Of a stretch of 64,000 nucleotides of DNA, positions 1 through 64,000 are shown piece by piece. The notes under the pieces are model-generated. The model saw only the letters and a list, made by a program, of their open reading frames with translations, did no database searches and had not been told where the DNA came from. Source of the DNA: a virus. The DNA lies in the IMG/VR virus record IMGVR_UViG_3300025466_001905, positions 1-64,000 of that record, one strand, 5' to 3'. The position numbers and the translations under genes were made by a program. How positions within the stretch are numbered: position 1 is the stretch's first letter; each line of letters starts with the position of its first letter.

Positions 1-2
1 TT

Positions 3-124
3 TTTGAAGTTAGTGTAGCAGTTGAGTCTGCCATAAAACACGGTTCGCCTGTAGCACGGTACTCAGCCCGACATAAAGAACAGTTACTGACCACTAATAA
101 ACATCTTGTAAAGATGCCTTCAAA
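3..124 (+). ncRNA. candidate structured non-coding RNA upstream of the tRNA cluster
   Basis: Nested helices: TTTGAAG(3-9)/CTTCAAA(118-124), TTAGTG(10-15)/CACTAA(92-97), GTTGAGT(21-27)/ACTCAGC(61-67), a GG-TTCG-CC hairpin and a CATCTT/AAGATG hairpin. No ORF, and it may extend beyond the window edge. Confidence 0.4.
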
Positions 125-133
125 TCTTTTTAC

Positions 134-209
134 GCTCGGTTCATCTAGAGGCCCAGGATAGTGCCCTTTCACGGCATTCACACCGGTTCGAATCCGGTAC
201 CGAGTACCA
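134..209 (+). tRNA. tRNA-Glu(TTC)
   Basis: Cloverleaf, anticodon arm GTGCC-CT-TTC-AC-GGCAT, GGTTCGAATCC T-arm, encoded CCA. Confidence 0.95.
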
Positions 210-216
210 TTTTTGT

Positions 217-293
217 TGGGGATTCGCCAAGTTGGTTAAGGCACTGGATTTTGATTCCAGCATGCATAGGTTCGAATCCTATATCCCCTACCA
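217..293 (+). tRNA. tRNA-Gln(TTG)
   Basis: Anticodon arm CTGGA-TT-TTG-AT-TCCAG, T-arm GGTTCGAATCC, CCA end, unpaired 1:72. Confidence 0.95.
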
Positions 294-312
294 ATGTAAT
301 TTAGGAAAACAT

Positions 313-933
313 ATGACAGCAGTTTTGATCAGTTATCCACCAGCTGCTGGTGGTAATCATTTGAGAAATCTAATCACAGTAGCCAGCAATTATGTCAGTG
401 ATACCAGCTTCAATGAAAATATCATGCAACAGTATTTTTCAAGCGGAAAAATCATGGTGCACGGTCAGGATATCGGTCAGGATGCTATCGCAAACAATAT
501 CAACTCATTCAAGTTGCACCGAAGTGCAATGGAACATGAACAGAATATAGTTTATTTTGGGCACTTTGCTGAGATTCTTTCTCAAAGAGATATTTTGCTT
601 ACATTACCAAATAAAAAATTTATTTTGATATCGCCTGACACACAAGATTGCATGAAAATATGGTTGGCGAGAGCAAAAAAATTAGGCATAGCACCTTTAC
701 TAGGATATTATGCAGGAGAGCAGATTTTTTTGTACGAACCGGTTATTTACTATGATGTACTCAAAACAAAAAAAACCAATGTGATGAATATATCAATTTA
801 TGAATGGTTTGCCGAAGACATTTCTCCAGTATTGGATAGATTAGAATTTTTTTTACAGGCTAATTTTGATAGAGAACTATGTCAAAGGTTGCATCAGATT
901 TGGTATAGTCGTAACAAACCTGATGTTTTATAG
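313..933 (+). CDS. hypothetical protein, sulfotransferase-like P-loop family (paralogue of 42970-43659 and 47332-47991)
   Basis: Start moved to ATG 313 (AGGA SD) because the track start at 232 lies inside tRNA-Gln. N-terminal motif LISYPPAAGGNHL. Confidence 0.55.
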   Translation: MTAVLISYPPAAGGNHLRNLITVASNYVSDTSFNENIMQQYFSSGKIMVHGQDIGQDAIANNINSFKLHRSAMEHEQNIVYFGHFAEILSQRDILLTLPNKKFILISPDTQDCMKIWLARAKKLGIAPLLGYYAGEQIFLYEPVIYYDVLKTKKTNVMNISIYEWFAEDISPVLDRLEFFLQANFDRELCQRLHQIWYSRNKPDVL

Positions 934-953
934 CATGGCAAAAATTAATTTAT

Positions 954-1028
954 CGCAGGGTAGAGAAGCGGCAACTCACCGGGCTCATAACCCGGAGATC
1001 ACAGGTTCGAATCCTGTCCCTGCAACCA
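954..1028 (+). tRNA. initiator tRNA-fMet(CAT)
   Basis: C1:A72 mismatch, three G-C pairs in the anticodon stem (CCGGG-CTCATAA-CCCGG), CCA end. Confidence 0.93.
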
Positions 1029-1089
1029 AGTAATGTTGTCAACCAAACACCGAGTCAAGGCGTTGTATAATTACACTCAGGAGATTGTA

Positions 1090-1221
1090 ATGTCACAATA
1101 TGATATCATTGCCCAGGTTAGAGAACTTGTTGAAAGAAACTGCAAATCTTGTGAAATTGCTACTCGGTTGCATCTTGATATTTCTGCAGTAAATCAGGTG
1201 ATCACAATGTTAAAGTTATAA
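1090..1221 (+). CDS. small putative helix-turn-helix protein
   Basis: AGGAG SD before ATG 1090. SCEIATRLHLDISAVNQVI resembles an HTH. Confidence 0.5.
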   Translation: MSQYDIIAQVRELVERNCKSCEIATRLHLDISAVNQVITMLKL

Positions 1222-1228
1222 GTATTAA

Positions 1229-1429
1229 TTACTTGTTGTCATGTTGAGTATCATTATCCTGCTTGTTTTCATTGTCAGCAGGCTCACACAACATAGGATT
1301 TACTTTGAAATCACGGTTGGTGCTCCAGTGTTCGGTCTGAATATATGGCACGTTGCCAAATGCACTTAACAAAAGTTTATAGCTATAATAATCGTTGTCG
1401 TCCATACAATATTTAACCTTTTTGGTCAT
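1229..1429 (-). CDS. hypothetical protein
   Basis: 66-aa ORF with AGGAG upstream on the - strand. Confidence 0.45.
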   Translation of the reverse strand: MTKKVKYCMDDNDYYSYKLLLSAFGNVPYIQTEHWSTNRDFKVNPMLCEPADNENKQDNDTQHDNK

Positions 1430-1481
1430 TATGGTAGCAGGGCACTCCTACTATCAATAATGTAATTGTAATATATGAGTA

Positions 1482-1489
1482 TATAAATA
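1482..1489 (+). promoter_or_regulatory. T4-like late promoter TATAAATA
   Basis: Exact TATAAATA 18 nt before the glycosyltransferase start. Confidence 0.55.
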
Positions 1490-1507
1490 CTGGCCCAAGG
1501 ATCCAAT

Positions 1508-2578
1508 ATGGTAAAAGTTTTGTTTATACTCAAACGTCGTGAAGACTATGATGCAATAGTACACAGTCATGTGGGTCTGAGCACAGGGTTGTATAACAGT
1601 GCTAGCTTTATGAACGATATGTTGAATGATGCCGGCATAGACAGTGTGTTAGAAGTGGCCATAGACAACAATTGCATAGATAGATTGGTCACAAAACATC
1701 AACCTACTCATGTAATCATTGAAGCTCTTTGGGTAGTTCCCACAAAATTTACCATACTGCAACGGCTTCATCCCAAAGTAAAGTGGATCATCAGATTACA
1801 CAGCGAAATGCCTTTTTTGGCCGGCGAAAGCAATGCCATGGACTGGATCGGCGACTATTCAGAATTTCACAGTGTTTACCTGGGAGTTAATGCACCCAGG
1901 ATGCTGAGAGAGTGTCAAACTTATTTGAGTGCCATGCATCCTGGTAGAATCTGGAACAATGGTAGAATTATCTACATGCCCAATTACTACCCGCAAAAGT
2001 TTACAAAAAAGAAACTAGACAAAAGCAAAGACACAGTAGATATTGCGTGTTTTGGTGCAGTACGCCCTTTGAAAAATCACATGGTACAGGCCATTGCAGC
2101 CATTGAGTTCGCTCAAAATATTGGCAAAAAATTGCGATTTCATATCAATGCAGGCAGAATTGAAATGAACGGTGGGCCAGTGATCAACAATCTCAAAGGT
2201 CTATTTCAGCAGTTGTCCGGCAGAGATTTTGAATTGATCAATCATCAATGGCGGCCACGTGACCAATTTTTAGAATTGTGCAGTCAAATGGATATTGGTC
2301 TGCAAGTGAGCTTTAGTGAAACTTTTAATATTGTAGGTGCAGATCTAATCAGTCAGGGAGTTCCCATAGTGGGCAGTGTAGAGATACCCTGGGCAGCTAC
2401 CAAATGGTGTGCTGATCCCACAGACAGCACAGACATTGCACAGTGTCTGGCCAGTGCCTATCGTTGGTCAAGAACCAATGTTCGTTACAATCAAATATCA
2501 TTGAAAAAATATACCAATCACACCAAAGATATATGGACTAAATACTTTTATGAACAAACACACAGTAAAAGCTCATAA
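1508..2578 (+). CDS. glycosyltransferase, GT-B fold (GT4-like)
   Basis: FGAVRPLKN and SFSETFNIVGADLISQGVPIVGS, the GT4 nucleotide-sugar-binding motif. Confidence 0.8.
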   Translation: MVKVLFILKRREDYDAIVHSHVGLSTGLYNSASFMNDMLNDAGIDSVLEVAIDNNCIDRLVTKHQPTHVIIEALWVVPTKFTILQRLHPKVKWIIRLHSEMPFLAGESNAMDWIGDYSEFHSVYLGVNAPRMLRECQTYLSAMHPGRIWNNGRIIYMPNYYPQKFTKKKLDKSKDTVDIACFGAVRPLKNHMVQAIAAIEFAQNIGKKLRFHINAGRIEMNGGPVINNLKGLFQQLSGRDFELINHQWRPRDQFLELCSQMDIGLQVSFSETFNIVGADLISQGVPIVGSVEIPWAATKWCADPTDSTDIAQCLASAYRWSRTNVRYNQISLKKYTNHTKDIWTKYFYEQTHSKSS

Positions 2579-2759
2579 ATGGATAGACGGTATTTTGCAT
2601 ACTGTGGAACATTACTTTGATAACTTGACCGAAGCAATAAGTTTTTCCAGTGCAGCCGACGCGCACACTACAAAAGTCTACAATAATCATGGTAATCTTG
2701 TGCATGTGACTAATGTACAAAATATACGCGGTGATCATCTCATGGTCGGATACGCATAA
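2550..2759 (+). CDS. hypothetical protein
   Basis: 69-aa ORF overlapping the end of the upstream gene. Confidence 0.55.
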   Translation: MNKHTVKAHKWIDGILHTVEHYFDNLTEAISFSSAADAHTTKVYNNHGNLVHVTNVQNIRGDHLMVGYA

Positions 2760-2779
2760 GTCTAGCACAATTTTCCTAC

Positions 2780-3319
2780 ATGAACATCATGACCCTGAGC
2801 TGCCAGGCTCAAGACTGCAATGGTTTTCCAAAAGTCACAGTGCTCTTAGACAACAATATTTTATTTGAAGCAGACATCTCTGAGTCAAAATTTGACCTAT
2901 CAATTCCATTGGATCATAACACCTCAACCAGGTGCTTGCAACTTGTACGTCATGACAAAACTGATCGGAATATATTGTTAGACTCCAATGGACATATAAT
3001 CAAAGATCAAAGTGTGGAAATTCTTCAAATCAAAATAGATCAGGTGCTTGTACCGCAATTTTTTATCTCGTCTCACTGTCAGTTTGAATTTGGCGATCAG
3101 TGTCATCCAGGCAGTTGTTTTATTGGACCCAATGGAGTTTGGTCCTTGAGATTTCAAACTCCTATTGTACAGTATATTTTAGATCAAAAAATTTTGCATG
3201 AATCTCAATACAATCAAGACTATCAATTTCCCTGGAGTTATAAATTGGGCCCTGACAGTGTCAAAAATATCAGTTCCAAAATTGATTCATTGATTGAAAA
3301 AATATCCATATCATTATGA
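2780..3319 (+). CDS. hypothetical beta-rich protein coupled to the radical SAM gene
   Basis: 179-aa ORF, ATGA overlap with 3316. Confidence 0.7.
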   Translation: MNIMTLSCQAQDCNGFPKVTVLLDNNILFEADISESKFDLSIPLDHNTSTRCLQLVRHDKTDRNILLDSNGHIIKDQSVEILQIKIDQVLVPQFFISSHCQFEFGDQCHPGSCFIGPNGVWSLRFQTPIVQYILDQKILHESQYNQDYQFPWSYKLGPDSVKNISSKIDSLIEKISISL

Positions 3320-4815
3320 ATGACTTTGTATCTTGTGTGGCCATTGATATAATAAACTACGACAAGCCACCTGCTTCACTGGCATTTCTGGCAGGAGTGT
3401 GTGAGGCAACTCTTCTTGATTATCAATGTTTTAGTTTGAATTCTGAATTCTTAGACATCATGTCCATGGCTGAATACAATTTGGTGTATACCAAGCTCAA
3501 ACAATCTGCCATGGAGGATATTCCCAAACCAGCCATTGACAGCATTGATCGCATAATAAATCAAATTAAACAGTGCAATACAACAATTGTGGCGGTGTCT
3601 ATATTTTCTTACCTGCAGTATCCTCTCGCTGAAGTATTTTTAAAAAAATTAAAGGCGTTGTTGCCAAACGTCACTGTCATAGCCGGCGGCCCAGGTATTC
3701 AAGCCAATCATTCATCCAATGGTACCATTGGCAAAAATTTATTAGACCATGATTTGATAGATTATTACTGCCTTGGCGAAGGAGACGAAGCTTTGGTTTT
3801 GTTCTTTCAAGGCAACAGAAATATACTGGGCATAAATGGAAAACAAAACAAGTACGAAACTTGGGTTCCACAAATCGACAATTTGGATTCAAAATATGTG
3901 ATTCCTAGCTATAAAAAAATACCTTTGAAAAATTATCAAAACTTAGAAAATAAAAAATCCACAGTTTTTTCACTGAGTACCAGTAGGGGGTGTGTGAGAG
4001 ATTGTGCATTTTGTGACGTGGGCAAGTCATGGCCCAAATTTAGATTTAGAAAAGGGTCAGGTGTTGCTCAAGAAATATTACAACATCATACAGATGTGGG
4101 TGCAACAAATTTTACCATAGTAGACTCATTGATCAATGGAAGTTTAAAATCTTTTCGTGAATTCAATCAAGAAATGATCAAACTCAAAAAAGAGTATCCA
4201 AGTTTGAATGACTTCTCATACAATGGCATGTTCATTGTGCGCGATCGACACACGCACAATGAAGAATTTTTCCGTCTTATGAAGGAAGCTGGGTGCGAAA
4301 GTTTGGCCATTGGTGTAGAAACAGGCAGTGATCGTTTGAGATTTGAGATGAATAAAAAATTTACCAATCAAGATCTGGATTGGCATCTAGAAATGAGCCA
4401 GCGCTACGGGATCAGAAACAATTTTTTAATGTTTGTGGGTTATCCTACTGAAACTGCAGATGACTTTGCTCAAACTCTAAGCATGCTGGAAAGATATCAA
4501 AAATATCTAATAGATGATACCATAATAGGTATCAACCATGCTGGAGTTTTCAGTATTCTGCCAGACACACCTGTGTTTGACAACAAAGACAATATTGGCA
4601 TCACTGTCAATGAACAATTCCATACAGACAGTAACATTTCCAAATTACATTGGTTTAATCACAATAACCCAGATCTCACTGTCAAAGAACGAATATTGAG
4701 AGATTTGAAATTTAGGAAAAAAGCCATAGAACTACGTTATCCAGTACCATACGTTGAACGCTATTTGGAATATTTAAAACACATTGATAAAGATCTATTT
4801 GTGTTGTCAGATTGA
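3316..4815 (+). CDS. B12-binding-domain radical SAM enzyme (class B methyltransferase-like)
   Basis: N-terminal cobalamin-type domain (VIAGGP, GEGDE), SRGCVRDCAFC CxxxCxxC, IGVETGS, FVGYPTET. Confidence 0.88.
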   Translation: MNDFVSCVAIDIINYDKPPASLAFLAGVCEATLLDYQCFSLNSEFLDIMSMAEYNLVYTKLKQSAMEDIPKPAIDSIDRIINQIKQCNTTIVAVSIFSYLQYPLAEVFLKKLKALLPNVTVIAGGPGIQANHSSNGTIGKNLLDHDLIDYYCLGEGDEALVLFFQGNRNILGINGKQNKYETWVPQIDNLDSKYVIPSYKKIPLKNYQNLENKKSTVFSLSTSRGCVRDCAFCDVGKSWPKFRFRKGSGVAQEILQHHTDVGATNFTIVDSLINGSLKSFREFNQEMIKLKKEYPSLNDFSYNGMFIVRDRHTHNEEFFRLMKEAGCESLAIGVETGSDRLRFEMNKKFTNQDLDWHLEMSQRYGIRNNFLMFVGYPTETADDFAQTLSMLERYQKYLIDDTIIGINHAGVFSILPDTPVFDNKDNIGITVNEQFHTDSNISKLHWFNHNNPDLTVKERILRDLKFRKKAIELRYPVPYVERYLEYLKHIDKDLFVLSD

Positions 4816-4816
4816 C

Positions 4817-4845
4817 TTGACCAACAATGCAAAATAATGTATAAT
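4817..4845 (+). promoter_or_regulatory. sigma70-type promoter for tRNA-Gly and rpoZ
   Basis: TTGACC-17 nt-TATAAT. Confidence 0.75.
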
Positions 4846-4854
4846 TACATATTT

Positions 4855-4928
4855 GCGGGGTTCGTATAATGGTAATACCCTAGCCTTCCAAGCTAGAGCT
4901 GACAGTTCGATTCTGTTACCCCGCTCCA
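4855..4928 (+). tRNA. tRNA-Gly(TCC)
   Basis: Anticodon arm CTAGC-CT-TCC-AA-GCTAG, U73, CCA. Confidence 0.95.
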
Positions 4929-4943
4929 TTCTAAAGGAAATTT

Positions 4944-5174
4944 ATGCATCGTACAAAATTAAGCCGTGGTACCGAAATTGACACTGACCTCTGTGTAAAA
5001 AATGCCGGAGAAAACAGATACATGCTGGTGATTATGGCCGCTGCAAGAGCAAGAGAAATTTCAAGACAACATCGTGCCAGTGAAAATCCTGCACATATCT
5101 ATCCTGTAGTCAAGGCCTTATTGGAATTTCAAACAGGTGAAATCAGCATTGATGCGGCAACAAAAATTATGTAA
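4944..5174 (+). CDS. rpoZ: RNA polymerase omega subunit homologue
   Basis: GENRYMLVIMAAARAREI and YPVVKALLEFQTGEI match the omega signatures NR(F/Y)xLVxxAAxRARxI and xxVxxALxExxxGxI. 76 aa, AAGGA SD. Confidence 0.82.
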   Translation: MHRTKLSRGTEIDTDLCVKNAGENRYMLVIMAAARAREISRQHRASENPAHIYPVVKALLEFQTGEISIDAATKIM

Positions 5175-5179
5175 GTAAA

Positions 5180-5255
5180 CTCCGTGTGGCGTAATCTGGT
5201 AGCGTACTTGGTTTGGGACCAAGCGGTCAAGGTTCAAATCCTTGCATGGAGACCA
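5180..5255 (+). tRNA. tRNA-Pro(TGG)
   Basis: Anticodon arm CTTGG-TT-TGG-GA-CCAAG, CCA. Confidence 0.93.
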
Positions 5256-5259
5256 ATCA

Positions 5260-5333
5260 GGGGATGTAGTTAAATGGGATAACGGTAGCTTTGCAAGCTT
5301 CAATTGAGAGTTCGATTCTCTCCTTCTCCACCA
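5260..5333 (+). tRNA. tRNA-Ala(TGC)
   Basis: G3:U70 identity pair, anticodon TGC, CCA. Confidence 0.92.
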
Positions 5334-5345
5334 TAAAGGAATATC

Positions 5346-5549
5346 ATGGATATAGATCAAGCAAGTAATTTTTTAGCGTGTACTATTTTGTTGGGTGCAG
5401 GTGTCACAGTTGTTGTTGCATTTGTGTTGTTAATCAACAACTTATGCAGTCGTTATTGGAAGCCATTGGCTCTTCCGGAATATCTTAATCCAGCATTGTC
5501 TGGCAGATTTGCAGAACCTCACGAAGTTCCTACCGACAATAAAAAATAA
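5346..5549 (+). CDS. small single-pass membrane protein
   Basis: AAGGA SD and hydrophobic stretch FLACTILLGAGVTVVVAFVLLI. Confidence 0.65.
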   Translation: MDIDQASNFLACTILLGAGVTVVVAFVLLINNLCSRYWKPLALPEYLNPALSGRFAEPHEVPTDNKK

Positions 5550-5553
5550 ACCA

Positions 5554-5643
5554 GGAGCGGTGGCCGAACGGTAAGGCAGCGGATTGCTAATCCGTACAAC
5601 GCTTAATCGCGTTGACTGGGTTCGACTCCCAGTCGCTCCGCCA
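5554..5643 (+). tRNA. tRNA-Ser(GCT)
   Basis: Anticodon arm GCGGA-TT-GCT-AA-TCCGT, long variable arm, G73, CCA. Confidence 0.95.
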
Positions 5644-5697
5644 AGTTGTCAATTTGACTAAATACTATTGCATACTCTGCAATAACATCAGAAAGTC

Positions 5698-6177
5698 ATG
5701 ATGCAAAAAATTGACATTGAACGTGTAAAAAAATACATCAATGCCCAAAGTCCACAAACTCGAATCTACATCGGTGTTGACTCTGAAAGAATAAAAATCA
5801 ATAGAATCTGGTATGCAGACTATACCGCTGCTATAGTGGTTCATATTGACGGAAATCATGGTTGCAAATTGTTTGGCGAAGTGACTAGAGAACGAGATTT
5901 TGATCAACGTTCCAATCGTCCCAATACCCGTCTTATGACCGAAGTTTACAAGGTCAGTGAGTTATACCTTAAACTGGCTGAAGTTTTGGAAAATAGATTG
6001 GTCGAAGTACATTTGGATATTAATCCGCAAGATCAGTACGCCAGTTCAAACATAGTAAGAGAAGCCATTGGATATATTCGAGGTACGTGCAATGTGGTTC
6101 CATTGATCAAACCAAATGCATTTGCCGCAAGTTATGCCGCAGATAGGTTCAAAGGACTACGAATTGCAAATGGATAG
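5698..6177 (+). CDS. RNase H-like YkuK (DUF458) family protein
   Basis: IYIGVDS, RLMTEV, VEVHLDIN, IKPNAFAASYAADR motifs. Confidence 0.8.
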   Translation: MMQKIDIERVKKYINAQSPQTRIYIGVDSERIKINRIWYADYTAAIVVHIDGNHGCKLFGEVTRERDFDQRSNRPNTRLMTEVYKVSELYLKLAEVLENRLVEVHLDINPQDQYASSNIVREAIGYIRGTCNVVPLIKPNAFAASYAADRFKGLRIANG

Positions 6178-6206
6178 TTGACACATAATTCTTTTTGTGC
6201 TACAAT
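6178..6206 (+). promoter_or_regulatory. sigma70-type promoter
   Basis: TTGACA-17 nt-TACAAT. Confidence 0.75.
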
Positions 6207-6239
6207 TGGTACATCTTAATTTTTTTTAGAGATTGTATC

Positions 6240-8450
6240 ATGTACAAAAAACTACTCAGTCTGGGTTTAGCAATTATTTTGGTAGCCTGTGGTGATGGCA
6301 ACAACACCGTAGAATCAACACCAATTTTTGCTAGAGAATCCGTTATTACTGCATCTGTTGGTAATACTGATAGTCTTTCAGCCGAAGCCTTGGCCTTTGC
6401 AAAATCTCCTAGTATTGCTCGATATGCCACACAAAGAGATGCCAATACTACTCCATTTATGAGTGATATATTGGGCAAAGCCCAGATCAATGGTGTCAGT
6501 ATTGATCAGTTGTTTGCTTGGGGAGAAGCAAACTTTCCCAAATTGTTAACCAGTCATGAACTAAATGGTTATTGGAACGGATATACTTACAGATACTATC
6601 CAGCCAGTAATACCTACGTTGGCATAGATACCAACAATGTAGTTTGGATTATGGGCCCTGACAGTACCAATGGTGTCTTGGTCAAATTAGCACCAGCAAG
6701 TGATTACGTTGGTCAAGTTAATGCCTGGATCGCTGCAGTGACCGCACCAAAAGTCAGCACAGGACTGGTAGGACTGTTGAATAGCATGAGTACAGGGTCT
6801 ACTTATGTTTCTCAGCCCACCGTTACTGTGTCCGTTGGCGGCGGAGGAGGGACAGCATCAACCCCAGTTGTACCGCCGGTAGTGGTTAGCCCTCCTGTTG
6901 CTACACCAGCGGCCGCTCCTGTGGCGACCCCTGTTATTCCAGCTCCAGTTATTGTACCAACACCAGTGGTCACTCCGGTTGTGACACCACCTGTTGTTAC
7001 ACCAGTGGTGGCGCCAGTTATTGTACCAGCACCAGTGGTTACTCCGGTTGTGACACCACCTGTGGCAAACGTGTTTAGTTGGACACCCACAGTAACAATA
7101 ACAACAAAATTTTTCGACCTACTAGGAGCATGGTGGAATGGCAATATGTTTTTTGCAGATCTAAACGGTGATGGCATAGAAGAAATTATTATTGCAGGCC
7201 GCATGAGTCAGCCTGCTACTGCAGCAACTTGGCAATTCACCAGAATGCATATACTGGGATGGAATACAGGATCATTGGCCATGGAAGACAGCCAATGGTT
7301 TACTAATAACAACGATAATCTTATTTTTGGTACTGAGCCCAGTATAAAATTTGCGGATTTTAACGGTGATGGACGCAGAGATATATGGATTGCACCCAGT
7401 GCTGACATGATGCTATTTGGACCAGGAACGGTGTATATCAATCAGGGCAATAATCAACTCAAACGATCTGACCTGAATATAGGACAAATCTGGGCACACG
7501 ATAGTGCAGTGGGAGATTTTAACAAAGACGGCAAAGATGATATTATTGTAGTGGGGCTCAATGGTAACCAAGCCATTGCACTGGGTCAGTCCGACGGAAC
7601 ATTTAAAATCACCACTGGCTCAACAGGACTGAGTGCAGCTGGTATGGCCGCTGGTGATTTTTTAGGCAATGGCACTACCACAGTAATACTCACTGATGCA
7701 TTTATGGAAGGCAATCAAACCAATGGCCTGTATCAGGTCATGCTCAGTGGTGGAGTTTCAGGAGGCAGCGGTAGTGTGGGATCAAGCAGTGCATCTGGAT
7801 CTGGTTCTTTTCAAGGCGGTGGTGCATTGATGATTCCGGCTAATCCTGTAGCTACACTGACACTGAACCGTATCAGTAAATTGCCACCCAATAGATTTTA
7901 TCTACCAAAATGGTCAGGATATTCAGTATTGACTCCTGGGCACATGCCCAGCACAGTGAGAGCAGTGCCCATTGATTTCAATCGCGATGGGCAGTTGGAT
8001 GTTGTGTTACTGACCATGGCTCAAAACGGCACTATTTATTCTGAAGTACAATTTTTGCAAAACAACGGTGGCGGTAATTTTACAGATGTTACCGACACAG
8101 TTTTACAAAATTACAACAGTTTGCACACCCAGTCCAGCTATAGTCCTAGATTGATTGATATCAACAGGGATGGTGTGTTAGATATTTGGTTGAGCAACTC
8201 AGATGGTGATGGCGCAGAAGACAGCAATGTAGTTTTAATGGGTAATGCATCTGGAAACTACACCGCTACCTATGCAAGTGCCTTTACTGCAGATAGAACA
8301 TTTGTTGGTGGTAATCCTGCTCCAGTGCAGGCAGTTCGCGGCCCAGATCAAAACTTATGGTTGTTGACTCTGAACTGGTCAATGTCATCATTGAATGTGC
8401 AAATCAATGCCAAGAAAATTGGACTGAATCTGTCTAGTTTGCCAAATTAA
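6240..8450 (+). CDS. lipoprotein with a Pro/Val-rich linker and FG-GAP/VCBS-like beta-propeller
   Basis: Signal peptide MYKKLLSLGLAIILVA-C with lipobox. Repeats DLNGDG, DFNGDG, DFNKDG, DFNRDG, DINRDG. Confidence 0.8.
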   Translation: MYKKLLSLGLAIILVACGDGNNTVESTPIFARESVITASVGNTDSLSAEALAFAKSPSIARYATQRDANTTPFMSDILGKAQINGVSIDQLFAWGEANFPKLLTSHELNGYWNGYTYRYYPASNTYVGIDTNNVVWIMGPDSTNGVLVKLAPASDYVGQVNAWIAAVTAPKVSTGLVGLLNSMSTGSTYVSQPTVTVSVGGGGGTASTPVVPPVVVSPPVATPAAAPVATPVIPAPVIVPTPVVTPVVTPPVVTPVVAPVIVPAPVVTPVVTPPVANVFSWTPTVTITTKFFDLLGAWWNGNMFFADLNGDGIEEIIIAGRMSQPATAATWQFTRMHILGWNTGSLAMEDSQWFTNNNDNLIFGTEPSIKFADFNGDGRRDIWIAPSADMMLFGPGTVYINQGNNQLKRSDLNIGQIWAHDSAVGDFNKDGKDDIIVVGLNGNQAIALGQSDGTFKITTGSTGLSAAGMAAGDFLGNGTTTVILTDAFMEGNQTNGLYQVMLSGGVSGGSGSVGSSSASGSGSFQGGGALMIPANPVATLTLNRISKLPPNRFYLPKWSGYSVLTPGHMPSTVRAVPIDFNRDGQLDVVLLTMAQNGTIYSEVQFLQNNGGGNFTDVTDTVLQNYNSLHTQSSYSPRLIDINRDGVLDIWLSNSDGDGAEDSNVVLMGNASGNYTATYASAFTADRTFVGGNPAPVQAVRGPDQNLWLLTLNWSMSSLNVQINAKKIGLNLSSLPN
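6945..7063 (+). repeat. 50-bp direct repeat (2 mismatches) in the linker
   Basis: CCAGTTATTGTACCA(A/G)CACCAGTGGT(C/T)ACTCCGGTTGTGACACCACCTGT at 6945-6994 and 7014-7063. Confidence 0.85.
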
Positions 8451-8465
8451 CTTAAAAAAGCATGG

Positions 8466-8494
8466 CTGACTCAAATCTTAGATTTGTGTATAAT
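8466..8494 (+). promoter_or_regulatory. sigma70-type promoter
   Basis: CTGACT-17 nt-TATAAT, then AAGGAG SD and ATG 8513. Confidence 0.6.
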
Positions 8495-8512
8495 TACAAT
8501 AAGGAGTCAATT

Positions 8513-9118
8513 ATGCCATCAGTGTTTTTAGTGTCAGACACACACTTTGGTCATGCCGGAGTATGTAGGTTCACTCGCAATGACGGAGTGACCAAATTGC
8601 GTCCATGGGACAATGCAGATGAAATGGACGAAGCAATGGTCAAAGCGTGGAACGAACGGGTACGGCCCACTGACAAGGTTTATCACTTGGGCGATGTTGT
8701 TATCAATCGTCGAGCGTTAAGTATCATGTCGAGATTAAACGGCGACAAGGTTTTGATTCGTGGTAATCACGATATCTTTAAGGACGAGGACTATCGTGCT
8801 CACTTTAGAGAACTCAGAGCCTATCACGTTATGAACGGTATGATCCTTAGTCATATTCCTGTGCACGAAGCAAGTTTGGGAAGGTTTGGTGTTAACATCC
8901 ACGGACACTTACATGCAAATCGTGTAAAAAAAGCTCGCGGAGTCGATGCTAGAACTGGTGAAGTTTTATACAGCGATGAAAACGATGTTCGTTACCATTG
9001 TGTTTGTGTAGAACAAACTCCAAACTTTGCTCCTATCCTGTTTGAAGATGTTATGCGTAACATTGAAGCAGAAGGCGGCAGTGTGGGATTCAGGAACGGC
9101 AACGGCCCTACCATGTAG
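8513..9118 (+). CDS. calcineurin-like metallophosphoesterase
   Basis: DTHFGH, HLGD, GNHD, HGHLH motifs. Start placed at the SD-preceded ATG 8513. Confidence 0.9.
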   Translation: MPSVFLVSDTHFGHAGVCRFTRNDGVTKLRPWDNADEMDEAMVKAWNERVRPTDKVYHLGDVVINRRALSIMSRLNGDKVLIRGNHDIFKDEDYRAHFRELRAYHVMNGMILSHIPVHEASLGRFGVNIHGHLHANRVKKARGVDARTGEVLYSDENDVRYHCVCVEQTPNFAPILFEDVMRNIEAEGGSVGFRNGNGPTM

Positions 9119-9120
9119 TG

Positions 9121-9714
9121 CTATAGGTTCAATCGTATTCCAAAAATCAAACTGTAACGGTCTAGTGAACTAGAGTTTTTTCCAGTGTGCCAACTGGTGC
9201 TTAGATTGGCTGCAAAATAGCCAGAACCTGGGCCATTGGGTATGCGCAGAGGATTGTCGCCCTCAAATGATGTATAAAATGTAGTACTTTGGTCTGGATC
9301 ATCAGTGGGTGTAAAGTAAATCATACCTTGCACAACGTGTAATCTATCGTCGGTATGAATTCGTATGCTATAACCTGGCTTGTCAAGAGTATAGATTCCA
9401 TACATAAAGGTTTTTTCCATCATGCGTGATTGGCTAAGCCCCCAGTAGCCTGGAAATAACTTTTCTTGATACAGTTGATCAATGATTTGTGTTTTGAAAT
9501 CACTGTTGTCTACCCATTCTTGAATGCTCTTGAGTCGCGGATCTACAGGATTAATAAGGCGGTACCTGGTAGCAAAGCTGTTCTGCGCATAGCCAGCTTC
9601 ATCTGGTAACCATGTCTCCTGTTGCAGGGCCTGTAGAATTTGCTCATTGGTGCAGGATAATGCAACATTAAAAGTGTATATGTAATCTCTTTGTTTATCA
9701 AATGGTATTTTCAT
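9121..9714 (-). CDS. 2OG-Fe(II) oxygenase-like protein
   Basis: HxD (IHTDD), distal H (SWHTG) and RxS (DRYS). Confidence 0.7.
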   Translation of the reverse strand: MKIPFDKQRDYIYTFNVALSCTNEQILQALQQETWLPDEAGYAQNSFATRYRLINPVDPRLKSIQEWVDNSDFKTQIIDQLYQEKLFPGYWGLSQSRMMEKTFMYGIYTLDKPGYSIRIHTDDRLHVVQGMIYFTPTDDPDQSTTFYTSFEGDNPLRIPNGPGSGYFAANLSTSWHTGKNSSSLDRYSLIFGIRLNL

Positions 9715-9721
9715 GTAAAAC

Positions 9722-9733
9722 TATTTATAAATA
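9722..9733. promoter_or_regulatory. palindromic bidirectional late promoter TATTTATAAATA
   Basis: TATAAATA on both strands between divergent genes. Confidence 0.6.
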
Positions 9734-9841
9734 CTGGGCAACGCCAGGTAGTTCTGACGTCGGACAAAATGACGCTTGACATAATGATGTCTTTACTGTA
9801 TTATTAATACAGAACGCCTACCGTGAGTAGAGTTCTTCTAC
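9734..9841 (+). ncRNA. candidate structured leader RNA upstream of the halogenase operon
   Basis: Helices AGGT-A-GTTCTG/CAGAAC-GCCT, CGTC/GACG, GACAT/ATGTC, CTGTATT/AATACAG and GTAGA/TCTAC. Confidence 0.4.
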
Positions 9842-9864
9842 AAGCAAAAAATAACAATACTATT

Positions 9865-11505
9865 ATGATTAAAAAAATTGCAATACTTGGCGGAGGATTT
9901 GCTGGCTGGTACACTGCAAGATCACTGCAACATTGTTTGCCTCAGGTTGAAATTGTGATCATTGACAGCTCACAGTATCCTACCATTGGAGTTGGCGAAG
10001 TTTTGGGCTTTGATGCACCTCTTAATTTTAACCGATTGCTTGGGCTAGATGACGATCAAGAAATCATGGCCGAAACTGGCGCAATTTATAAATTTGGTGT
10101 TCGAGGTATTAATTTTTACAAAGACAACTCACAGGTGGCCTGGGGCAAATTCCCTAATCTCAAAGTCAGTAGTCTTGTGAAATTTTACAATGGATTTGAT
10201 TATCCAGATTTTCAAGAGCCCTGGAATAAGTTGCCCGGAGACATTGGATTGTTTCCGGCTTGGTTGAGTATGTATAGCTCAAGCAAAACCTACGACGACA
10301 TGGTCATTGAAACCAGTGAACAAAATCATTTTTTAACCAATCCAGTAGCCCCATTTGATCGCAATAACAAACTGGTACTGAGAGAAAAGCAAGGATTCGC
10401 CTATCATATTGATGCAGAAAAAACCAGTGTGTTTTTGAAAAATCTTGTGTTAAGAAACAACGGCGACCAAAGAGTGACCTATATTACCAGTACCATGATT
10501 GATATTGCATGGAAAGATTCTGATCAAATTGATCACTTGATACTGGAAAATGGTAATAGGATTTCAGCTGATCTATTCATTGATGCATCTGGTTTACAAA
10601 AAGCCATTATGTCACGCAGCAACAATAAAAGTTGGAAATATCAAGGCGACGAATACTGCAATGCGGCCTGGGTTTTTCCGTCGGCATACACCAATCCAGA
10701 CCAAGAAATTATGGGTGCTAGCGAATTTCACGGCGAAGATTGGGGGTGGCGATTTTTGGTCAGACTGTATCATCGCATAGGCAATGGATACGTTTTCAAT
10801 GCCAACATGGTAGACCCTGCAGTGCCACTGGCCAGATTGCAAGCTGTAGTAGGACCTACTGCACTGGCCGAGCCACGACTAATAAAATGGAATCCAGGGC
10901 AGTACACCCAACCCTGGCAGGGAAATTTGCTGCCATTGGGCATGAGTGCAGTGTTTGTAGATCCGTTTGATGCGCCTACCTTTGAAGGGCATAGTCGTGC
11001 TCTAGAAGATCTTATTGATATAGTTAAAAAACAAGAACAAATAAGCGATCCTCAAAAGCAGTTCAATCACCTGAGAAGTTTGACCAGAGAAGAACGCGAT
11101 TTGAGATTGGATCTTACCTTTGGCATGAGTCAACGCAGTGGCCCTTTTTGGGATTCACGGCGCGAAATGGCTCGTAGACACAATTATCTTGACAAGATTA
11201 AAGCCATTGTGTTAGAACAACGCAAAGATTTAGAAGCCAGACTGAATTGGCATTGGCAACACCAATATGCAAGAACATGCATGGCCTCAAGTGTTGATAT
11301 GAGTACATGGGATTTTCCTCAACTGACATCACAAGATCGAGCTATGGCAGATGCATTTTTTGTTTACAATCGTGCTAGAAACCAATACATTGAAACGCAA
11401 CCTTGGCCCAATTACTCCCAGTGGTTGCGGCATAATCGTTTCAGTGGCTTGACTAATTCTCAAGTGTTACAAAAACTAAATCCATCATTATGTTTAAAAA
11501 ATTAA
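9865..11505 (+). CDS. flavin-dependent tryptophan-halogenase-like enzyme
   Basis: GGGFAG FAD motif, IGVGE, AIYKFG (catalytic Lys position), FIDASG, GWRFLV..RIGNGYVF (variant of WxWxIP). Confidence 0.85.
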   Translation: MIKKIAILGGGFAGWYTARSLQHCLPQVEIVIIDSSQYPTIGVGEVLGFDAPLNFNRLLGLDDDQEIMAETGAIYKFGVRGINFYKDNSQVAWGKFPNLKVSSLVKFYNGFDYPDFQEPWNKLPGDIGLFPAWLSMYSSSKTYDDMVIETSEQNHFLTNPVAPFDRNNKLVLREKQGFAYHIDAEKTSVFLKNLVLRNNGDQRVTYITSTMIDIAWKDSDQIDHLILENGNRISADLFIDASGLQKAIMSRSNNKSWKYQGDEYCNAAWVFPSAYTNPDQEIMGASEFHGEDWGWRFLVRLYHRIGNGYVFNANMVDPAVPLARLQAVVGPTALAEPRLIKWNPGQYTQPWQGNLLPLGMSAVFVDPFDAPTFEGHSRALEDLIDIVKKQEQISDPQKQFNHLRSLTREERDLRLDLTFGMSQRSGPFWDSRREMARRHNYLDKIKAIVLEQRKDLEARLNWHWQHQYARTCMASSVDMSTWDFPQLTSQDRAMADAFFVYNRARNQYIETQPWPNYSQWLRHNRFSGLTNSQVLQKLNPSLCLKN

Positions 11506-12401
11506 TTTTTACTTTACTGGTCACTGGTAATATATTTTGTCAGGCCAAAGAAAATGTCACAATCATTTACAGTTGGACTGCGGCCGACGGTCCAGCAAAT
11601 TACAGTCGAACTCTCATTGAAGAAGCCAACAAACTACAAAACAAGTATAATTTTATATTTGATACCAGACCCGGAGCTGGAGGGGCCTTGGCAGCAAATT
11701 ATGTTCGAACTACTCCCAACACGATATTGGCCACCGCATCTGCATTTTTTGTGCGACCAAATTTTTTCCCAAATGAAAGCTATGATGTCAAGGCTTTTAA
11801 AGAAATTTACCTGCAGTGTGTTGCACCAATGGCCATTACTTCGGTAAAGTACAAAAACTGGGCAGAAGTGCCCAAAGATAAAAGTCTCACCATTGGTGTC
11901 AGCGGGCTGGGCACCACCACTCATTTGTTTGCTACACAACTGCAAACTAGATATCCATTGTTAAATGTTATACCGTTTAAAAGCACCAGCGAATCACTGT
12001 TGTCAGTGGCCAGTGGTAATACTGATTTGCATGTGGCTTTTTTTGGCGAAATAGAAAATTGGGGCGCGGAAAATTCAAAATTTGGCAAGTTAAATGTGCT
12101 GGGTATTAGTGGTACCAGATCAATTCGAGGATTTGAAACATTGCAACAACAAGGTTTTGGCAATCGAGTAGCCAACATCAGTGTGCCATTTCATTTGATT
12201 GTTCCTGCTAATCTTCCAGAAAATAAATTCAATGACTGGCGTGGTATTTTACAACAAGCCGAACAGACTGCGGCAGTGAGAGAAACATACAACATTGATG
12301 CATGTGTGCCTGGTAATATAACTGACAAAGATTTAGATTCCTGGTACCAATTGCAAATATTGCAATGGAATCAGTTGAGTCACGGAGTAAAACTAGAATA
12401 A
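11490..12401 (+). CDS. tripartite tricarboxylate transporter substrate-binding protein (TctC/Bug-like)
   Basis: Signal peptide, RPGAGGALAANYV, GxGTTTHL, IPFKS motifs. Confidence 0.8.
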   Translation: MFKKLIFTLLVTGNIFCQAKENVTIIYSWTAADGPANYSRTLIEEANKLQNKYNFIFDTRPGAGGALAANYVRTTPNTILATASAFFVRPNFFPNESYDVKAFKEIYLQCVAPMAITSVKYKNWAEVPKDKSLTIGVSGLGTTTHLFATQLQTRYPLLNVIPFKSTSESLLSVASGNTDLHVAFFGEIENWGAENSKFGKLNVLGISGTRSIRGFETLQQQGFGNRVANISVPFHLIVPANLPENKFNDWRGILQQAEQTAAVRETYNIDACVPGNITDKDLDSWYQLQILQWNQLSHGVKLE

Positions 12402-12403
12402 GT

Positions 12404-13540
12404 ATGAGCTCATACCTATACCATAACAAAGGAATATATCAAAGCAATGGTAAATTCTTTCACAATAAGATCGATGCCATTCTAGAAGCCAATGCCAGTG
12501 GCACATGGGTAGAATGGGATTATCATCATGCTATTTTTTCTCAAAGCCAATGGGACATGAATCCTCCAGTGGATTTGGAAACATTGTACCTGGAACGAGC
12601 TCTGCAACTCAGAGAAGCTTATGATCATCTTGTGTTGTTTTACTCAGGTGGAGTAGACTCTTGGTATATCCTGAATACGTTTATCAAAAACAATATCCAT
12701 CTTGATGAAATTTACATGTATGGCCCGTTTGAAGCAGAAGAAAAAATGTATGATCAGTTGGGATTTGACCGCAGTCCTGGCTATTATACCAGAGAAATCA
12801 AACAAAGTTTGCCGTTGTTGAAAAAACTTGTGGCTGACAGAAATATCAAAATAAATGTGTTTGATTGGACACGTCACATCATTGAAGCTGCAGATGATCG
12901 TGATTGGTTTTACACCGCAGGAGTCCGATTTGATCCCACGTGCATGGTCAGATCAAAGTTTCATAAAATATTCCGAGAACACAGCGAACTCAGACACAAA
13001 GGAAAAAAAGTAGGATTTGTCTATGGAATTGACAAACCTAGGCTCATGCGAGATGATCAAAATATTTACTTTGCATTCTTAGATGTGATCTTTACCACCA
13101 GTGTGTTGCCTACCAATGATATCAATGGCGAGTTTTACGAAAATGATGAATTTTTTTACTGGACGCCAAATATGCCAGCACTGAGCATTAAAATGAGTCA
13201 TGTGGTTGTGGAGTTTTTGAAAAAAACCAATCAATTACATCTTATCAAACACATCAATAACATAGCAGCTTTTCACGACGAAGCCTATTACAAACAAGTA
13301 AATCAAGCTGTATTTCCAGATTGGAATCATAATACCTGGCAGGTTAAAAAGCCAACAGGAGCAATCTACAATGAACAAAGCAAATGGTTCTTAGATAGTA
13401 ATCTTGAAGCCAAACTCAAATGGGAATCCAGCATTTACGAACTAGAAAGACTATGCGGAAAAAAATGGTTCAATGACAATTCCATACGGAATGGTCTAAG
13501 AGGACACCTGAGTCCTTTTTACAAAATTTCCAACTATTGA
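12404..13540 (+). CDS. PP-loop (adenine nucleotide alpha-hydrolase) ATPase-like protein
   Basis: LFYSGGVDS PP-loop and GIDKP. Confidence 0.7.
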   Translation: MSSYLYHNKGIYQSNGKFFHNKIDAILEANASGTWVEWDYHHAIFSQSQWDMNPPVDLETLYLERALQLREAYDHLVLFYSGGVDSWYILNTFIKNNIHLDEIYMYGPFEAEEKMYDQLGFDRSPGYYTREIKQSLPLLKKLVADRNIKINVFDWTRHIIEAADDRDWFYTAGVRFDPTCMVRSKFHKIFREHSELRHKGKKVGFVYGIDKPRLMRDDQNIYFAFLDVIFTTSVLPTNDINGEFYENDEFFYWTPNMPALSIKMSHVVVEFLKKTNQLHLIKHINNIAAFHDEAYYKQVNQAVFPDWNHNTWQVKKPTGAIYNEQSKWFLDSNLEAKLKWESSIYELERLCGKKWFNDNSIRNGLRGHLSPFYKISNY

Positions 13541-13548
13541 AACACAAT

Positions 13549-14319
13549 ATGAAACAAGAACGCACAGGTACCTATCCATTGACAGTGTATGACCGTACAA
13601 TAGAGTCTGATCTACAACAACATGTCACAAATTTTTTACTAGACAGTGAATATTGTGTTAACTTTTATGATCACAGTCACAGTCTGTGGTATCCAAGAAC
13701 AGACAACTGGGTAACCCCAAGAACTCATCCCAGTCAACCAAGATTACCATTGGCCTGGGATGATCAAAGTTTAGAACATCGAGCCCCAGTGATTTACACA
13801 CTTTGGACTGCACTCAACAATGTGCTAGATAACCAATTTTGTATACAAGGTGTTCCTGAAGGCATGCCCAGATACATGACTGGAATTAGTCCGTTGAGTA
13901 GTCTGGACAGACCTGACGGAACTCCGGGATTGCCAAATTGTGCATGGCGTGTCTACGGCAGCGGCAACGAGCGCGAACTGAGAGCACATACCAAAAGCAT
14001 ACACAGAGATAGTCCCTTTTTGGATCGTGATGATTATTATAACTTGGTTTATTTTGCCAATTTAGAGTGGCACCCTCAATTCTACGGAGAAACTTTATTT
14101 CACGGCAATGATGCAGACTCAGGCGACTACACAGGTAGATTTGAAAAAGATCAATCTAGAAAATTTCCCATTGGTGAAGTTGAAAATACAGTAGCCATAA
14201 AACCTGGCAGATTTATGCTTTTTGATGCCAGATATATGCATCAACTAAAACCTGCGGCATATTATGCACCAAATATCATGGGCGTTGTATTTAGACTACA
14301 ACGTAAAACCCACAGTTGA
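13549..14319 (+). CDS. 2OG-Fe(II) oxygenase (prolyl-hydroxylase-like)
   Basis: IHRD, YFANLEW..YGETLF, KPGRFMLFDARYMH. Confidence 0.78.
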   Translation: MKQERTGTYPLTVYDRTIESDLQQHVTNFLLDSEYCVNFYDHSHSLWYPRTDNWVTPRTHPSQPRLPLAWDDQSLEHRAPVIYTLWTALNNVLDNQFCIQGVPEGMPRYMTGISPLSSLDRPDGTPGLPNCAWRVYGSGNERELRAHTKSIHRDSPFLDRDDYYNLVYFANLEWHPQFYGETLFHGNDADSGDYTGRFEKDQSRKFPIGEVENTVAIKPGRFMLFDARYMHQLKPAAYYAPNIMGVVFRLQRKTHS

Positions 14320-14344
14320 CACAAAAATACAGTTTTGCTACAAT
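14316..14344 (+). promoter_or_regulatory. sigma70-type promoter
   Basis: TTGACA-17 nt-TACAAT. Confidence 0.78.
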
Positions 14345-14391
14345 AGATATATAAACAAATTTTTTCACCCTTAACTTTAGGAACACAGCCC

Positions 14392-15480
14392 ATGTCAGAT
14401 AGTCGTACAATAACTTCAGTTCAAGCTCGTCGCAGTTTACTGAAAGCATTCAAACATCAACGTCCACTATTCCTATGGGGTCCTCCTGGAATTGGCAAAT
14501 CTGAATTGGTAGCAGACATCACCCAAGAACTTGGTGGCTACATGATTGACTTGCGACTGGGGCAAATGGAACCCACAGACATTCGTGGCATTCCGTTTTA
14601 CAACAAAGACTCTGGCAAAATGGACTGGGCCGAACCTGTGGATTTGCCCTCTGAAGAATTGGCCAGTCAATATCCAGTGGTAGTTCTTTTCTTGGATGAA
14701 ATGAACTCAGCGGCACCTTCGGTGCAATCTGCGGCCTATCAATTGATACTGAATCGTCGTGTGGGCAAATATGTGTTACCCGACAATGTGGTCATAGTTG
14801 CCGCAGGCAATCGTGAAAGCGACAAAGGTGTCACATATCGTATGCCAACACCATTGGCCAATCGTTTTATTCACCAAGAAATGAAAGTGGATTTTGCCAG
14901 TTGGCAAGAGTGGGCAGTGAACCACAAAATCCATAAGGATGTGGTAGGCTACATTGGCTTTGCTAAAAACGACTTGTATGACTTTGATTCAAAGTCGGCC
15001 AGCCGTGCCTTTGCTACTCCAAGATCATGGAGCTTTGTGAGTCAAATCCTGGACGACGAAAACAGTGACGATGACACCACAATGAATTTGATTGCAGGTA
15101 CCGTAGGCGAAGGACTTGCGGTGAAATTCATGGCGCACCGTAAAGTGGCCAGCCGTATGCCCAAGCCCGAAGAAATCTTATCAGGCAAGGTCACTACCTT
15201 GGATGTCAAAGAAGTGTCGGCCATGTATAGTTTAGTGATCAGTATGTGCTATGAGCTCAAAGATGCGATCACAGAGAAGAAAGTTGACGACAAGAAGTTT
15301 CATGAAATGGCCGACAATTTCTTTGCCTACATGATGAACAACTTTGAAACAGAACTGGTTGTAATGGGTGCAAGAATTGCACTGACCACATACAACTTGC
15401 CATTCCAGCCTACCAAGCTCAAGAACTTTGACAAGTTCCATACACGTTACGGCAAATATATTTTGCAGGCCAGTGCCTAA
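14392..15480 (+). CDS. MoxR-like AAA+ ATPase
   Basis: Walker A GPPGIGKS, Walker B LFLDE, AAGN sensor, LANRF arginine finger, TPRSW. Confidence 0.9.
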   Translation: MSDSRTITSVQARRSLLKAFKHQRPLFLWGPPGIGKSELVADITQELGGYMIDLRLGQMEPTDIRGIPFYNKDSGKMDWAEPVDLPSEELASQYPVVVLFLDEMNSAAPSVQSAAYQLILNRRVGKYVLPDNVVIVAAGNRESDKGVTYRMPTPLANRFIHQEMKVDFASWQEWAVNHKIHKDVVGYIGFAKNDLYDFDSKSASRAFATPRSWSFVSQILDDENSDDDTTMNLIAGTVGEGLAVKFMAHRKVASRMPKPEEILSGKVTTLDVKEVSAMYSLVISMCYELKDAITEKKVDDKKFHEMADNFFAYMMNNFETELVVMGARIALTTYNLPFQPTKLKNFDKFHTRYGKYILQASA

Positions 15481-15488
15481 ACTGTTCT

Positions 15489-15540
15489 GGAGGGCGGTGT
15501 AAATAAAACACAGGGCTGTGTTCGCACTGCCCCCCTTTTT
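15489..15540 (+). terminator. extended hairpin followed by a T-tract
   Basis: GGGCGGTG/CACTGCCC outer stem, AACACA/TGTGTT inner stem, TTTTTT. Confidence 0.65.
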
Positions 15541-15551
15541 ATATATATTTT

Positions 15552-16379
15552 ATGAAACGATTTTTTGCTTTTGGATGTAGTTTTACTGCCTACGGCTGGC
15601 CGACTTGGGCAGATATTCTTGGAAAAGAGTTTGACTACTATGAAAATTGGGGTTGCCCTGGGGCTGGTAATTTCTATATATTCAATTCTGTAGTAGAATG
15701 TTTAATAAAAAATAATCTTGGGCCCACAGATACAGTGATTGTTATGTGGACTAATATTTATAGAAACGATACCTATCACAATAACCAATGGCAAGGCGGC
15801 GGCAATAGCTATCATTCTAGACTGCCTGACAAAGGCAAATACTACGATGATAAAGGATATTTGATTAGAGATTTATCTGTCATACAGGCTACAAAATGGG
15901 TATTGGAACGGCACAGAATTACTCCGTATTTTTTATCAATGGTACCTATAGAAAATCTAGATCAGAATTCACATACAAGCATCGAGGGACATGATATTGC
16001 ATCAGTACTTGATTTATATCAAGATACTTTAAAATCAATACGTCCCAGTATATTTGAACAAGTGTTTGATTATGATTGGAATAATAGAATTTTATTACCC
16101 GTGGATATTGCCGATAAAAATCCACGAGATCGTGGTGGGCACCTTAGACGCAGAATTGATCTACATGCTGGTCCTGCAGAACATTTAGAATATCTTGATG
16201 CAGTACTTCCAGAAATCACAATTAGTGATCAAACAAGGAAATTAGTTGCGTTGGCCAATGATCAAGTAACTGCACCTTGCAATGGACAATATCCATTTGA
16301 ATCAAATTACTTACCCTGGGAGCGCCAAGGATGGGAACCAACATGGGATCTTCGCAACACTAGACCAAACAGATTATGA
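15552..16379 (+). CDS. SGNH/GDSL-hydrolase-like protein
   Basis: AFGCSFT block I, NWGCPGAGN, C-terminal DLH. Confidence 0.6.
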   Translation: MKRFFAFGCSFTAYGWPTWADILGKEFDYYENWGCPGAGNFYIFNSVVECLIKNNLGPTDTVIVMWTNIYRNDTYHNNQWQGGGNSYHSRLPDKGKYYDDKGYLIRDLSVIQATKWVLERHRITPYFLSMVPIENLDQNSHTSIEGHDIASVLDLYQDTLKSIRPSIFEQVFDYDWNNRILLPVDIADKNPRDRGGHLRRRIDLHAGPAEHLEYLDAVLPEITISDQTRKLVALANDQVTAPCNGQYPFESNYLPWERQGWEPTWDLRNTRPNRL

Positions 16380-16696
16380 AATACAAAATAGTTAAACTTG
16401 ATGCCAGATACAATCATCGTAATCGCTTTAGCTACATGATTTCATTTACCAAAGCACCAGGACATTCGGCCATCTTAGAATTTGATCGTTGTCGTAGATG
16501 GTTCAATGATACCTATGGCTGGAGCCAAGATGTAGAAATGCAATTCCCCATGGCCAAGGCTCAAAAGTCTCATCCAGAAATTACGGATGTTGAAATCAAT
16601 CAGCATTGGGCATATAACATAAAATACAACGACTACAGAATCTATGTTGTTGATAATCAGGTCCTGACCATGTTTCAATTGCGATGGGCTCAATAA
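16376..16696 (+). CDS. small protein, F-x-L-K/R-W C-terminal family
   Basis: Ends LTMFQLRWAQ. Confidence 0.7.
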   Translation: MKYKIVKLDARYNHRNRFSYMISFTKAPGHSAILEFDRCRRWFNDTYGWSQDVEMQFPMAKAQKSHPEITDVEINQHWAYNIKYNDYRIYVVDNQVLTMFQLRWAQ

Positions 16697-16749
16697 CACC
16701 TAACTATGACTTTACGGACTTTGTAGAATGGATAAATGGAGGGTGTTAT

Positions 16750-16971
16750 ATGGCCAAAACAATAATTAAATGGCATAGATTGCCTGGCTACAAATTAAAA
16801 GCCACTTGGGAAGTTCTGCCAAGAGGTATAGCAGTTGGACTCAAAGAATCTGACATGGATCCCATACATGACTGGTCAAAATCCAACAAGTGTGGAGTCC
16901 GGGTAAGTTTTGACATGTGGCGGTTCAAAACACCTGAAGAAATGACTATGTTTTTGTTGAAGTGGTCATGA
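16750..16971 (+). CDS. small protein, F-x-L-K/R-W family
   Basis: GGAGG SD, ends FKTPEEMTMFLLKWS. Confidence 0.7.
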   Translation: MAKTIIKWHRLPGYKLKATWEVLPRGIAVGLKESDMDPIHDWSKSNKCGVRVSFDMWRFKTPEEMTMFLLKWS

Positions 16972-17207
16972 TGGATAGTCTGTCAGCATGGTATGTGGCC
17001 AGTGTTCGGGCTCCTGTTATAAACTCTGATCCGATCAATGGACACCGATATCAAGGCTGGCGACCTTGCATGGAATGGTGTGTGGAAACATTTGGAGGCG
17101 GTATAGGAGCCACTGCATGGGGGCCGGGATGGCGTTTTGTGGGCGAAGGTGTGTTTGAATTCCGGCAGGAGCAAGATAGAACAATATTCCTGTTGAGGTG
17201 GTCATGA
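16968..17207 (+). CDS. small protein, F-x-L-K/R-W family
   Basis: ATGA overlap, ends FRQEQDRTIFLLRWS. Confidence 0.7.
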   Translation: MMDSLSAWYVASVRAPVINSDPINGHRYQGWRPCMEWCVETFGGGIGATAWGPGWRFVGEGVFEFRQEQDRTIFLLRWS

Positions 17208-17446
17208 GTGATTTTGTAATAGAGTATATCGACGAAGAAATTAAAACCACTGTGACCAAGAAAAAACTCTGGATCAACAACGAATGGGTTGACTGCAATT
17301 TATATCGTTTTCCAGCAGACCGCAAACTGTTAAAGTATCTTGAAGATAACCATGCAAAAGATTTTGGTAAATTGTGGCACAAGCATTTTGATAAAATTGC
17401 AGTAGAAGAAAAAATATACATGTGGTACTGCTTACAAAACAAATGA
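17204..17446 (+). CDS. small protein, probably a diverged member of the same family
   Basis: ATGA overlap, ends EKIYMWYCLQNK. Confidence 0.65.
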   Translation: MSDFVIEYIDEEIKTTVTKKKLWINNEWVDCNLYRFPADRKLLKYLEDNHAKDFGKLWHKHFDKIAVEEKIYMWYCLQNK

Positions 17447-17715
17447 GCAACAATCAACACTACAACTCTTACGAAAAAAGATTAGATACTGTGCTGGGTC
17501 CTACTGCACAAGACTGGACAAGAATACGCCGGGCCAGAGCTGAGTTTGATGAAGAATACGAGTGTATTCCTGACATAGATGAGCGAGATTTTTCACTATG
17601 GCTGGCCCATAATTATGGAATACAGTTGAAGTTAGATGGTACTTTTGCAGTAGAAACTATTTTTGAAATCGTCGACGATCAAAAGTACACAGTTTTTTTA
17701 TTGAAATACAGCTGA
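17443..17715 (+). CDS. small protein, F-x-L-K-Y family
   Basis: ATGA overlap, ends IVDDQKYTVFLLKYS. Confidence 0.7.
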   Translation: MSNNQHYNSYEKRLDTVLGPTAQDWTRIRRARAEFDEEYECIPDIDERDFSLWLAHNYGIQLKLDGTFAVETIFEIVDDQKYTVFLLKYS

Positions 17716-17716
17716 T

Positions 17717-18019
17717 ATGAAGCACATCGAAATCAAAAAAAATTTAATTATTTTTAAACGGCCCGAGGCATGGTACAAAATTCGCGAACAAATGATTCAG
17801 GACTTTGGGAAGCTCAATATTATTATCAGTTGGCGATGCAAGAGAGAATTTGGATTTACTGTCAGAGAGCATCGCGGACTTGAACCACATGGTAAAGATT
17901 TTTTGGATCTTGTTGGTGATGATTGGAAGTATAGGTATCACTATCAAGATCAAATACACTTGGACTTTTATTCTGAAGCACAGATGACCTGGTTTCAACT
18001 CAAATACTTAAACAATTAA
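17717..18019 (+). CDS. small protein, F-x-L-K-Y family
   Basis: Ends FYSEAQMTWFQLKYLNN. Confidence 0.7.
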   Translation: MKHIEIKKNLIIFKRPEAWYKIREQMIQDFGKLNIIISWRCKREFGFTVREHRGLEPHGKDFLDLVGDDWKYRYHYQDQIHLDFYSEAQMTWFQLKYLNN

Positions 18020-18024
18020 AAAAT

Positions 18025-18684
18025 ATGAATATCTGTGTCATAGGTGGTGGTAGAAATTTTGGCAAAGATTTCTGTGATCGTGCACACCTGGACGGGCACA
18101 ATGTGAGAATACTTTCCCATAAAGACTACAAGAATAATAATGCCAGACATACAAGTGCAAATTTCAATGATTATGATCAGTTGCTTGATGCATTTAATTG
18201 CCTGACAGACGATCTTGATCAAATTGATATCTTTTTGTATAATTCAACCACAACAGATAAATTGGGTAAAGCTTATTACAAATCTACATGCCGAGTGAAT
18301 TATCACGCACACATTGATCAATTAAATGTGCATGTGATTGTGCCGCATTTGTTGTGTGTTGAAGCATTGAAAAAAATGAATTCCAACAGTAAAATTATTT
18401 TTATGACATCGGGCATGGGTAATTTTGATCAATACAAACACAGCGGAATGACTGATGTTGCAGCCTATGCAGGCGGCAAAGCATATCAGAATTTTCTTAT
18501 GGCAGCATTTGCTGACCACAATGATAAAAATGCCATTGTTGCATCCATGTCACCTCATTTTGACTATAACAATATGGAAAACTATAAACCAGTTTTTGAA
18601 GTCTGCTATAAAAAAATACTGGCATTGACTTATCATGATAATGGTAAAATAATAACTATGAATGATATTAAAAATATTGTATAA
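18025..18684 (+). CDS. short-chain dehydrogenase/reductase
   Basis: Rossmann motif VIGGGRNFG, MTS, YxxxK (YAGGK). Confidence 0.75.
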   Translation: MNICVIGGGRNFGKDFCDRAHLDGHNVRILSHKDYKNNNARHTSANFNDYDQLLDAFNCLTDDLDQIDIFLYNSTTTDKLGKAYYKSTCRVNYHAHIDQLNVHVIVPHLLCVEALKKMNSNSKIIFMTSGMGNFDQYKHSGMTDVAAYAGGKAYQNFLMAAFADHNDKNAIVASMSPHFDYNNMENYKPVFEVCYKKILALTYHDNGKIITMNDIKNIV

Positions 18685-18694
18685 TTACTGTATT

Positions 18695-18768
18695 GTCTCG
18701 CTGGTGTAATGGCAGCACGTGGGTCTCCAAAACCCTTGGTCGGAGTTCGAATCTCTGGCGGGATGCCA
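18695..18768 (+). tRNA. tRNA-Trp(CCA)
   Basis: Anticodon loop CT-CCA-AA, G73, CCA. Confidence 0.92.
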
Positions 18769-18776
18769 AGAACAAT

Positions 18777-18854
18777 GCAACGGTGGCAGAGTGGTCCAAT
18801 GCAACGGATTGCAAATCCGTAAAGCCGTAGGTTCAAATCCTACCCGTTGCTCCA
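18777..18854 (+). tRNA. tRNA-Cys(GCA)
   Basis: ACGGA-TT-GCA-AA-TCCGT, U73, CCA. Confidence 0.93.
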
Positions 18855-18858
18855 TACA

Positions 18859-18935
18859 GGGCCGTTAGCTCATTTGGTTAGAGCAGAGGACTCATAATCC
18901 TTTGGTGGAGTGTTCGAATCACTCACGGCCCACCA
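18859..18935 (+). tRNA. tRNA(CAT), probably Ile2 (lysidine-modified), otherwise elongator Met
   Basis: GGGCCGTTAGCTCA...GACTCATAATC...CCA, no initiator features. Confidence 0.85.
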
Positions 18936-18969
18936 TTTTACTGTGTTGTTTTTATGCAACAGCAGTGAT

Positions 18970-18998
18970 TTGACACAAAATTCACGATTTGCTATAAT
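18970..18998 (+). promoter_or_regulatory. sigma70-type promoter
   Basis: Consensus TTGACA-17 nt-TATAAT. Confidence 0.85.
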
Positions 18999-19023
18999 AA
19001 CTACATATACATAAAGGACTGTT

Positions 19024-20298
19024 ATGAGCGCAACAACAACAGAAAACAAAGATGCCAGTAAATTTGCCAATCTGCTTGGCCCTACTATCAGCTCAGAAGA
19101 TCGTGACGCTAGAGAAAAACTGATCACTGCCAGGGTTGGATTGTTGCTCAAGGCCAGTTTCTTTGGCAATTTGGCCACTCGTCTCAAATTGGTCAATGCA
19201 GATGAATGGTGTGGCACTGCTGCCACAGACGGCAGAAACTTCTACTACAACAGCCGTTTTATCCGAATGCTCAAACCCAAAGAAGTTGAATTCTTGTTTG
19301 GTCATGAAGTGTTGCATTGTGTGTATGATCACTTTGGTCGTAGAGGCGACAGAAATCCTCAATTGTACAACATTGCCAGTGACTATTGTGTCAACGCAGA
19401 CTTGAAGAAACACCGTGTGGGAGAGTTCATAACATCTGTTCCTTGCTTGTATGACGAAAAATACGAAGGCATGAGTTCTGAAGAAATCTATGATATCTTG
19501 TATGAAAACGCAGAAAAGATTGATATCGGCAGTCTTGTTGACAAAATGATTGACGACCACATGGATGGCCAAGGCGACGGCTCTGGTGATGGTGATGACG
19601 AAAGCAAAGGTCGACCCCGACTCACTGAAGAAGAACGCCAACAGATCCGTGACGAGATCAAAGAAGCAGTGTTAGCGGCCGCGTCAGCCGAAGCCAATGG
19701 TGCTGGCAATATTCCTGCAGGTGTACGCAAGATCATTGAAAATCTCACTGCACCCAAAATGAACTGGCGCGAACTGTTGCGTATGCAATTGGAGAGCACT
19801 ATCAAATCTGACTATACCTGGATGCGGGCCAGTCGCAAAAGTTGGCACATGGATGCTGTCATGCCTGGCCGCAAGCCCGACGAGCTGATTGATATTGCTG
19901 TCATGATTGATATGTCAGGGTCAATTAGTTCGGAAATGTCACGAGACTTTTTGAGCGAAGTGGCAGGCATCATGGAACAGTTCAACAGCTACAAAATACA
20001 CGTGGCCACATTTGATACTGAAGTGTACAATCCACAACAATATGACAGTGAAAATCTTGACTCCATTACTGACTATGATCTCCAAGGCGGTGGCGGCACA
20101 GACTTTGAATGCATGTACAACTATTTGAAAGAAGCTGATATCCAGCCCAAGCGCCTGGTGGTGTTCACAGATATGTATCCATATGGATCATGGGGTGATC
20201 CAATATATTGTGATACAGTTTTTGTAGCACACGGAACTACCAGTATTGTAGCACCATATGGCACCACAACATATTATGAAGAAGAAACTAAATCATAA
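19024..20298 (+). CDS. metallopeptidase-like plus VWA domain protein (DUF2201-type, MoxR partner)
   Basis: TAATDG, HEVLH zinc motif, acidic linker, MIDAS DMSGS, GGGGTDF, FTD. Confidence 0.88.
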   Translation: MSATTTENKDASKFANLLGPTISSEDRDAREKLITARVGLLLKASFFGNLATRLKLVNADEWCGTAATDGRNFYYNSRFIRMLKPKEVEFLFGHEVLHCVYDHFGRRGDRNPQLYNIASDYCVNADLKKHRVGEFITSVPCLYDEKYEGMSSEEIYDILYENAEKIDIGSLVDKMIDDHMDGQGDGSGDGDDESKGRPRLTEEERQQIRDEIKEAVLAAASAEANGAGNIPAGVRKIIENLTAPKMNWRELLRMQLESTIKSDYTWMRASRKSWHMDAVMPGRKPDELIDIAVMIDMSGSISSEMSRDFLSEVAGIMEQFNSYKIHVATFDTEVYNPQQYDSENLDSITDYDLQGGGGTDFECMYNYLKEADIQPKRLVVFTDMYPYGSWGDPIYCDTVFVAHGTTSIVAPYGTTTYYEEETKS

Positions 20299-20885
20299 TC
20301 TTCATACAATTGGTCAAGTGTTTTATCTGATTTTTTGTGTTTTTTATAGTTATCTTGATCGCTGATGAGTCTTAAATTTGATATGTCAGATACTACATTT
20401 ATTGGCACATCATTTAAGAATCCATCAGTGACACTATAAATGTGATCCACATGCCAATGTTTGCTTCGTTTGTTATCAGGATCAATTAGTTGTTGATGTC
20501 TATAGTATTGTGTTTCTGCATATTGATGACATCTACGGCTGTATTGATTTCTTGTTAGCCCATCAACTGTAAACTTTTTATTCTTGTAAACTTCTGCCCA
20601 GTAGTCGGATCGTTGTTCAGACAAAACTTTTTTAACGGATTCTGCTTTGCTTACATTATCTACTCCGTATTTTTCAAATGCTTTTTCGCGGCGAATACAT
20701 TTGACAGATTCAAGCGAGCTAGCGTTTTCTACTCCATATCTTTCCATGGTGGTAGAACGCATTTTGGCTAAAATAGAAGAGCACCCTGCAGGTCGGTAAG
20801 CACAGACATATGTGCCTTTTTTGGTTTGATGAATTGCTTTTTGACCACATCCATAATGGCAAAAATTTTGAGAAATAAATATCAT
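20274..20885 (-). CDS. HNH homing-endonuclease-like protein
   Basis: CHYGCG zinc motif, two E(R/K)YGVxNxS repeats, HVDHIYS...NLRLI...N. AAGGAG SD 8 nt before ATG 20885. Confidence 0.75.
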   Translation of the reverse strand: MIFISQNFCHYGCGQKAIHQTKKGTYVCAYRPAGCSSILAKMRSTTMERYGVENASSLESVKCIRREKAFEKYGVDNVSKAESVKKVLSEQRSDYWAEVYKNKKFTVDGLTRNQYSRRCHQYAETQYYRHQQLIDPDNKRSKHWHVDHIYSVTDGFLNDVPINVVSDISNLRLISDQDNYKKHKKSDKTLDQLYEDYDLVSSS

Positions 20886-20960
20886 TGCTGGCACTCCTTT
20901 TCAGTGTTAGAGTAGTTGGATATTTCCAGTATCGCGAACTACACACTTATTTAGTGCCAG

Positions 20961-20989
20961 TTGACAAATAAATTTCAACATGTTATAAT
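20961..20989 (+). promoter_or_regulatory. sigma70-type promoter
   Basis: Consensus TTGACA-17 nt-TATAAT. Confidence 0.85.
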
Positions 20990-21007
20990 ACATTTATGGA
21001 GTTAAAA

Positions 21008-21136
21008 ATGAGAACTGTGGTAGATTGTTTAATAATTGTGGCCTTGTGGGAATTTCTGTATTTCAATCTAACTGCAATTCCCAAACAAGACTACATTCAC
21101 AATAATCCTTATGTATACAGTTGGGTAAGACAATGA
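21008..21136 (+). CDS. small hydrophobic protein (42 aa, absent from the ORF track)
   Basis: GGAG SD, MRTVVDCLIIVALWEFLYFNL..., ATGA overlap with the next gene. Confidence 0.6.
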   Translation: MRTVVDCLIIVALWEFLYFNLTAIPKQDYIHNNPYVYSWVRQ

Positions 21137-21318
21137 ATGAAAATCTAAGAAAATTGATGCTGGAGGCTGGCTATGCGGCTTCAGAGTTGGCCGGGCGTGC
21201 TCAACCATTGGCCGAGTTGATCATACAAGAATGCGTTACTGCAATAGAATCCACTGATAGACACCGCAGTGATTACTTTACGGCAAAGATTCGGGAGCAT
21301 TTCGGAGTTGAAGAATGA
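21133..21318 (+). CDS. small protein, MNE...EHFGVEE family
   Basis: LAELIIQEC...IREHFGVEE. Confidence 0.75.
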   Translation: MNENLRKLMLEAGYAASELAGRAQPLAELIIQECVTAIESTDRHRSDYFTAKIREHFGVEE

Positions 21319-21533
21319 AAAATCTATTTAAGCAAACACGAGTTGTGTATGATGCACACTTGAAAGAATATAACGTACAATATAAGAATTTTCTGGTTTG
21401 GAAATTCGTGGAATGTTATAAAGTGTCTGAGCATCTTCCTGATGAACGAGCAAAAGAACTTGCTATAACCCAAGCAAAGAATATGTTAGATACTGTTGAA
21501 GTGTATCGTAGTCCCAAACCTTATTATATGTAA
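21315..21533 (+). CDS. hypothetical protein
   Basis: ATGA overlap, with its SD inside the upstream repeat. Confidence 0.7.
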   Translation: MKNLFKQTRVVYDAHLKEYNVQYKNFLVWKFVECYKVSEHLPDERAKELAITQAKNMLDTVEVYRSPKPYYM

Positions 21534-21543
21534 GGAGTAAAAA

Positions 21544-21753
21544 ATGAACGAACGAATCAATAAACTGTTTGGACAGGCCATGGATCAATCTATACCAGAA
21601 ACTTGGACTACACTGACCCATTCTCAGTTATCAATACTAAAGGACAAGTTCGCCGAGTTGCTTGTTCGGGAATGTGCTGACTTTTTGAAAGACAAACTGG
21701 ACGACCATTTTGCGGCAGAACAGTTGGAAGAACATTTCGGAGTTGAAGAATGA
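21544..21753 (+). CDS. small protein, MNE...EHFGVEE family
   Basis: AAGGAG SD, FAELLVREC...LEEHFGVEE. Confidence 0.75.
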   Translation: MNERINKLFGQAMDQSIPETWTTLTHSQLSILKDKFAELLVRECADFLKDKLDDHFAAEQLEEHFGVEE

Positions 21754-21989
21754 ACGAACGAATCCGACAGTTAGCAACAGAAGTTGGCATTAGTGTTGAA
21801 TACTTAAACAATACCAAACAGTGGCCATTGATAGAGGCATTAGCCGAGTTGATTGTGAAGGAATGTGTTGATTGTGCTCGCGGAGCAGGTCTTGCCGACG
21901 ATGTTGCAGTACGAAATACACTTGGATTCAATGATGGTATTGCAGAAGCAGTAACTCATATAAAGAAACATTTTGGAGTTGAACTATGA
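21750..21989 (+). CDS. small protein, MNE...HFGVE family
   Basis: LAELIVKEC...IKKHFGVEL. Confidence 0.75.
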   Translation: MNERIRQLATEVGISVEYLNNTKQWPLIEALAELIVKECVDCARGAGLADDVAVRNTLGFNDGIAEAVTHIKKHFGVEL

Positions 21990-22336
21990 TTATTTTAAAC
22001 ACATCAAATCGTCCCGCACCGCCGGTGAATACTGCATCCAATTTAAATATTGCGTATATCACAGACTTTGCACCTGGCTCTCCACCTGCCAACAATATCT
22101 TCCTGGCCTATCAAATAGCACAAGGGTCACATCCAGGTTCTGCTATTTTAATAAATACACCTTTCTATACTGCACCAGATACACCGCAGTATGCAGCCAT
22201 GCCGTCAATCACAAGTGTGCTCAAACCGCCGGTTGCACCAGTGTATGATGCCAACTATGCCATGCTGGTAGGAACCAATCCACTGGGTGCCATATTGGGG
22301 TACAATGCTCCTCTTCTCAATCCTATACATTCATGA
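21986..22336 (+). CDS. Pro/Ala-rich hypothetical protein
   Basis: 116-aa ORF coupled by ATGA overlaps. Confidence 0.65.
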   Translation: MIILNTSNRPAPPVNTASNLNIAYITDFAPGSPPANNIFLAYQIAQGSHPGSAILINTPFYTAPDTPQYAAMPSITSVLKPPVAPVYDANYAMLVGTNPLGAILGYNAPLLNPIHS

Positions 22337-22533
22337 ACATAGACGATTTAATTCATATCTTTCGCCCTCAGATCCAACAAGGCACTAAAAAATTACACTA
22401 CATGTTGATAGAAGACCTACATGTAAAAATACAACATCATCCTGTGGATAGATTGGAAGAGTTGATTCCAGTATTAAAAAATTTCCAATTCGAAGGCTAC
22501 AAGCCCGGGCATATAGCGAGGTTTGTGAAATGA
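22333..22533 (+). CDS. hypothetical protein
   Basis: ATGA overlap. Confidence 0.6.
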   Translation: MNIDDLIHIFRPQIQQGTKKLHYMLIEDLHVKIQHHPVDRLEELIPVLKNFQFEGYKPGHIARFVK

Positions 22534-22686
22534 AAGAATATCTAATCGAATTTGATGTGTCTTTGTGGGACTATGTGTTATACTACCGGAGTGAGAAGTA
22601 TACATTAAAAACTCTTGATCGCAGGCGAGCACATGAATTGGCAGAATTAAAAATGTCATGTGTAGACAGACAGGAAACAAATCATA

Positions 22687-22860
22687 ATGAAACAGTTTTT
22701 TGATTGGTGTAAACAATACTATGTAGAGATCACATGGTTTCTCATAGGCTGGTTGGTGCTGTCTGCCATGATCAATATTGGCAATGAAAATTATCTTGTG
22801 GCATTCACCAACATAGTGCTGGCAGGTGCCAACTACTTACTTTATAGGAACAAATTATGA
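22687..22860 (+). CDS. small two-TM membrane protein (57 aa, absent from the ORF track)
   Basis: MKQFFDWCKQYYVEITWFLIGWLVLSAMI...AFTNIVLAGANYLL, ATGA overlap with 22857. Confidence 0.6.
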   Translation: MKQFFDWCKQYYVEITWFLIGWLVLSAMINIGNENYLVAFTNIVLAGANYLLYRNKL

Positions 22861-23384
22861 TCACACTCAAACAATGGATGGAACTGGTTGACTACAGAAT
22901 CACCGAAGGCACTGACTATCTTCTAGCAGGTCAAAGTCTTTTTTCACTGAATTCCTGGAACAGCCGTTACAGCGATGGTGGCTACAGCATGGAGATTGTG
23001 TTTGATCAAAAGACACAAGATGTGTACTTGGTAGAAGTGTGTGATTATCAACGCAATCGTGCCTACAGATTGATCAATCCTGACCACGCAGATCTTGAAT
23101 ATGACAAAACTGCCTGGGACGATGTAGCATGGACGGATCTTGATGTTGAAGCAGACTGGTTGGAAAAAGCCACTGCTATCATTGCTGGTCTAGATTATGA
23201 TACTCGTGTGCAAATGACCATTGACCTACCACATGATCAACTGCACAAACTCATGCTACAGGCACATCAAGCAGATATCACGCTGAATCAACATATTGTA
23301 AAAATTCTGCATGGGGTCATGGAAGATCGCCGTCTAGAAGAAATCGCTGAATCAATCGTACCCAGGGCAAACTTCCGTGATTAA
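22857..23384 (+). CDS. hypothetical protein with a C-terminal ribbon-helix-helix-like motif
   Basis: IDLPHDQLHKLMLQAHQADITLNQHI resembles a HicB/CopG-type RHH. Confidence 0.6.
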   Translation: MITLKQWMELVDYRITEGTDYLLAGQSLFSLNSWNSRYSDGGYSMEIVFDQKTQDVYLVEVCDYQRNRAYRLINPDHADLEYDKTAWDDVAWTDLDVEADWLEKATAIIAGLDYDTRVQMTIDLPHDQLHKLMLQAHQADITLNQHIVKILHGVMEDRRLEEIAESIVPRANFRD

Positions 23385-23766
23385 AGGTATTTTTAGCAAA
23401 AACAGCAAGTGGGTAGATGTCTCAGGATCTCACTATACAAGTTCTGTTTATATAGATAACCACAAGGTTCAACAGGGCATTGCAGGGCAAGTCAGACACA
23501 ACGGTAATGAATTTGAAATCAACGATGGCAACGGTTGGAAAGTTCTCTACGACAACATGGTAGAAGTGGGGCTATCACCGTTGGCACAAGAAGCTCTGGC
23601 CTGGGCAGAAAAAAAGATGGCCGTGGAACGCCAAGCAGAAGAATTGGCACGACACAATGTCACAGTCAAAGACGCTTTAGATCTTTATCAACAACAGATT
23701 ACAGATGCTGAACATCAACTAAAAATGGTTGTGGCATTGGTACAAGATTACGCCCAATCAGTTTAA
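23377..23766 (+). CDS. hypothetical protein with a coiled-coil C-terminus
   Basis: 129-aa ORF. Confidence 0.65.
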   Translation: MIKGIFSKNSKWVDVSGSHYTSSVYIDNHKVQQGIAGQVRHNGNEFEINDGNGWKVLYDNMVEVGLSPLAQEALAWAEKKMAVERQAEELARHNVTVKDALDLYQQQITDAEHQLKMVVALVQDYAQSV

Positions 23767-23768
23767 CC

Positions 23769-23793
23769 AAAAAGCCCGTTTACAGGGCTTTTT
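23769..23793. terminator. intrinsic terminator, possibly bidirectional
   Basis: AAAAAGCCC-GTTTACA-GGGCTTTTT. Confidence 0.8.
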
Positions 23794-23840
23794 CAATGAC
23801 AAAAATATTTTCTAAAACGATTTAACAAGTAAATATCTAC

Positions 23841-24059
23841 ATGGAAGACACAACACAACCCGTAACAATCACAATTCAGGATCTCGATGTACTTAAAAAC
23901 ATTGTGGATCTTGCATCAGCTCGCGGCGCGTTTCGCGGAGCAGAACTAGCCGAAGTTGGTGCAGTTTATAATAAGCTGACTCAATTTCTTGAAGCAGTAG
24001 TAGCACAGGCCAAAGCACAAGCTGATGCAACAGAGCAACCAACCAATCCAGGAGAATAA
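23841..24059 (+). CDS. hypothetical protein
   Basis: 72-aa ORF 5 nt after a TAAATA motif. Confidence 0.7.
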   Translation: MEDTTQPVTITIQDLDVLKNIVDLASARGAFRGAELAEVGAVYNKLTQFLEAVVAQAKAQADATEQPTNPGE

Positions 24060-24060
24060 C

Positions 24061-24819
24061 ATGGCATTTATAAAACACGTGGGTAAAATAGGAGATCGCA
24101 AAGTTTGCGTGCTGTTTAGACAGGTACCCGGCGAGGATCACATGTGCTTGATCATTCATCCTGAAACACTGCCTGCACACTGGCAAGATGCGGTACAAAA
24201 AGTCATCGAAAGTGATATTGGTCAGCAGGCCGAAGAACTAGCAGATGCCTTGCATCGTAGTCTGTTGCCAGATGGTCGTCCTATCTTGGAAACATTCCAC
24301 AACGAGCGCATGATCAAAAAAGTGCGTACCGCAGATGTGATCATGACTCCCAATACCAATTCCAGCATTAGACTGGATGAACTCAACAAAATGTTGAATG
24401 AAATGAAACAGGGTACAGATGCCATCAAACGCATGGCGCAGAATGATGCCAGCCGCGGACTTGTTGAGCCCGGAGTCAAACGTGCCGCTGAAGCTGAATA
24501 CAAGCGAGGTCGTGCCGAAAAAGCAGATCCCAACTATGTTGCGCCACCCATGCTCAAAGCAGGCCAAGATGGGGCACTCACAGATCGCGACATTGCAGCC
24601 AACATGTTGGCACAGGCCAAGGCCATGGAACTCAACGCCAAACAAATGGTTGCCGAAGCAGCTCGCATGAAGAAAGATGCTGAGCGCATGGATCCCACTG
24701 TGAATGCAAAAAATGCCAAAACAGCCAAAATAGAAACTGCACCAGTGGTAGCAGAAACTGCACCAGCACCCAAAGCTCGACGTTCTAAGGCCAAAGTTGC
24801 AGATGCCACAGTTCAGTGA
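24061..24819 (+). CDS. hypothetical phage protein with an Ala/Lys-rich C-terminus
   Basis: GGAG SD before ATG 24061. Confidence 0.75.
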   Translation: MAFIKHVGKIGDRKVCVLFRQVPGEDHMCLIIHPETLPAHWQDAVQKVIESDIGQQAEELADALHRSLLPDGRPILETFHNERMIKKVRTADVIMTPNTNSSIRLDELNKMLNEMKQGTDAIKRMAQNDASRGLVEPGVKRAAEAEYKRGRAEKADPNYVAPPMLKAGQDGALTDRDIAANMLAQAKAMELNAKQMVAEAARMKKDAERMDPTVNAKNAKTAKIETAPVVAETAPAPKARRSKAKVADATVQ

Positions 24820-25114
24820 TGAATTTTTAGACCAATGGGAACAGATCATTGCAGGCGTAAGCAAAACTGAAGTTCCCCTGGAATGCATCAAGAAAGTTAT
24901 TCTTAGGTTCCCTGGTCGACAACAACAAACTATCAATCTACATACTTTGAGAAAACAAGGTCTTGATTACGAAGATATTGAAGCTTTGTTAACCAGAACT
25001 TTTACTGAGCTCGACGATAAAATACGAGATGTAGATTTTGTCGTAGATATCACTGCAGTAGCAGAGATGGTTCAACCCGAAACAGATAAATTATTAGGAA
25101 AACTTAAAAATTGA
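24803..25114 (+). CDS. hypothetical protein
   Basis: ORF overlapping its neighbours in the operon. Confidence 0.7.
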   Translation: MPQFSDEFLDQWEQIIAGVSKTEVPLECIKKVILRFPGRQQQTINLHTLRKQGLDYEDIEALLTRTFTELDDKIRDVDFVVDITAVAEMVQPETDKLLGKLKN

Positions 25115-25776
25115 ATGTACAACTTATATCATATTCGCAGCCCACTGGAGAATTTGCTGAATTGGGCATCCAAGATGCCCAGCATCTTGTGGCATTTTGT
25201 GCCCGGGTCTCAAATCCCTCCAATCAACTAACTACCGAAACCAGTGAAAAACTCATCAAGCACCTCATCCGCAACTCGCACTGGAGCCCATTGGAAATGG
25301 TTTCAGCATGCTTGGAAATTACGACAACACGAGATATTGCACGGCAAATCCTACGCCACAGATCGTTCAGTTTCCAGGAGTTTAGCCAACGCTACGCTGA
25401 TCCAACAGAGGATCTTGGCTTTGTTACCAGATCTGCCAGATTGCAAGACACAAAAAATAGACAAAACAGTATAGAGGTTGATGATCCCGAACTAGAATCT
25501 TGGTGGCAAGACCAACAAAAAATGTTGATTGAACAAGTACAAACCATTTATGATGCGGCCTTGGATAGAGGCATTGCTAAAGAACAGGCTCGGGCTGTGT
25601 TGCCTGAAGGGTTGATTGAAAGTAGACTGTACATGAATGGCACTTTGCGATCATGGATTCATTTTATAGAGTTACGCAGTGCCAATGGAACTCAGCTAGA
25701 GCATCAAGCAGTGGCACTGGCCTGTGCTCGGGTGATAGCAAAAATATTTCCCATGGCCACTGACTTGGTTGCTTGA
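25111..25776 (+). CDS. thyX: FAD-dependent thymidylate synthase
   Basis: HWSPLE, RQILRHRSFSFQEFSQRY (RHRx7S motif), EQARAVLP. Confidence 0.95.
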   Translation: MNVQLISYSQPTGEFAELGIQDAQHLVAFCARVSNPSNQLTTETSEKLIKHLIRNSHWSPLEMVSACLEITTTRDIARQILRHRSFSFQEFSQRYADPTEDLGFVTRSARLQDTKNRQNSIEVDDPELESWWQDQQKMLIEQVQTIYDAALDRGIAKEQARAVLPEGLIESRLYMNGTLRSWIHFIELRSANGTQLEHQAVALACARVIAKIFPMATDLVA

Positions 25777-25800
25777 TTTTGTCAACTGTACTAATAGCAT

Positions 25801-26145
25801 ATGGCAACAACTTTTCAACATCACAAGGATAACTGGTCTGAGTTATTCCAGGCACCGTATACAAAAATTATCAACGGTAAAGCTGTAAAATTTTCTGATG
25901 TTGTAGTGCATTCTTTTCCAATGGGAGACGTAGAAGACCCAGACTTATATGCTGGGCAACCTTTGTTTGAATGGCAAGAGTCTGAATCGGGTAAATGGGT
26001 CATGGCACATGCTGCAGATAAACCTTATTGGGTCCGACGAGCAGACTCATATAACTATGGATTTAGATTTTACATATTTGCAAGATTAAGCAAAGCTGAT
26101 CAAGTATATTGGCAATTAAAATGGGGAAATAAAAATGACAGTTGA
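25801..26145 (+). CDS. hypothetical protein, F/W-x-L-K-W family
   Basis: GDVEDPDLYA, ends DQVYWQLKWG. Confidence 0.7.
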   Translation: MATTFQHHKDNWSELFQAPYTKIINGKAVKFSDVVVHSFPMGDVEDPDLYAGQPLFEWQESESGKWVMAHAADKPYWVRRADSYNYGFRFYIFARLSKADQVYWQLKWGNKNDS

Positions 26146-26485
26146 ACAGATATATTATGCAACACTTTTCAGTGCAGTATCAATTAGTGCGCTATATACT
26201 TTTATTTCCTGGAGTCATATCCAAAAATGTTATGCCATGTTGTTTAAAAAAGACTATTGGACTGACTATAACACAATTGAATTTGTATCGTGGACGGCCA
26301 AAGCAATTATTATTATTCCAGGGTTAATATTTGGAATCAATATTTGGCAATTTTATTATGTAACTTTAATCACATCGGCAACACTGATCTGGGCCAGTCG
26401 TAAAAAGTCCTTACCTACCTTGGTAGCATTTAATACCATGTGGTTTTGGTTGAGTGCCATGGTACTGGCACAACATTTAATTTAA
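26135..26485 (+). CDS. multi-pass membrane protein
   Basis: About four hydrophobic segments. Confidence 0.65.
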   Translation: MTVEQIYYATLFSAVSISALYTFISWSHIQKCYAMLFKKDYWTDYNTIEFVSWTAKAIIIIPGLIFGINIWQFYYVTLITSATLIWASRKKSLPTLVAFNTMWFWLSAMVLAQHLI

Positions 26486-26493
26486 GGAAACAG

Positions 26494-27459
26494 ATGAATA
26501 TTTTAGTAACAGGCGGTTGTGGTTTGATTGGACACAACGTAGTACATCTATTAGAGCAACTAGGACACGAAGTCTCTGTCATAGACAATCGAACCACATA
26601 TGGATTGGTACCCGAGACTGAGATAAATTATCTCATGCATGAACGGTTAAAAAAGATCAAATCTCGATTGATCTACAGAGAAAATATCGAAACTGCGGTA
26701 ACTACAGATTATATTATAGACAAACACAAGCCTGATATTGTGGTACATATGGCCAGCTTTCCTAGACAAAAAGTTGTAAATGTAAATCCTGCCTGGGGCA
26801 GCAGAGTCATGATGGAAGGCCTCATCAATGTGCTTGAAAGTTCTCGCAAACACGGTGTTAAAAAAGTCGTGTACATTTCTAGTTCAATGGTGTATGGTGA
26901 CTTTTCTGATGATGTCTCAGAAGACGCAGTATGTAATCCAATTGGGCAGTACGGAATCATGAAACTTGCAGGAGAGCAACTTGTTAAAGATTACACTCGT
27001 CGTGGTTGTTTTGACCATGTTATTATACGCCCTAGTGCCGTGTATGGACCCCTTGATGTGGAAGACAGAGTGGTTGCCAAATTTATGCTCAGAGCTATGC
27101 GCGGAGAAACTCTTTGTGTAAACGGAGCCACAGAGACTTTGGATTTTACCTATGTTGACGATGCGGCAGCTGGTATTGTTGCTGCGGCCTTGAGTGCAAA
27201 TACCACAAACAAAACGTACAACATAACCAAAAGTCATAGTGTGAGCCTGGGTCAAGCTGCAAAAATGATAATAGATATTGTGGGATCGGGTAATATTGAA
27301 ATCAGAGACAAAGATCCCGACTTCCCCAGTCGTGGAGCATTGAATATTGATGCGGCTCGTAGAGATTTTGGATTTGATCCTTTAGTAGATGTTCGTGAAG
27401 GATTTGAAAATTACTACTCATGGTTAAAAAATTCTGTGTACTGGAACATACAACAATGA
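26494..27459 (+). CDS. NAD-dependent nucleotide-sugar epimerase/dehydratase
   Basis: TGGCGLIG, SSSMVYG, YGIMK, RPSAVYGP. Confidence 0.92.
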   Translation: MNILVTGGCGLIGHNVVHLLEQLGHEVSVIDNRTTYGLVPETEINYLMHERLKKIKSRLIYRENIETAVTTDYIIDKHKPDIVVHMASFPRQKVVNVNPAWGSRVMMEGLINVLESSRKHGVKKVVYISSSMVYGDFSDDVSEDAVCNPIGQYGIMKLAGEQLVKDYTRRGCFDHVIIRPSAVYGPLDVEDRVVAKFMLRAMRGETLCVNGATETLDFTYVDDAAAGIVAAALSANTTNKTYNITKSHSVSLGQAAKMIIDIVGSGNIEIRDKDPDFPSRGALNIDAARRDFGFDPLVDVREGFENYYSWLKNSVYWNIQQ

Positions 27460-28073
27460 AAATAGTAGTGATTAGTGCTCATCCAGATGATTTAGAAATT
27501 GGATGTGTTGGCACTTTGAAAAAATTTCAAGATCAAGGAGCTACCATCATCTCTGTTGTTACAGTGCGTCCGTCTGCAGAAGTTAATTCTCAAAGATCCC
27601 GGTCCGTTGTCGAAGATGAATTACATGCCAGTTACACTATGACTGGCTTTGATCTTAGAATTTTTGATACTGACTTGCACGACAACGGACGTCCCAATTT
27701 ACAAGTAGATAATGTCACAATGACCAAACTTTCATACTTGATTGACAGCTGTGATTTAGCAATTATTCCCAACAGTGAAGATTATCATCAAGATCACAGA
27801 GCTACAAATCATTTGGCATGGCCATTGTTACAGAAAAAAGCCAAAGAAGTGTGGACTATGAATTCATGGCCCTATTGCTATCAATACAGATCTAACCCCA
27901 ACATTTATCATGGCATCGACTGGCATGCAAAACAACAAGTATTGTCATGCTATAAAAGTTATATCAGTCAAGATAATCTTGATCAAATTCAAGCAATCAA
28001 TTGTGTGAACGGCAACAAGGCTGGAGTACCCCATGCTGAGTCATTCAATCTATTGTACAAGTATGTTAGATAA
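27456..28073 (+). CDS. PIG-L/LmbE family N-acetyl-sugar deacetylase
   Basis: AHPDDLE and HQDH metal-binding motifs. Confidence 0.88.
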   Translation: MKIVVISAHPDDLEIGCVGTLKKFQDQGATIISVVTVRPSAEVNSQRSRSVVEDELHASYTMTGFDLRIFDTDLHDNGRPNLQVDNVTMTKLSYLIDSCDLAIIPNSEDYHQDHRATNHLAWPLLQKKAKEVWTMNSWPYCYQYRSNPNIYHGIDWHAKQQVLSCYKSYISQDNLDQIQAINCVNGNKAGVPHAESFNLLYKYVR

Positions 28074-29109
28074 CATCAGTTTATTTCAAAACAATAGAAA
28101 CTGGGATCAAATTCGTAACGAAGTCATTGACCTGGTTGATACCTATCATGCACTGGGTATTGCTCAAAATGGCAGCCCAATGTTGGAACTTGAATCTGTA
28201 CTGGCCGGTAGATTTAATCGAAAACACTGTGTGACCACTGCATCATGCACAGATGCACTGGTTATTGCTTTGAATGCTTTGAACTTGCCAAAAAATTCCT
28301 GTGTTGCAGTTAGCAATTACACTTTTACCGCCACTGCGCATGCCATTGCACGAGCAGGTTATCAAGTTATCCCAGTGGATGTTGACAACAACTACTGTAT
28401 CAATTGTGAGTTGATTCCAGATGTATCAGCAGTGGTAGTGGTAGATTTGTTTGGTAATATGAGTCAGTGGAGCACTCTTGAAAAATTCAAAGTTCCAATT
28501 ATCAACGATGCAGCCCAAAGTATAGAAAGTCACAATGGGGTCAAATGGTCTGCGGAATATGGTCTGATCAGTTGTTTGAGTTTTAGTCCATCAAAAACCA
28601 TAAGTTCATGGGGTAGCGGTGGTGCATTGGTCACAGACAATGATGACATAGCCAATATTGCACGGAAACTAAGATTGCACGGCAAAATCAAAAATTCAGA
28701 TATTGCAGTTGATGCTGGGCTCAACAGCATGATGTCCAGTTTTGAAATCGCGTCAGTTCTAGTGGGTTTGCGATATTCCAGTAACTGGCAACAACGTAGG
28801 AAATCCATAGCTGATTACCTTATAAGCAATAGTACCCATGTTTCTGGCATGGACACCCAGCTTGAACAGCACACCTATCACAAATTGGTATTTCAGTCTT
28901 GGGATCGTAATAGCATAATTAAAAAAGCAAGAGACAATCAAATTGAGCTGGCAATACATTACAATATCACAGTCAACGACGAAACACTGTATCAAACTGC
29001 TGGCAGTTATCCTGCAAGCAATGATTTGAAGCAAATAAGTTTTACTGTGCCTAATCAACACACATTGACTGATGTAGAAGTAGAAAGAATAGCAAAGGTT
29101 TTAAAATGA
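28063..29109 (+). CDS. DegT/DnrJ/EryC1/StrS PLP-dependent sugar aminotransferase
   Basis: SCTDAL, DAAQS, SFSPSKTI with the catalytic Lys, GSGG. Confidence 0.9.
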   Translation: MLDNISLFQNNRNWDQIRNEVIDLVDTYHALGIAQNGSPMLELESVLAGRFNRKHCVTTASCTDALVIALNALNLPKNSCVAVSNYTFTATAHAIARAGYQVIPVDVDNNYCINCELIPDVSAVVVVDLFGNMSQWSTLEKFKVPIINDAAQSIESHNGVKWSAEYGLISCLSFSPSKTISSWGSGGALVTDNDDIANIARKLRLHGKIKNSDIAVDAGLNSMMSSFEIASVLVGLRYSSNWQQRRKSIADYLISNSTHVSGMDTQLEQHTYHKLVFQSWDRNSIIKKARDNQIELAIHYNITVNDETLYQTAGSYPASNDLKQISFTVPNQHTLTDVEVERIAKVLK

Positions 29110-30068
29110 ATATTTTGATACTTGGTGGGCACGGATTTATTGGTCATCATACAACCAAACTTTTGACCAATCTAGGGCATAGTGTCAGTGTGGTGGACTT
29201 GCATCATCGCTACGGGGACTTTGAACTTTGGGAGTATAATCCTGTGCTTGCGCAACGAATCGAGTACATGGGTGATCACAAATTTTATCCTGGCAATGTG
29301 TCCAATAGAGAATTCATGGAATCTGTGTTTGATTCTGAATCTTTTGACGTGGTAATTGATTTGGCCACATATCCCAATGCCAAAATGGTCAAACGTAACA
29401 TAGTTGATGCTACGGAAAATATGATTACAGCCACTGCCATTGCACTGGAACTATGTGTCAAGTACAATGTCAGGCGGTTTGTATTGGCCAGTAGTTCTAT
29501 GGTTTATGGAGAATTTGGAGCTGACCCGCCGGATGAAAAGTCACAATGTAATCCTTTGACGTTGTATGGCAGTTATAAATTACAATGCGAACAAATGTGT
29601 AAGATATGGCACAAAGAACACGGCATTGAATACAGTATATTGAGACCAAGTGCACTGTATGGCATCAGAGACATGGTAGTACGTGTGATTAGCAAGATGA
29701 CTGTGAATGCTATTAAACTTGGAATCATGGAGGTCAATGGTCCCAACAACAAACTAGATTTTTCCTGGGTAGATGATGTGGCCAGTGCTTTTGCTACTGC
29801 AGCCACTGATCCAGCCTGTGCCAATCAGATTTTTAATTGTACCCGGGGAAATGGAAGAAAAATTATTGAAGCTGCTGAACTGATACAGGCCAGAATACCC
29901 AGTAAAATTTTACTAAAACCGCATGATGAATTTTATCCCAATAGAGATACTTTGAACAGCAGTCGTCTAAGAGAAATCACATCCTGGAATCCTACCATGA
30001 ATATTGACACTGGCATCAATTTGTATTTAGATTGGTTTTTAAAACAAGACTATATTACCAAATTTTAG
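29106..30068 (+). CDS. NAD-dependent nucleotide-sugar epimerase/dehydratase (paralogue of 26494)
   Basis: GGHGFIG, SSSMVYG, YGSYK, RPSALYG. Confidence 0.92.
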   Translation: MNILILGGHGFIGHHTTKLLTNLGHSVSVVDLHHRYGDFELWEYNPVLAQRIEYMGDHKFYPGNVSNREFMESVFDSESFDVVIDLATYPNAKMVKRNIVDATENMITATAIALELCVKYNVRRFVLASSSMVYGEFGADPPDEKSQCNPLTLYGSYKLQCEQMCKIWHKEHGIEYSILRPSALYGIRDMVVRVISKMTVNAIKLGIMEVNGPNNKLDFSWVDDVASAFATAATDPACANQIFNCTRGNGRKIIEAAELIQARIPSKILLKPHDEFYPNRDTLNSSRLREITSWNPTMNIDTGINLYLDWFLKQDYITKF

Positions 30069-32271
30069 TATTGTACTTGTTGTAATAGTAATTCTCAAGC
30101 CATTCCCAATCAAAGCTGAGTTTTAATGCAGAGTAGTCACCGTTGACCTGTTCATAGTATTCTACTGCATCGCCTGCGCCTTGCAGACAATATTCGGCAT
30201 TTTGCCCTTGTGCTCGACTACACCAAACTTTTAGTCTGTACTGTATTTCAGTGCCTGCACCTTGATCAACTTCTTGTTTGAGCTTTAGCACTTCTCTAAA
30301 TGCACTTCGCCATGTGATCCAGGGATCTGTGTTAAATCTTGAAATACTGGCACAGATAGGCACAACTTCGTGAGCTGCACTCAAAGTAAAATCCAGGCCT
30401 GGTACAGTGTCTAACACCAACTGTTTGTTGTACAAATTTATATTCATGGCACCATATTCTAAACCATTCAAAGGGTTACGACTGTGGAAAATATAGTGCT
30501 TGGGTTGTTGCAAGCGATCTGGTGCAAAATCAAATTTAAATTCTGGCAAAACTTCAGTCTTGGCAAACACAGCAAAAAACCAAGGAGTTGAGCTCAATGC
30601 CGCAGCAGTTTTATACGCAAGTTCTCTGCCAGTTACTCCGTCACTGCGCAGAGCATGTGGGCATATAGACAACAAATTTTTCCAATTTTCTTCAGCCATT
30701 GGTTCACCATTGCTGATAAACACAATGTCAGATGGTGTTGCCTTGCAAATACGCTGACTTCGATCTATATATGGATAATCATAGACCTGTGTTTTGACAT
30801 AGGGTATTGCAGCTCTGGGCACTATCACAGTTTCTGCTCCTGAATCCAATGGCACAACAGTTTTGGTTTGTTCTCTCCATAATGGCACAGTGGGCACAAA
30901 ATTGTCATAATCATTGACTGTGAACAAGGCCAGTGGACCTGTCCAGGATCTTGTTTTGATTTGTTCCACATGTGTATCACTGTTGTGTGAAATTATTGGC
31001 ATGGGTCTTCTAGGCACAGAAATGCCTACAAAATTCAAGTCATACCATTCTAACAATTTACAATTTTCAGATCTAGACAAAAATGTTGGTGAGTGCATGA
31101 AAAATGTGTCACCAAACTTTTCTCCGTCAGATGCAAACACATGCAACATACCTGCTTGCCATTGTTCTGGATGCCAGGTAAAGTCAAAATTGCTGTAGTC
31201 ACACACGCTGGAACATATCCAAACAAATTCGTGGCCATCTCTATTGGCACCGCGGGCAATGCGTTTCAATGTGTCCAAGTAGTTGTCAAAATATCTTACA
31301 ATAGAAACGTTCTGATTGACTTGGTCAATTGTAATCTGTGCATTGTTGTCTAGATGATCTATCACATAGGTCCATGCTGCTACTCTAGAAGTTTTGATAC
31401 GTACCTGATCAATGTATTTGATTTCGGTGGCACCAGGCATGGAGTACACTGGTCCTCCTGTTTTTTGATGTTGTGTGGCAAATTGGTAGATATAGGGTGG
31501 CGATCCTGGATCTGGTACCCAACTGAAATCTACTTCGCCCACATCCACTGTGTCAGGCACTGACCATTGACTGTAATCAGGCAATAGTTCGGCTCTGGGC
31601 CAGGTCATGAACTTTCTTTCCATTGCACCAGGCACACAATACTCGACCGTGGGCATAATTTCAGCACGATGCCATTGGTTACCAAACACATAGATATAAG
31701 GCGGATCTCCTGGATCCGGTACCCAACTGAAATCCCAATGGCACTCAGTCAATACCTGCCATTGACAATGATACTTTTGTGGCAATTTAGCCAATGGTGA
31801 CTGCATAAATTTGTACTCATTGGCACCAGGCACATGGTACTCGACCGTGGGCATCTTGGTAGCTGGGTACCATTGATTGCCAAACACATAGATATATGGT
31901 GGATCCCAAGGGTGTGGATGCCAGGTGTAATCAAACTCTATATTGGGCACCAGTTCCACATAGTGCGGATCATTGATCAGTCTGCGAGTGGGTATGATGT
32001 GTTGATGAAATCGATATTGTACTTCTGTAACATGCGTGGGCACAAGATATGTGCCTGAATACTGATGATGTTGACTGGACCAAGTATGCGTAAAGTCTTT
32101 TTCCCAAGACACAGGTTCCCAAAGAAAATCAAAGTCAGTATAGTCCGCTAAGTAGTTGATCCACCAAAAATATCTGGTACGACTTAGTGTTCTTGCATGA
32201 TCAATATCGGATGCCAGTTGCTCGTGAGGAAATACGTTGGGTTTTGTTCCAGAATAAAATACGTCAAACAT
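30055..32271 (-). CDS. multi-module glycosyltransferase-like protein with internal repeats
   Basis: Three WxPxPxxPPYIYxF repeats. The C-terminal domain (FISNGEP..EENW..GVTG..AYKTAA..WRSAFRE) resembles 55797-56726. Confidence 0.6.
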   Translation of the reverse strand: MFDVFYSGTKPNVFPHEQLASDIDHARTLSRTRYFWWINYLADYTDFDFLWEPVSWEKDFTHTWSSQHHQYSGTYLVPTHVTEVQYRFHQHIIPTRRLINDPHYVELVPNIEFDYTWHPHPWDPPYIYVFGNQWYPATKMPTVEYHVPGANEYKFMQSPLAKLPQKYHCQWQVLTECHWDFSWVPDPGDPPYIYVFGNQWHRAEIMPTVEYCVPGAMERKFMTWPRAELLPDYSQWSVPDTVDVGEVDFSWVPDPGSPPYIYQFATQHQKTGGPVYSMPGATEIKYIDQVRIKTSRVAAWTYVIDHLDNNAQITIDQVNQNVSIVRYFDNYLDTLKRIARGANRDGHEFVWICSSVCDYSNFDFTWHPEQWQAGMLHVFASDGEKFGDTFFMHSPTFLSRSENCKLLEWYDLNFVGISVPRRPMPIISHNSDTHVEQIKTRSWTGPLALFTVNDYDNFVPTVPLWREQTKTVVPLDSGAETVIVPRAAIPYVKTQVYDYPYIDRSQRICKATPSDIVFISNGEPMAEENWKNLLSICPHALRSDGVTGRELAYKTAAALSSTPWFFAVFAKTEVLPEFKFDFAPDRLQQPKHYIFHSRNPLNGLEYGAMNINLYNKQLVLDTVPGLDFTLSAAHEVVPICASISRFNTDPWITWRSAFREVLKLKQEVDQGAGTEIQYRLKVWCSRAQGQNAEYCLQGAGDAVEYYEQVNGDYSALKLSFDWEWLENYYYNKYNTKIW

Positions 32272-32272
32272 A

Positions 32273-33364
32273 ATGATTAGAATAGATGAAATTTACAACA
32301 ATACATTTTGGCCTTGGCTGAGAAAAAACAAAGTTGGAGCCAGATTATTTTTTTGTGATCCGCCCGGCAAGGCCGATGTAGACAGTCTATTTAATCTTGG
32401 TTCTGACAACATGGTAGAAACTGACTATGTTTTTTTGCATGATCAAGAACCTGTGCATTTGGATTTGCATAAACCCTTGTTTGATGCAGTGATAAGTCGT
32501 AACCAGGACATACACTGTAAACCGCAAGGACACATAATTGTCAGTGAACAAGGCGAATATGTTGACCAATTATTGGCCATGTACGGTTGGCAGAGTCATT
32601 ATTATTTTTACCATGGGTGGGCATGTAAAGATTGGTTTCGTGGGTATGACAAAACTTTTCTGATTGATCGGGCTCGAAATCGACAACCCACAAAAACTTT
32701 TATTAGTCCCAATCGTATTATTGCAGGCAAACGCGATCATCGAGTGTTGTTTCTTTACCATGTGTTTAAAAATCAACTTGAACATAATTGGATATCTGCT
32801 CCACGCACATGTGTTTATGAAAATGTAGATATATCTGTCATAGCTAGCAAGTATAATAGCATATACACAGACATAGAGCAAGTGTTATTGTCGGCACAAT
32901 TGCCCAGGCTGTTCCCTGGAGAACATGTTCAACATATGACCAGTTGTTGGTTGACCAATTTTGACGAAGCAGCAGACAGTCTTGTGTATGTGCCAACCGA
33001 AACAGTATATTTTGGACGTAGGCTACACATAACAGAAAAAACTTTCAAAGCCATAGCCTTAGAAATGCCATTTGTGCTGGTTGCTCCTGCTCATAGTTTG
33101 CGTTACATGAGAAGTTATGGATTTCAAACGTTCAAAGGCATATTCGACGAAAGCTACGACGACGAAACCGACGATATCATTCGCATTGAAAAAGTTACAA
33201 AATTATTGACTGATCTAGATAATATGACAGTCAAAGAACGACAAGAGATACATCGTGCTTGTTTGCCTGTAGTGGAACACAATTTTGAACACTTTTATGG
33301 TTCAGGGTTTGACCAGATACTATGGGCAGAGCTGAAGGATATGTTGCATGAGCTTGCCATTTAA
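32273..33364 (+). CDS. ET..TEK family protein (GT10/fucosyltransferase-like), copy 1
   Basis: VPTET..HITEKTFKAI..MPF..GFQTF..FDESYD. Confidence 0.6.
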   Translation: MIRIDEIYNNTFWPWLRKNKVGARLFFCDPPGKADVDSLFNLGSDNMVETDYVFLHDQEPVHLDLHKPLFDAVISRNQDIHCKPQGHIIVSEQGEYVDQLLAMYGWQSHYYFYHGWACKDWFRGYDKTFLIDRARNRQPTKTFISPNRIIAGKRDHRVLFLYHVFKNQLEHNWISAPRTCVYENVDISVIASKYNSIYTDIEQVLLSAQLPRLFPGEHVQHMTSCWLTNFDEAADSLVYVPTETVYFGRRLHITEKTFKAIALEMPFVLVAPAHSLRYMRSYGFQTFKGIFDESYDDETDDIIRIEKVTKLLTDLDNMTVKERQEIHRACLPVVEHNFEHFYGSGFDQILWAELKDMLHELAI

Positions 33365-34508
33365 TTTTGTCACTGACAACATTGTAAAAAACAAAATATA
33401 TCCAGCCTTGGCCCAGTGGCAGGCACAACCATACACAAAAGAATGGCGAGATTTTGTACGCCATTGGCCAAACACAGTGCCCATAGAACTACTGGAACAC
33501 TGTAGAGCTCACAATTACCCACACAACATATCCACTACCGGGCTGGGATTTTATGCCATTGGCCTGGGATTTTTTAATTTTGATGTTGATTATTTTGACC
33601 TAATACCGCACTGGGTTTTAGAAAACAACAACAAAATACTATTTTACTATCACGAAGGTGACAATCCTTATAGAATAAAACAACGTCTGGACGAACTTTG
33701 TTATATTCATCAGTTGCCAGTGGATTGCTATCGTTTTGTCAGTGGCAATACCGCAGCCGATAATATTCCAGGATTTGTTTACTTTGCAGATCATGAGTTG
33801 TTGTACTGGAATCGAAATCGCACAGTGCCTGCTTGTGCTCTGAATTTTGCTCCAAGATCAAAAGAATTCACAGTATTGTCTCGTACACACAAATGGTGGC
33901 GAGCCACTGTGATGACTGATATGATTCGTAATCAAATATTGACCAACAGTTTTTGGAGTTATAATACAGATATCTCTTTAGATGAGTTGCCCAACGACAA
34001 CCCCATTGAAATTGATACGCTTGATATCAGCACAGATATAACTGATTTTTTAGCAGGAGCACCTTACACATGTGATACTCAAACTCAAGAACAGCACAAT
34101 GATCACAGTCAAACTGAACTTGCACACTACTGTGATTCTTATTGTAGTGTTGTTTTAGAAACTCATTACGATGCTGATCAAAGCGGGGGTGCTTTTTTGA
34201 CCGAAAAAACATTCAAACCTATCAAGCACGGTCAACCATTTGTGATTGTGGGCGCACCAGGAAGTTTAGAAACTTTGAGAAAATTAGGCTACAAAACTTT
34301 TGATCAAGTGATAGACTCAAGCTATGATAACATACAGAACAACACTCACCGTTGGCAAAAGACACTCCAGGTTATCAAACAATTGCAACAACAAGATATG
34401 CATAAAATTTTATTGGCCTGCCAGGCAGATCTTAAACACAACCAAGAATTATTTTTGTCATCAAAATACACAAGATTAAATAGCTTACTTGAAAGATTAC
34501 ATGATTAA
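33348..34508 (+). CDS. ET..TEK family protein, copy 2
   Basis: VLET..FLTEKTFKPI..QPF..GYKTF..IDSSYD. Confidence 0.6.
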   Translation: MSLPFNFVTDNIVKNKIYPALAQWQAQPYTKEWRDFVRHWPNTVPIELLEHCRAHNYPHNISTTGLGFYAIGLGFFNFDVDYFDLIPHWVLENNNKILFYYHEGDNPYRIKQRLDELCYIHQLPVDCYRFVSGNTAADNIPGFVYFADHELLYWNRNRTVPACALNFAPRSKEFTVLSRTHKWWRATVMTDMIRNQILTNSFWSYNTDISLDELPNDNPIEIDTLDISTDITDFLAGAPYTCDTQTQEQHNDHSQTELAHYCDSYCSVVLETHYDADQSGGAFLTEKTFKPIKHGQPFVIVGAPGSLETLRKLGYKTFDQVIDSSYDNIQNNTHRWQKTLQVIKQLQQQDMHKILLACQADLKHNQELFLSSKYTRLNSLLERLHD

Positions 34509-35520
34509 CAGTTATACCAGTTGGCAGCCTTTGCAAGAAGTCATAGTAGGTCGGGCTTACTCACCTGACTATTTTGATTTTATCGAAAATGCTCAAGTTC
34601 GAAATCAACTACAACAAATATTGTCAGAGACCGAAGAAGATTTAGATAATCTTCAACGTACCATTGAGACCTATGGCGCTCGAGTACGCAGGCCCAGGCT
34701 GATGGACAAGGACCACTTTCAAAGTCAACAGATACTCGGGCAAGGAGCACCTTTGCCCCCGTTGACTCCAAGAGACTGGCAAATTACCTTGGGACAAAAA
34801 CTGCTTAGAGTGTTGCCAATGAATGAATTGGATGAAATATGTCAGGAATACTCGGACCAGGTAATCAACCCTCACGGCGAGAACTGGGATCCTGACTGTG
34901 TATTAAATGGTGCCAGTGCTAGTTGCATTGTGCGTGTGGGGCGTGATGTGTTTTTTGACAACAGTGATTTTCTTAGACCAGATCAAACACAATGGATTGT
35001 TAAAAATTGTCTGGGTCCAGAATATAGAATCCATGAAGCCATAACCGACGGACACGGTGATGCAGTGTTTGCTATCTTGAAACCTGGAGTTATATTATCT
35101 AGCAAGCATGATATGCATCTGTATCTGGCAGACGATTTTCCAGGATGGGAAGTATTGAAGATATGGGATTCCAGCATATGGGCTGCCATGGAAATTGGCA
35201 AATTCAAATACGAGACCAGTCCTGGTGCTTGGTATGTGCAAGGTCAGACCCCCACACCAGAATTCACACAGTTTGTAGATACTTACTTGAACAAATGGAC
35301 AGGATTTGTAGCCGAAACAGTGTTTGACGTCAACTGTCTTGTGTTAGATGAAGAAAATGTTATTTTTAGTGCCTACAATAAAAATGTTTTTGATTTCTGT
35401 AAAAAACATAGAATTAATCCTATTATTTCAGAACTACGACACAGTTATTTTTGGGATGGCGGAATCAGCTGTTGCACACAAGATTTGTGTAGACTTGGAT
35501 CGCTAGAAACTTATTTGTGA
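34501..35520 (+). CDS. amidinotransferase (glycine/inosamine amidinotransferase family)
   Basis: NSYTSWQPLQEVIVG, PRD, GHGD, DVN, DGGISCCTQDL with the catalytic Cys. Confidence 0.85.
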   Translation: MINSYTSWQPLQEVIVGRAYSPDYFDFIENAQVRNQLQQILSETEEDLDNLQRTIETYGARVRRPRLMDKDHFQSQQILGQGAPLPPLTPRDWQITLGQKLLRVLPMNELDEICQEYSDQVINPHGENWDPDCVLNGASASCIVRVGRDVFFDNSDFLRPDQTQWIVKNCLGPEYRIHEAITDGHGDAVFAILKPGVILSSKHDMHLYLADDFPGWEVLKIWDSSIWAAMEIGKFKYETSPGAWYVQGQTPTPEFTQFVDTYLNKWTGFVAETVFDVNCLVLDEENVIFSAYNKNVFDFCKKHRINPIISELRHSYFWDGGISCCTQDLCRLGSLETYL

Positions 35521-36506
35521 TGTATGCCATATCTGATATCAAAAAATTACATTTGGAAATTTCCAGTCTGTGCAATGCATCCTGTCCTTCATGTCCTAGA
35601 AATTTCCACGGATACCCATACAATCACGGCTATACTGAACGCAATCTAACGTTGGCTGACGTCAAACAAATTTTTTGTGTGGAATTTGTTCAACAACTGT
35701 CAGAGATACTGATCAATGGCAACTACGGCGATCTTGTAATGAATCCTGAAAGTTTGGATATCATTGAGTATTTCAGACAACACAACAGTCATGCACATAT
35801 TCCTATTTCAACCAATGGATCTGCCAGGAACAAACAATTTTGGCAACACTTGGCCAAACTAGACACCAAAGTTTATTTTTGCCTGGACGGTCTTGAAGAC
35901 ACACATAGTTTATACAGAGTCAATACCAATTTTGCCACAGTGATAAAAAATGCCAAGACTTACATTGATGCAGGCGGACATGCAGTATGGAAAATGATTC
36001 CGTTTGATCACAATAGGCACCAAATACAACAGGCTCAACAACTCAGCAGAGATTTAGGATTCAAAGATTTTATTGTAACAGATTATGGTCGCAACAACAC
36101 TCCAGTTTTTGATAAAAATGGCGATTTAACTCATGTGATTGGAGAACCAAATCAAACCAATTTTGCTGTGATGTTTTCGGCCTACAAAAGAAAGTTTGAC
36201 AACTGTTCTAACCTGTTTGATTCTACTCCAATCAAAGATCCTATAACCTGCGAAGCTCAAACAGACAAATCCATCTATGTATCCAGCACAGGAGAAGTAT
36301 TTCCCTGTTGTTACATCGGCGATACCATTGACATTGCCAAGAATTGGCAAATGAAAAAGCTTAAAAAAGAAAACAATGCATTGCACCACAGTTTGGAACA
36401 GTGTATCCAATGGTTCGCTGTTATTGAATCTTCTTGGTCTCAGCCCACATGGGCTCAAGGGCGCATGGTGGTTTGCAACAATGCTTGCGGCAGTAAAAAT
36501 TTATAG
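35517..36506 (+). CDS. radical SAM enzyme with a C-terminal SPASM/twitch domain
   Basis: CNASCPSC, STNGS, C..G.VFPCC..CNNAC. Confidence 0.88.
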   Translation: MMYAISDIKKLHLEISSLCNASCPSCPRNFHGYPYNHGYTERNLTLADVKQIFCVEFVQQLSEILINGNYGDLVMNPESLDIIEYFRQHNSHAHIPISTNGSARNKQFWQHLAKLDTKVYFCLDGLEDTHSLYRVNTNFATVIKNAKTYIDAGGHAVWKMIPFDHNRHQIQQAQQLSRDLGFKDFIVTDYGRNNTPVFDKNGDLTHVIGEPNQTNFAVMFSAYKRKFDNCSNLFDSTPIKDPITCEAQTDKSIYVSSTGEVFPCCYIGDTIDIAKNWQMKKLKKENNALHHSLEQCIQWFAVIESSWSQPTWAQGRMVVCNNACGSKNL

Positions 36507-37151
36507 ATCTATTTGAATACACTGTTGTTTGTTAGAGTGTGACAACAAGCTGTTGTGAACAGTGTGGGCTAGCCGCAGATTAAATTCTGGCGAAAGATGA
36601 TTGTGATACTGATGCATTAACTTTTTAATATCTTCTCTATCGCCCCATGTGTTGGGTTGCCCGCCTGCAGATGTAACTGCAATATGCAACAATGGTGTAT
36701 CAAATTTAATGCCTTCCAGTATGGAAAAATACTGCTGCGTATTTGGAAAACACTGCAAATGCACAACTTTTTTTCCTTGCATCAATTGGTTCAGCTCATA
36801 AAACCATTGTTGCATACACCAAGTTGTTACGTCGTCGGTTTGTATATAAGTATGCCATATTTTTTTGGCCAGATCCCCATCGCTGGAGGGAATACTAAAA
36901 ATAGGATTGCTGCTTAGTAATCTGTTTGGATCAGTATGGCAAAAAACAAAATATTCAGTTTCTTCAAACTTGTGAGATTTCATATAATCCAGTAGATGTT
37001 TACGTACTGGCCACCATCCTTGTCCAGCAAATCCATACCCTTCCAATTGTAAACTACAAAGCTCTGCTAGTTTTGCGGGCCAGTGTTTTTCAATGTTTTC
37101 TCTGTGAAAACAATAACTATCGCCTGCTATGTAAATGTAACTCACGAACAC
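36501..37151 (-). CDS. SGNH-hydrolase-like protein
   Basis: IAGDSYC block I, GFAGQG, NHLS. Confidence 0.6.
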   Translation of the reverse strand: MFVSYIYIAGDSYCFHRENIEKHWPAKLAELCSLQLEGYGFAGQGWWPVRKHLLDYMKSHKFEETEYFVFCHTDPNRLLSSNPIFSIPSSDGDLAKKIWHTYIQTDDVTTWCMQQWFYELNQLMQGKKVVHLQCFPNTQQYFSILEGIKFDTPLLHIAVTSAGGQPNTWGDREDIKKLMHQYHNHLSPEFNLRLAHTVHNSLLSHSNKQQCIQIDL

Positions 37152-38641
37152 ACCTTAACATTGTACAACTGTTCAAATTGATCTGCATCTCTACGGTCAT
37201 TGATCATGGGCTCACCTCGTATGTTAAGACTAGTATTCAACAACATAGGACACCCAGTGATCACAAACCATTTTTCCAATAGTTCTCTTATGCCGGATCT
37301 GTCAGGCGGCACAGTCTGAATCCTACTAGTTCCATCCACATGAACAATAGCAGGAAATAAATCAGGGCGCCGACAACGGCCTACAATTTGCATATACCTA
37401 CTGTCACTCCAGCCGCTGGGCATATCAAAGTACTGATCAACAAGTTCTTCCAATATAACAGGAGCAAACGGTCTAAATTTTTGTCTACGTTTGATTTCAT
37501 TCACAAGGTCCTTTATTTTGTCTCCTCTTGGGTCTGCCAGCAAACTTCTATTTCCTAGTGCTCGCGGCCCAAACTCTGCTCGACCACTAGCCACCCCAAC
37601 AATATGATCACTAAGAAGCCGATCAAGTATATCATTAGTTGGATAGCAGCCATCGATATTATGCCCAAGAGAAGCACTGTGCCAATTAATAGGTCCGCCA
37701 TATACCAGTGCTGCGGCGCCAAGGCTAGACCCAGCATCACCAGGATTAGGCATAATCCAAATGTTTTCAAAATATTTCCCCAAGTTTCTATTAGCCAGGC
37801 AGTTGAGTGCAACACCGCCCATGTAAACCAAGTTAGAGCTCCAACAAAAATCTCTAGCTCTCTTCATTACATTATATATCAAGTTTTCAGCTAGGTCTTG
37901 ACTCATTGCAGCAATATCTTCGTTCTCTGCATGTGACATAAAATCAGCGTCAACGCCAATGTGCAAGTTTTGTTTGAATGTTACAGCATGTTCGTCTTCC
38001 ACCAGACGTCTTTTCAGCAAGTCTCCAAGGCCTTGCCCACCGTAGGCACTCATGCCCATCATGATGTATTCTTCTTCGCCGGCTTTGAGTCCCACACGAT
38101 CAGTCATTGCTGAGTAAAACAGTCCTATGCTGTGCGGATAGCGTTGCCCCCAAAGTTTGGTATACTGTGCTCGACCGTTGACATATTCTGCGCCCCAAAT
38201 TGTTATGGTATCTAGTTCACCAATGGCATCTATAACAACAACTGTGGCCTTTGTGTAGGGGCTGGTTTGGAATCCGGCGGCAGCGTGCGATAAATGATGG
38301 GACATGAATCTCCGAGGGCATCGTAGTAGTCGTTCCTGATGAACAGATACAGATAAATGTTTACGCAAATACTGATCAAGAGTGAAATTTTTAAAATCAA
38401 AGGCTTCATGATATTGTCCTGACTGTAGTTGTTGTAATTTTTTGATCCAAGGACGCTCGTAGTAGGCCACAAGATCTGGATTGCCATAACTTAATGCGTC
38501 TGATACTAGTGCATCATTTATATGGGCATCATTCTTGATCTTGCTGTAACGTTCTGCATGTCCAGCAAATAAAATGTCACCGTTGTCAATCAATGACACT
38601 GCAGCATCATGAAATCCAGCACTTATACCTAGTATCTTCAT
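37142..38641 (-). CDS. O-carbamoyltransferase (CmcH/NodU/TobZ family)
   Basis: GISAGFHDAA, HHLSHAA, GGVALNC, PGDAG, EFGPRALGNRS, FRPFAP, LLNTSLN. Confidence 0.95.
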   Translation of the reverse strand: MKILGISAGFHDAAVSLIDNGDILFAGHAERYSKIKNDAHINDALVSDALSYGNPDLVAYYERPWIKKLQQLQSGQYHEAFDFKNFTLDQYLRKHLSVSVHQERLLRCPRRFMSHHLSHAAAGFQTSPYTKATVVVIDAIGELDTITIWGAEYVNGRAQYTKLWGQRYPHSIGLFYSAMTDRVGLKAGEEEYIMMGMSAYGGQGLGDLLKRRLVEDEHAVTFKQNLHIGVDADFMSHAENEDIAAMSQDLAENLIYNVMKRARDFCWSSNLVYMGGVALNCLANRNLGKYFENIWIMPNPGDAGSSLGAAALVYGGPINWHSASLGHNIDGCYPTNDILDRLLSDHIVGVASGRAEFGPRALGNRSLLADPRGDKIKDLVNEIKRRQKFRPFAPVILEELVDQYFDMPSGWSDSRYMQIVGRCRRPDLFPAIVHVDGTSRIQTVPPDRSGIRELLEKWFVITGCPMLLNTSLNIRGEPMINDRRDADQFEQLYNVKVCS

Positions 38642-38739
38642 TTATAGATAAAAGGATCTCGTTTGCGCAGTTCTTTTAATTTTTTTCTATAACGTATTTC
38701 CAACTGTATACGTGCTATTAGTTTCTTAATCCAATTCAT
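38638..38739 (-). CDS. 33-aa basic peptide ending DPFIYK, coupled to the carbamoyltransferase (absent from the ORF track)
   Basis: MNWIKKLIARIQLEIRYRKKLKELRKRDPFIYK, ATGA overlap with 38641. Confidence 0.65.
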   Translation of the reverse strand: MNWIKKLIARIQLEIRYRKKLKELRKRDPFIYK

Positions 38740-39448
38740 TGTTTTTTTCCTTTTGCCTAGCAGCCAGTTCAGGGTCATAGTAAGGAACCATACAAAATGT
38801 AATAGTACCTTTGTCCACCGTGGTCCCCCGTCGAAATGCCATGACTGTTTCTATATTATAGTAATTATACCTAGCGTCAATGGGTTGATCCCATTTGAGA
38901 CCAGATCCCACTGCAGTACCATTGTTTATCTGATAGTTAGGTTCCACAGAACCAGCAAATTCATGCCAGTCAGAATTCCAATCCAAAAGATAAGGCAGTA
39001 TTATTGCACGCCATCCTGGCGCCATGCGAGCACGCCATGGCCAAAATAACAAACGAAATTGATATTCGTAAGGACTTGAATCTAGCAGTCCATGCGAATC
39101 TGGTTGCATGGTCCACGGTCCCTGAGATCGATTGGCCCACTTTGTACCGTGTAACATTTCAGGGTGCAAGAATCCACGATTAAAGTAGGTATCGTAGCCA
39201 TCCAGATTTTCTGGTAACGGCATAGTATAGCCTATGTTGAGCAGGCCACGAAAGCCCAAGCAGTGTCGTATGGTATGCTGCAATCCAAAACCTTCTGGCA
39301 AATAATCTTTGATATTGCCTTTGAGATTTTTATACCAGCCAGGCAAGAAATTTTTCACTGGTTGTGGCGCAGCACAATCAAGATACTGTATGTCAGGGTC
39401 TGACGAGTATTCCCATGCAAGATAATCAGTGACTTGAACTGTAGTCAT
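38726..39448 (-). CDS. hypothetical protein
   Basis: 240-aa ORF in the operon, PGWYKN..TIRHCLGF motif. Confidence 0.7.
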   Translation of the reverse strand: MTTVQVTDYLAWEYSSDPDIQYLDCAAPQPVKNFLPGWYKNLKGNIKDYLPEGFGLQHTIRHCLGFRGLLNIGYTMPLPENLDGYDTYFNRGFLHPEMLHGTKWANRSQGPWTMQPDSHGLLDSSPYEYQFRLLFWPWRARMAPGWRAIILPYLLDWNSDWHEFAGSVEPNYQINNGTAVGSGLKWDQPIDARYNYYNIETVMAFRRGTTVDKGTITFCMVPYYDPELAARQKEKNNELD

Positions 39449-40499
39449 ATCCAGGAGTTAGTAAATTGATCTGTTGTTGATAGTAATCAGCATCTGTCCA
39501 GGCATAATCATATGTTGCACAGACATTGCCAGCTTCTATTTTGTATATGTCCAGATACCCACTGAGTATGGGCCACACTTGGCGAAAATCAGTGGTGCCA
39601 AAACTGGATTGTAGTTGCACTTGACCCACTGGGTGATAACCATAGTTGTATTCTGGATTTTGTGCATCAAATCTATTACGATGCAACCAGTCTCTGAATC
39701 CTGACAGCCGTTTGGTGTGCCAAGGGTGAGGACCATGATATACCACATCCTGAGCCCACTCAATATCAAATTCACCTGTGTAGTATTTCAAATGTGTAAT
39801 TGTATCACATACTGCTTGATCAATATCCAGCCCTTTTTCATCCTGATAGACTTCAAACAGAGTTTTTCCAATCTGTGCCCAGTGTAAGTAAACTTCTCCA
39901 AATTTTCTATCATATCTGGTTTCGTCAAATGTTGTCTTGTATTCCTGAGGAAACTCTAATCTTGGTGCATTCAAAAATGTAGTGATTTGACTGGGACGTA
40001 CCCAGTCCGGATCGTCGGCTTGTTTTCGCTGACTCAACATGAGACTTTCGGCTTCATGGCATAGATTATTCAACTGCCTTATAGCAAATTTGGTGTTGTA
40101 ATCTGCACGTTTATACCATTCACTCAATCCCCATACTGTGCCTTGAAGATGTTCAAAATGATTATGCAAATGATTCATTAAATCTTGATTGGGCTCAAGT
40201 CCGTGGCGCAATGCGTTTGGACTGAATATTTCATTTATGACATATTCGTTGACAAAAAACTCATTGATGGTTTTTTTGGCCCAGTTTAACTCTTTGCAAA
40301 TATAGTTGAGATTTCTTAGGCTATTTGGAAAACCCAAAAAACAAAAGTTTTTTTCCAAGTATAGATTTCGTTTTAACAAATCTTGCAAGGCATGGTACCA
40401 ATTGTGTGCCATGGGTGCATCATTGACAGCTATTTCATAGTCAATGGTGTCTTGTTTGTTCAACGGATTGCGTAAAATTACCTTAACTGATTGAATCAT
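39426..40499 (-). CDS. hypothetical protein
   Basis: 357-aa ORF, LMNHLHNHFE and LNNLCHEAE His/Glu motifs (possible metal site). Confidence 0.7.
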   Translation of the reverse strand: MIQSVKVILRNPLNKQDTIDYEIAVNDAPMAHNWYHALQDLLKRNLYLEKNFCFLGFPNSLRNLNYICKELNWAKKTINEFFVNEYVINEIFSPNALRHGLEPNQDLMNHLHNHFEHLQGTVWGLSEWYKRADYNTKFAIRQLNNLCHEAESLMLSQRKQADDPDWVRPSQITTFLNAPRLEFPQEYKTTFDETRYDRKFGEVYLHWAQIGKTLFEVYQDEKGLDIDQAVCDTITHLKYYTGEFDIEWAQDVVYHGPHPWHTKRLSGFRDWLHRNRFDAQNPEYNYGYHPVGQVQLQSSFGTTDFRQVWPILSGYLDIYKIEAGNVCATYDYAWTDADYYQQQINLLTPGYDYSSSH

Positions 40500-41772
40500 A
40501 CCACTCCAATATCTCGGGTCTTGATCTTAATATGTCTCTTAGAGTATACCGATCTTGCCTTATTCTTTCTAATTCTATCACTCTAAATTTGCCTTTGAGC
40601 AGTGCAGATTGATATTGGTCTGGCCACTGCTCTTCAAACGTGGGTCGTGTTTTTAATTGCTCAAGTACATCTTTGATTGATCCACTGGTGACCAGTGCCA
40701 GTTGGTCCAACCAAGGATCCAACAATGTTCTTGGCAGTGCCAATGGACTCATAATAATGTCAGGACTAAAACTGAATATTACTTTGGCCAGTATATCCAC
40801 ATCTAACTCTAAGGCCAATGCCTGCATGTTTTCTACTTCAAACATGCCAGGTAATGTGAGTGTAAAGTCCAAGCGCATGTTGCGTCTGTTGCGGCTGAAC
40901 TTTAGACCAGTTCGAAAATTCTGCAAAAACTGTTGGTAATCAAGCCCGGTGCGTATGTACTCACCAATGGCACCAGTGCCGTCAATACTGGCACAGATTT
41001 GCCAGTCTCTCACATGAGACAAAATATCTCTGAACAGGTGTGTTTGTCGATATTCAATCCGGCTTAGATTGGTGTTGTACCGAGCATAAACTTTGGCGCC
41101 ATCTCCAAGATCAACTATGCGTTTCATGTAGCGCCAATGTTGCTCAAACATTAGTGGCTCACCACCAACCCAATATATTTCTTCCACACGGTGCTGCTCC
41201 ACTGCTTCACTGAATTCTTGTTCAATTTGACTGTCTTGAAACTGACTAATGCTAGACCGTACTTCGGGTTTCATCCAGTTATTTTTTGGATTATCCCAAT
41301 GAATCATGTTGTGTTGGCGTTGTTCGCTTTCCCATGCACTGCTCAGCATATCACCACAGGTACGACATTTGAAATTACACAGATTACTGAATCTATAGTC
41401 CCAGCTCACAGGCTGCATGGTAGTGTAGCCAGTTTTGTCAGTGGTATTGATCAACTCTGGATATTTGTGTGCAAAAAGTTGATTGAAATAACTACGATAT
41501 ACGTCTGTATTCAACAATTTATTATTACACACCTGACATTCAGACAGAGTTTCGCCGGCCATCATTCGCCTGCGTACCGAACGCATGTGATCACTGTTCC
41601 AGTGTTGCTCCAGGGTGCTGGGTTTGTAAATTCCAGTTCCGGAACTGGTATCTATGTACTGTTCAAAACTTTGAGCCGGTTCTCTACTGGCACAACACAT
41701 ACGTCTTTCAGTCTGGGGACTGAGGTATGTGTGTGTCCAGGGTGCCATGCATAATGTTTCAGGTTTTAACAT
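40483..41772 (-). CDS. radical SAM enzyme with an N-terminal twitch/SPASM-like domain
   Basis: CMAPW..MCC..CQVC, CNFKCRTC, GGEP. Confidence 0.88.
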   Translation of the reverse strand: MLKPETLCMAPWTHTYLSPQTERRMCCASREPAQSFEQYIDTSSGTGIYKPSTLEQHWNSDHMRSVRRRMMAGETLSECQVCNNKLLNTDVYRSYFNQLFAHKYPELINTTDKTGYTTMQPVSWDYRFSNLCNFKCRTCGDMLSSAWESEQRQHNMIHWDNPKNNWMKPEVRSSISQFQDSQIEQEFSEAVEQHRVEEIYWVGGEPLMFEQHWRYMKRIVDLGDGAKVYARYNTNLSRIEYRQTHLFRDILSHVRDWQICASIDGTGAIGEYIRTGLDYQQFLQNFRTGLKFSRNRRNMRLDFTLTLPGMFEVENMQALALELDVDILAKVIFSFSPDIIMSPLALPRTLLDPWLDQLALVTSGSIKDVLEQLKTRPTFEEQWPDQYQSALLKGKFRVIELERIRQDRYTLRDILRSRPEILEWYDSIS

Positions 41773-42973
41773 AGGCTATTAATTGTGCCAACTCGGGCTG
41801 AGTTTGGCTTAAATTTTGATTGCGTTTACGGTCAAGATCGGCAATTTTCATTCGCAGTATATTGCCATCAAGACTGACTCCGCGAGTCATAAAATCAATG
41901 ATTTTATAGAATTCTTGTTTGTGCCAGTCATTGACTTGAGCCTGCATGAGTTGCTGTTTGACAGCCATCTTGGCGGCGTCAGGCATGGTACCCACACTGA
42001 AATAGTAAGCTTCGTGCATCATATTCCAATACACAAAATCAAATTGTTGTTGATCGATCCAATTTGCCAATTCTTCAAGATACAACACATTGAATACGTT
42101 TACTGTAGAACAAACTTGCAGTCGGATATTTGCGTAGTGTTCTCTTAGAGTACGAAACCAACCAATGTTTCTACACACTTCTGACCATACAGCATTGGTG
42201 CGTTGGTATTCAAATCTTTCGCCTACATCGTCAATGCTGAATGCAATTTCTACTAATTTAAAATGCTTCCAGATTGTGTCAGCATCTTCAGGATAGTGTG
42301 TGCCATTGGTATTATAATGAATTTCAATGTTGTGGGCTATACCACGATCTACCAGTCCTTGCAACATATCGAAATGCTCTTGAATCATAAATGGCTCACC
42401 ACCTGTGAATTCAATATAGCGTATCTGATTCATGACCTGATCAATTTCTGTCCAAAATTTTAGATTTTCTTTGGGCCATGCACCCTGTTTCAACATTTGA
42501 TAGTGGTGACTAGATTTTTTATCTTCTCCTGGACCAAGATTGGCCAATTCTTCCACTGCATACTGACTACTTGACCATGATCCACAAATACGACATTTGA
42601 GATTACAGATATTACCCAATTTTAAATCTAAAAACATCAAAGGACTAGCATCAGTGGTCCATTGCTGATCGGGCAACATATGCTTGAGTCTATCCAGTGT
42701 GTGCATGCGTTTACTGGTTCTTCCGGCTCGTTCTTCGCGCCAGCATTTTCTACAGGAACTGGGTTGTTTCTGATCTAAAAAGTCTTGTCGCAATTTTTGC
42801 ATGTAGTTGCAGTTTTGAATATCTACAAAACTTGCGGTATTCAAATCAAATTTGACTCCTTGATTGTCAACAATTTCATCTTCGGCCAAACAACACGGGC
42901 GCACTGTGCCAATAGGACTGGTCTCTAAACTGATCCAAGGCAATACGCAAAATTTATCATGTGGTATGTTCAT
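41759..42973 (-). CDS. radical SAM enzyme with an N-terminal twitch/SPASM-like domain
   Basis: CVLPW..PCC..CRKC, CNLKCRIC, GGEP. Confidence 0.88.
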   Translation of the reverse strand: MNIPHDKFCVLPWISLETSPIGTVRPCCLAEDEIVDNQGVKFDLNTASFVDIQNCNYMQKLRQDFLDQKQPSSCRKCWREERAGRTSKRMHTLDRLKHMLPDQQWTTDASPLMFLDLKLGNICNLKCRICGSWSSSQYAVEELANLGPGEDKKSSHHYQMLKQGAWPKENLKFWTEIDQVMNQIRYIEFTGGEPFMIQEHFDMLQGLVDRGIAHNIEIHYNTNGTHYPEDADTIWKHFKLVEIAFSIDDVGERFEYQRTNAVWSEVCRNIGWFRTLREHYANIRLQVCSTVNVFNVLYLEELANWIDQQQFDFVYWNMMHEAYYFSVGTMPDAAKMAVKQQLMQAQVNDWHKQEFYKIIDFMTRGVSLDGNILRMKIADLDRKRNQNLSQTQPELAQLIAYVKT

Positions 42974-43659
42974 ATGTGTGTTATAAATCTCTTACTGGTT
43001 TCTTCATAAAAAAACTCTTGTACTATGATCCATTTAGCGAATTCGTCAAACTTCTCGTTGATAACCATTGGAATAGTTATGTTGTTTAGCAAGCACATAG
43101 CATGACACCACGCTAACCAAGGAATATTATTGGAAATATCTATTTTGTTCAATGACCAACAAGTTTTTTTGTAATTATCTACAGATTTCAGTACAAAATC
43201 TATGTTGGCAGTGTAAGATATATTGTATTGATTTAACAACTCAAACACTTGATTGGCAAAATTCACCGGATTTGTAAATATCAAATCAGCATCTATAACA
43301 ATATTGTCAAGATAATCTTTTGCCAATGTACCTGAGCAATCTTGATGCCACCTGGCTTTGTTAGTTAGAGCATAAAATAATTCTGAATTACTCAAACTTT
43401 TTATGTCTAATTCTTTTTTGTACCATTTGTAATACACAGTTAGATAGGTTATAAATTGCGATCTAATTCCTGAAAATGATCCGATTGCATTTTCAAGATT
43501 ATTTTTATGTTTGAGATTAATAGATTTACTGCCTGGATATTTGTGAAAATTATTATTTGTAGGAATTATATCGTAATTTTGAGTTTCCAATGAATAAATT
43601 AAATTGGATAGCCAATGGCCGCCCTGACCACCTGGATATATTATGGTTATTTTATTCAT
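42970..43659 (-). CDS. sulfotransferase-like hypothetical protein (AT-rich)
   Basis: IIYPGGQGGHWL N-terminal motif shared with 313-933. Confidence 0.55.
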   Translation of the reverse strand: MNKITIIYPGGQGGHWLSNLIYSLETQNYDIIPTNNNFHKYPGSKSINLKHKNNLENAIGSFSGIRSQFITYLTVYYKWYKKELDIKSLSNSELFYALTNKARWHQDCSGTLAKDYLDNIVIDADLIFTNPVNFANQVFELLNQYNISYTANIDFVLKSVDNYKKTCWSLNKIDISNNIPWLAWCHAMCLLNNITIPMVINEKFDEFAKWIIVQEFFYEETSKRFITHI

Positions 43660-44918
43660 TGTAATGCTTGTAATTCTGGAATAATATTTAACATTTGTTC
43701 ATTTCTAATATTATCCAACTCGTGTGTTTTACGCCAGAAAATGTTTATTAACTGTGTGTTGTCTGTGGCAAACATAAATTTAACTGCACTCTCAAACCCT
43801 TGTGTAGCACGACCTAACTGATCTTTGTCTTTTAACCAATTTAAATGTGCAGTGTATTTTTCTTTTAATTTTTGTTTGTACTCTATTGGCGCAATATCAA
43901 TTCTATAATAAGCAGGGTCTTGAAGTATATTTACATTTAAATCTTGTGCTTTAATAAATCCTTGTTCAGTCCAATATCTATGAAAGTCAGGCAAGTGCCA
44001 GGCATTCATCACACTCAGGGTAGGGCTGATATAAAAATCCACATTGGGACACATGGCCAACATTTGTCTACGATTGTTTTCAACGTCTTGCCATACGGTG
44101 CCTTTGCGTATGTATTCTGCTCGTGCACCCATGGCATCTAAACTGGCGCCAACTGCAACACTATTAAATTGCCTCCAATATTCAAACACACTTTGACCTT
44201 TCAAATCCACATGCGTGAAATTTGTATTGTAAATTAATCTAACATCAAAACGTTTGCGACGAACAAGTTCATCCAGTATGTGATAGTGTTCTTCCATCAG
44301 CAATGGCTCGCCACCAGCAAAGTAAATTTGTTCAACATAGTCTATGTGCGGAATTAGTTGTTCCCACATGTCTGTTTCTGTACGACCTGCATAGTTAAGC
44401 ACAGTGTTGCGTTGTTTCCAATCACCTCCGGCCAATTTGGCTTGATCTTGATACCATTGGCTGCTGAAAATATGTCCGCAACTACGGCATTTTAAATTAC
44501 ACAGATTACTAAATCGAATATCCCAGTAGGTCATTTCAAACTTTTCATCAGTGATACGGCCAACATGATGACCATGGTGTTTGTTGGCACTTCTGCGACC
44601 GCTGAAAAATCCAGATTCTTCTTGTTCATAACAACGAGTACAGGTTGCATTGGGAGTTTCTGTCAACATATCCTGACGAAGTTGAGCCATTGGTTTATCG
44701 TGCCATATTTGTTCCAGCGTGTTTTGACGACAATTACCAATCTGACCAACACCCATTTCAGCATGACAACATGGATAAGCTTCGCCAGTGGGATAAGCGT
44801 GTAAATGTATCCAGGGATAGATACAAAAAGTTTTTGACTCTGACAATAAAAACTTTTGTCTCTCACTGAGTTCAACGGGTTTTACCAGATCGCTGGAATT
44901 GTAATTATATTGTGTCAT
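43656..44918 (-). CDS. radical SAM enzyme with an N-terminal twitch/SPASM-like domain
   Basis: CIYPW..PCC..CTRC, CNLKCRSC, GGEP. Confidence 0.88.
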   Translation of the reverse strand: MTQYNYNSSDLVKPVELSERQKFLLSESKTFCIYPWIHLHAYPTGEAYPCCHAEMGVGQIGNCRQNTLEQIWHDKPMAQLRQDMLTETPNATCTRCYEQEESGFFSGRRSANKHHGHHVGRITDEKFEMTYWDIRFSNLCNLKCRSCGHIFSSQWYQDQAKLAGGDWKQRNTVLNYAGRTETDMWEQLIPHIDYVEQIYFAGGEPLLMEEHYHILDELVRRKRFDVRLIYNTNFTHVDLKGQSVFEYWRQFNSVAVGASLDAMGARAEYIRKGTVWQDVENNRRQMLAMCPNVDFYISPTLSVMNAWHLPDFHRYWTEQGFIKAQDLNVNILQDPAYYRIDIAPIEYKQKLKEKYTAHLNWLKDKDQLGRATQGFESAVKFMFATDNTQLINIFWRKTHELDNIRNEQMLNIIPELQALQ

Positions 44919-46269
44919 ACCACTCTGCTAGTGCTGGAAAAGTTGCGCAAAAGTTTTTGCCTCGTCGTTGATCATATTGTGTATAAAAGTTTTTAAAATC
45001 TCGTTGCAGAATAATCTGTGCCATTGCTTGATCATGCGCTTCTGTTACTTCGTCAATATAACTGATTAATCTACTTAATTGATTCCATTCAAATTCTTGC
45101 ATGCCATTTGACATGTCACGATATCTCATTGCAAAGTCAGTTAACCTATTGCTGTATTTCCTACGAAGATACTTTGGCAACACAGTTAACGATTGAAAGC
45201 TAGGAAAGCGTAATATATTCAACGAAAAATTAACTGCATCTGCACCGTACTCTAATTTCCAGTTCATCACACATTCCAAGAAACTATCCAGGCTGTCCAA
45301 ACACAGCGCATTGATTGTGCACATGATATGGATGCCACGGAACTGACCTGAATCCAACAGTCGTTCTACATTGTTGGCCCAGTCATCCCATACCAGTCCG
45401 TCACGGATATATTCTGCTTGTAGATTCATTGATTCGTTACTGGTGTACAGGTCTACTTCTACACCATCAATGGAAGCCAGTAATCGATCAATATCAACAT
45501 CTGTGCCCAAGTTTGAATTGATGGCAAGACGAGTTTTACTTCGACCTTGGTTGGTTTTAAACCAGTCAATCAGCCGCCATGTTTCGGCACTCATCAAAGG
45601 CTCACCGCCGGTTATTCTCAGCTCTTGCAATGTTCTGTGTAGGTCGGATTCCCACCATTCAAAGAAGGCGGTAACGTAGGGATTAATATCGCCATTTCTA
45701 TACAGTTGACTATTCCTGTGATCATGACTAAAGTGGCCACGGCCGTCTGATACGAGCCCCAAATAGGGTCCGTTATTCCTAATGTCTCGAACCCAAGTGC
45801 TACTAAAAGCAGGATTACAATAGCTACATGCAAACTGACATGTACGATCAAAAGCAATTTCCAATGTTTTAAGATCAAAGTCTCGATCAGCTGGCGTAAG
45901 AAATGCATGATTCAAATCCTCTATGGGGTAAATTTTACTTTTGTATACGCGATCACTGATGGGCACCGGAACATCACTTTTGGCATATTTTGGATCCTTG
46001 TACATGTCCTCAATCTTCCAACAGTATTCACAACCTGCAGGACGCTCGCCGCGTTGCATTTGTTCACGCTCTATTTTTTTCTGTTGCGTGTTGTGTATGG
46101 CTTTGGGATTGGTCTGTATCTCATTGACATCAATTGCATGTGGCAGGGGGTGATGACAGCTGGTGGTTTGCCCTGATCCCAACCATATGGTGGCGTTGTA
46201 CCATTTGGCACCACAGAAGCTTGCACTCTTGGTGTCCAATATCTGGTGTTTAAAATCTAGATCATTCAT
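44905..46269 (-). CDS. radical SAM enzyme with an N-terminal twitch-like domain (CHHP subtype)
   Basis: CGAKW..SCHHP..CEYCW, CQFACSYC, GGEP. Confidence 0.88.
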   Translation of the reverse strand: MNDLDFKHQILDTKSASFCGAKWYNATIWLGSGQTTSCHHPLPHAIDVNEIQTNPKAIHNTQQKKIEREQMQRGERPAGCEYCWKIEDMYKDPKYAKSDVPVPISDRVYKSKIYPIEDLNHAFLTPADRDFDLKTLEIAFDRTCQFACSYCNPAFSSTWVRDIRNNGPYLGLVSDGRGHFSHDHRNSQLYRNGDINPYVTAFFEWWESDLHRTLQELRITGGEPLMSAETWRLIDWFKTNQGRSKTRLAINSNLGTDVDIDRLLASIDGVEVDLYTSNESMNLQAEYIRDGLVWDDWANNVERLLDSGQFRGIHIMCTINALCLDSLDSFLECVMNWKLEYGADAVNFSLNILRFPSFQSLTVLPKYLRRKYSNRLTDFAMRYRDMSNGMQEFEWNQLSRLISYIDEVTEAHDQAMAQIILQRDFKNFYTQYDQRRGKNFCATFPALAEWYDTI

Positions 46270-47335
46270 TAAATTTGTGTTGTTTTAGAAATTCAAAGAA
46301 GCGATCTGGAAATTCTTTTCTCACTGATAATCGCATTTCTTCAAGATGTTGTTGATTGTACTTACATACATTATAGCATGCATCTAAAAAACTTGCAAGA
46401 TCTTGTTGGCATAAATCTTTTACTACCATTGTAATTCTTTCTAACCTGTCTTGATTGTTATCGATCTGATCAAATGACTCATCAATGACATGTTCAAAAG
46501 TTTGAAATCCTGCATTTTTGATGTCTCTATAATAACCCCGACTCGATGCTGCTATCCAGGGATGTCCTACTGCAATAGGTTTCCAAATTTTTTCTGTTCT
46601 AAAACTGTAAGGGTACACAAACACCGTTTCGGTTACTAGACTAAAGTATGTGTGATTATAGGGCATGGCTTTGATGTATATGTCGCCCCAGCCATCTTTG
46701 GCAAAAAGTTGTGGTTTAACACATTTTTGATCTAGAATACTAATTTTGGTATTAAATCTATCAACTTCGTATTGATCTGACAACAAGTTTATGGGCCCAT
46801 TGCCAGTGTCTAGATTGGACCAAATGGCAGTGTCCAGCAAGGATTTGAGTTTGTCCAGGAGATATCCTCTGTGATATCTTACTCGACCATTCAAGAACAA
46901 AAATTTATAAGGACGGTCTCGAGAGTATTGATCTTGGTATTGTTGTATGGCTTCACGATTTTCAAGATAATCAAGAACTTTGGGTAAAAAATTTTCATAA
47001 TACAATGCTGCATACTCTTCAGGCACATGTCCTCCAGTCAACATCAATATTTTTTTTTGCATTATTAAATCAGTTATCTGCAACTGTTTACAGTGATTAA
47101 CCTGTGTTTCAGACCCCTCAGATGGATTACTGAAGATGACTTTTATTGTGTTATTGTTGACCAAGTTAATTATTTTGGAAGTATTCAGAGTAAATTGATT
47201 TCTTGAAATAACATATACTGCACCTGGCACAAGTTTTTGTTCAGCAACATGTTCTTCAAAATTCCAAAATTCTGCACTGGCCCAGGGCTTTAACAAATCA
47301 TAAACTTCGCAAAATGTATCTAGCACCAGCTTCAT
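46262..47335 (-). CDS. ET..TEK family protein, copy 3
   Basis: LVTET..RTEKIWKPI..HPW..GFQTF..IDESFD. Confidence 0.6.
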   Translation of the reverse strand: MKLVLDTFCEVYDLLKPWASAEFWNFEEHVAEQKLVPGAVYVISRNQFTLNTSKIINLVNNNTIKVIFSNPSEGSETQVNHCKQLQITDLIMQKKILMLTGGHVPEEYAALYYENFLPKVLDYLENREAIQQYQDQYSRDRPYKFLFLNGRVRYHRGYLLDKLKSLLDTAIWSNLDTGNGPINLLSDQYEVDRFNTKISILDQKCVKPQLFAKDGWGDIYIKAMPYNHTYFSLVTETVFVYPYSFRTEKIWKPIAVGHPWIAASSRGYYRDIKNAGFQTFEHVIDESFDQIDNNQDRLERITMVVKDLCQQDLASFLDACYNVCKYNQQHLEEMRLSVRKEFPDRFFEFLKQHKFNE

Positions 47336-47991
47336 GATTGATTTCCTAGCAAGTAATAATATTCAAGATTGATTTGTTGGTATTGCTTGATAAATTCTGA
47401 AATTTCCTGAGATTCAGCAACACCAAGCATATCAGCAACTGCACTGTTCAAATTCCCACTGTATATAGTTTTAAAATTTAAAATGTAATCAACTTGAGTT
47501 TTGTCTACATTATCTATCCACCGTTTGGTATCAGGCACACGAAAAGCAATGCATTCATCTCTAATCAGTTTAGATTGTATAAGATTATCAACATGATAAG
47601 ATGGCCAGTCTGGACCAGCAACTTTGTTGTATTCTTCCTGTGTCCATTGCAAGGTATAAGCTTTCAGTGTTCTAAAAGTTGATATTTGTACAATGTCTGT
47701 GTGATCATAGTCAATCAATACCACTTTGATATTTGGCATCACTGCACGAACACGAGCAAAATCAGCACAATGAGAAAATACCACTGGGTGTTTTGATGCA
47801 GATCCATTCCAGTGATCACCAAATAATTCTATACAGCTGTTACTTCGCCAGATTCCCTGGCCCAAATCATGACAATGCCCAGTGGCAGCAATCTCAGTGG
47901 GACAATCGTGCCCCAAGTATTTGGCTATCACAGTGGACAAAAACATACCACAACTACCTGGTACACAACAAATATAATATTGATTGTTCAT
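47332..47991 (-). CDS. sulfotransferase-like hypothetical protein
   Basis: ICCVPGSCGMFL N-terminal motif, internal YNKVAGPDWPSY. Confidence 0.55.
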   Translation of the reverse strand: MNNQYYICCVPGSCGMFLSTVIAKYLGHDCPTEIAATGHCHDLGQGIWRSNSCIELFGDHWNGSASKHPVVFSHCADFARVRAVMPNIKVVLIDYDHTDIVQISTFRTLKAYTLQWTQEEYNKVAGPDWPSYHVDNLIQSKLIRDECIAFRVPDTKRWIDNVDKTQVDYILNFKTIYSGNLNSAVADMLGVAESQEISEFIKQYQQINLEYYYLLGNQS

Positions 47992-47994
47992 AGA

Positions 47995-49053
47995 CTATTC
48001 AAACACATGATTGATTTTGTATTCTTGTTCTTTGGCAAATTCAAAAAAACGTTGTCTGTTATAAATTAGATCTGGCAACATGTCATGATACATTGATAAT
48101 ATGTCTTCTTTTTTCAGTGATACTAGATGTTTTATCACATTGACTATGGCATAGTGAACTTCAAATTCTTTTATGTCTTCAAGTTCTATACCTGGAAAAT
48201 AATGATTAAATGTTTTGAAACCATTTTTTCTGAGCCAAGCATACACTGTGGTCTGACCGTTGATCACAAAAGGCCTTAGACCAATGATTGGTTTTAATGT
48301 TTTTTCAGTTACAAATACTGTGTCCCAGGGATAAAATTCTGTTTCGCTGACAATGTTTAAAAAATGACTACGCCAAATATTCATGTTGCCCAGACTGCAT
48401 AAGTCATAAGGCACTCCGCCGAAACTTTTGTGCTGGGGAAATTTGCCACCGTGAGTATAGTCAGTTGCATCTTCTATGGTCAAGTGGAGATTTGTTTTTT
48501 GACCCAGAGATACATCATAGCTGGCATCATGCTTGCCCAGACTGATTACTCCGTGTTGTTGTAAATTGTGTTCGTGTAAAATTTCTACCATGCGAATACG
48601 ATGAGGCTTGGGTTTTCTGTTGTAATTTAAATACAACAAGCCAACGTCTTGCAAACCCACATCTGCTTCTGTATAGGGAGGAAAATCTTCGAGACACACA
48701 ATAGATGCTGTATTGAATGTGTGCTTGCCGTCGAATGCAGTGCCTATGTAAAATTTTTCTTTGATTTGCAGTTTGTTTTCTAAATCTTGCAACTGTTGCG
48801 GTAACAAGGTCACAGGATCCACTATGCCAATCCAAAATATTCTATCAAAAGTTTTTTGACGATTTATCAAACGATTGATGCTTGACCAGGCTTGGTTACC
48901 AAATTGCGGACCAAACCACGTCAAATTTATCAGTAGATTGTGACCAGATTTGAATTTTTCTTGAATTTGTTTTTTGACAACCCGGTATATACGATGTTCT
49001 TGAGCGCCAAACTGTTCGTCGATAGGAAATTTGACTCCAATTTCAGTGATCAT
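47995..49053 (-). CDS. ET..TEK family protein, copy 4
   Basis: IVSET..FVTEKTLKPI..RPF..GFKTF. Confidence 0.6.
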   Translation of the reverse strand: MITEIGVKFPIDEQFGAQEHRIYRVVKKQIQEKFKSGHNLLINLTWFGPQFGNQAWSSINRLINRQKTFDRIFWIGIVDPVTLLPQQLQDLENKLQIKEKFYIGTAFDGKHTFNTASIVCLEDFPPYTEADVGLQDVGLLYLNYNRKPKPHRIRMVEILHEHNLQQHGVISLGKHDASYDVSLGQKTNLHLTIEDATDYTHGGKFPQHKSFGGVPYDLCSLGNMNIWRSHFLNIVSETEFYPWDTVFVTEKTLKPIIGLRPFVINGQTTVYAWLRKNGFKTFNHYFPGIELEDIKEFEVHYAIVNVIKHLVSLKKEDILSMYHDMLPDLIYNRQRFFEFAKEQEYKINHVFE

Positions 49054-50020
49054 GCTTTAACCGTTTGATATCTTCTATGACCATGTTTGATATCAATGTA
49101 TCAAATTCCATCGTGGATTTCCAGCCCAATTTTGTCAATGCCTTGGTACTGTCTCCGCACAACGTGTACAGTTCTGCTGGGCGCGAAAACATAGGATCTG
49201 ATTCTACAAATTGACTCCAATCATTTATGCCTATGCACCCAAATGCCACGTCTAATAGATCCCTGAGCGAATGCATGACACCAGTGGCAATCACATAGTC
49301 GTCGGGTTCTTTTTGTTGCAACATACGCCAGGCAGCATCCACATAGTCGCCGGCAAATCCCCAATCTCTGGCTATGTCTAAATTGCCCAGTCTGATTTTA
49401 TCTGCCAAACCCAGCTGTATTTGTGCAATTCCATGTGTGACTTTTCTTGTGACAAATTCTTTTCCTCTAATAGGACTTTCGTGATTGAAAGCAATGCCAT
49501 TGGAGGCATGAATGCTGTAACTTTCTCTGAAATTTACTGTGATCCAATAAGAATACAATTTTGAAATCCCGTAAGGACTCCTGGGACAAAACGGTGTTTG
49601 TTCGTTGTTGATGGGTTGTGATGAGTTACCAAACATTTCGCTAGAACTGGCTTGATAAAATTTTGAAATAGGGCTGTGATTTTTAATTGCATTAAGCAGG
49701 TTCAACACACCAATTGAATTGATTTCAGTGGTAGACTTGTTTAGGTCCCAGCTTATACCAACAAAACTTTGAGCTCCAAAGTTATAGATTTCAGTTGGAC
49801 GTATCAGTTTGACATAGTGATTGATTGAAGCTTCGTCGGTCAAATCACCAGTGAGCATTTCAATGTCATTGGCAATGCCAAAAAATTTCAAATTTTCAAA
49901 ACTTGGATTACTGTGACGACGTACCAACCCGTAAACTTTGTAACCGTGATCGAGCAAGAAGTTGCACATGTATGCGCCATCTTGACCAGTTATGCCAGTG
50001 ACCAATGCAGTTTTTATCAT
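49043..50020 (-). CDS. gmd: GDP-mannose 4,6-dehydratase
   Basis: TGITGQDGAY, AQSFV, FYQASSSEMFG, PRSPYGISK, FNHESP, RDWG. Confidence 0.95.
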   Translation of the reverse strand: MIKTALVTGITGQDGAYMCNFLLDHGYKVYGLVRRHSNPSFENLKFFGIANDIEMLTGDLTDEASINHYVKLIRPTEIYNFGAQSFVGISWDLNKSTTEINSIGVLNLLNAIKNHSPISKFYQASSSEMFGNSSQPINNEQTPFCPRSPYGISKLYSYWITVNFRESYSIHASNGIAFNHESPIRGKEFVTRKVTHGIAQIQLGLADKIRLGNLDIARDWGFAGDYVDAAWRMLQQKEPDDYVIATGVMHSLRDLLDVAFGCIGINDWSQFVESDPMFSRPAELYTLCGDSTKALTKLGWKSTMEFDTLISNMVIEDIKRLKHDH

Positions 50021-51189
50021 AGTGTGTTTAATAAATTTTCAAGTTGATCCAAATGTCTGTTGTTGACAAATTGACTGTTACCAATGTAAAATCCATTTTG
50101 ATTAATTAAATCAACATTGTAGTTATGTTTGATCACAGTAAATTGATAATTTTTTAAAAATGGTTGGCGTAATAAATTTCCACCCACAATTGGTCTGTGT
50201 TCAATGCCATATGCAGTAAACTTTTGTTTTAGTTGCTGCATGATGTCAGGAGTCCTGCACACAAACGGCAAGCTGTAATTGCTGTTGAGAGGATCCAAAT
50301 ATATTTGATAAAATTTGTCAGGATGTGAATTCACAATGTTCACAAATCTAGTGAAGTTTCTACGACGTTGTTGTATGATTGAATCCAGTCTTGGCAACTG
50401 TGCCAGCCCCAGTATGGCATTGAGTTCTGAGCTTCTAAGATTGTATCCGTCGGTAACAAACAAAAATCTTGGATCAAGATCGGGATATTGACTGGCGTAA
50501 ATTTCTGGATTCAATGCTTCTCTGGACATGCCATGACTGCGTTTCATTTTCATGATGTTGTATAATTCCAGATCACTGGTCACAATCATGCCGCCTTCGA
50601 TGGTGGTCATGTGATGCCCAAAATAAAAACTAAAAGTAGCACCCAGGCTGTCACTGCCTCTTTTACGACCATTGGGAGTCATGCATCCATGACTTTCGCA
50701 CACATCATCAAGAATGATAGCATCTGGAAACATGGTGCGATACAGTTCATTGTTTGCAGAAAATCCCAATAGATGAGTAACAAAAATCAACTTGATATTT
50801 GGATGTTGTTGTTTGATCTGTTGCATATGCTCAATATCAAAGCTGAAATTTTCTAAATTCACATCACAAAATATAGGAGTGAATCCCAGCTGAATTATTG
50901 GACTTATGTTAGTCGACCATGTGCAGGCCGGTACTAGAACCTTGTCGTTGGCCTGCAACTGATATTTTTCTTTGACCGCAGACAGCAATAACAAATTGGC
51001 TGACGAGCCAGAATTGGTCATTAGACCATACTTGCTGCCAAGCCATGTAGCCCATTGTTGTTCAAATTTTTTAACATAAACACCATTGGTATACTTGTTA
51101 TTGGTCAATAAAAAATAACACAGTCTTAACTTGTCTAACCATGTAATAGAGTCTTTTATCAATGGCCAATGTAAAGGTTTTATTTTCAT
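50017..51189 (-). CDS. ColD/E1-like PLP/PMP-dependent 4-keto-6-deoxy-sugar 3-dehydratase (DegT fold)
   Basis: NSGSSANLL, DVCESHG and FSFYFGHHMTTIEGG, where His replaces the aminotransferase Lys. Adjacent to gmd. Confidence 0.8.
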   Translation of the reverse strand: MKIKPLHWPLIKDSITWLDKLRLCYFLLTNNKYTNGVYVKKFEQQWATWLGSKYGLMTNSGSSANLLLLSAVKEKYQLQANDKVLVPACTWSTNISPIIQLGFTPIFCDVNLENFSFDIEHMQQIKQQHPNIKLIFVTHLLGFSANNELYRTMFPDAIILDDVCESHGCMTPNGRKRGSDSLGATFSFYFGHHMTTIEGGMIVTSDLELYNIMKMKRSHGMSREALNPEIYASQYPDLDPRFLFVTDGYNLRSSELNAILGLAQLPRLDSIIQQRRRNFTRFVNIVNSHPDKFYQIYLDPLNSNYSLPFVCRTPDIMQQLKQKFTAYGIEHRPIVGGNLLRQPFLKNYQFTVIKHNYNVDLINQNGFYIGNSQFVNNRHLDQLENLLNTL

Positions 51190-52571
51190 TGTTGACTCCA
51201 GTATTTGCATTCGTTCCACCATGCCTCCATTTCTGGAAAAGTTTTCAAAAAATCTGTGCCTCTACGTCGATCATGCTCAGAGAAGAAACGATAAAAATCG
51301 GCTTTGTTTTTGTTAACATAATCAGTGCTTATTTTTTGACCGTCTCTCATCCAGGCAATGTCTCTGTCTAGTCTTTGAAGTTCGAAATCTTTGAATCCAT
51401 GAAAGGGATCATCCAGTGTTTCACTTTGACCGGTCATGCAACCCCAGAGATTTTCCAGTTGGTCTGCATAGCTTTCCGGCAACAATTGAAGACTCTGCCA
51501 GCTGGGTTGTCTAAGAACAGGAGTATCAAACCATACTCGTTGATAGGTTTTACTGTAAATTTTCCGCAGTCCTAGTATGCCAGCCATGAGTTTGGGGAAT
51601 CCAGTTACCGAAAGATTATTCATGGTAATTATAAACGTAATTGAATTTCTGCCTGGTATTTCTGTCAAGAACTGATTTACTCGGTCCCAGAGCAAATTAA
51701 AATTCAATCCATGTCTGATGTACTCAGCCTGCTCCATCCAAGAATCTAAACTGACAAATTGCATGAAGTGTTCAATCTTTTCGCCTTCGCATAATTTTTT
51801 CACATAGTCTTTGTACTTGGTCCATAAATTCTCATCCACTGAAAAATTACTGGTAACATTTAAATGCAGATCAGATTTGGGATGCTCCAGTACATAATCA
51901 AACACGCGGTAGGTGTTTTTATCCATCAATGGTTCGCCGCCGGTCATACGAAAATGTCGCAGTTCTGGATACAGGGTAGGCCACCAACGCCAAAATGCTT
52001 CTACATAAGGGTTGTGTTGATTTACAGGTATAGGACGATTGCGCCCTGTAAAATGCTCAGGATCATTGTGCACAGTACTAGTAGGGTATCCACCATGTCT
52101 ATCGACTTCAGACTGCCAGGTCGAACTAAATTGTGGACTACAATAGCTACATGCCAAATTACAAGCATGATTAAAATTGACTTCAACATAACTGGGAACA
52201 ATATCTTGGTCTCCTGTTGAGTATTTAATCTTGTCAAAATCAACTGCGGCCCAGGGTTCTCCAGATCTGTAGTGTCGATCGCTTAGTTTTCCATTGTCTT
52301 CCATGTGCCAACAGTAGCTGCATTCGGTGGGCCGCTCACCATTGAGCATGAGTTGGCGTTGTACTTTTTTGTACTGGGTATTGTGTAGTGCCGACGGATT
52401 GATTTTGATTGTGTCTGGATCTATCATATGCAACGGCGGATGATAACAACTGTTGTTCAATCCAGTGGTCAAATGCAGACTGACCTGTTTCCACTTGGCC
52501 AGACACAAGGATGGTCCCAGCTGATTTTTCATTTGTTCAGCTGCATTCAAAAATTTACTTTTGTCCGACAA
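51186..52571 (-). CDS. radical SAM enzyme with an N-terminal twitch-like domain (CYHP subtype, paralogue of 44905)
   Basis: CLAKW..SCYHP..CSYCW, CNLACSYC, GGEP. Confidence 0.88.
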   Translation of the reverse strand: MSDKSKFLNAAEQMKNQLGPSLCLAKWKQVSLHLTTGLNNSCYHPPLHMIDPDTIKINPSALHNTQYKKVQRQLMLNGERPTECSYCWHMEDNGKLSDRHYRSGEPWAAVDFDKIKYSTGDQDIVPSYVEVNFNHACNLACSYCSPQFSSTWQSEVDRHGGYPTSTVHNDPEHFTGRNRPIPVNQHNPYVEAFWRWWPTLYPELRHFRMTGGEPLMDKNTYRVFDYVLEHPKSDLHLNVTSNFSVDENLWTKYKDYVKKLCEGEKIEHFMQFVSLDSWMEQAEYIRHGLNFNLLWDRVNQFLTEIPGRNSITFIITMNNLSVTGFPKLMAGILGLRKIYSKTYQRVWFDTPVLRQPSWQSLQLLPESYADQLENLWGCMTGQSETLDDPFHGFKDFELQRLDRDIAWMRDGQKISTDYVNKNKADFYRFFSEHDRRRGTDFLKTFPEMEAWWNECKYWSQQ

Positions 52572-53541
52572 GTTTTAACTCCCATGGTTGCAGTTGCAAC
52601 AAGTGATTTTTATTGTGTTCTAAGATTGGTAACATGTCTACGTACATTTTTTGCAACTGTGTTTGGTCTAGTAAAAAGAGCTTGTCTAGCACACCTCGGA
52701 TAGCAACAATTCTGTCTGCAGTTGACATATCGTCGTAGCTTTCGTCCCAGTAATCAGAAAATGTTTTAAAACCACAACGTTGTAGATTTGATATGAATCC
52801 TTGCGGACCAAAAATTACCATTGGTGTCAATTGCATGATTGGTCTAAATGTTTTTTCTGTGGGGAAAAATGTCAATCCGTTGTAGTAAGTTTCGCATACC
52901 AGTTCTAAAAATATTTTGGGATAAGCACCAGACAGTTCTGACACCAATGAAACTATTTCGCCAAGATTTATTTTTTTATCATACTGCATGTCTACTGAGG
53001 AAATTTTTCTTGGACAAGAGTGTAAAAAACTTACTGCACTGTTAATTTCTTCTGGATAATCAAACATAATTTCGTTTAATTGCAACGAACTCTTTTGTTG
53101 AAATGAGCTATTATCATAGTGACAGGTCAACAGGGTTTGATCATGATAAAATTTATCCAACCATGCCAACATTAGCAATCTATTCCAGGTAGTTTTGCCT
53201 ACAAAACAACCCACTGTGGCCAAACTGAGATTTTTTGCCTGGTGACTTGTCTGTATTTTTTTGCTGAAATTGATCCAAATATTGGGAACAATCTTGATAT
53301 TGTATATATCGTGGTATTCTTCAATATTAGCAGTTTGTATTTCAAACCTGTCTTTGTCAATGTCATAAGTGTCACATATTTTATCTAACACATCATATAA
53401 ATTACAAGATCGCAAACATGGGCCTTCGTTGTTCAGACTAATTATGACCTTATCATCAGTTTGTGTAGCAGCATGAATTATTTCAATAATTTTTGTTTCA
53501 AAATTCCAAATATGACTATCTTTGTTTTCTAATGTTATCAT
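52555..53541 (-). CDS. ET..TEK family protein, copy 5
   Basis: LVCET..FPTEKTFRPI..GFKTF..WDESYD. Confidence 0.6.
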   Translation of the reverse strand: MITLENKDSHIWNFETKIIEIIHAATQTDDKVIISLNNEGPCLRSCNLYDVLDKICDTYDIDKDRFEIQTANIEEYHDIYNIKIVPNIWINFSKKIQTSHQAKNLSLATVGCFVGKTTWNRLLMLAWLDKFYHDQTLLTCHYDNSSFQQKSSLQLNEIMFDYPEEINSAVSFLHSCPRKISSVDMQYDKKINLGEIVSLVSELSGAYPKIFLELVCETYYNGLTFFPTEKTFRPIMQLTPMVIFGPQGFISNLQRCGFKTFSDYWDESYDDMSTADRIVAIRGVLDKLFLLDQTQLQKMYVDMLPILEHNKNHLLQLQPWELKLVGQK

Positions 53542-53545
53542 GTTT

Positions 53546-54634
53546 TTACTTAATTAATTGATTCAAATAACTCCTAGACACTTTTCCTGTGAAGTTCAAT
53601 GGGATTTTGTCTACTTTGACCAGTTTGTGAGCCTTACAGTGCGAGCCCAGTGACAGTAGAAATTTTTGTATCTGTTCTGGCGCACAGTCTCCCACATACA
53701 TACAATTCACAGAGTCCTGCCCAAATACAGCACAATCGCTGATCTCCGGAAACTTTTTAAGCAACTGTGCTTCAATGGTAGCAGGATTAAGCATTACGCC
53801 TTTGGATCTTATTTGATCGTCGCTTCTTCCCAGTAATTTGTAGTAGTGTTTTTCATCTTGTTCGGCTAAATCACCAGTGTCAAACCAGTCTGAAAATGCA
53901 CATGCTGGTCCTTTCAGATGCAAATGATTGGCCAAGTCTATTTTGACATCTACACCAAATGGCAGTCCAATGGTATTGAATCTTTGTTCACCGTAACGCG
54001 GATTTGTAAAGCAATGACCCATTGCTTCGGTCATACCAAACGATTCAAGAATGGGTGCGTTGAATTGGTCTTTGAGTTGATTGTATTCATTTTCATCTTT
54101 GAATTTTCCGCCAGCTGATATAATAAAGTCTAAACTGTTAAAATTAAATTTGACCAAGGTTCTTAAAAATGCTGGGCCAGTGGCCATGTACGTGGGACGG
54201 CATTGCGGACTCAGGTGCCAGTTTTTCACAGTGAAATGATGTAGTTCACAGCTGGCTTTTTTGGCTGCCCAGTAAAATGTTTGCCCGTAAGCATGCCATA
54301 GTGGCATCACCGATGCAAAAACATCATTGGCAGTTATATTGTATGCTGACACCACATTGGATGTCAGGATATCCAACTGGTCTTGACTGAAACTGTAAAA
54401 TTTACTGTCTCCAGTGGTGCCCGAAGTGTACATGAATAGTTTTTCGTTGGGGTAGTCACGGCCGTTGCGATAGCGTTCTTCGGTGTCAGTGATCAGCAAA
54501 CTCCAATCTGAATTTTCCAGTATGTAATTATTTCTGTCAGCATTGGCCGATGGATTTAGTATTACCAAGCTGTATTCTGATAGCTGGTCTATATAATCTT
54601 GCGGATTTTGTACGCAAATTGCGGCTCTTTTCAT
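53546..54634 (-). CDS. AMP-forming acyl-CoA ligase/adenylation enzyme
   Basis: YTSGTTG, FGMTE, TGDLA, GRSDD, PLNFTGKVSR. Confidence 0.88.
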   Translation of the reverse strand: MKRAAICVQNPQDYIDQLSEYSLVILNPSANADRNNYILENSDWSLLITDTEERYRNGRDYPNEKLFMYTSGTTGDSKFYSFSQDQLDILTSNVVSAYNITANDVFASVMPLWHAYGQTFYWAAKKASCELHHFTVKNWHLSPQCRPTYMATGPAFLRTLVKFNFNSLDFIISAGGKFKDENEYNQLKDQFNAPILESFGMTEAMGHCFTNPRYGEQRFNTIGLPFGVDVKIDLANHLHLKGPACAFSDWFDTGDLAEQDEKHYYKLLGRSDDQIRSKGVMLNPATIEAQLLKKFPEISDCAVFGQDSVNCMYVGDCAPEQIQKFLLSLGSHCKAHKLVKVDKIPLNFTGKVSRSYLNQLIK

Positions 54635-54635
54635 T

Positions 54636-55277
54636 TTAATCTATTTTCCTGTCTAAACTTGTAGAATTATCCAATTGTCTATTGCCATGGTAGGTTCCGG
54701 CCAGTTGTATATTTTTGGTCACTGTTGATCCTATAAGGTAGTTACAATAGTCAACAGTTTCAATATTGTGGGTAGATTTTCCTAAAAAATTGGATCTTGC
54801 AGCCACATATGAACCTTGCCCCAAAGTGGCAAACAAACAGTATACATAGGGACCAATATGGCAAAAATCTTTAATTTGCACCTTGTGGCTCAATGCCGAA
54901 TATGCAGTAATTACCACAAAATTTCCAATTACTACATCATCTAAAACAATGTTGAATTCATTGATAAAACATCCTCGACCAATGGTCACATTGAACCCAA
55001 TTTGGTTTGATGATCCAATCACGCTAAAGTAATCTGGGCCAAACTGATCTAAAAAATCAACTATTTTCTTTTTTAAACCTATGCTGGCTGTGCCTGTGAA
55101 AAATTGCCGGTTATCAAACCAATCTTGATTGTTATTTTCTATATCTTCCAGTCGGTGTAGTTCGCATGGTCGGTACTGTTGAAAATAATTAAACAAAGTC
55201 ACATTTATATAACTGGATCCCACAAAACATAAAATTTTGTCAGTGTCATACAATATATTAAATTTTAAATTAGTCAT
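54636..55277 (-). CDS. hexapeptide-repeat sugar acyltransferase (NeuD/PglD-like)
   Basis: Left-handed beta-helix repeats IGFNVTIGRGCFI, IGNFVVI, IKDFCHI. Confidence 0.78.
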   Translation of the reverse strand: MTNLKFNILYDTDKILCFVGSSYINVTLFNYFQQYRPCELHRLEDIENNNQDWFDNRQFFTGTASIGLKKKIVDFLDQFGPDYFSVIGSSNQIGFNVTIGRGCFINEFNIVLDDVVIGNFVVITAYSALSHKVQIKDFCHIGPYVYCLFATLGQGSYVAARSNFLGKSTHNIETVDYCNYLIGSTVTKNIQLAGTYHGNRQLDNSTSLDRKID

Positions 55278-55803
55278 TTATAAATCCAGAAACTTGCAAG
55301 GTGTATTTGTTTTCCATACCAGCATTGGCACTCAGATGTAATATTTCACTGTCCCAGATCAATGCATCACCAACAGACCAGTGTGTGTGTACAACATCGT
55401 TGTACTGTATAAAATGTCCCAGTTTCCATGATTCTAAATGTATATTTGCTCGTACTTTGAGATCCGTTCTACCAGGATAACGTTTGTTGATTTGGAAAAA
55501 AGTGTCACGATGCAGTGGTACTATACAACCAGGTGGTTGTAAAATGCTACTCACGGTAATGACCTCCATGCCCAGTTGACGACCAATATTATCATAATCC
55601 AAATTGGTATTGTCCCACCACAACTGATGTATAAGTGTATTTTCATACCCGTAAGTACTGGGCATTCCACCATACTTGTTGTGTATATCAGTTAACTCAT
55701 ATACCTGATGTTGGATACAACTGCCTTGGTGTTGAGTATAGTCAGCCGAAAGTATTTGCGTGAAGTCATAATCCAGATAAGATTTTTTAAGCATTTTTAC
55801 CAT
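55270..55803 (-). CDS. 2OG-Fe(II)/cupin oxygenase-like protein
   Basis: PLHRD...HLSANAG...KYTLQVSG. Confidence 0.7.
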   Translation of the reverse strand: MVKMLKKSYLDYDFTQILSADYTQHQGSCIQHQVYELTDIHNKYGGMPSTYGYENTLIHQLWWDNTNLDYDNIGRQLGMEVITVSSILQPPGCIVPLHRDTFFQINKRYPGRTDLKVRANIHLESWKLGHFIQYNDVVHTHWSVGDALIWDSEILHLSANAGMENKYTLQVSGFIND

Positions 55804-56726
55804 CCTTCTTGAGAGCGTATGACATCAATTTCTCTAGTCATAATTCCACGATTGTGCCAGTTTGATCTGTAATGATGTTTAAAAAATGCACTTTCTTTTT
55901 CCAACAACATGTTTATAGGCAAGTCTAATTGTGTAACCAAATCTTCAGACACACGACCAGCCAATAGTTCCGGATCGCTATTTTCAACTGTGCTCCACAG
56001 TGCTGCTAACTCGTCAAAATTTTGCACTGTTCTATAGTCCCATTGCGGAGTTATCATGGTCATGTATGTGCCCATACGGGCCCCGGCTATGGCCCAGATT
56101 CCGTGTTCAACGTCTCGTCCCACATTGTGCCATACAGTGAGATGATCAAGATTTCTGCTGTGTACTCGATCACGAAATTCTGAGATGGCAGGTCGGTTAC
56201 CGCGGTCAAGACACATCTTGACCCCTTCTCTGAATCCAGCTCGCCAGGCATGAAAAGCCGATCCATTGGGATAGGTAATGCTGTAGCAATCGTGCATGGC
56301 CCAGTACATGGGATCAAAACAAAATTCTACTTCAGTCTCTGTGCGTCCATCAGTGGCTTCGTGAGTCTGCATGTTCCATGCAAATTCTCTTGTCCAAGAA
56401 CTTAGGCCGCCGTTTCCGTACATGAGACCATTGATATGATTGCGAGCACGCCATCTAAACACCGCAGACTCCCATTGGCTGTCCGGAAACTCCAAGGTCA
56501 AATTAAAAAACTTTTCATCTGGCATATTGTCGCCGTCGATTAAAATAAATCTTTCAGTTTCGCTAACATCAGCAGCAGCTTTGTGTGCAGCATCACTTCC
56601 TTTGACACCATCCACACGTTTGGCCCATGGAATCAAATTGCGAATTTTTATCCAAAATTCTTCACGTTGAGGTTCATCGTAGGAAAGATAAATGCAGTCT
56701 AAATCTGCTATGTCAATTTGTTTCAT
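55797..56726 (-). CDS. glycosyltransferase-like protein (GT-A)
   Basis: YLSYDEP, GVKGSDAAHKAAA, IDGDN (DxD), AWRAGFREG. Confidence 0.7.
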   Translation of the reverse strand: MKQIDIADLDCIYLSYDEPQREEFWIKIRNLIPWAKRVDGVKGSDAAHKAAADVSETERFILIDGDNMPDEKFFNLTLEFPDSQWESAVFRWRARNHINGLMYGNGGLSSWTREFAWNMQTHEATDGRTETEVEFCFDPMYWAMHDCYSITYPNGSAFHAWRAGFREGVKMCLDRGNRPAISEFRDRVHSRNLDHLTVWHNVGRDVEHGIWAIAGARMGTYMTMITPQWDYRTVQNFDELAALWSTVENSDPELLAGRVSEDLVTQLDLPINMLLEKESAFFKHHYRSNWHNRGIMTREIDVIRSQEGW

Positions 56727-57063
56727 CTAAGGCTTTCAATTTCCAATATTTTTTGTTTTCATGATTCACAATCACTGTAATATCTCTAGGATCACAGGCC
56801 TGACCTGCAGTGCTAGGAATCAGTTTTGTTGTTGTGATTGTATGTTGAAAAAATTTTAGTTGTCCATTAACCACCTTAACCTGAGGATTTGCGGCAGTAA
56901 AGGTGGCATGATCAATCTCTATGTAATTACCTGAAATTGCTTCCATGCTGTAAAATAAAAAATTACCGAGATCGTCGTAATACAATCTATAAAATGGTGC
57001 AACTGCTGGCTCTACTGGTTTGTCCCAGACAGCCCAAAAATTATCTGTGGTCTCTTTACTCAT
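56713..57063 (-). CDS. hypothetical protein
   Basis: FYRLYYD motif, start probably MSKETT. Confidence 0.65.
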   Translation of the reverse strand: MSKETTDNFWAVWDKPVEPAVAPFYRLYYDDLGNFLFYSMEAISGNYIEIDHATFTAANPQVKVVNGQLKFFQHTITTTKLIPSTAGQACDPRDITVIVNHENKKYWKLKALDETN

Positions 57064-57799
57064 ACAATTTCCAATCTTTGACATGATAGTGTACCAGTCC
57101 CCATTGTGCAACAGTGTTGATTCTCATGCCAGGTTCGGTGTTTTCCCATATCAGTTCTTTGGTCCAGTTGTCGGTGGCAATGGGGTTAATGTGACGTTTC
57201 ATGTGAACAATAGTAGGACCAAGTCCTGCAGGCAAAGTCACACGCTCTGTGCCCATTATTACTGCGGCCATGGCATAGACAACATCTGTAGTTGCCAATT
57301 CATCTGGTCGCTTCAGTAATTTTCTATAGTGCGTCCAATTTAAAAAAATATTTTGAACCAACCGAAAAAATTCTCTAGCAGTCTCACTCACACGCCAGTA
57401 GGTAATAGCATTGTAAACATCTGGCAAGTGATTGTGATCAAATAGTTTTCTATAATGTCTAGAAGTTGCGGGTTGATTGTAAAAATTTCTAGCACCTTGG
57501 CTGATCACAACATCTCGATGTTCAAACAAGGTCCACCAATGGTCCATTGGGCTGGTTGCTACCATGTCAGCTTCTAATTTGATTGTTTGTCTATATGGAC
57601 TAGCGCGAAACACTTGCCCATCGTTGGCGTAGCCGCCTAGATCACCGTATGGCAACTGATCTTTGGTGAGTATGGTGATATGAGCATCAGGGTGCCAAAT
57701 TTTTATACTGGTAGCTAACTGTTGAGCGCAGGATTCATAATCCACAGTATCGTTATTGATGGCAGGAATTAGATATCCGCGTTCATGAGTGATTGGCAA
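57056..57799 (-). CDS. GT-A glycosyltransferase-like protein
   Basis: SPYRQTIKLEADM (DxD-like), paralogue of the next gene. Confidence 0.65.
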   Translation of the reverse strand: MPITHERGYLIPAINNDTVDYESCAQQLATSIKIWHPDAHITILTKDQLPYGDLGGYANDGQVFRASPYRQTIKLEADMVATSPMDHWWTLFEHRDVVISQGARNFYNQPATSRHYRKLFDHNHLPDVYNAITYWRVSETAREFFRLVQNIFLNWTHYRKLLKRPDELATTDVVYAMAAVIMGTERVTLPAGLGPTIVHMKRHINPIATDNWTKELIWENTEPGMRINTVAQWGLVHYHVKDWKLYE

Positions 57800-58583
57800 T
57801 TATCTCTCCAAGATGATGTTTGCCCATGGCATGGAAATCTTGGGCAAGGGTAATCCAGCGTGATTTTTGATCTGCAGTGACAAAATTTACCCTATACTTG
57901 TCAGGTTCCAATTGTACCAGTTGATGATCTGGCATTACTGTGGCCAATTGCCAAGGAATAGAAGGCATGCTCAAAGTATGCCCGTCTACTATGTTCATAG
58001 CAATGCTCAATGCAAAATCATTTCTATAGGTAGATTTCAATATGCCGTAGATATTTCTATAATGTTGCCAATGGTCACGAATCATTTGCATGGCATCAAA
58101 TATGAATTTCACAGTGCTGGATCTGCGGAATATGATCACAGTGGCCCAGCTCATGGGCATGAGATGCCGACCAAAGAAATTATTGTCATCAAACGGTTGC
58201 TGACCGGTGACATCATATGCCCAGCGGTGACATAAAAAATCTTGATCAACTGATAATAGTAGTAACAATTGATCGCTGGCTACCACATAGTCTGCATCCA
58301 GCAACAAAGTTTTATCCCAGGGACTTAGGTCATAGGCATTTGATCTATTGCCGTTGTGCCAGGTCACAGTAGTATCAAGATCAGCAAATTTACGAGTATT
58401 GAATCCCACTGTTTCCGCAAATATAACTTTTTCAAATTTATACTCAGGCGGAATTGGTTGATCAGTGACCACACACACAGGCAAGTTTAAGTGTCTGCGA
58501 ATATTTTGCGCCGACCAATTGGCCATGGCCAAATAATCTATTTGTTCGTTGTTGTAGGCAAAAATCAATACACCAGTGGTCAT
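57783..58583 (-). CDS. GT-A glycosyltransferase-like protein
   Basis: SPWDKTLLLDADY, RNDFALSIA, HAMGK. Confidence 0.7.
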   Translation of the reverse strand: MTTGVLIFAYNNEQIDYLAMANWSAQNIRRHLNLPVCVVTDQPIPPEYKFEKVIFAETVGFNTRKFADLDTTVTWHNGNRSNAYDLSPWDKTLLLDADYVVASDQLLLLLSVDQDFLCHRWAYDVTGQQPFDDNNFFGRHLMPMSWATVIIFRRSSTVKFIFDAMQMIRDHWQHYRNIYGILKSTYRNDFALSIAMNIVDGHTLSMPSIPWQLATVMPDHQLVQLEPDKYRVNFVTADQKSRWITLAQDFHAMGKHHLGEIIANHS

Positions 58584-58888
58584 CGGTTTTTACTTACCTC
58601 ATCGTATTCTACTAACCAAGCATTCATTTGTTCTTGCCAGCGTTGTTGTGCAAGCTCAATCAATTCTTGTGGTATTATTTTAATAGGATTTTCGTATAAA
58701 TCCAACAACACCATTGGTGTCACTGGATCACAGATGTGTAATTGAATCAACAACGGTGGGCCTGCTTGCCATAGCCCTCCTGCATGTGCAAAAATCATTT
58801 TGGCTTGATACTTTTCTTTGAGTACTCGTTTGACCGCAGCATGATCAAATCGACTGCGGCTGTATGCAACTAATTCATCTGTATTCAT
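58580..58888 (-). CDS. hypothetical protein
   Basis: 102-aa ORF, ATGA overlap. Confidence 0.7.
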   Translation of the reverse strand: MNTDELVAYSRSRFDHAAVKRVLKEKYQAKMIFAHAGGLWQAGPPLLIQLHICDPVTPMVLLDLYENPIKIIPQELIELAQQRWQEQMNAWLVEYDEVSKNR

Positions 58889-58919
58889 ACGTTAATTATA
58901 TACAAAAGCTTGCCAAAGG

Positions 58920-58941
58920 TAAAGGGCCAAAAGGCCCTTTA
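58920..58941 (-). terminator. intrinsic terminator after the structural genes
   Basis: TAAAGGGCC-AAAA-GGCCCTTTA hairpin. Confidence 0.7.
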
Positions 58942-58963
58942 GGTGATACTGATTTGTTTAATA

Positions 58964-59956
58964 TTATCCAGCAGTTGCTGCAATAGTAGGTGTGCCCCAC
59001 TGCGAAGTAATATAAGTTGTTTCAGGCGAATAATATGTGACCAAAGTGGCCGGCGCACTGCCAAATGACCCACCTGACGGAGCGCTGCCGCCAGAAATTT
59101 GTGCAGTAGATCCTGGATTGGTATCACCTGTACTGTGCCAGTATGTGGTATAAGTTATGGTCGACCCACTGATGCTGGCATATACTTGAACATAATTACC
59201 AGAATAAGCTGAACCTGCATCATACTGCAAATACAGTTGTGTGTTTGACCCAGTATAATTAAATACTCCTGTTGACGTGGCCAAGCCAGAAGGAGTACCA
59301 GATCCGGAAAACTTTGTTGTCCCTGTATAACCTGTGCTAGCAATAGTTTTACTGGTGCCAGCTCCGGTAAAGCGCAGGTATCCTACTACCCCATTGCCGC
59401 TGCCGTTGCCTATGAACGCATTCCATTCTGTGTCGGCCACTGTACCTGTGCTGGTTTTTCCAAATGCCATTTGAATAAACCCACCGCAGTTGAAAAAAGT
59501 GTAAAGTGCGGTGCTACTTGCAAATGTAACTGTGTGAGTAAAAGTTGCGGTCCATGCACTGCCACCAGATCCATATCCACTATTTAAAGATGTAGTACCA
59601 GTCCAACCTGTGTACTGTGATCCTACTGCATAGGCGTTGTTGCGATTATTGTACAAATTGGTTAAATCTGTGTTGATGTTAGATAATACTGAAATAGTCT
59701 GACCTGTAGTGGGATTACTTCTTGAAGTAATTGATGTGCCTTGATGATTGGCGGCAGCAGTCATGGTATTGTTCAATGTTGCCCATTGTGTAGCAGTAAC
59801 TGTGTCAGTGGCAGACACTGTGTTTAAATTGCCTTGTCCATACCCTGCACCTGCTGATGCAGTACCCCAGGTAGCATTAATATTTGCGCCTGAATTGGTA
59901 TTCACAAACCCATTATAGTCTGTTGCTTGAATTAATCCGCCGGATGAATACGTCAT
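58964..59956 (-). CDS. virion structural protein (tail fibre/baseplate-associated, Gly/Ser/Thr-rich)
   Basis: MTYSSGGLIQATDYN start, GYGQ, FFNCGG, low-charge composition, structural gene context. Confidence 0.65.
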   Translation of the reverse strand: MTYSSGGLIQATDYNGFVNTNSGANINATWGTASAGAGYGQGNLNTVSATDTVTATQWATLNNTMTAAANHQGTSITSRSNPTTGQTISVLSNINTDLTNLYNNRNNAYAVGSQYTGWTGTTSLNSGYGSGGSAWTATFTHTVTFASSTALYTFFNCGGFIQMAFGKTSTGTVADTEWNAFIGNGSGNGVVGYLRFTGAGTSKTIASTGYTGTTKFSGSGTPSGLATSTGVFNYTGSNTQLYLQYDAGSAYSGNYVQVYASISGSTITYTTYWHSTGDTNPGSTAQISGGSAPSGGSFGSAPATLVTYYSPETTYITSQWGTPTIAATAG

Positions 59957-59969
59957 TTTCTTTTTCCAA

Positions 59970-61250
59970 TCATGTTATTGTAACAATGGCTTCTATTAAA
60001 CCTTCGTCTGTATTTAATTTATCTTGCAATGATCTGCCAATTACGTTGAAAGAACTGGCTTCTCCAGGGCGAGCTGCCCGTGCTTTACCATTTCCTGCAC
60101 TGACTAAACGATCGCCCTTGTGAATAATACCAACACAGTTTACAGGAACTCGTCCTGTCATAGCCACTGGCGGATGTGTTGCATCAGTGCCAGCGCGACT
60201 ATTCATTAGATACGCAGCTTTTGTACTGATAACACCAAAAACTGTTTCGCTGAGATCTTGTTTCGACATGGTTATTTCGGCTGATCCGCCAAGTTCTACC
60301 ACAGTACCTGGTTCATATTCATAATCAGCTGCAAAACGCTCGGCCATGTCAGCATAGTTGGCATCAATTTGGTTTCCGCTGATAGTGCCAGTGCTACCAT
60401 TGATTGTCATCACTGTGCTTATTGTGCCACCTTTGTTCACAGTAAAGTTTATGTTTCCATTGTTAGTTTGATTAGAAATATTAACTGCAGTTCCTACTAC
60501 ACCAACTCGGAAATCACTGTTTACTCCTACTGCAAGTCCTGTATTGTTAAGCACACTCAAAGTTCCAGATGTAGAAGTGGTTGTATCACTACGCATGAAT
60601 TGTGTGGCTGATATGTTACCAACTGTTTGAGAATTGGTAGCAGTTCCTTGAAACAAAGGAACATTTGCTCCTACAATAGTTGCCAGTGTTATACCAGGAC
60701 GTATAGTTGCGAATCCACTGATAGAATTTTGAGGAGTAAAAGTTGCATCCTGACTAATGATGCCTACTATATCGTTGCCGCAATATAGTTCAATGCAGTA
60801 ATGACTTACACTGCTGTTGTCTACAATAGTGGCAGGAATAGCTCCAGTGATGCCTTGGCCTGCATTGAACTGAGGACCAATCAATAACCACGTGCTACCT
60901 GTCCACACATTGAGTTGTTGATTTGTGGTATCAAACCACAAATCACCAGTGGAATTACTAGTAGGGGCAGTGGCACTGGCTGTTGCTGCCGAAATGGTTT
61001 TGAACACAGTACCATTGTATATTTTGAGCACATTGTTGGTTTTATCCCACCAAAGTTGACCGGTCAATGGAGCTCCTGGCGGAGTGGTATTTGATCCTGA
61101 CTCTAATAAACGTATGATATCGTCATTGATAAATTGACCATAGCCAGCATAATTTTTCCCCACCAAAGTCATTGAACTTGAAGTGTTTATTGTGCCATCT
61201 GCTACAGTAGCAAAAACAGCGCCATCGGTTAACGTAATTGTATACGACAT
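59970..61250 (-). CDS. tail fibre/baseplate protein with a C-terminal intramolecular chaperone (peptidase G2/S74-like) domain
   Basis: LVGKNYAGYG, GQLWWD/GDLWFD repeats, YADMAERF..YEPGTVV..VAMTGRVP. Confidence 0.72.
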   Translation of the reverse strand: MSYTITLTDGAVFATVADGTINTSSSMTLVGKNYAGYGQFINDDIIRLLESGSNTTPPGAPLTGQLWWDKTNNVLKIYNGTVFKTISAATASATAPTSNSTGDLWFDTTNQQLNVWTGSTWLLIGPQFNAGQGITGAIPATIVDNSSVSHYCIELYCGNDIVGIISQDATFTPQNSISGFATIRPGITLATIVGANVPLFQGTATNSQTVGNISATQFMRSDTTTSTSGTLSVLNNTGLAVGVNSDFRVGVVGTAVNISNQTNNGNINFTVNKGGTISTVMTINGSTGTISGNQIDANYADMAERFAADYEYEPGTVVELGGSAEITMSKQDLSETVFGVISTKAAYLMNSRAGTDATHPPVAMTGRVPVNCVGIIHKGDRLVSAGNGKARAARPGEASSFNVIGRSLQDKLNTDEGLIEAIVTIT

Positions 61251-61301
61251 CTTTCATCTACTCCGTCATTGTGTATTTAGTGCATAGTAATATATACATA
61301 T

Positions 61302-61910
61302 TTATGCTGCGCTGAGGTTGGTTAATGTCTGAATACGCAAAGTGTAATCAATTTGTATTTGACGATTTAAACTTTTTTGCACTGGATGAAATATCACATG
61401 CGTTATCAACAGCAGATTGGTAGAACTTCCAAACCAACATTTTAATCCAAGTTCATCAAACACATATTCACCATTGAAATTGGTGCTGTTGTCAAAAGCT
61501 TGTTGTCCAGCTGGTTCTCCGTAGTCTAACAAACATGTTACCACAATATCAGTGTAAACATTACCAGAAGTATGCAACACAGTGATGTAATTATTGGCAG
61601 GGTTGGTATCAGCAGCAGAATTGTTGTCAACAACTTTGTAATATGTCTCGTTGTACAAATTGGCATTTTGCCCAGTGGTGTTTGGTGGCAAATAGGTAAT
61701 AACTCCAGTAGGATCTACTGCGCTACCGCCGTTGCCAAAGGCCATTTGGTATATGTATCCTAAATTTTTGTCACTCAACATGTTGGCCATACAGATGCTG
61801 ATATTTTCATAGTGTATGGCATTTTTTTTGTCTAGTAAAATTTCTCCTGTTTTAGGATCATGTATTTTGACAAATCCTTCTATTTTGGCCAGGCCGGGTT
61901 GAATGATCAT
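61302..61910 (-). CDS. virion baseplate/tail structural protein
   Basis: KKNAIHYEN, MAFGNGG, LDYGEP, FDELGL, HVIFHPVQKSLNR. Confidence 0.65.
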   Translation of the reverse strand: MIIQPGLAKIEGFVKIHDPKTGEILLDKKNAIHYENISICMANMLSDKNLGYIYQMAFGNGGSAVDPTGVITYLPPNTTGQNANLYNETYYKVVDNNSAADTNPANNYITVLHTSGNVYTDIVVTCLLDYGEPAGQQAFDNSTNFNGEYVFDELGLKCWFGSSTNLLLITHVIFHPVQKSLNRQIQIDYTLRIQTLTNLSAA

Positions 61911-62056
61911 GCTCTTTTCTCCACAAATTTTTCTTTTGTGTTAGGATCAAAAATCCTTACAAATCCTTCAACCAATATACTTCCTGTTTCATTTGGCCGC
62001 TTGGATGCGGGTTTTGGTTCTACAATCGGTTGTGTTGGTAGTTTGTTATCAATCAT
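61907..62056 (-). CDS. small protein resembling the N-terminal hairpin of the downstream structural protein
   Basis: VEGFVRIFDPNTKEKFVEKR versus IEGFVKIHDPKTGEILLDKK. TAAATA lies 4 nt before the ATG. Confidence 0.6.
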   Translation of the reverse strand: MIDNKLPTQPIVEPKPASKRPNETGSILVEGFVRIFDPNTKEKFVEKRA

Positions 62057-62072
62057 GCTATATTTACCTTGC

Positions 62073-64000
62073 TTATAGACCACGTAGGAATCTTGCTGAT
62101 GGAGTATCGGTTTCTTGCAGCGGTTTTCCATTGCTGGCAGTTCCAACACCGGGTGCGTACCAAGTTACACCTCTACGAACCAAAATAGTCACTTCTGAAC
62201 CAATGTCTGGGGCAAGTGTAAATTCAACCGTGACAGGATTATCTGCAGTTATCACATAGCCGGTGGTTTGCAATTCACCACCGACATATACTTCAACAGT
62301 TTGATTTCTAATAGAATCAGGCTCTTGAGAAATATCAAGATTAGCAGCCACAAACGTGGTTGTGGTACCGTCGGCAATGATACTATCTGACACAATGTAA
62401 TTTTGATATTCTTTTGGTAACAAATTTCCAGGTCCCATGTTGTATACTGCACTGCCCACTGCATGTGATGCAGCTGCTGTACCAGCAGTGCCTCTTAACA
62501 AACTGCTGACTGTGTTGTCTGTGGTATTTCTCACACGGTACATGATTCTTTCACCATCTATGGTCAGTGCTCCCCAAATATTATCTGCTAGGTTAGGCTC
62601 AACCAGTGCGTTGGCATCAGTGACATAAATTATGTCAGCAGTGGCAGTAAGTGGTTGTGCCACCAAAGTAGTGGCATTGGGTGTGATTCTATAAGTGGCT
62701 TGTACGCCACGCATGTCTTGAAATATACGAAATGCCATGGCTTCTGGTACAACATATTGTGTGAAACTGGTAATCACTACCACATCAGTTGATCCAATGA
62801 TAGGACCAGTGATAGTTATACTTGACTTGTTGACTGTGTAACCTTGTCCATTGAATACCCATTGGCCATTCAAAGTCACCAAGATTCGTTCTGGATTGGT
62901 TATAACATTTCCGGTATCAAACGTATTGCCTTGAGAGGTAGGCCCTTGCCACAACTGTGTAAGCAATCTTTGTTCAGTGGTATCATTCCAGGTTATAATT
63001 TCAATGATATCTCCTGCTTGCAAACTGATACCTGCACTGGGTTGAAATACCAACTGCGAACCTATCACATAATACTGTGCATTTGTTCTCACCGATACCA
63101 ATATCACTGCTCCTGCATTGGCAGGATTTGACAGCGTAATCGTACGTGGGTTGACTCCGTCCCATGCATTCACAACATAATCAGTGTTTTGAATCAGTAA
63201 TCTGTTGTTTTGGTACACAGCAACATCAAGATTATTTACTAGTGCAGGACTATATCCTCCGTTTTGAGGCAAATCATATGTGGTCTGAGAACCATCACTG
63301 ACATAATCGACTCCGGCAGCTGGGCGTGCCCTGGCACCATTGATAGAAATCACAATGTTTACTGGATTGGTACCTTGTAAACTGTTGGTCAAACTGTAGG
63401 TCAAAATTGACGGATCTGCTACCACAATGGTTTGGAAAACTGGCAAACTCCAACTGTGTGTTGGGCCGCTTGGGGCATAGCCAAGACAGGTCAAGTTTAT
63501 TCTGTCACTGTCTCCGTATGTGGTGGTAAAAGTTATTTTTGTTTCACGATCGGAATAAGAAGCATAATTGTAATCAGTTCCGGCCAATAACGGTCCTTGC
63601 TCACCGTTGTAGATTACAAATCCACTGATAGCACTGAAAGGAAAAGATACTATTATGGAATTACCGATAGTTGACCCCAAGTAGGTGTTATTCAACAGCT
63701 GATTGCCACCGCCGGTGGCCACAACTGCAACTTGAATAATATCGCCATCGCTAACGCCCTGTGTTAAACTAAAAGTGTAATTGACCCAATCATAGGAATC
63801 AGGTTCTACACCGAGCCCAGTTGTGATGTTCCAGGTAAGCACAACCATGGGATAGGGCAATAACTGACCAAAGTATGCTGTTGGATTGGCAATATTATAG
63901 GTATATCTCAGAGAGTATATAGGGAATCCAAATCCTTGTCCCAACCAATCTGCCCCTGGAGTTGTGTATACTCTAAAATCTAAAGTATCAAATTCTGCGC
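62073..64000 (-). CDS. large virion structural protein (baseplate wedge-like), 5'-truncated by the window edge
   Basis: Frame is open to position 64000 (AEFDTLDFRVYTTPG...). Repeated beta modules DG..TT(Y/F), V..NG, DY.V, and LLRGTAGT. Confidence 0.7.
   Translation of the reverse strand, partial: AEFDTLDFRVYTTPGADWLGQGFGFPIYSLRYTYNIANPTAYFGQLLPYPMVVLTWNITTGLGVEPDSYDWVNYTFSLTQGVSDGDIIQVAVVATGGGNQLLNNTYLGSTIGNSIIVSFPFSAISGFVIYNGEQGPLLAGTDYNYASYSDRETKITFTTTYGDSDRINLTCLGYAPSGPTHSWSLPVFQTIVVADPSILTYSLTNSLQGTNPVNIVISINGARARPAAGVDYVSDGSQTTYDLPQNGGYSPALVNNLDVAVYQNNRLLIQNTDYVVNAWDGVNPRTITLSNPANAGAVILVSVRTNAQYYVIGSQLVFQPSAGISLQAGDIIEIITWNDTTEQRLLTQLWQGPTSQGNTFDTGNVITNPERILVTLNGQWVFNGQGYTVNKSSITITGPIIGSTDVVVITSFTQYVVPEAMAFRIFQDMRGVQATYRITPNATTLVAQPLTATADIIYVTDANALVEPNLADNIWGALTIDGERIMYRVRNTTDNTVSSLLRGTAGTAAASHAVGSAVYNMGPGNLLPKEYQNYIVSDSIIADGTTTTFVAANLDISQEPDSIRNQTVEVYVGGELQTTGYVITADNPVTVEFTLAPDIGSEVTILVRRGVTWYAPGVGTASNGKPLQETDTPSARFLRGL

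Follow-up and report, generated by a model that had tools for sequence, protein, structure and literature searches.

A virus-encoded homologue of the RNA polymerase omega subunit with a family-specific N-terminus in a phage tRNA array

Results

Genes and features of the locus

The window, by which we mean the whole 64,000-nucleotide stretch of DNA analysed here, covers the initial 64 kb of an IMG/VR virus record of 78,157 bases, whose CheckV completeness of 23% implies a genome of about 340 kb. It contains 10 tRNA genes, and tRNA genes were the only matches when its first 12 kb were compared with GenBank phages, among which no near relative was found. The region of interest comprises the following features, listed by position:

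4817..4845, plus strand: σ70-type promoter-like site TTGACC-N17-TATAAT, 9 nt upstream of tRNA-Gly
4855..4928, plus strand: tRNA-Gly (UCC), predicted by ARAGORN
4933..4938, plus strand: Shine-Dalgarno-like element AAAGGA, 5 nt ahead of the ATG
4944..5174, plus strand: omega (RpoZ/Rpb6-like) gene, 76 aa, supported by Pfam PF01192, an AF2 model, structural matches and dN/dS
4962..4970, plus strand: codons for Ser7-Arg8-Gly9, a family-specific motif that stands where proteobacterial omegas have Met-Ala-Arg
5180..5255, plus strand: tRNA-Pro (UGG), beginning 5 nt past the omega stop codon
5260..5333, plus strand: tRNA-Ala (UGC), same array
5346..5549, plus strand: hydrophobic ORF, 67 aa, within the same tRNA array, with 77-86% identity in L003, L006, L007 and L008
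5554..5643, plus strand: tRNA-Ser (GCU), same array

A preliminary description of this DNA had placed an RpoZ-like ORF between tRNA-Gly and tRNA-Pro, downstream of a near-consensus σ70 promoter. The position of the ORF was confirmed: it starts 15 nt after tRNA-Gly(UCC) and stops 5 nt before tRNA-Pro(UGG). Its start codon is fixed by an in-frame TAA located four codons 5′ of the ATG, by the tRNA end 15 nt 5′ and by AAAGGA 5 nt 5′, and hence the N-terminal extension described below is real. A Shine-Dalgarno element (AAAGG or AAAAGG) is kept in all eight aligned relatives. The promoter was recovered as a promoter-like site which agrees with the consensus at 11 of 12 positions and is joint best within the first 9 kb (1-9000), a region in which the total count of sites of this kind is not above chance. 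Two close relatives (L003 and L005) have TTGACA-N17-TA(C/T)AAT upstream of tRNA-Gly as well, and in more distant relatives another tRNA, instead of a promoter-like site, precedes the tRNA-Gly position. No terminator-like sites were predicted between 4817 and 5643.

The hydrophobic ORF at 5346-5549 (+), flanked by tRNA-Ala and tRNA-Ser, adds another protein gene to the tRNA array. The immediate protein-coding neighbour upstream of omega encodes a B12-binding radical SAM enzyme (3316-4815, +). Downstream of the tRNA block lies a gene for an RNase H-like protein (PF04308, phrog_11311; 5698-6177, +) that is syntenic in close relatives only.

Omega has a long-standing association with the phage tRNA array

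The association of omega with tRNA genes extends well beyond the window. A tRNA on the same strand and at most 300 nt away was present at 61 of 65 distinct viral loci from IMG/VR, and at 42 of the 65 omega is flanked by tRNAs on either side; an upstream tRNA is usually 14-60 nt away and a downstream one 1-10 nt. Because omega sits so close to the tRNA, many database gene calls of relatives open with a translated tRNA. The tRNA-Gly(UCC) also precedes omega in seven other loci (L003, L005, L010, L011, L028, L038 and L042), and the flanking pairs vary by sublineage (Gly/Pro, Arg/Val, Met/Arg, Met/Cys, Trp/Met). Omega has thus long travelled with the tRNA genes of these phages, and presumably it shares one precursor transcript with them. 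A protein gene set so tightly between tRNAs raises the question of how translation of the mRNA and processing of the tRNAs proceed on one precursor.

A tRNA-Ile(UAU) of unusual length, 91-92 nt, was observed in L004 (5174-5265), L005 and L009 (534-624). A tRNA-Ile(UAU) is located directly upstream of omega in L015, L022, L026, L047 and L061.

The ORF encodes a true homologue of omega

The window protein matched the Pfam family RNA_pol_Rpb6 (PF01192) over residues 23-69 with 34.5 bits (E 2e-8) against a curated cut-off of 26, and a genome-wide search of the record returned the same match. With the NCBIfam rpoZ equivalog model TIGR00690 it scored 21.8 bits, just below the cut-off of 23.6, so that calling it an rpoZ equivalog without qualification would not be appropriate. 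A PHROGs search gave no family for the protein (best match E 0.21).

When a profile of 48 family members was run against the PDB, only omega chains were found down to E 2e-3. The best-ranking matches were the omegas of Vibrio (1e-12), E. coli (3e-11), Pseudomonas (2e-10), Xanthomonas (2e-9), Francisella (1e-8) and Caulobacter (4e-8), followed by that of Bacillus (8e-5), a ranking which indicates that the family is of proteobacterial type. An AlphaFold2 (AF2) model of the window protein (mean pLDDT 83.7, pTM 0.71) pointed in the same direction. Foldseek placed omega chains at ranks 1-47 among the best 50, and the best 50 VIA-align matches were all omega chains, headed by that of F. tularensis (Z 8.7, rmsd 1.8 Å, 65 aligned residues). 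The omegas of E. coli, Vibrio and Pseudomonas reached Z 6-7; a Z below 8 is by itself weak for a small helical protein, and the best 50 rows contain no other family. Thus, both the profile and the structural comparison bore out the assignment to omega made in the preliminary description.

Two motifs that face β′ in cellular omegas are preserved in the viral family: NR[FY]DLVLIAAxRAREI aligns with E. coli N15-Q29, and ALLEIQ with A50-I54. With respect to four relatives, at 26-60% of synonymous sites differing, dN/dS was 0.02-0.19, which argues for a functional, working gene. A spurious ORF in a tRNA spacer was ruled out by this ratio together with the Pfam score. We conclude that the ORF encodes a true omega/Rpb6 homologue.

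The omega type is confined to a group of viruses

In IMG/VR, a locus search built on a 10-sequence alignment identified 478 contigs which encode a relative of the window omega. Apart from two truncated calls, the 25 relatives returned by a word-indexed protein search (48-99% identity) are 76-80 aa long; an exhaustive protein search gave 94 clusters at 50% identity, and profile scores within the family ranged from about 36 to 123 bits. The ESM Atlas clusters nearest to the window omega are 71-88% viral, and JGI automatic annotation named two relatives 'subunit K/omega'.

Three omega-bearing records are near-complete, with sizes of 345, 356 and 383 kb and completeness values of 94, 96 and 100%, respectively. 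A major capsid gene of the T4 gp23 type (E ~1e-80) is present in all three and in a 168-kb fragment. It was found neither in the window's own 78-kb record (23% complete) nor in five further fragments; since gp23 lies more than 90 kb from omega in the complete genomes, its absence from the fragments is uninformative. The window phage is tied to the group by the shared omega-tRNA arrangement, by a phosphoesterase that is 84-93% identical, and by a similar implied genome size. Within the three genomes (94-100% complete) there was no match to Rpb1_2 (β′ catalytic domain), Rpb2_6 (β domain 6) or σ70 region 2; the search used Pfam models, by which a strongly diverged phage polymerase might go unnoticed. 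The T4-type giant phages of the omega group thus seem to lack an RNA polymerase, which makes the host RNA polymerase the likely partner of the phage omega.

The phosphoesterase just mentioned is a metallophosphoesterase of 218 aa (Pfam Metallophos_2, phrog_547) encoded at 8462-9118 (+). Of 87 viral loci with omega, 70 carry it at 84-93% identity and at a distance of 3-9 kb from the omega gene. In the loci that share it omega is only about 50% identical, and its conservation across this divergent phage group is unusually strong.

With the window protein, tblastn gave no match to GenBank phages. A second family member gave weak matches only (E about 3e-3, 33-42% identity): those in annotated records fell on rpoZ/omega genes, carried by two contigs of Salmonella enterica and by two 'Acinetobacter phage' records of 240 kb, and we read all of these genes as cellular-type rpoZ, and the remaining ones fell in unannotated records. 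A pattern scan of 185,579 species genomes found ordinary gammaproteobacterial rpoZ as best matches (37-48% identity). Across 301 sampled Pseudomonadota genomes the score of the family profile did not exceed about 55 bits, and the uniform scores (E roughly 1e-14 to 1e-5 where matched) singled out no donor or host class. The viral omega type was absent from the GenBank phage records and the bacterial genomes searched. In a quick maximum-likelihood tree, which rests on a short alignment and a cellular sample from one phylum, a single long branch with an SH-aLRT support of 99 separated 65 viral from 28 cellular omegas. Taken together, these comparisons place the window omega in a virus-only omega clade. 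Bacterial contamination was ruled out by the viral distribution and by the absence of the type among the cellular omegas examined.

DNA of the window phage turned up in many metagenome runs from fresh water and lakes, most of which date from 2017 and may stem from one campaign; none of the runs listed is an RNA run.

A conserved Ser-Arg-Gly segment takes the place of Met-Ala-Arg

In a profile alignment to E. coli omega, Ile12 of the window protein corresponds to Val4, which equates Gly9 with Met1, Thr10 with Ala2 and Glu11 with Arg3 and leaves eight extra residues at the N-terminus. This alignment bears out the extension of about eight residues, and the Thr-Glu-Ile at the positions of Ala2-Arg3-Val4, that had been proposed previously. 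In the structural alignment, residues 8-10 of the model fall on E. coli residue 2.

The 65 viral sequences share an N-terminal pattern. Following Met and four to six variable residues, Ser and Arg are found in 65 of 65 and Gly in 60; then come Pro or Thr (60/65), any residue, Ile, Val or Leu (65/65), Asp (62/65) and Thr (60/65), and finally Glu or Asp (57/65), any residue, Cys (65/65) and Val. The leader ahead of Ser-Arg-Gly is thus 5-7 residues long. The column matching E. coli Arg3 holds E, T, G, D, S, L or Q among the residues listed. By contrast, all 110 cellular Pseudomonadota omegas that we extracted from genomes of the 185,579-species scan and of the 301-genome sample start with Met-Ala-Arg, a start seen in none of the 65 viral proteins, and the viral-type N-terminus occurred in none of the 110 cellular ones. 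A PDB search with the N-terminal 27 residues alone gave no match.

The protein had initially been described as lacking the N-terminus that belongs to ppGpp site 1, and a survey of phage homologues for loss of the Met-Ala-Arg motif had been suggested. Such a survey supports this description insofar as Met-Ala-Arg is absent throughout the viral family. However, the segment is not merely lost but is replaced by Ser-Arg-Gly-[Pro/Thr]-x-Ile-Asp-Thr, the best-conserved stretch of the viral omega, in which Ser and Arg are invariant. That the most conserved segment occupies the place of the canonical start argues for a new or altered function there rather than for simple loss.

Discussion

Relation to ppGpp site 1

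In E. coli RNA polymerase, site 1 grips the phosphates of ppGpp through omega residues 2-5 and through R417 and K615 of β′ (PMC7676912), and two studies count omega residues 2-5 as part of this site (PMC7676912; PMC10191844). The second of them, a cryo-EM analysis of 2023, describes the contacts to omega Ala2, Arg3 and Val4 as being made through main-chain groups (PMC10191844), and thus an exchange of side chains is in itself no evidence that ppGpp binding is lost; the altered phage sequence could still bind the alarmone. In the phage omega the leader removes the free chain end, and in the window phage an acidic residue occupies the Arg3 position. The invariant Arg located two to three residues earlier could equally well serve as a phosphate contact or as a plug of the pocket; it could even strengthen phosphate binding, so that any effect may go in either direction. 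An effect of the phage omega on the ppGpp response is plausible, provided that the host RNA polymerase has a site 1.

The physiological role of site 1 is still debated, with initiation on one side and elongation plus repair on the other. The site was reported to be dispensable for the stringent response and to mediate ppGpp effects on elongation, backtracking and transcription-coupled repair (PMC10191844), and its effects in E. coli are modest (PMC7676912; PMC10191844). Since site 1 acts on elongation and backtracking (PMC10191844), the benefit to be expected for the phage, if the site is altered, would be a ppGpp-insensitive elongation rather than relief of stringent control at tRNA promoters. 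The link proposed previously, whereby a blunted stringent response would keep tRNA initiation high, is weak in view of the reported dispensability of site 1 for that response (PMC10191844).

Genes of two families with links to ppGpp or to the secondary channel of the polymerase were observed in the near-complete genomes. A MazG-like short protein is encoded in all three (G001 303051-303281, G002 293504-293737, G003 9911-10078), and a DksA/TraR-type zinc finger in one (G002 261361-261465).

A model for the function of phage omega and its alternatives

We propose, with a probability of roughly 45%, that the phage omega is made along with the tRNAs, joins the core of the host polymerase and remodels the β′/omega pocket, probably changing the response to ppGpp. 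According to this model the gene would be transcribed with the tRNA array, in the window phage from the σ70-type promoter. With the two β′-clamping helices kept, the protein would most likely assemble onto the host core and either replace the host omega or add to it. Its leader and the invariant Ser-Arg followed by Gly would then fill the spot of the Met-Ala-Arg that helps to hold ppGpp, the likeliest consequence being a changed β′/omega pocket. A polymerase carrying the phage omega may respond differently to ppGpp, and the most probable gain would be that, in hosts short of nutrients, the elongating enzyme escapes the slowing and backtracking which ppGpp induces. We infer the binding to host β′, the exchange of subunits and any effect on ppGpp; a swap of the phage omega onto the host polymerase is likely. 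It is tempting to go further and to speculate, more tentatively, that T4-type giant phages replace, throughout an entire lineage, a core subunit of the host polymerase by their own, and that the invariant Ser-Arg-Gly N-terminus creates a new regulatory pocket on the enzyme. Such a pocket might abolish or invert the sensing of the alarmone at site 1 or give it another target, or it might serve to recruit a phage factor. If true, this would be the first virus to reprogram a cellular RNA polymerase by subunit replacement and not by modification or add-on factors.

The strong conservation of the N-terminus fits a dedicated macromolecular partner no less well than the loss of a ligand site. The phage omega might accordingly join the host polymerase and offer its Ser-Arg-Gly N-terminus as a handle to a phage transcription factor, so that solely those enzymes which contain the phage subunit would be directed to phage middle or late promoters; its purpose would then not lie with ppGpp. 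T4-type phages redirect the host polymerase with several small proteins, and GafA, the activator of the virus-like gene transfer agent RcGTA, contacts omega (PMC9638019). We nevertheless regard such a handle as rather unlikely because no candidate partner gene consistently adjoins omega: its neighbours are tRNAs, and the sole widely shared one, the phosphoesterase, is 3-9 kb off. It is similarly doubtful that the phage simply supplies an assembly and stability factor, which would keep β′ folded and the polymerase intact after host expression stops and whose N-terminus would stem from an unsampled donor. This idea draws on the established role of omega as a β′ chaperone (PMC5811629), on the conserved core helices, and on the many copies of host housekeeping genes carried by giant phages, of which the 10 tRNAs in the window are an example. 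However, the invariance of Ser-Arg in sequences that are only about 40-50% identical elsewhere is not what neutral drift would produce, a donor with the viral-type N-terminus is not represented among the 110 cellular omegas, and a shortage of omega is not evident in E. coli, where its levels change little with growth conditions (PMC7676912).

Two further possibilities appear very improbable to us. Very divergent, split β and β′ subunits exist in some giant phages (cited in PMC12619734), and the omega studied here might belong to such a phage-encoded multisubunit polymerase too divergent to detect. Against this stand the three genomes of 94-100% completeness that lack any Rpb1_2 or Rpb2_6 match, a capsid of the T4 type, which is that of a group using the host polymerase, and an omega closest to cellular omegas of proteobacteria. 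Moreover, to our knowledge no omega is part of the phage multisubunit polymerases known so far. Alternatively, the protein might act off the polymerase as a decoy or inhibitor, for example by titrating a host protein that recognises omega, or a defence sensor. It is small, virus-specific and presumably highly expressed with the tRNAs, and phages do target enzymes of the stringent response, as exemplified by T7 Gp8 acting against RelA and SpoT (PMC13483052). Yet retention of the full omega fold and of the β′-contact motifs is most simply explained by binding to β′.

Comparison with known systems

The phage omega shares its fold, its core motifs and a similar folded length with the RpoZ proteins of E. 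coli, Vibrio, Pseudomonas and Francisella, and it has kept a Cys at the position of Cys9 in omegas of the MARITVEDC type. It differs from proteobacterial RpoZ in being virus-encoded and only 33-43% identical over residues 17-68, in having a leader of 5-7 residues plus Ser-Arg-Gly in place of Met-Ala-Arg, and in lacking the acidic C-terminal tail. Furthermore, the phage gene is located in a tRNA array, whereas the cellular gene lies next to spoT.

With the remodelling of host polymerase by T4-type phages through Alt/ModA, AsiA, MotA, gp33, gp55 and RpbA, the omega group has in common the T4-type capsid, the apparent absence of an own polymerase and the host core as likely target. Expression of the phage omega would likewise start from a σ70-like promoter. 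Those proteins, however, modify the polymerase or add to it, whereas the phage omega would substitute a homologue of a core subunit. Large eukaryotic DNA viruses such as poxviruses and giant viruses encode members of the Rpb6/omega superfamily as well. Theirs serve the multisubunit polymerase of the virus itself, in contrast to the situation described here, where viral β and β′ are not detectable and the sequence is of bacterial type.

No case of a phage-encoded omega or of the replacement of a core subunit was described in the literature that we searched for it, and a comparative study of 224 jumbo-phage genomes mentions omega nowhere. Phages are known to modify, inhibit or decorate the host RNA polymerase; a replacement core subunit encoded by a phage is absent from the literature searched. 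Conservation of omega in hundreds of viral contigs of an abundant freshwater lineage points to strong selection. The phage omega represents a natural variant at exactly those residues which build ppGpp site 1, and with its 76 residues and its resemblance to gammaproteobacterial omega it is directly testable in E. coli.

A very long open frame in the window

At the far end of the window an open frame on the minus strand (62073-64000) continues into L002 (2-12259). It comprises more than 640 codons in the window and 4,086 in the remainder of the record, corresponding to about 4,700 aa, and adjoins tail-fibre-like genes.
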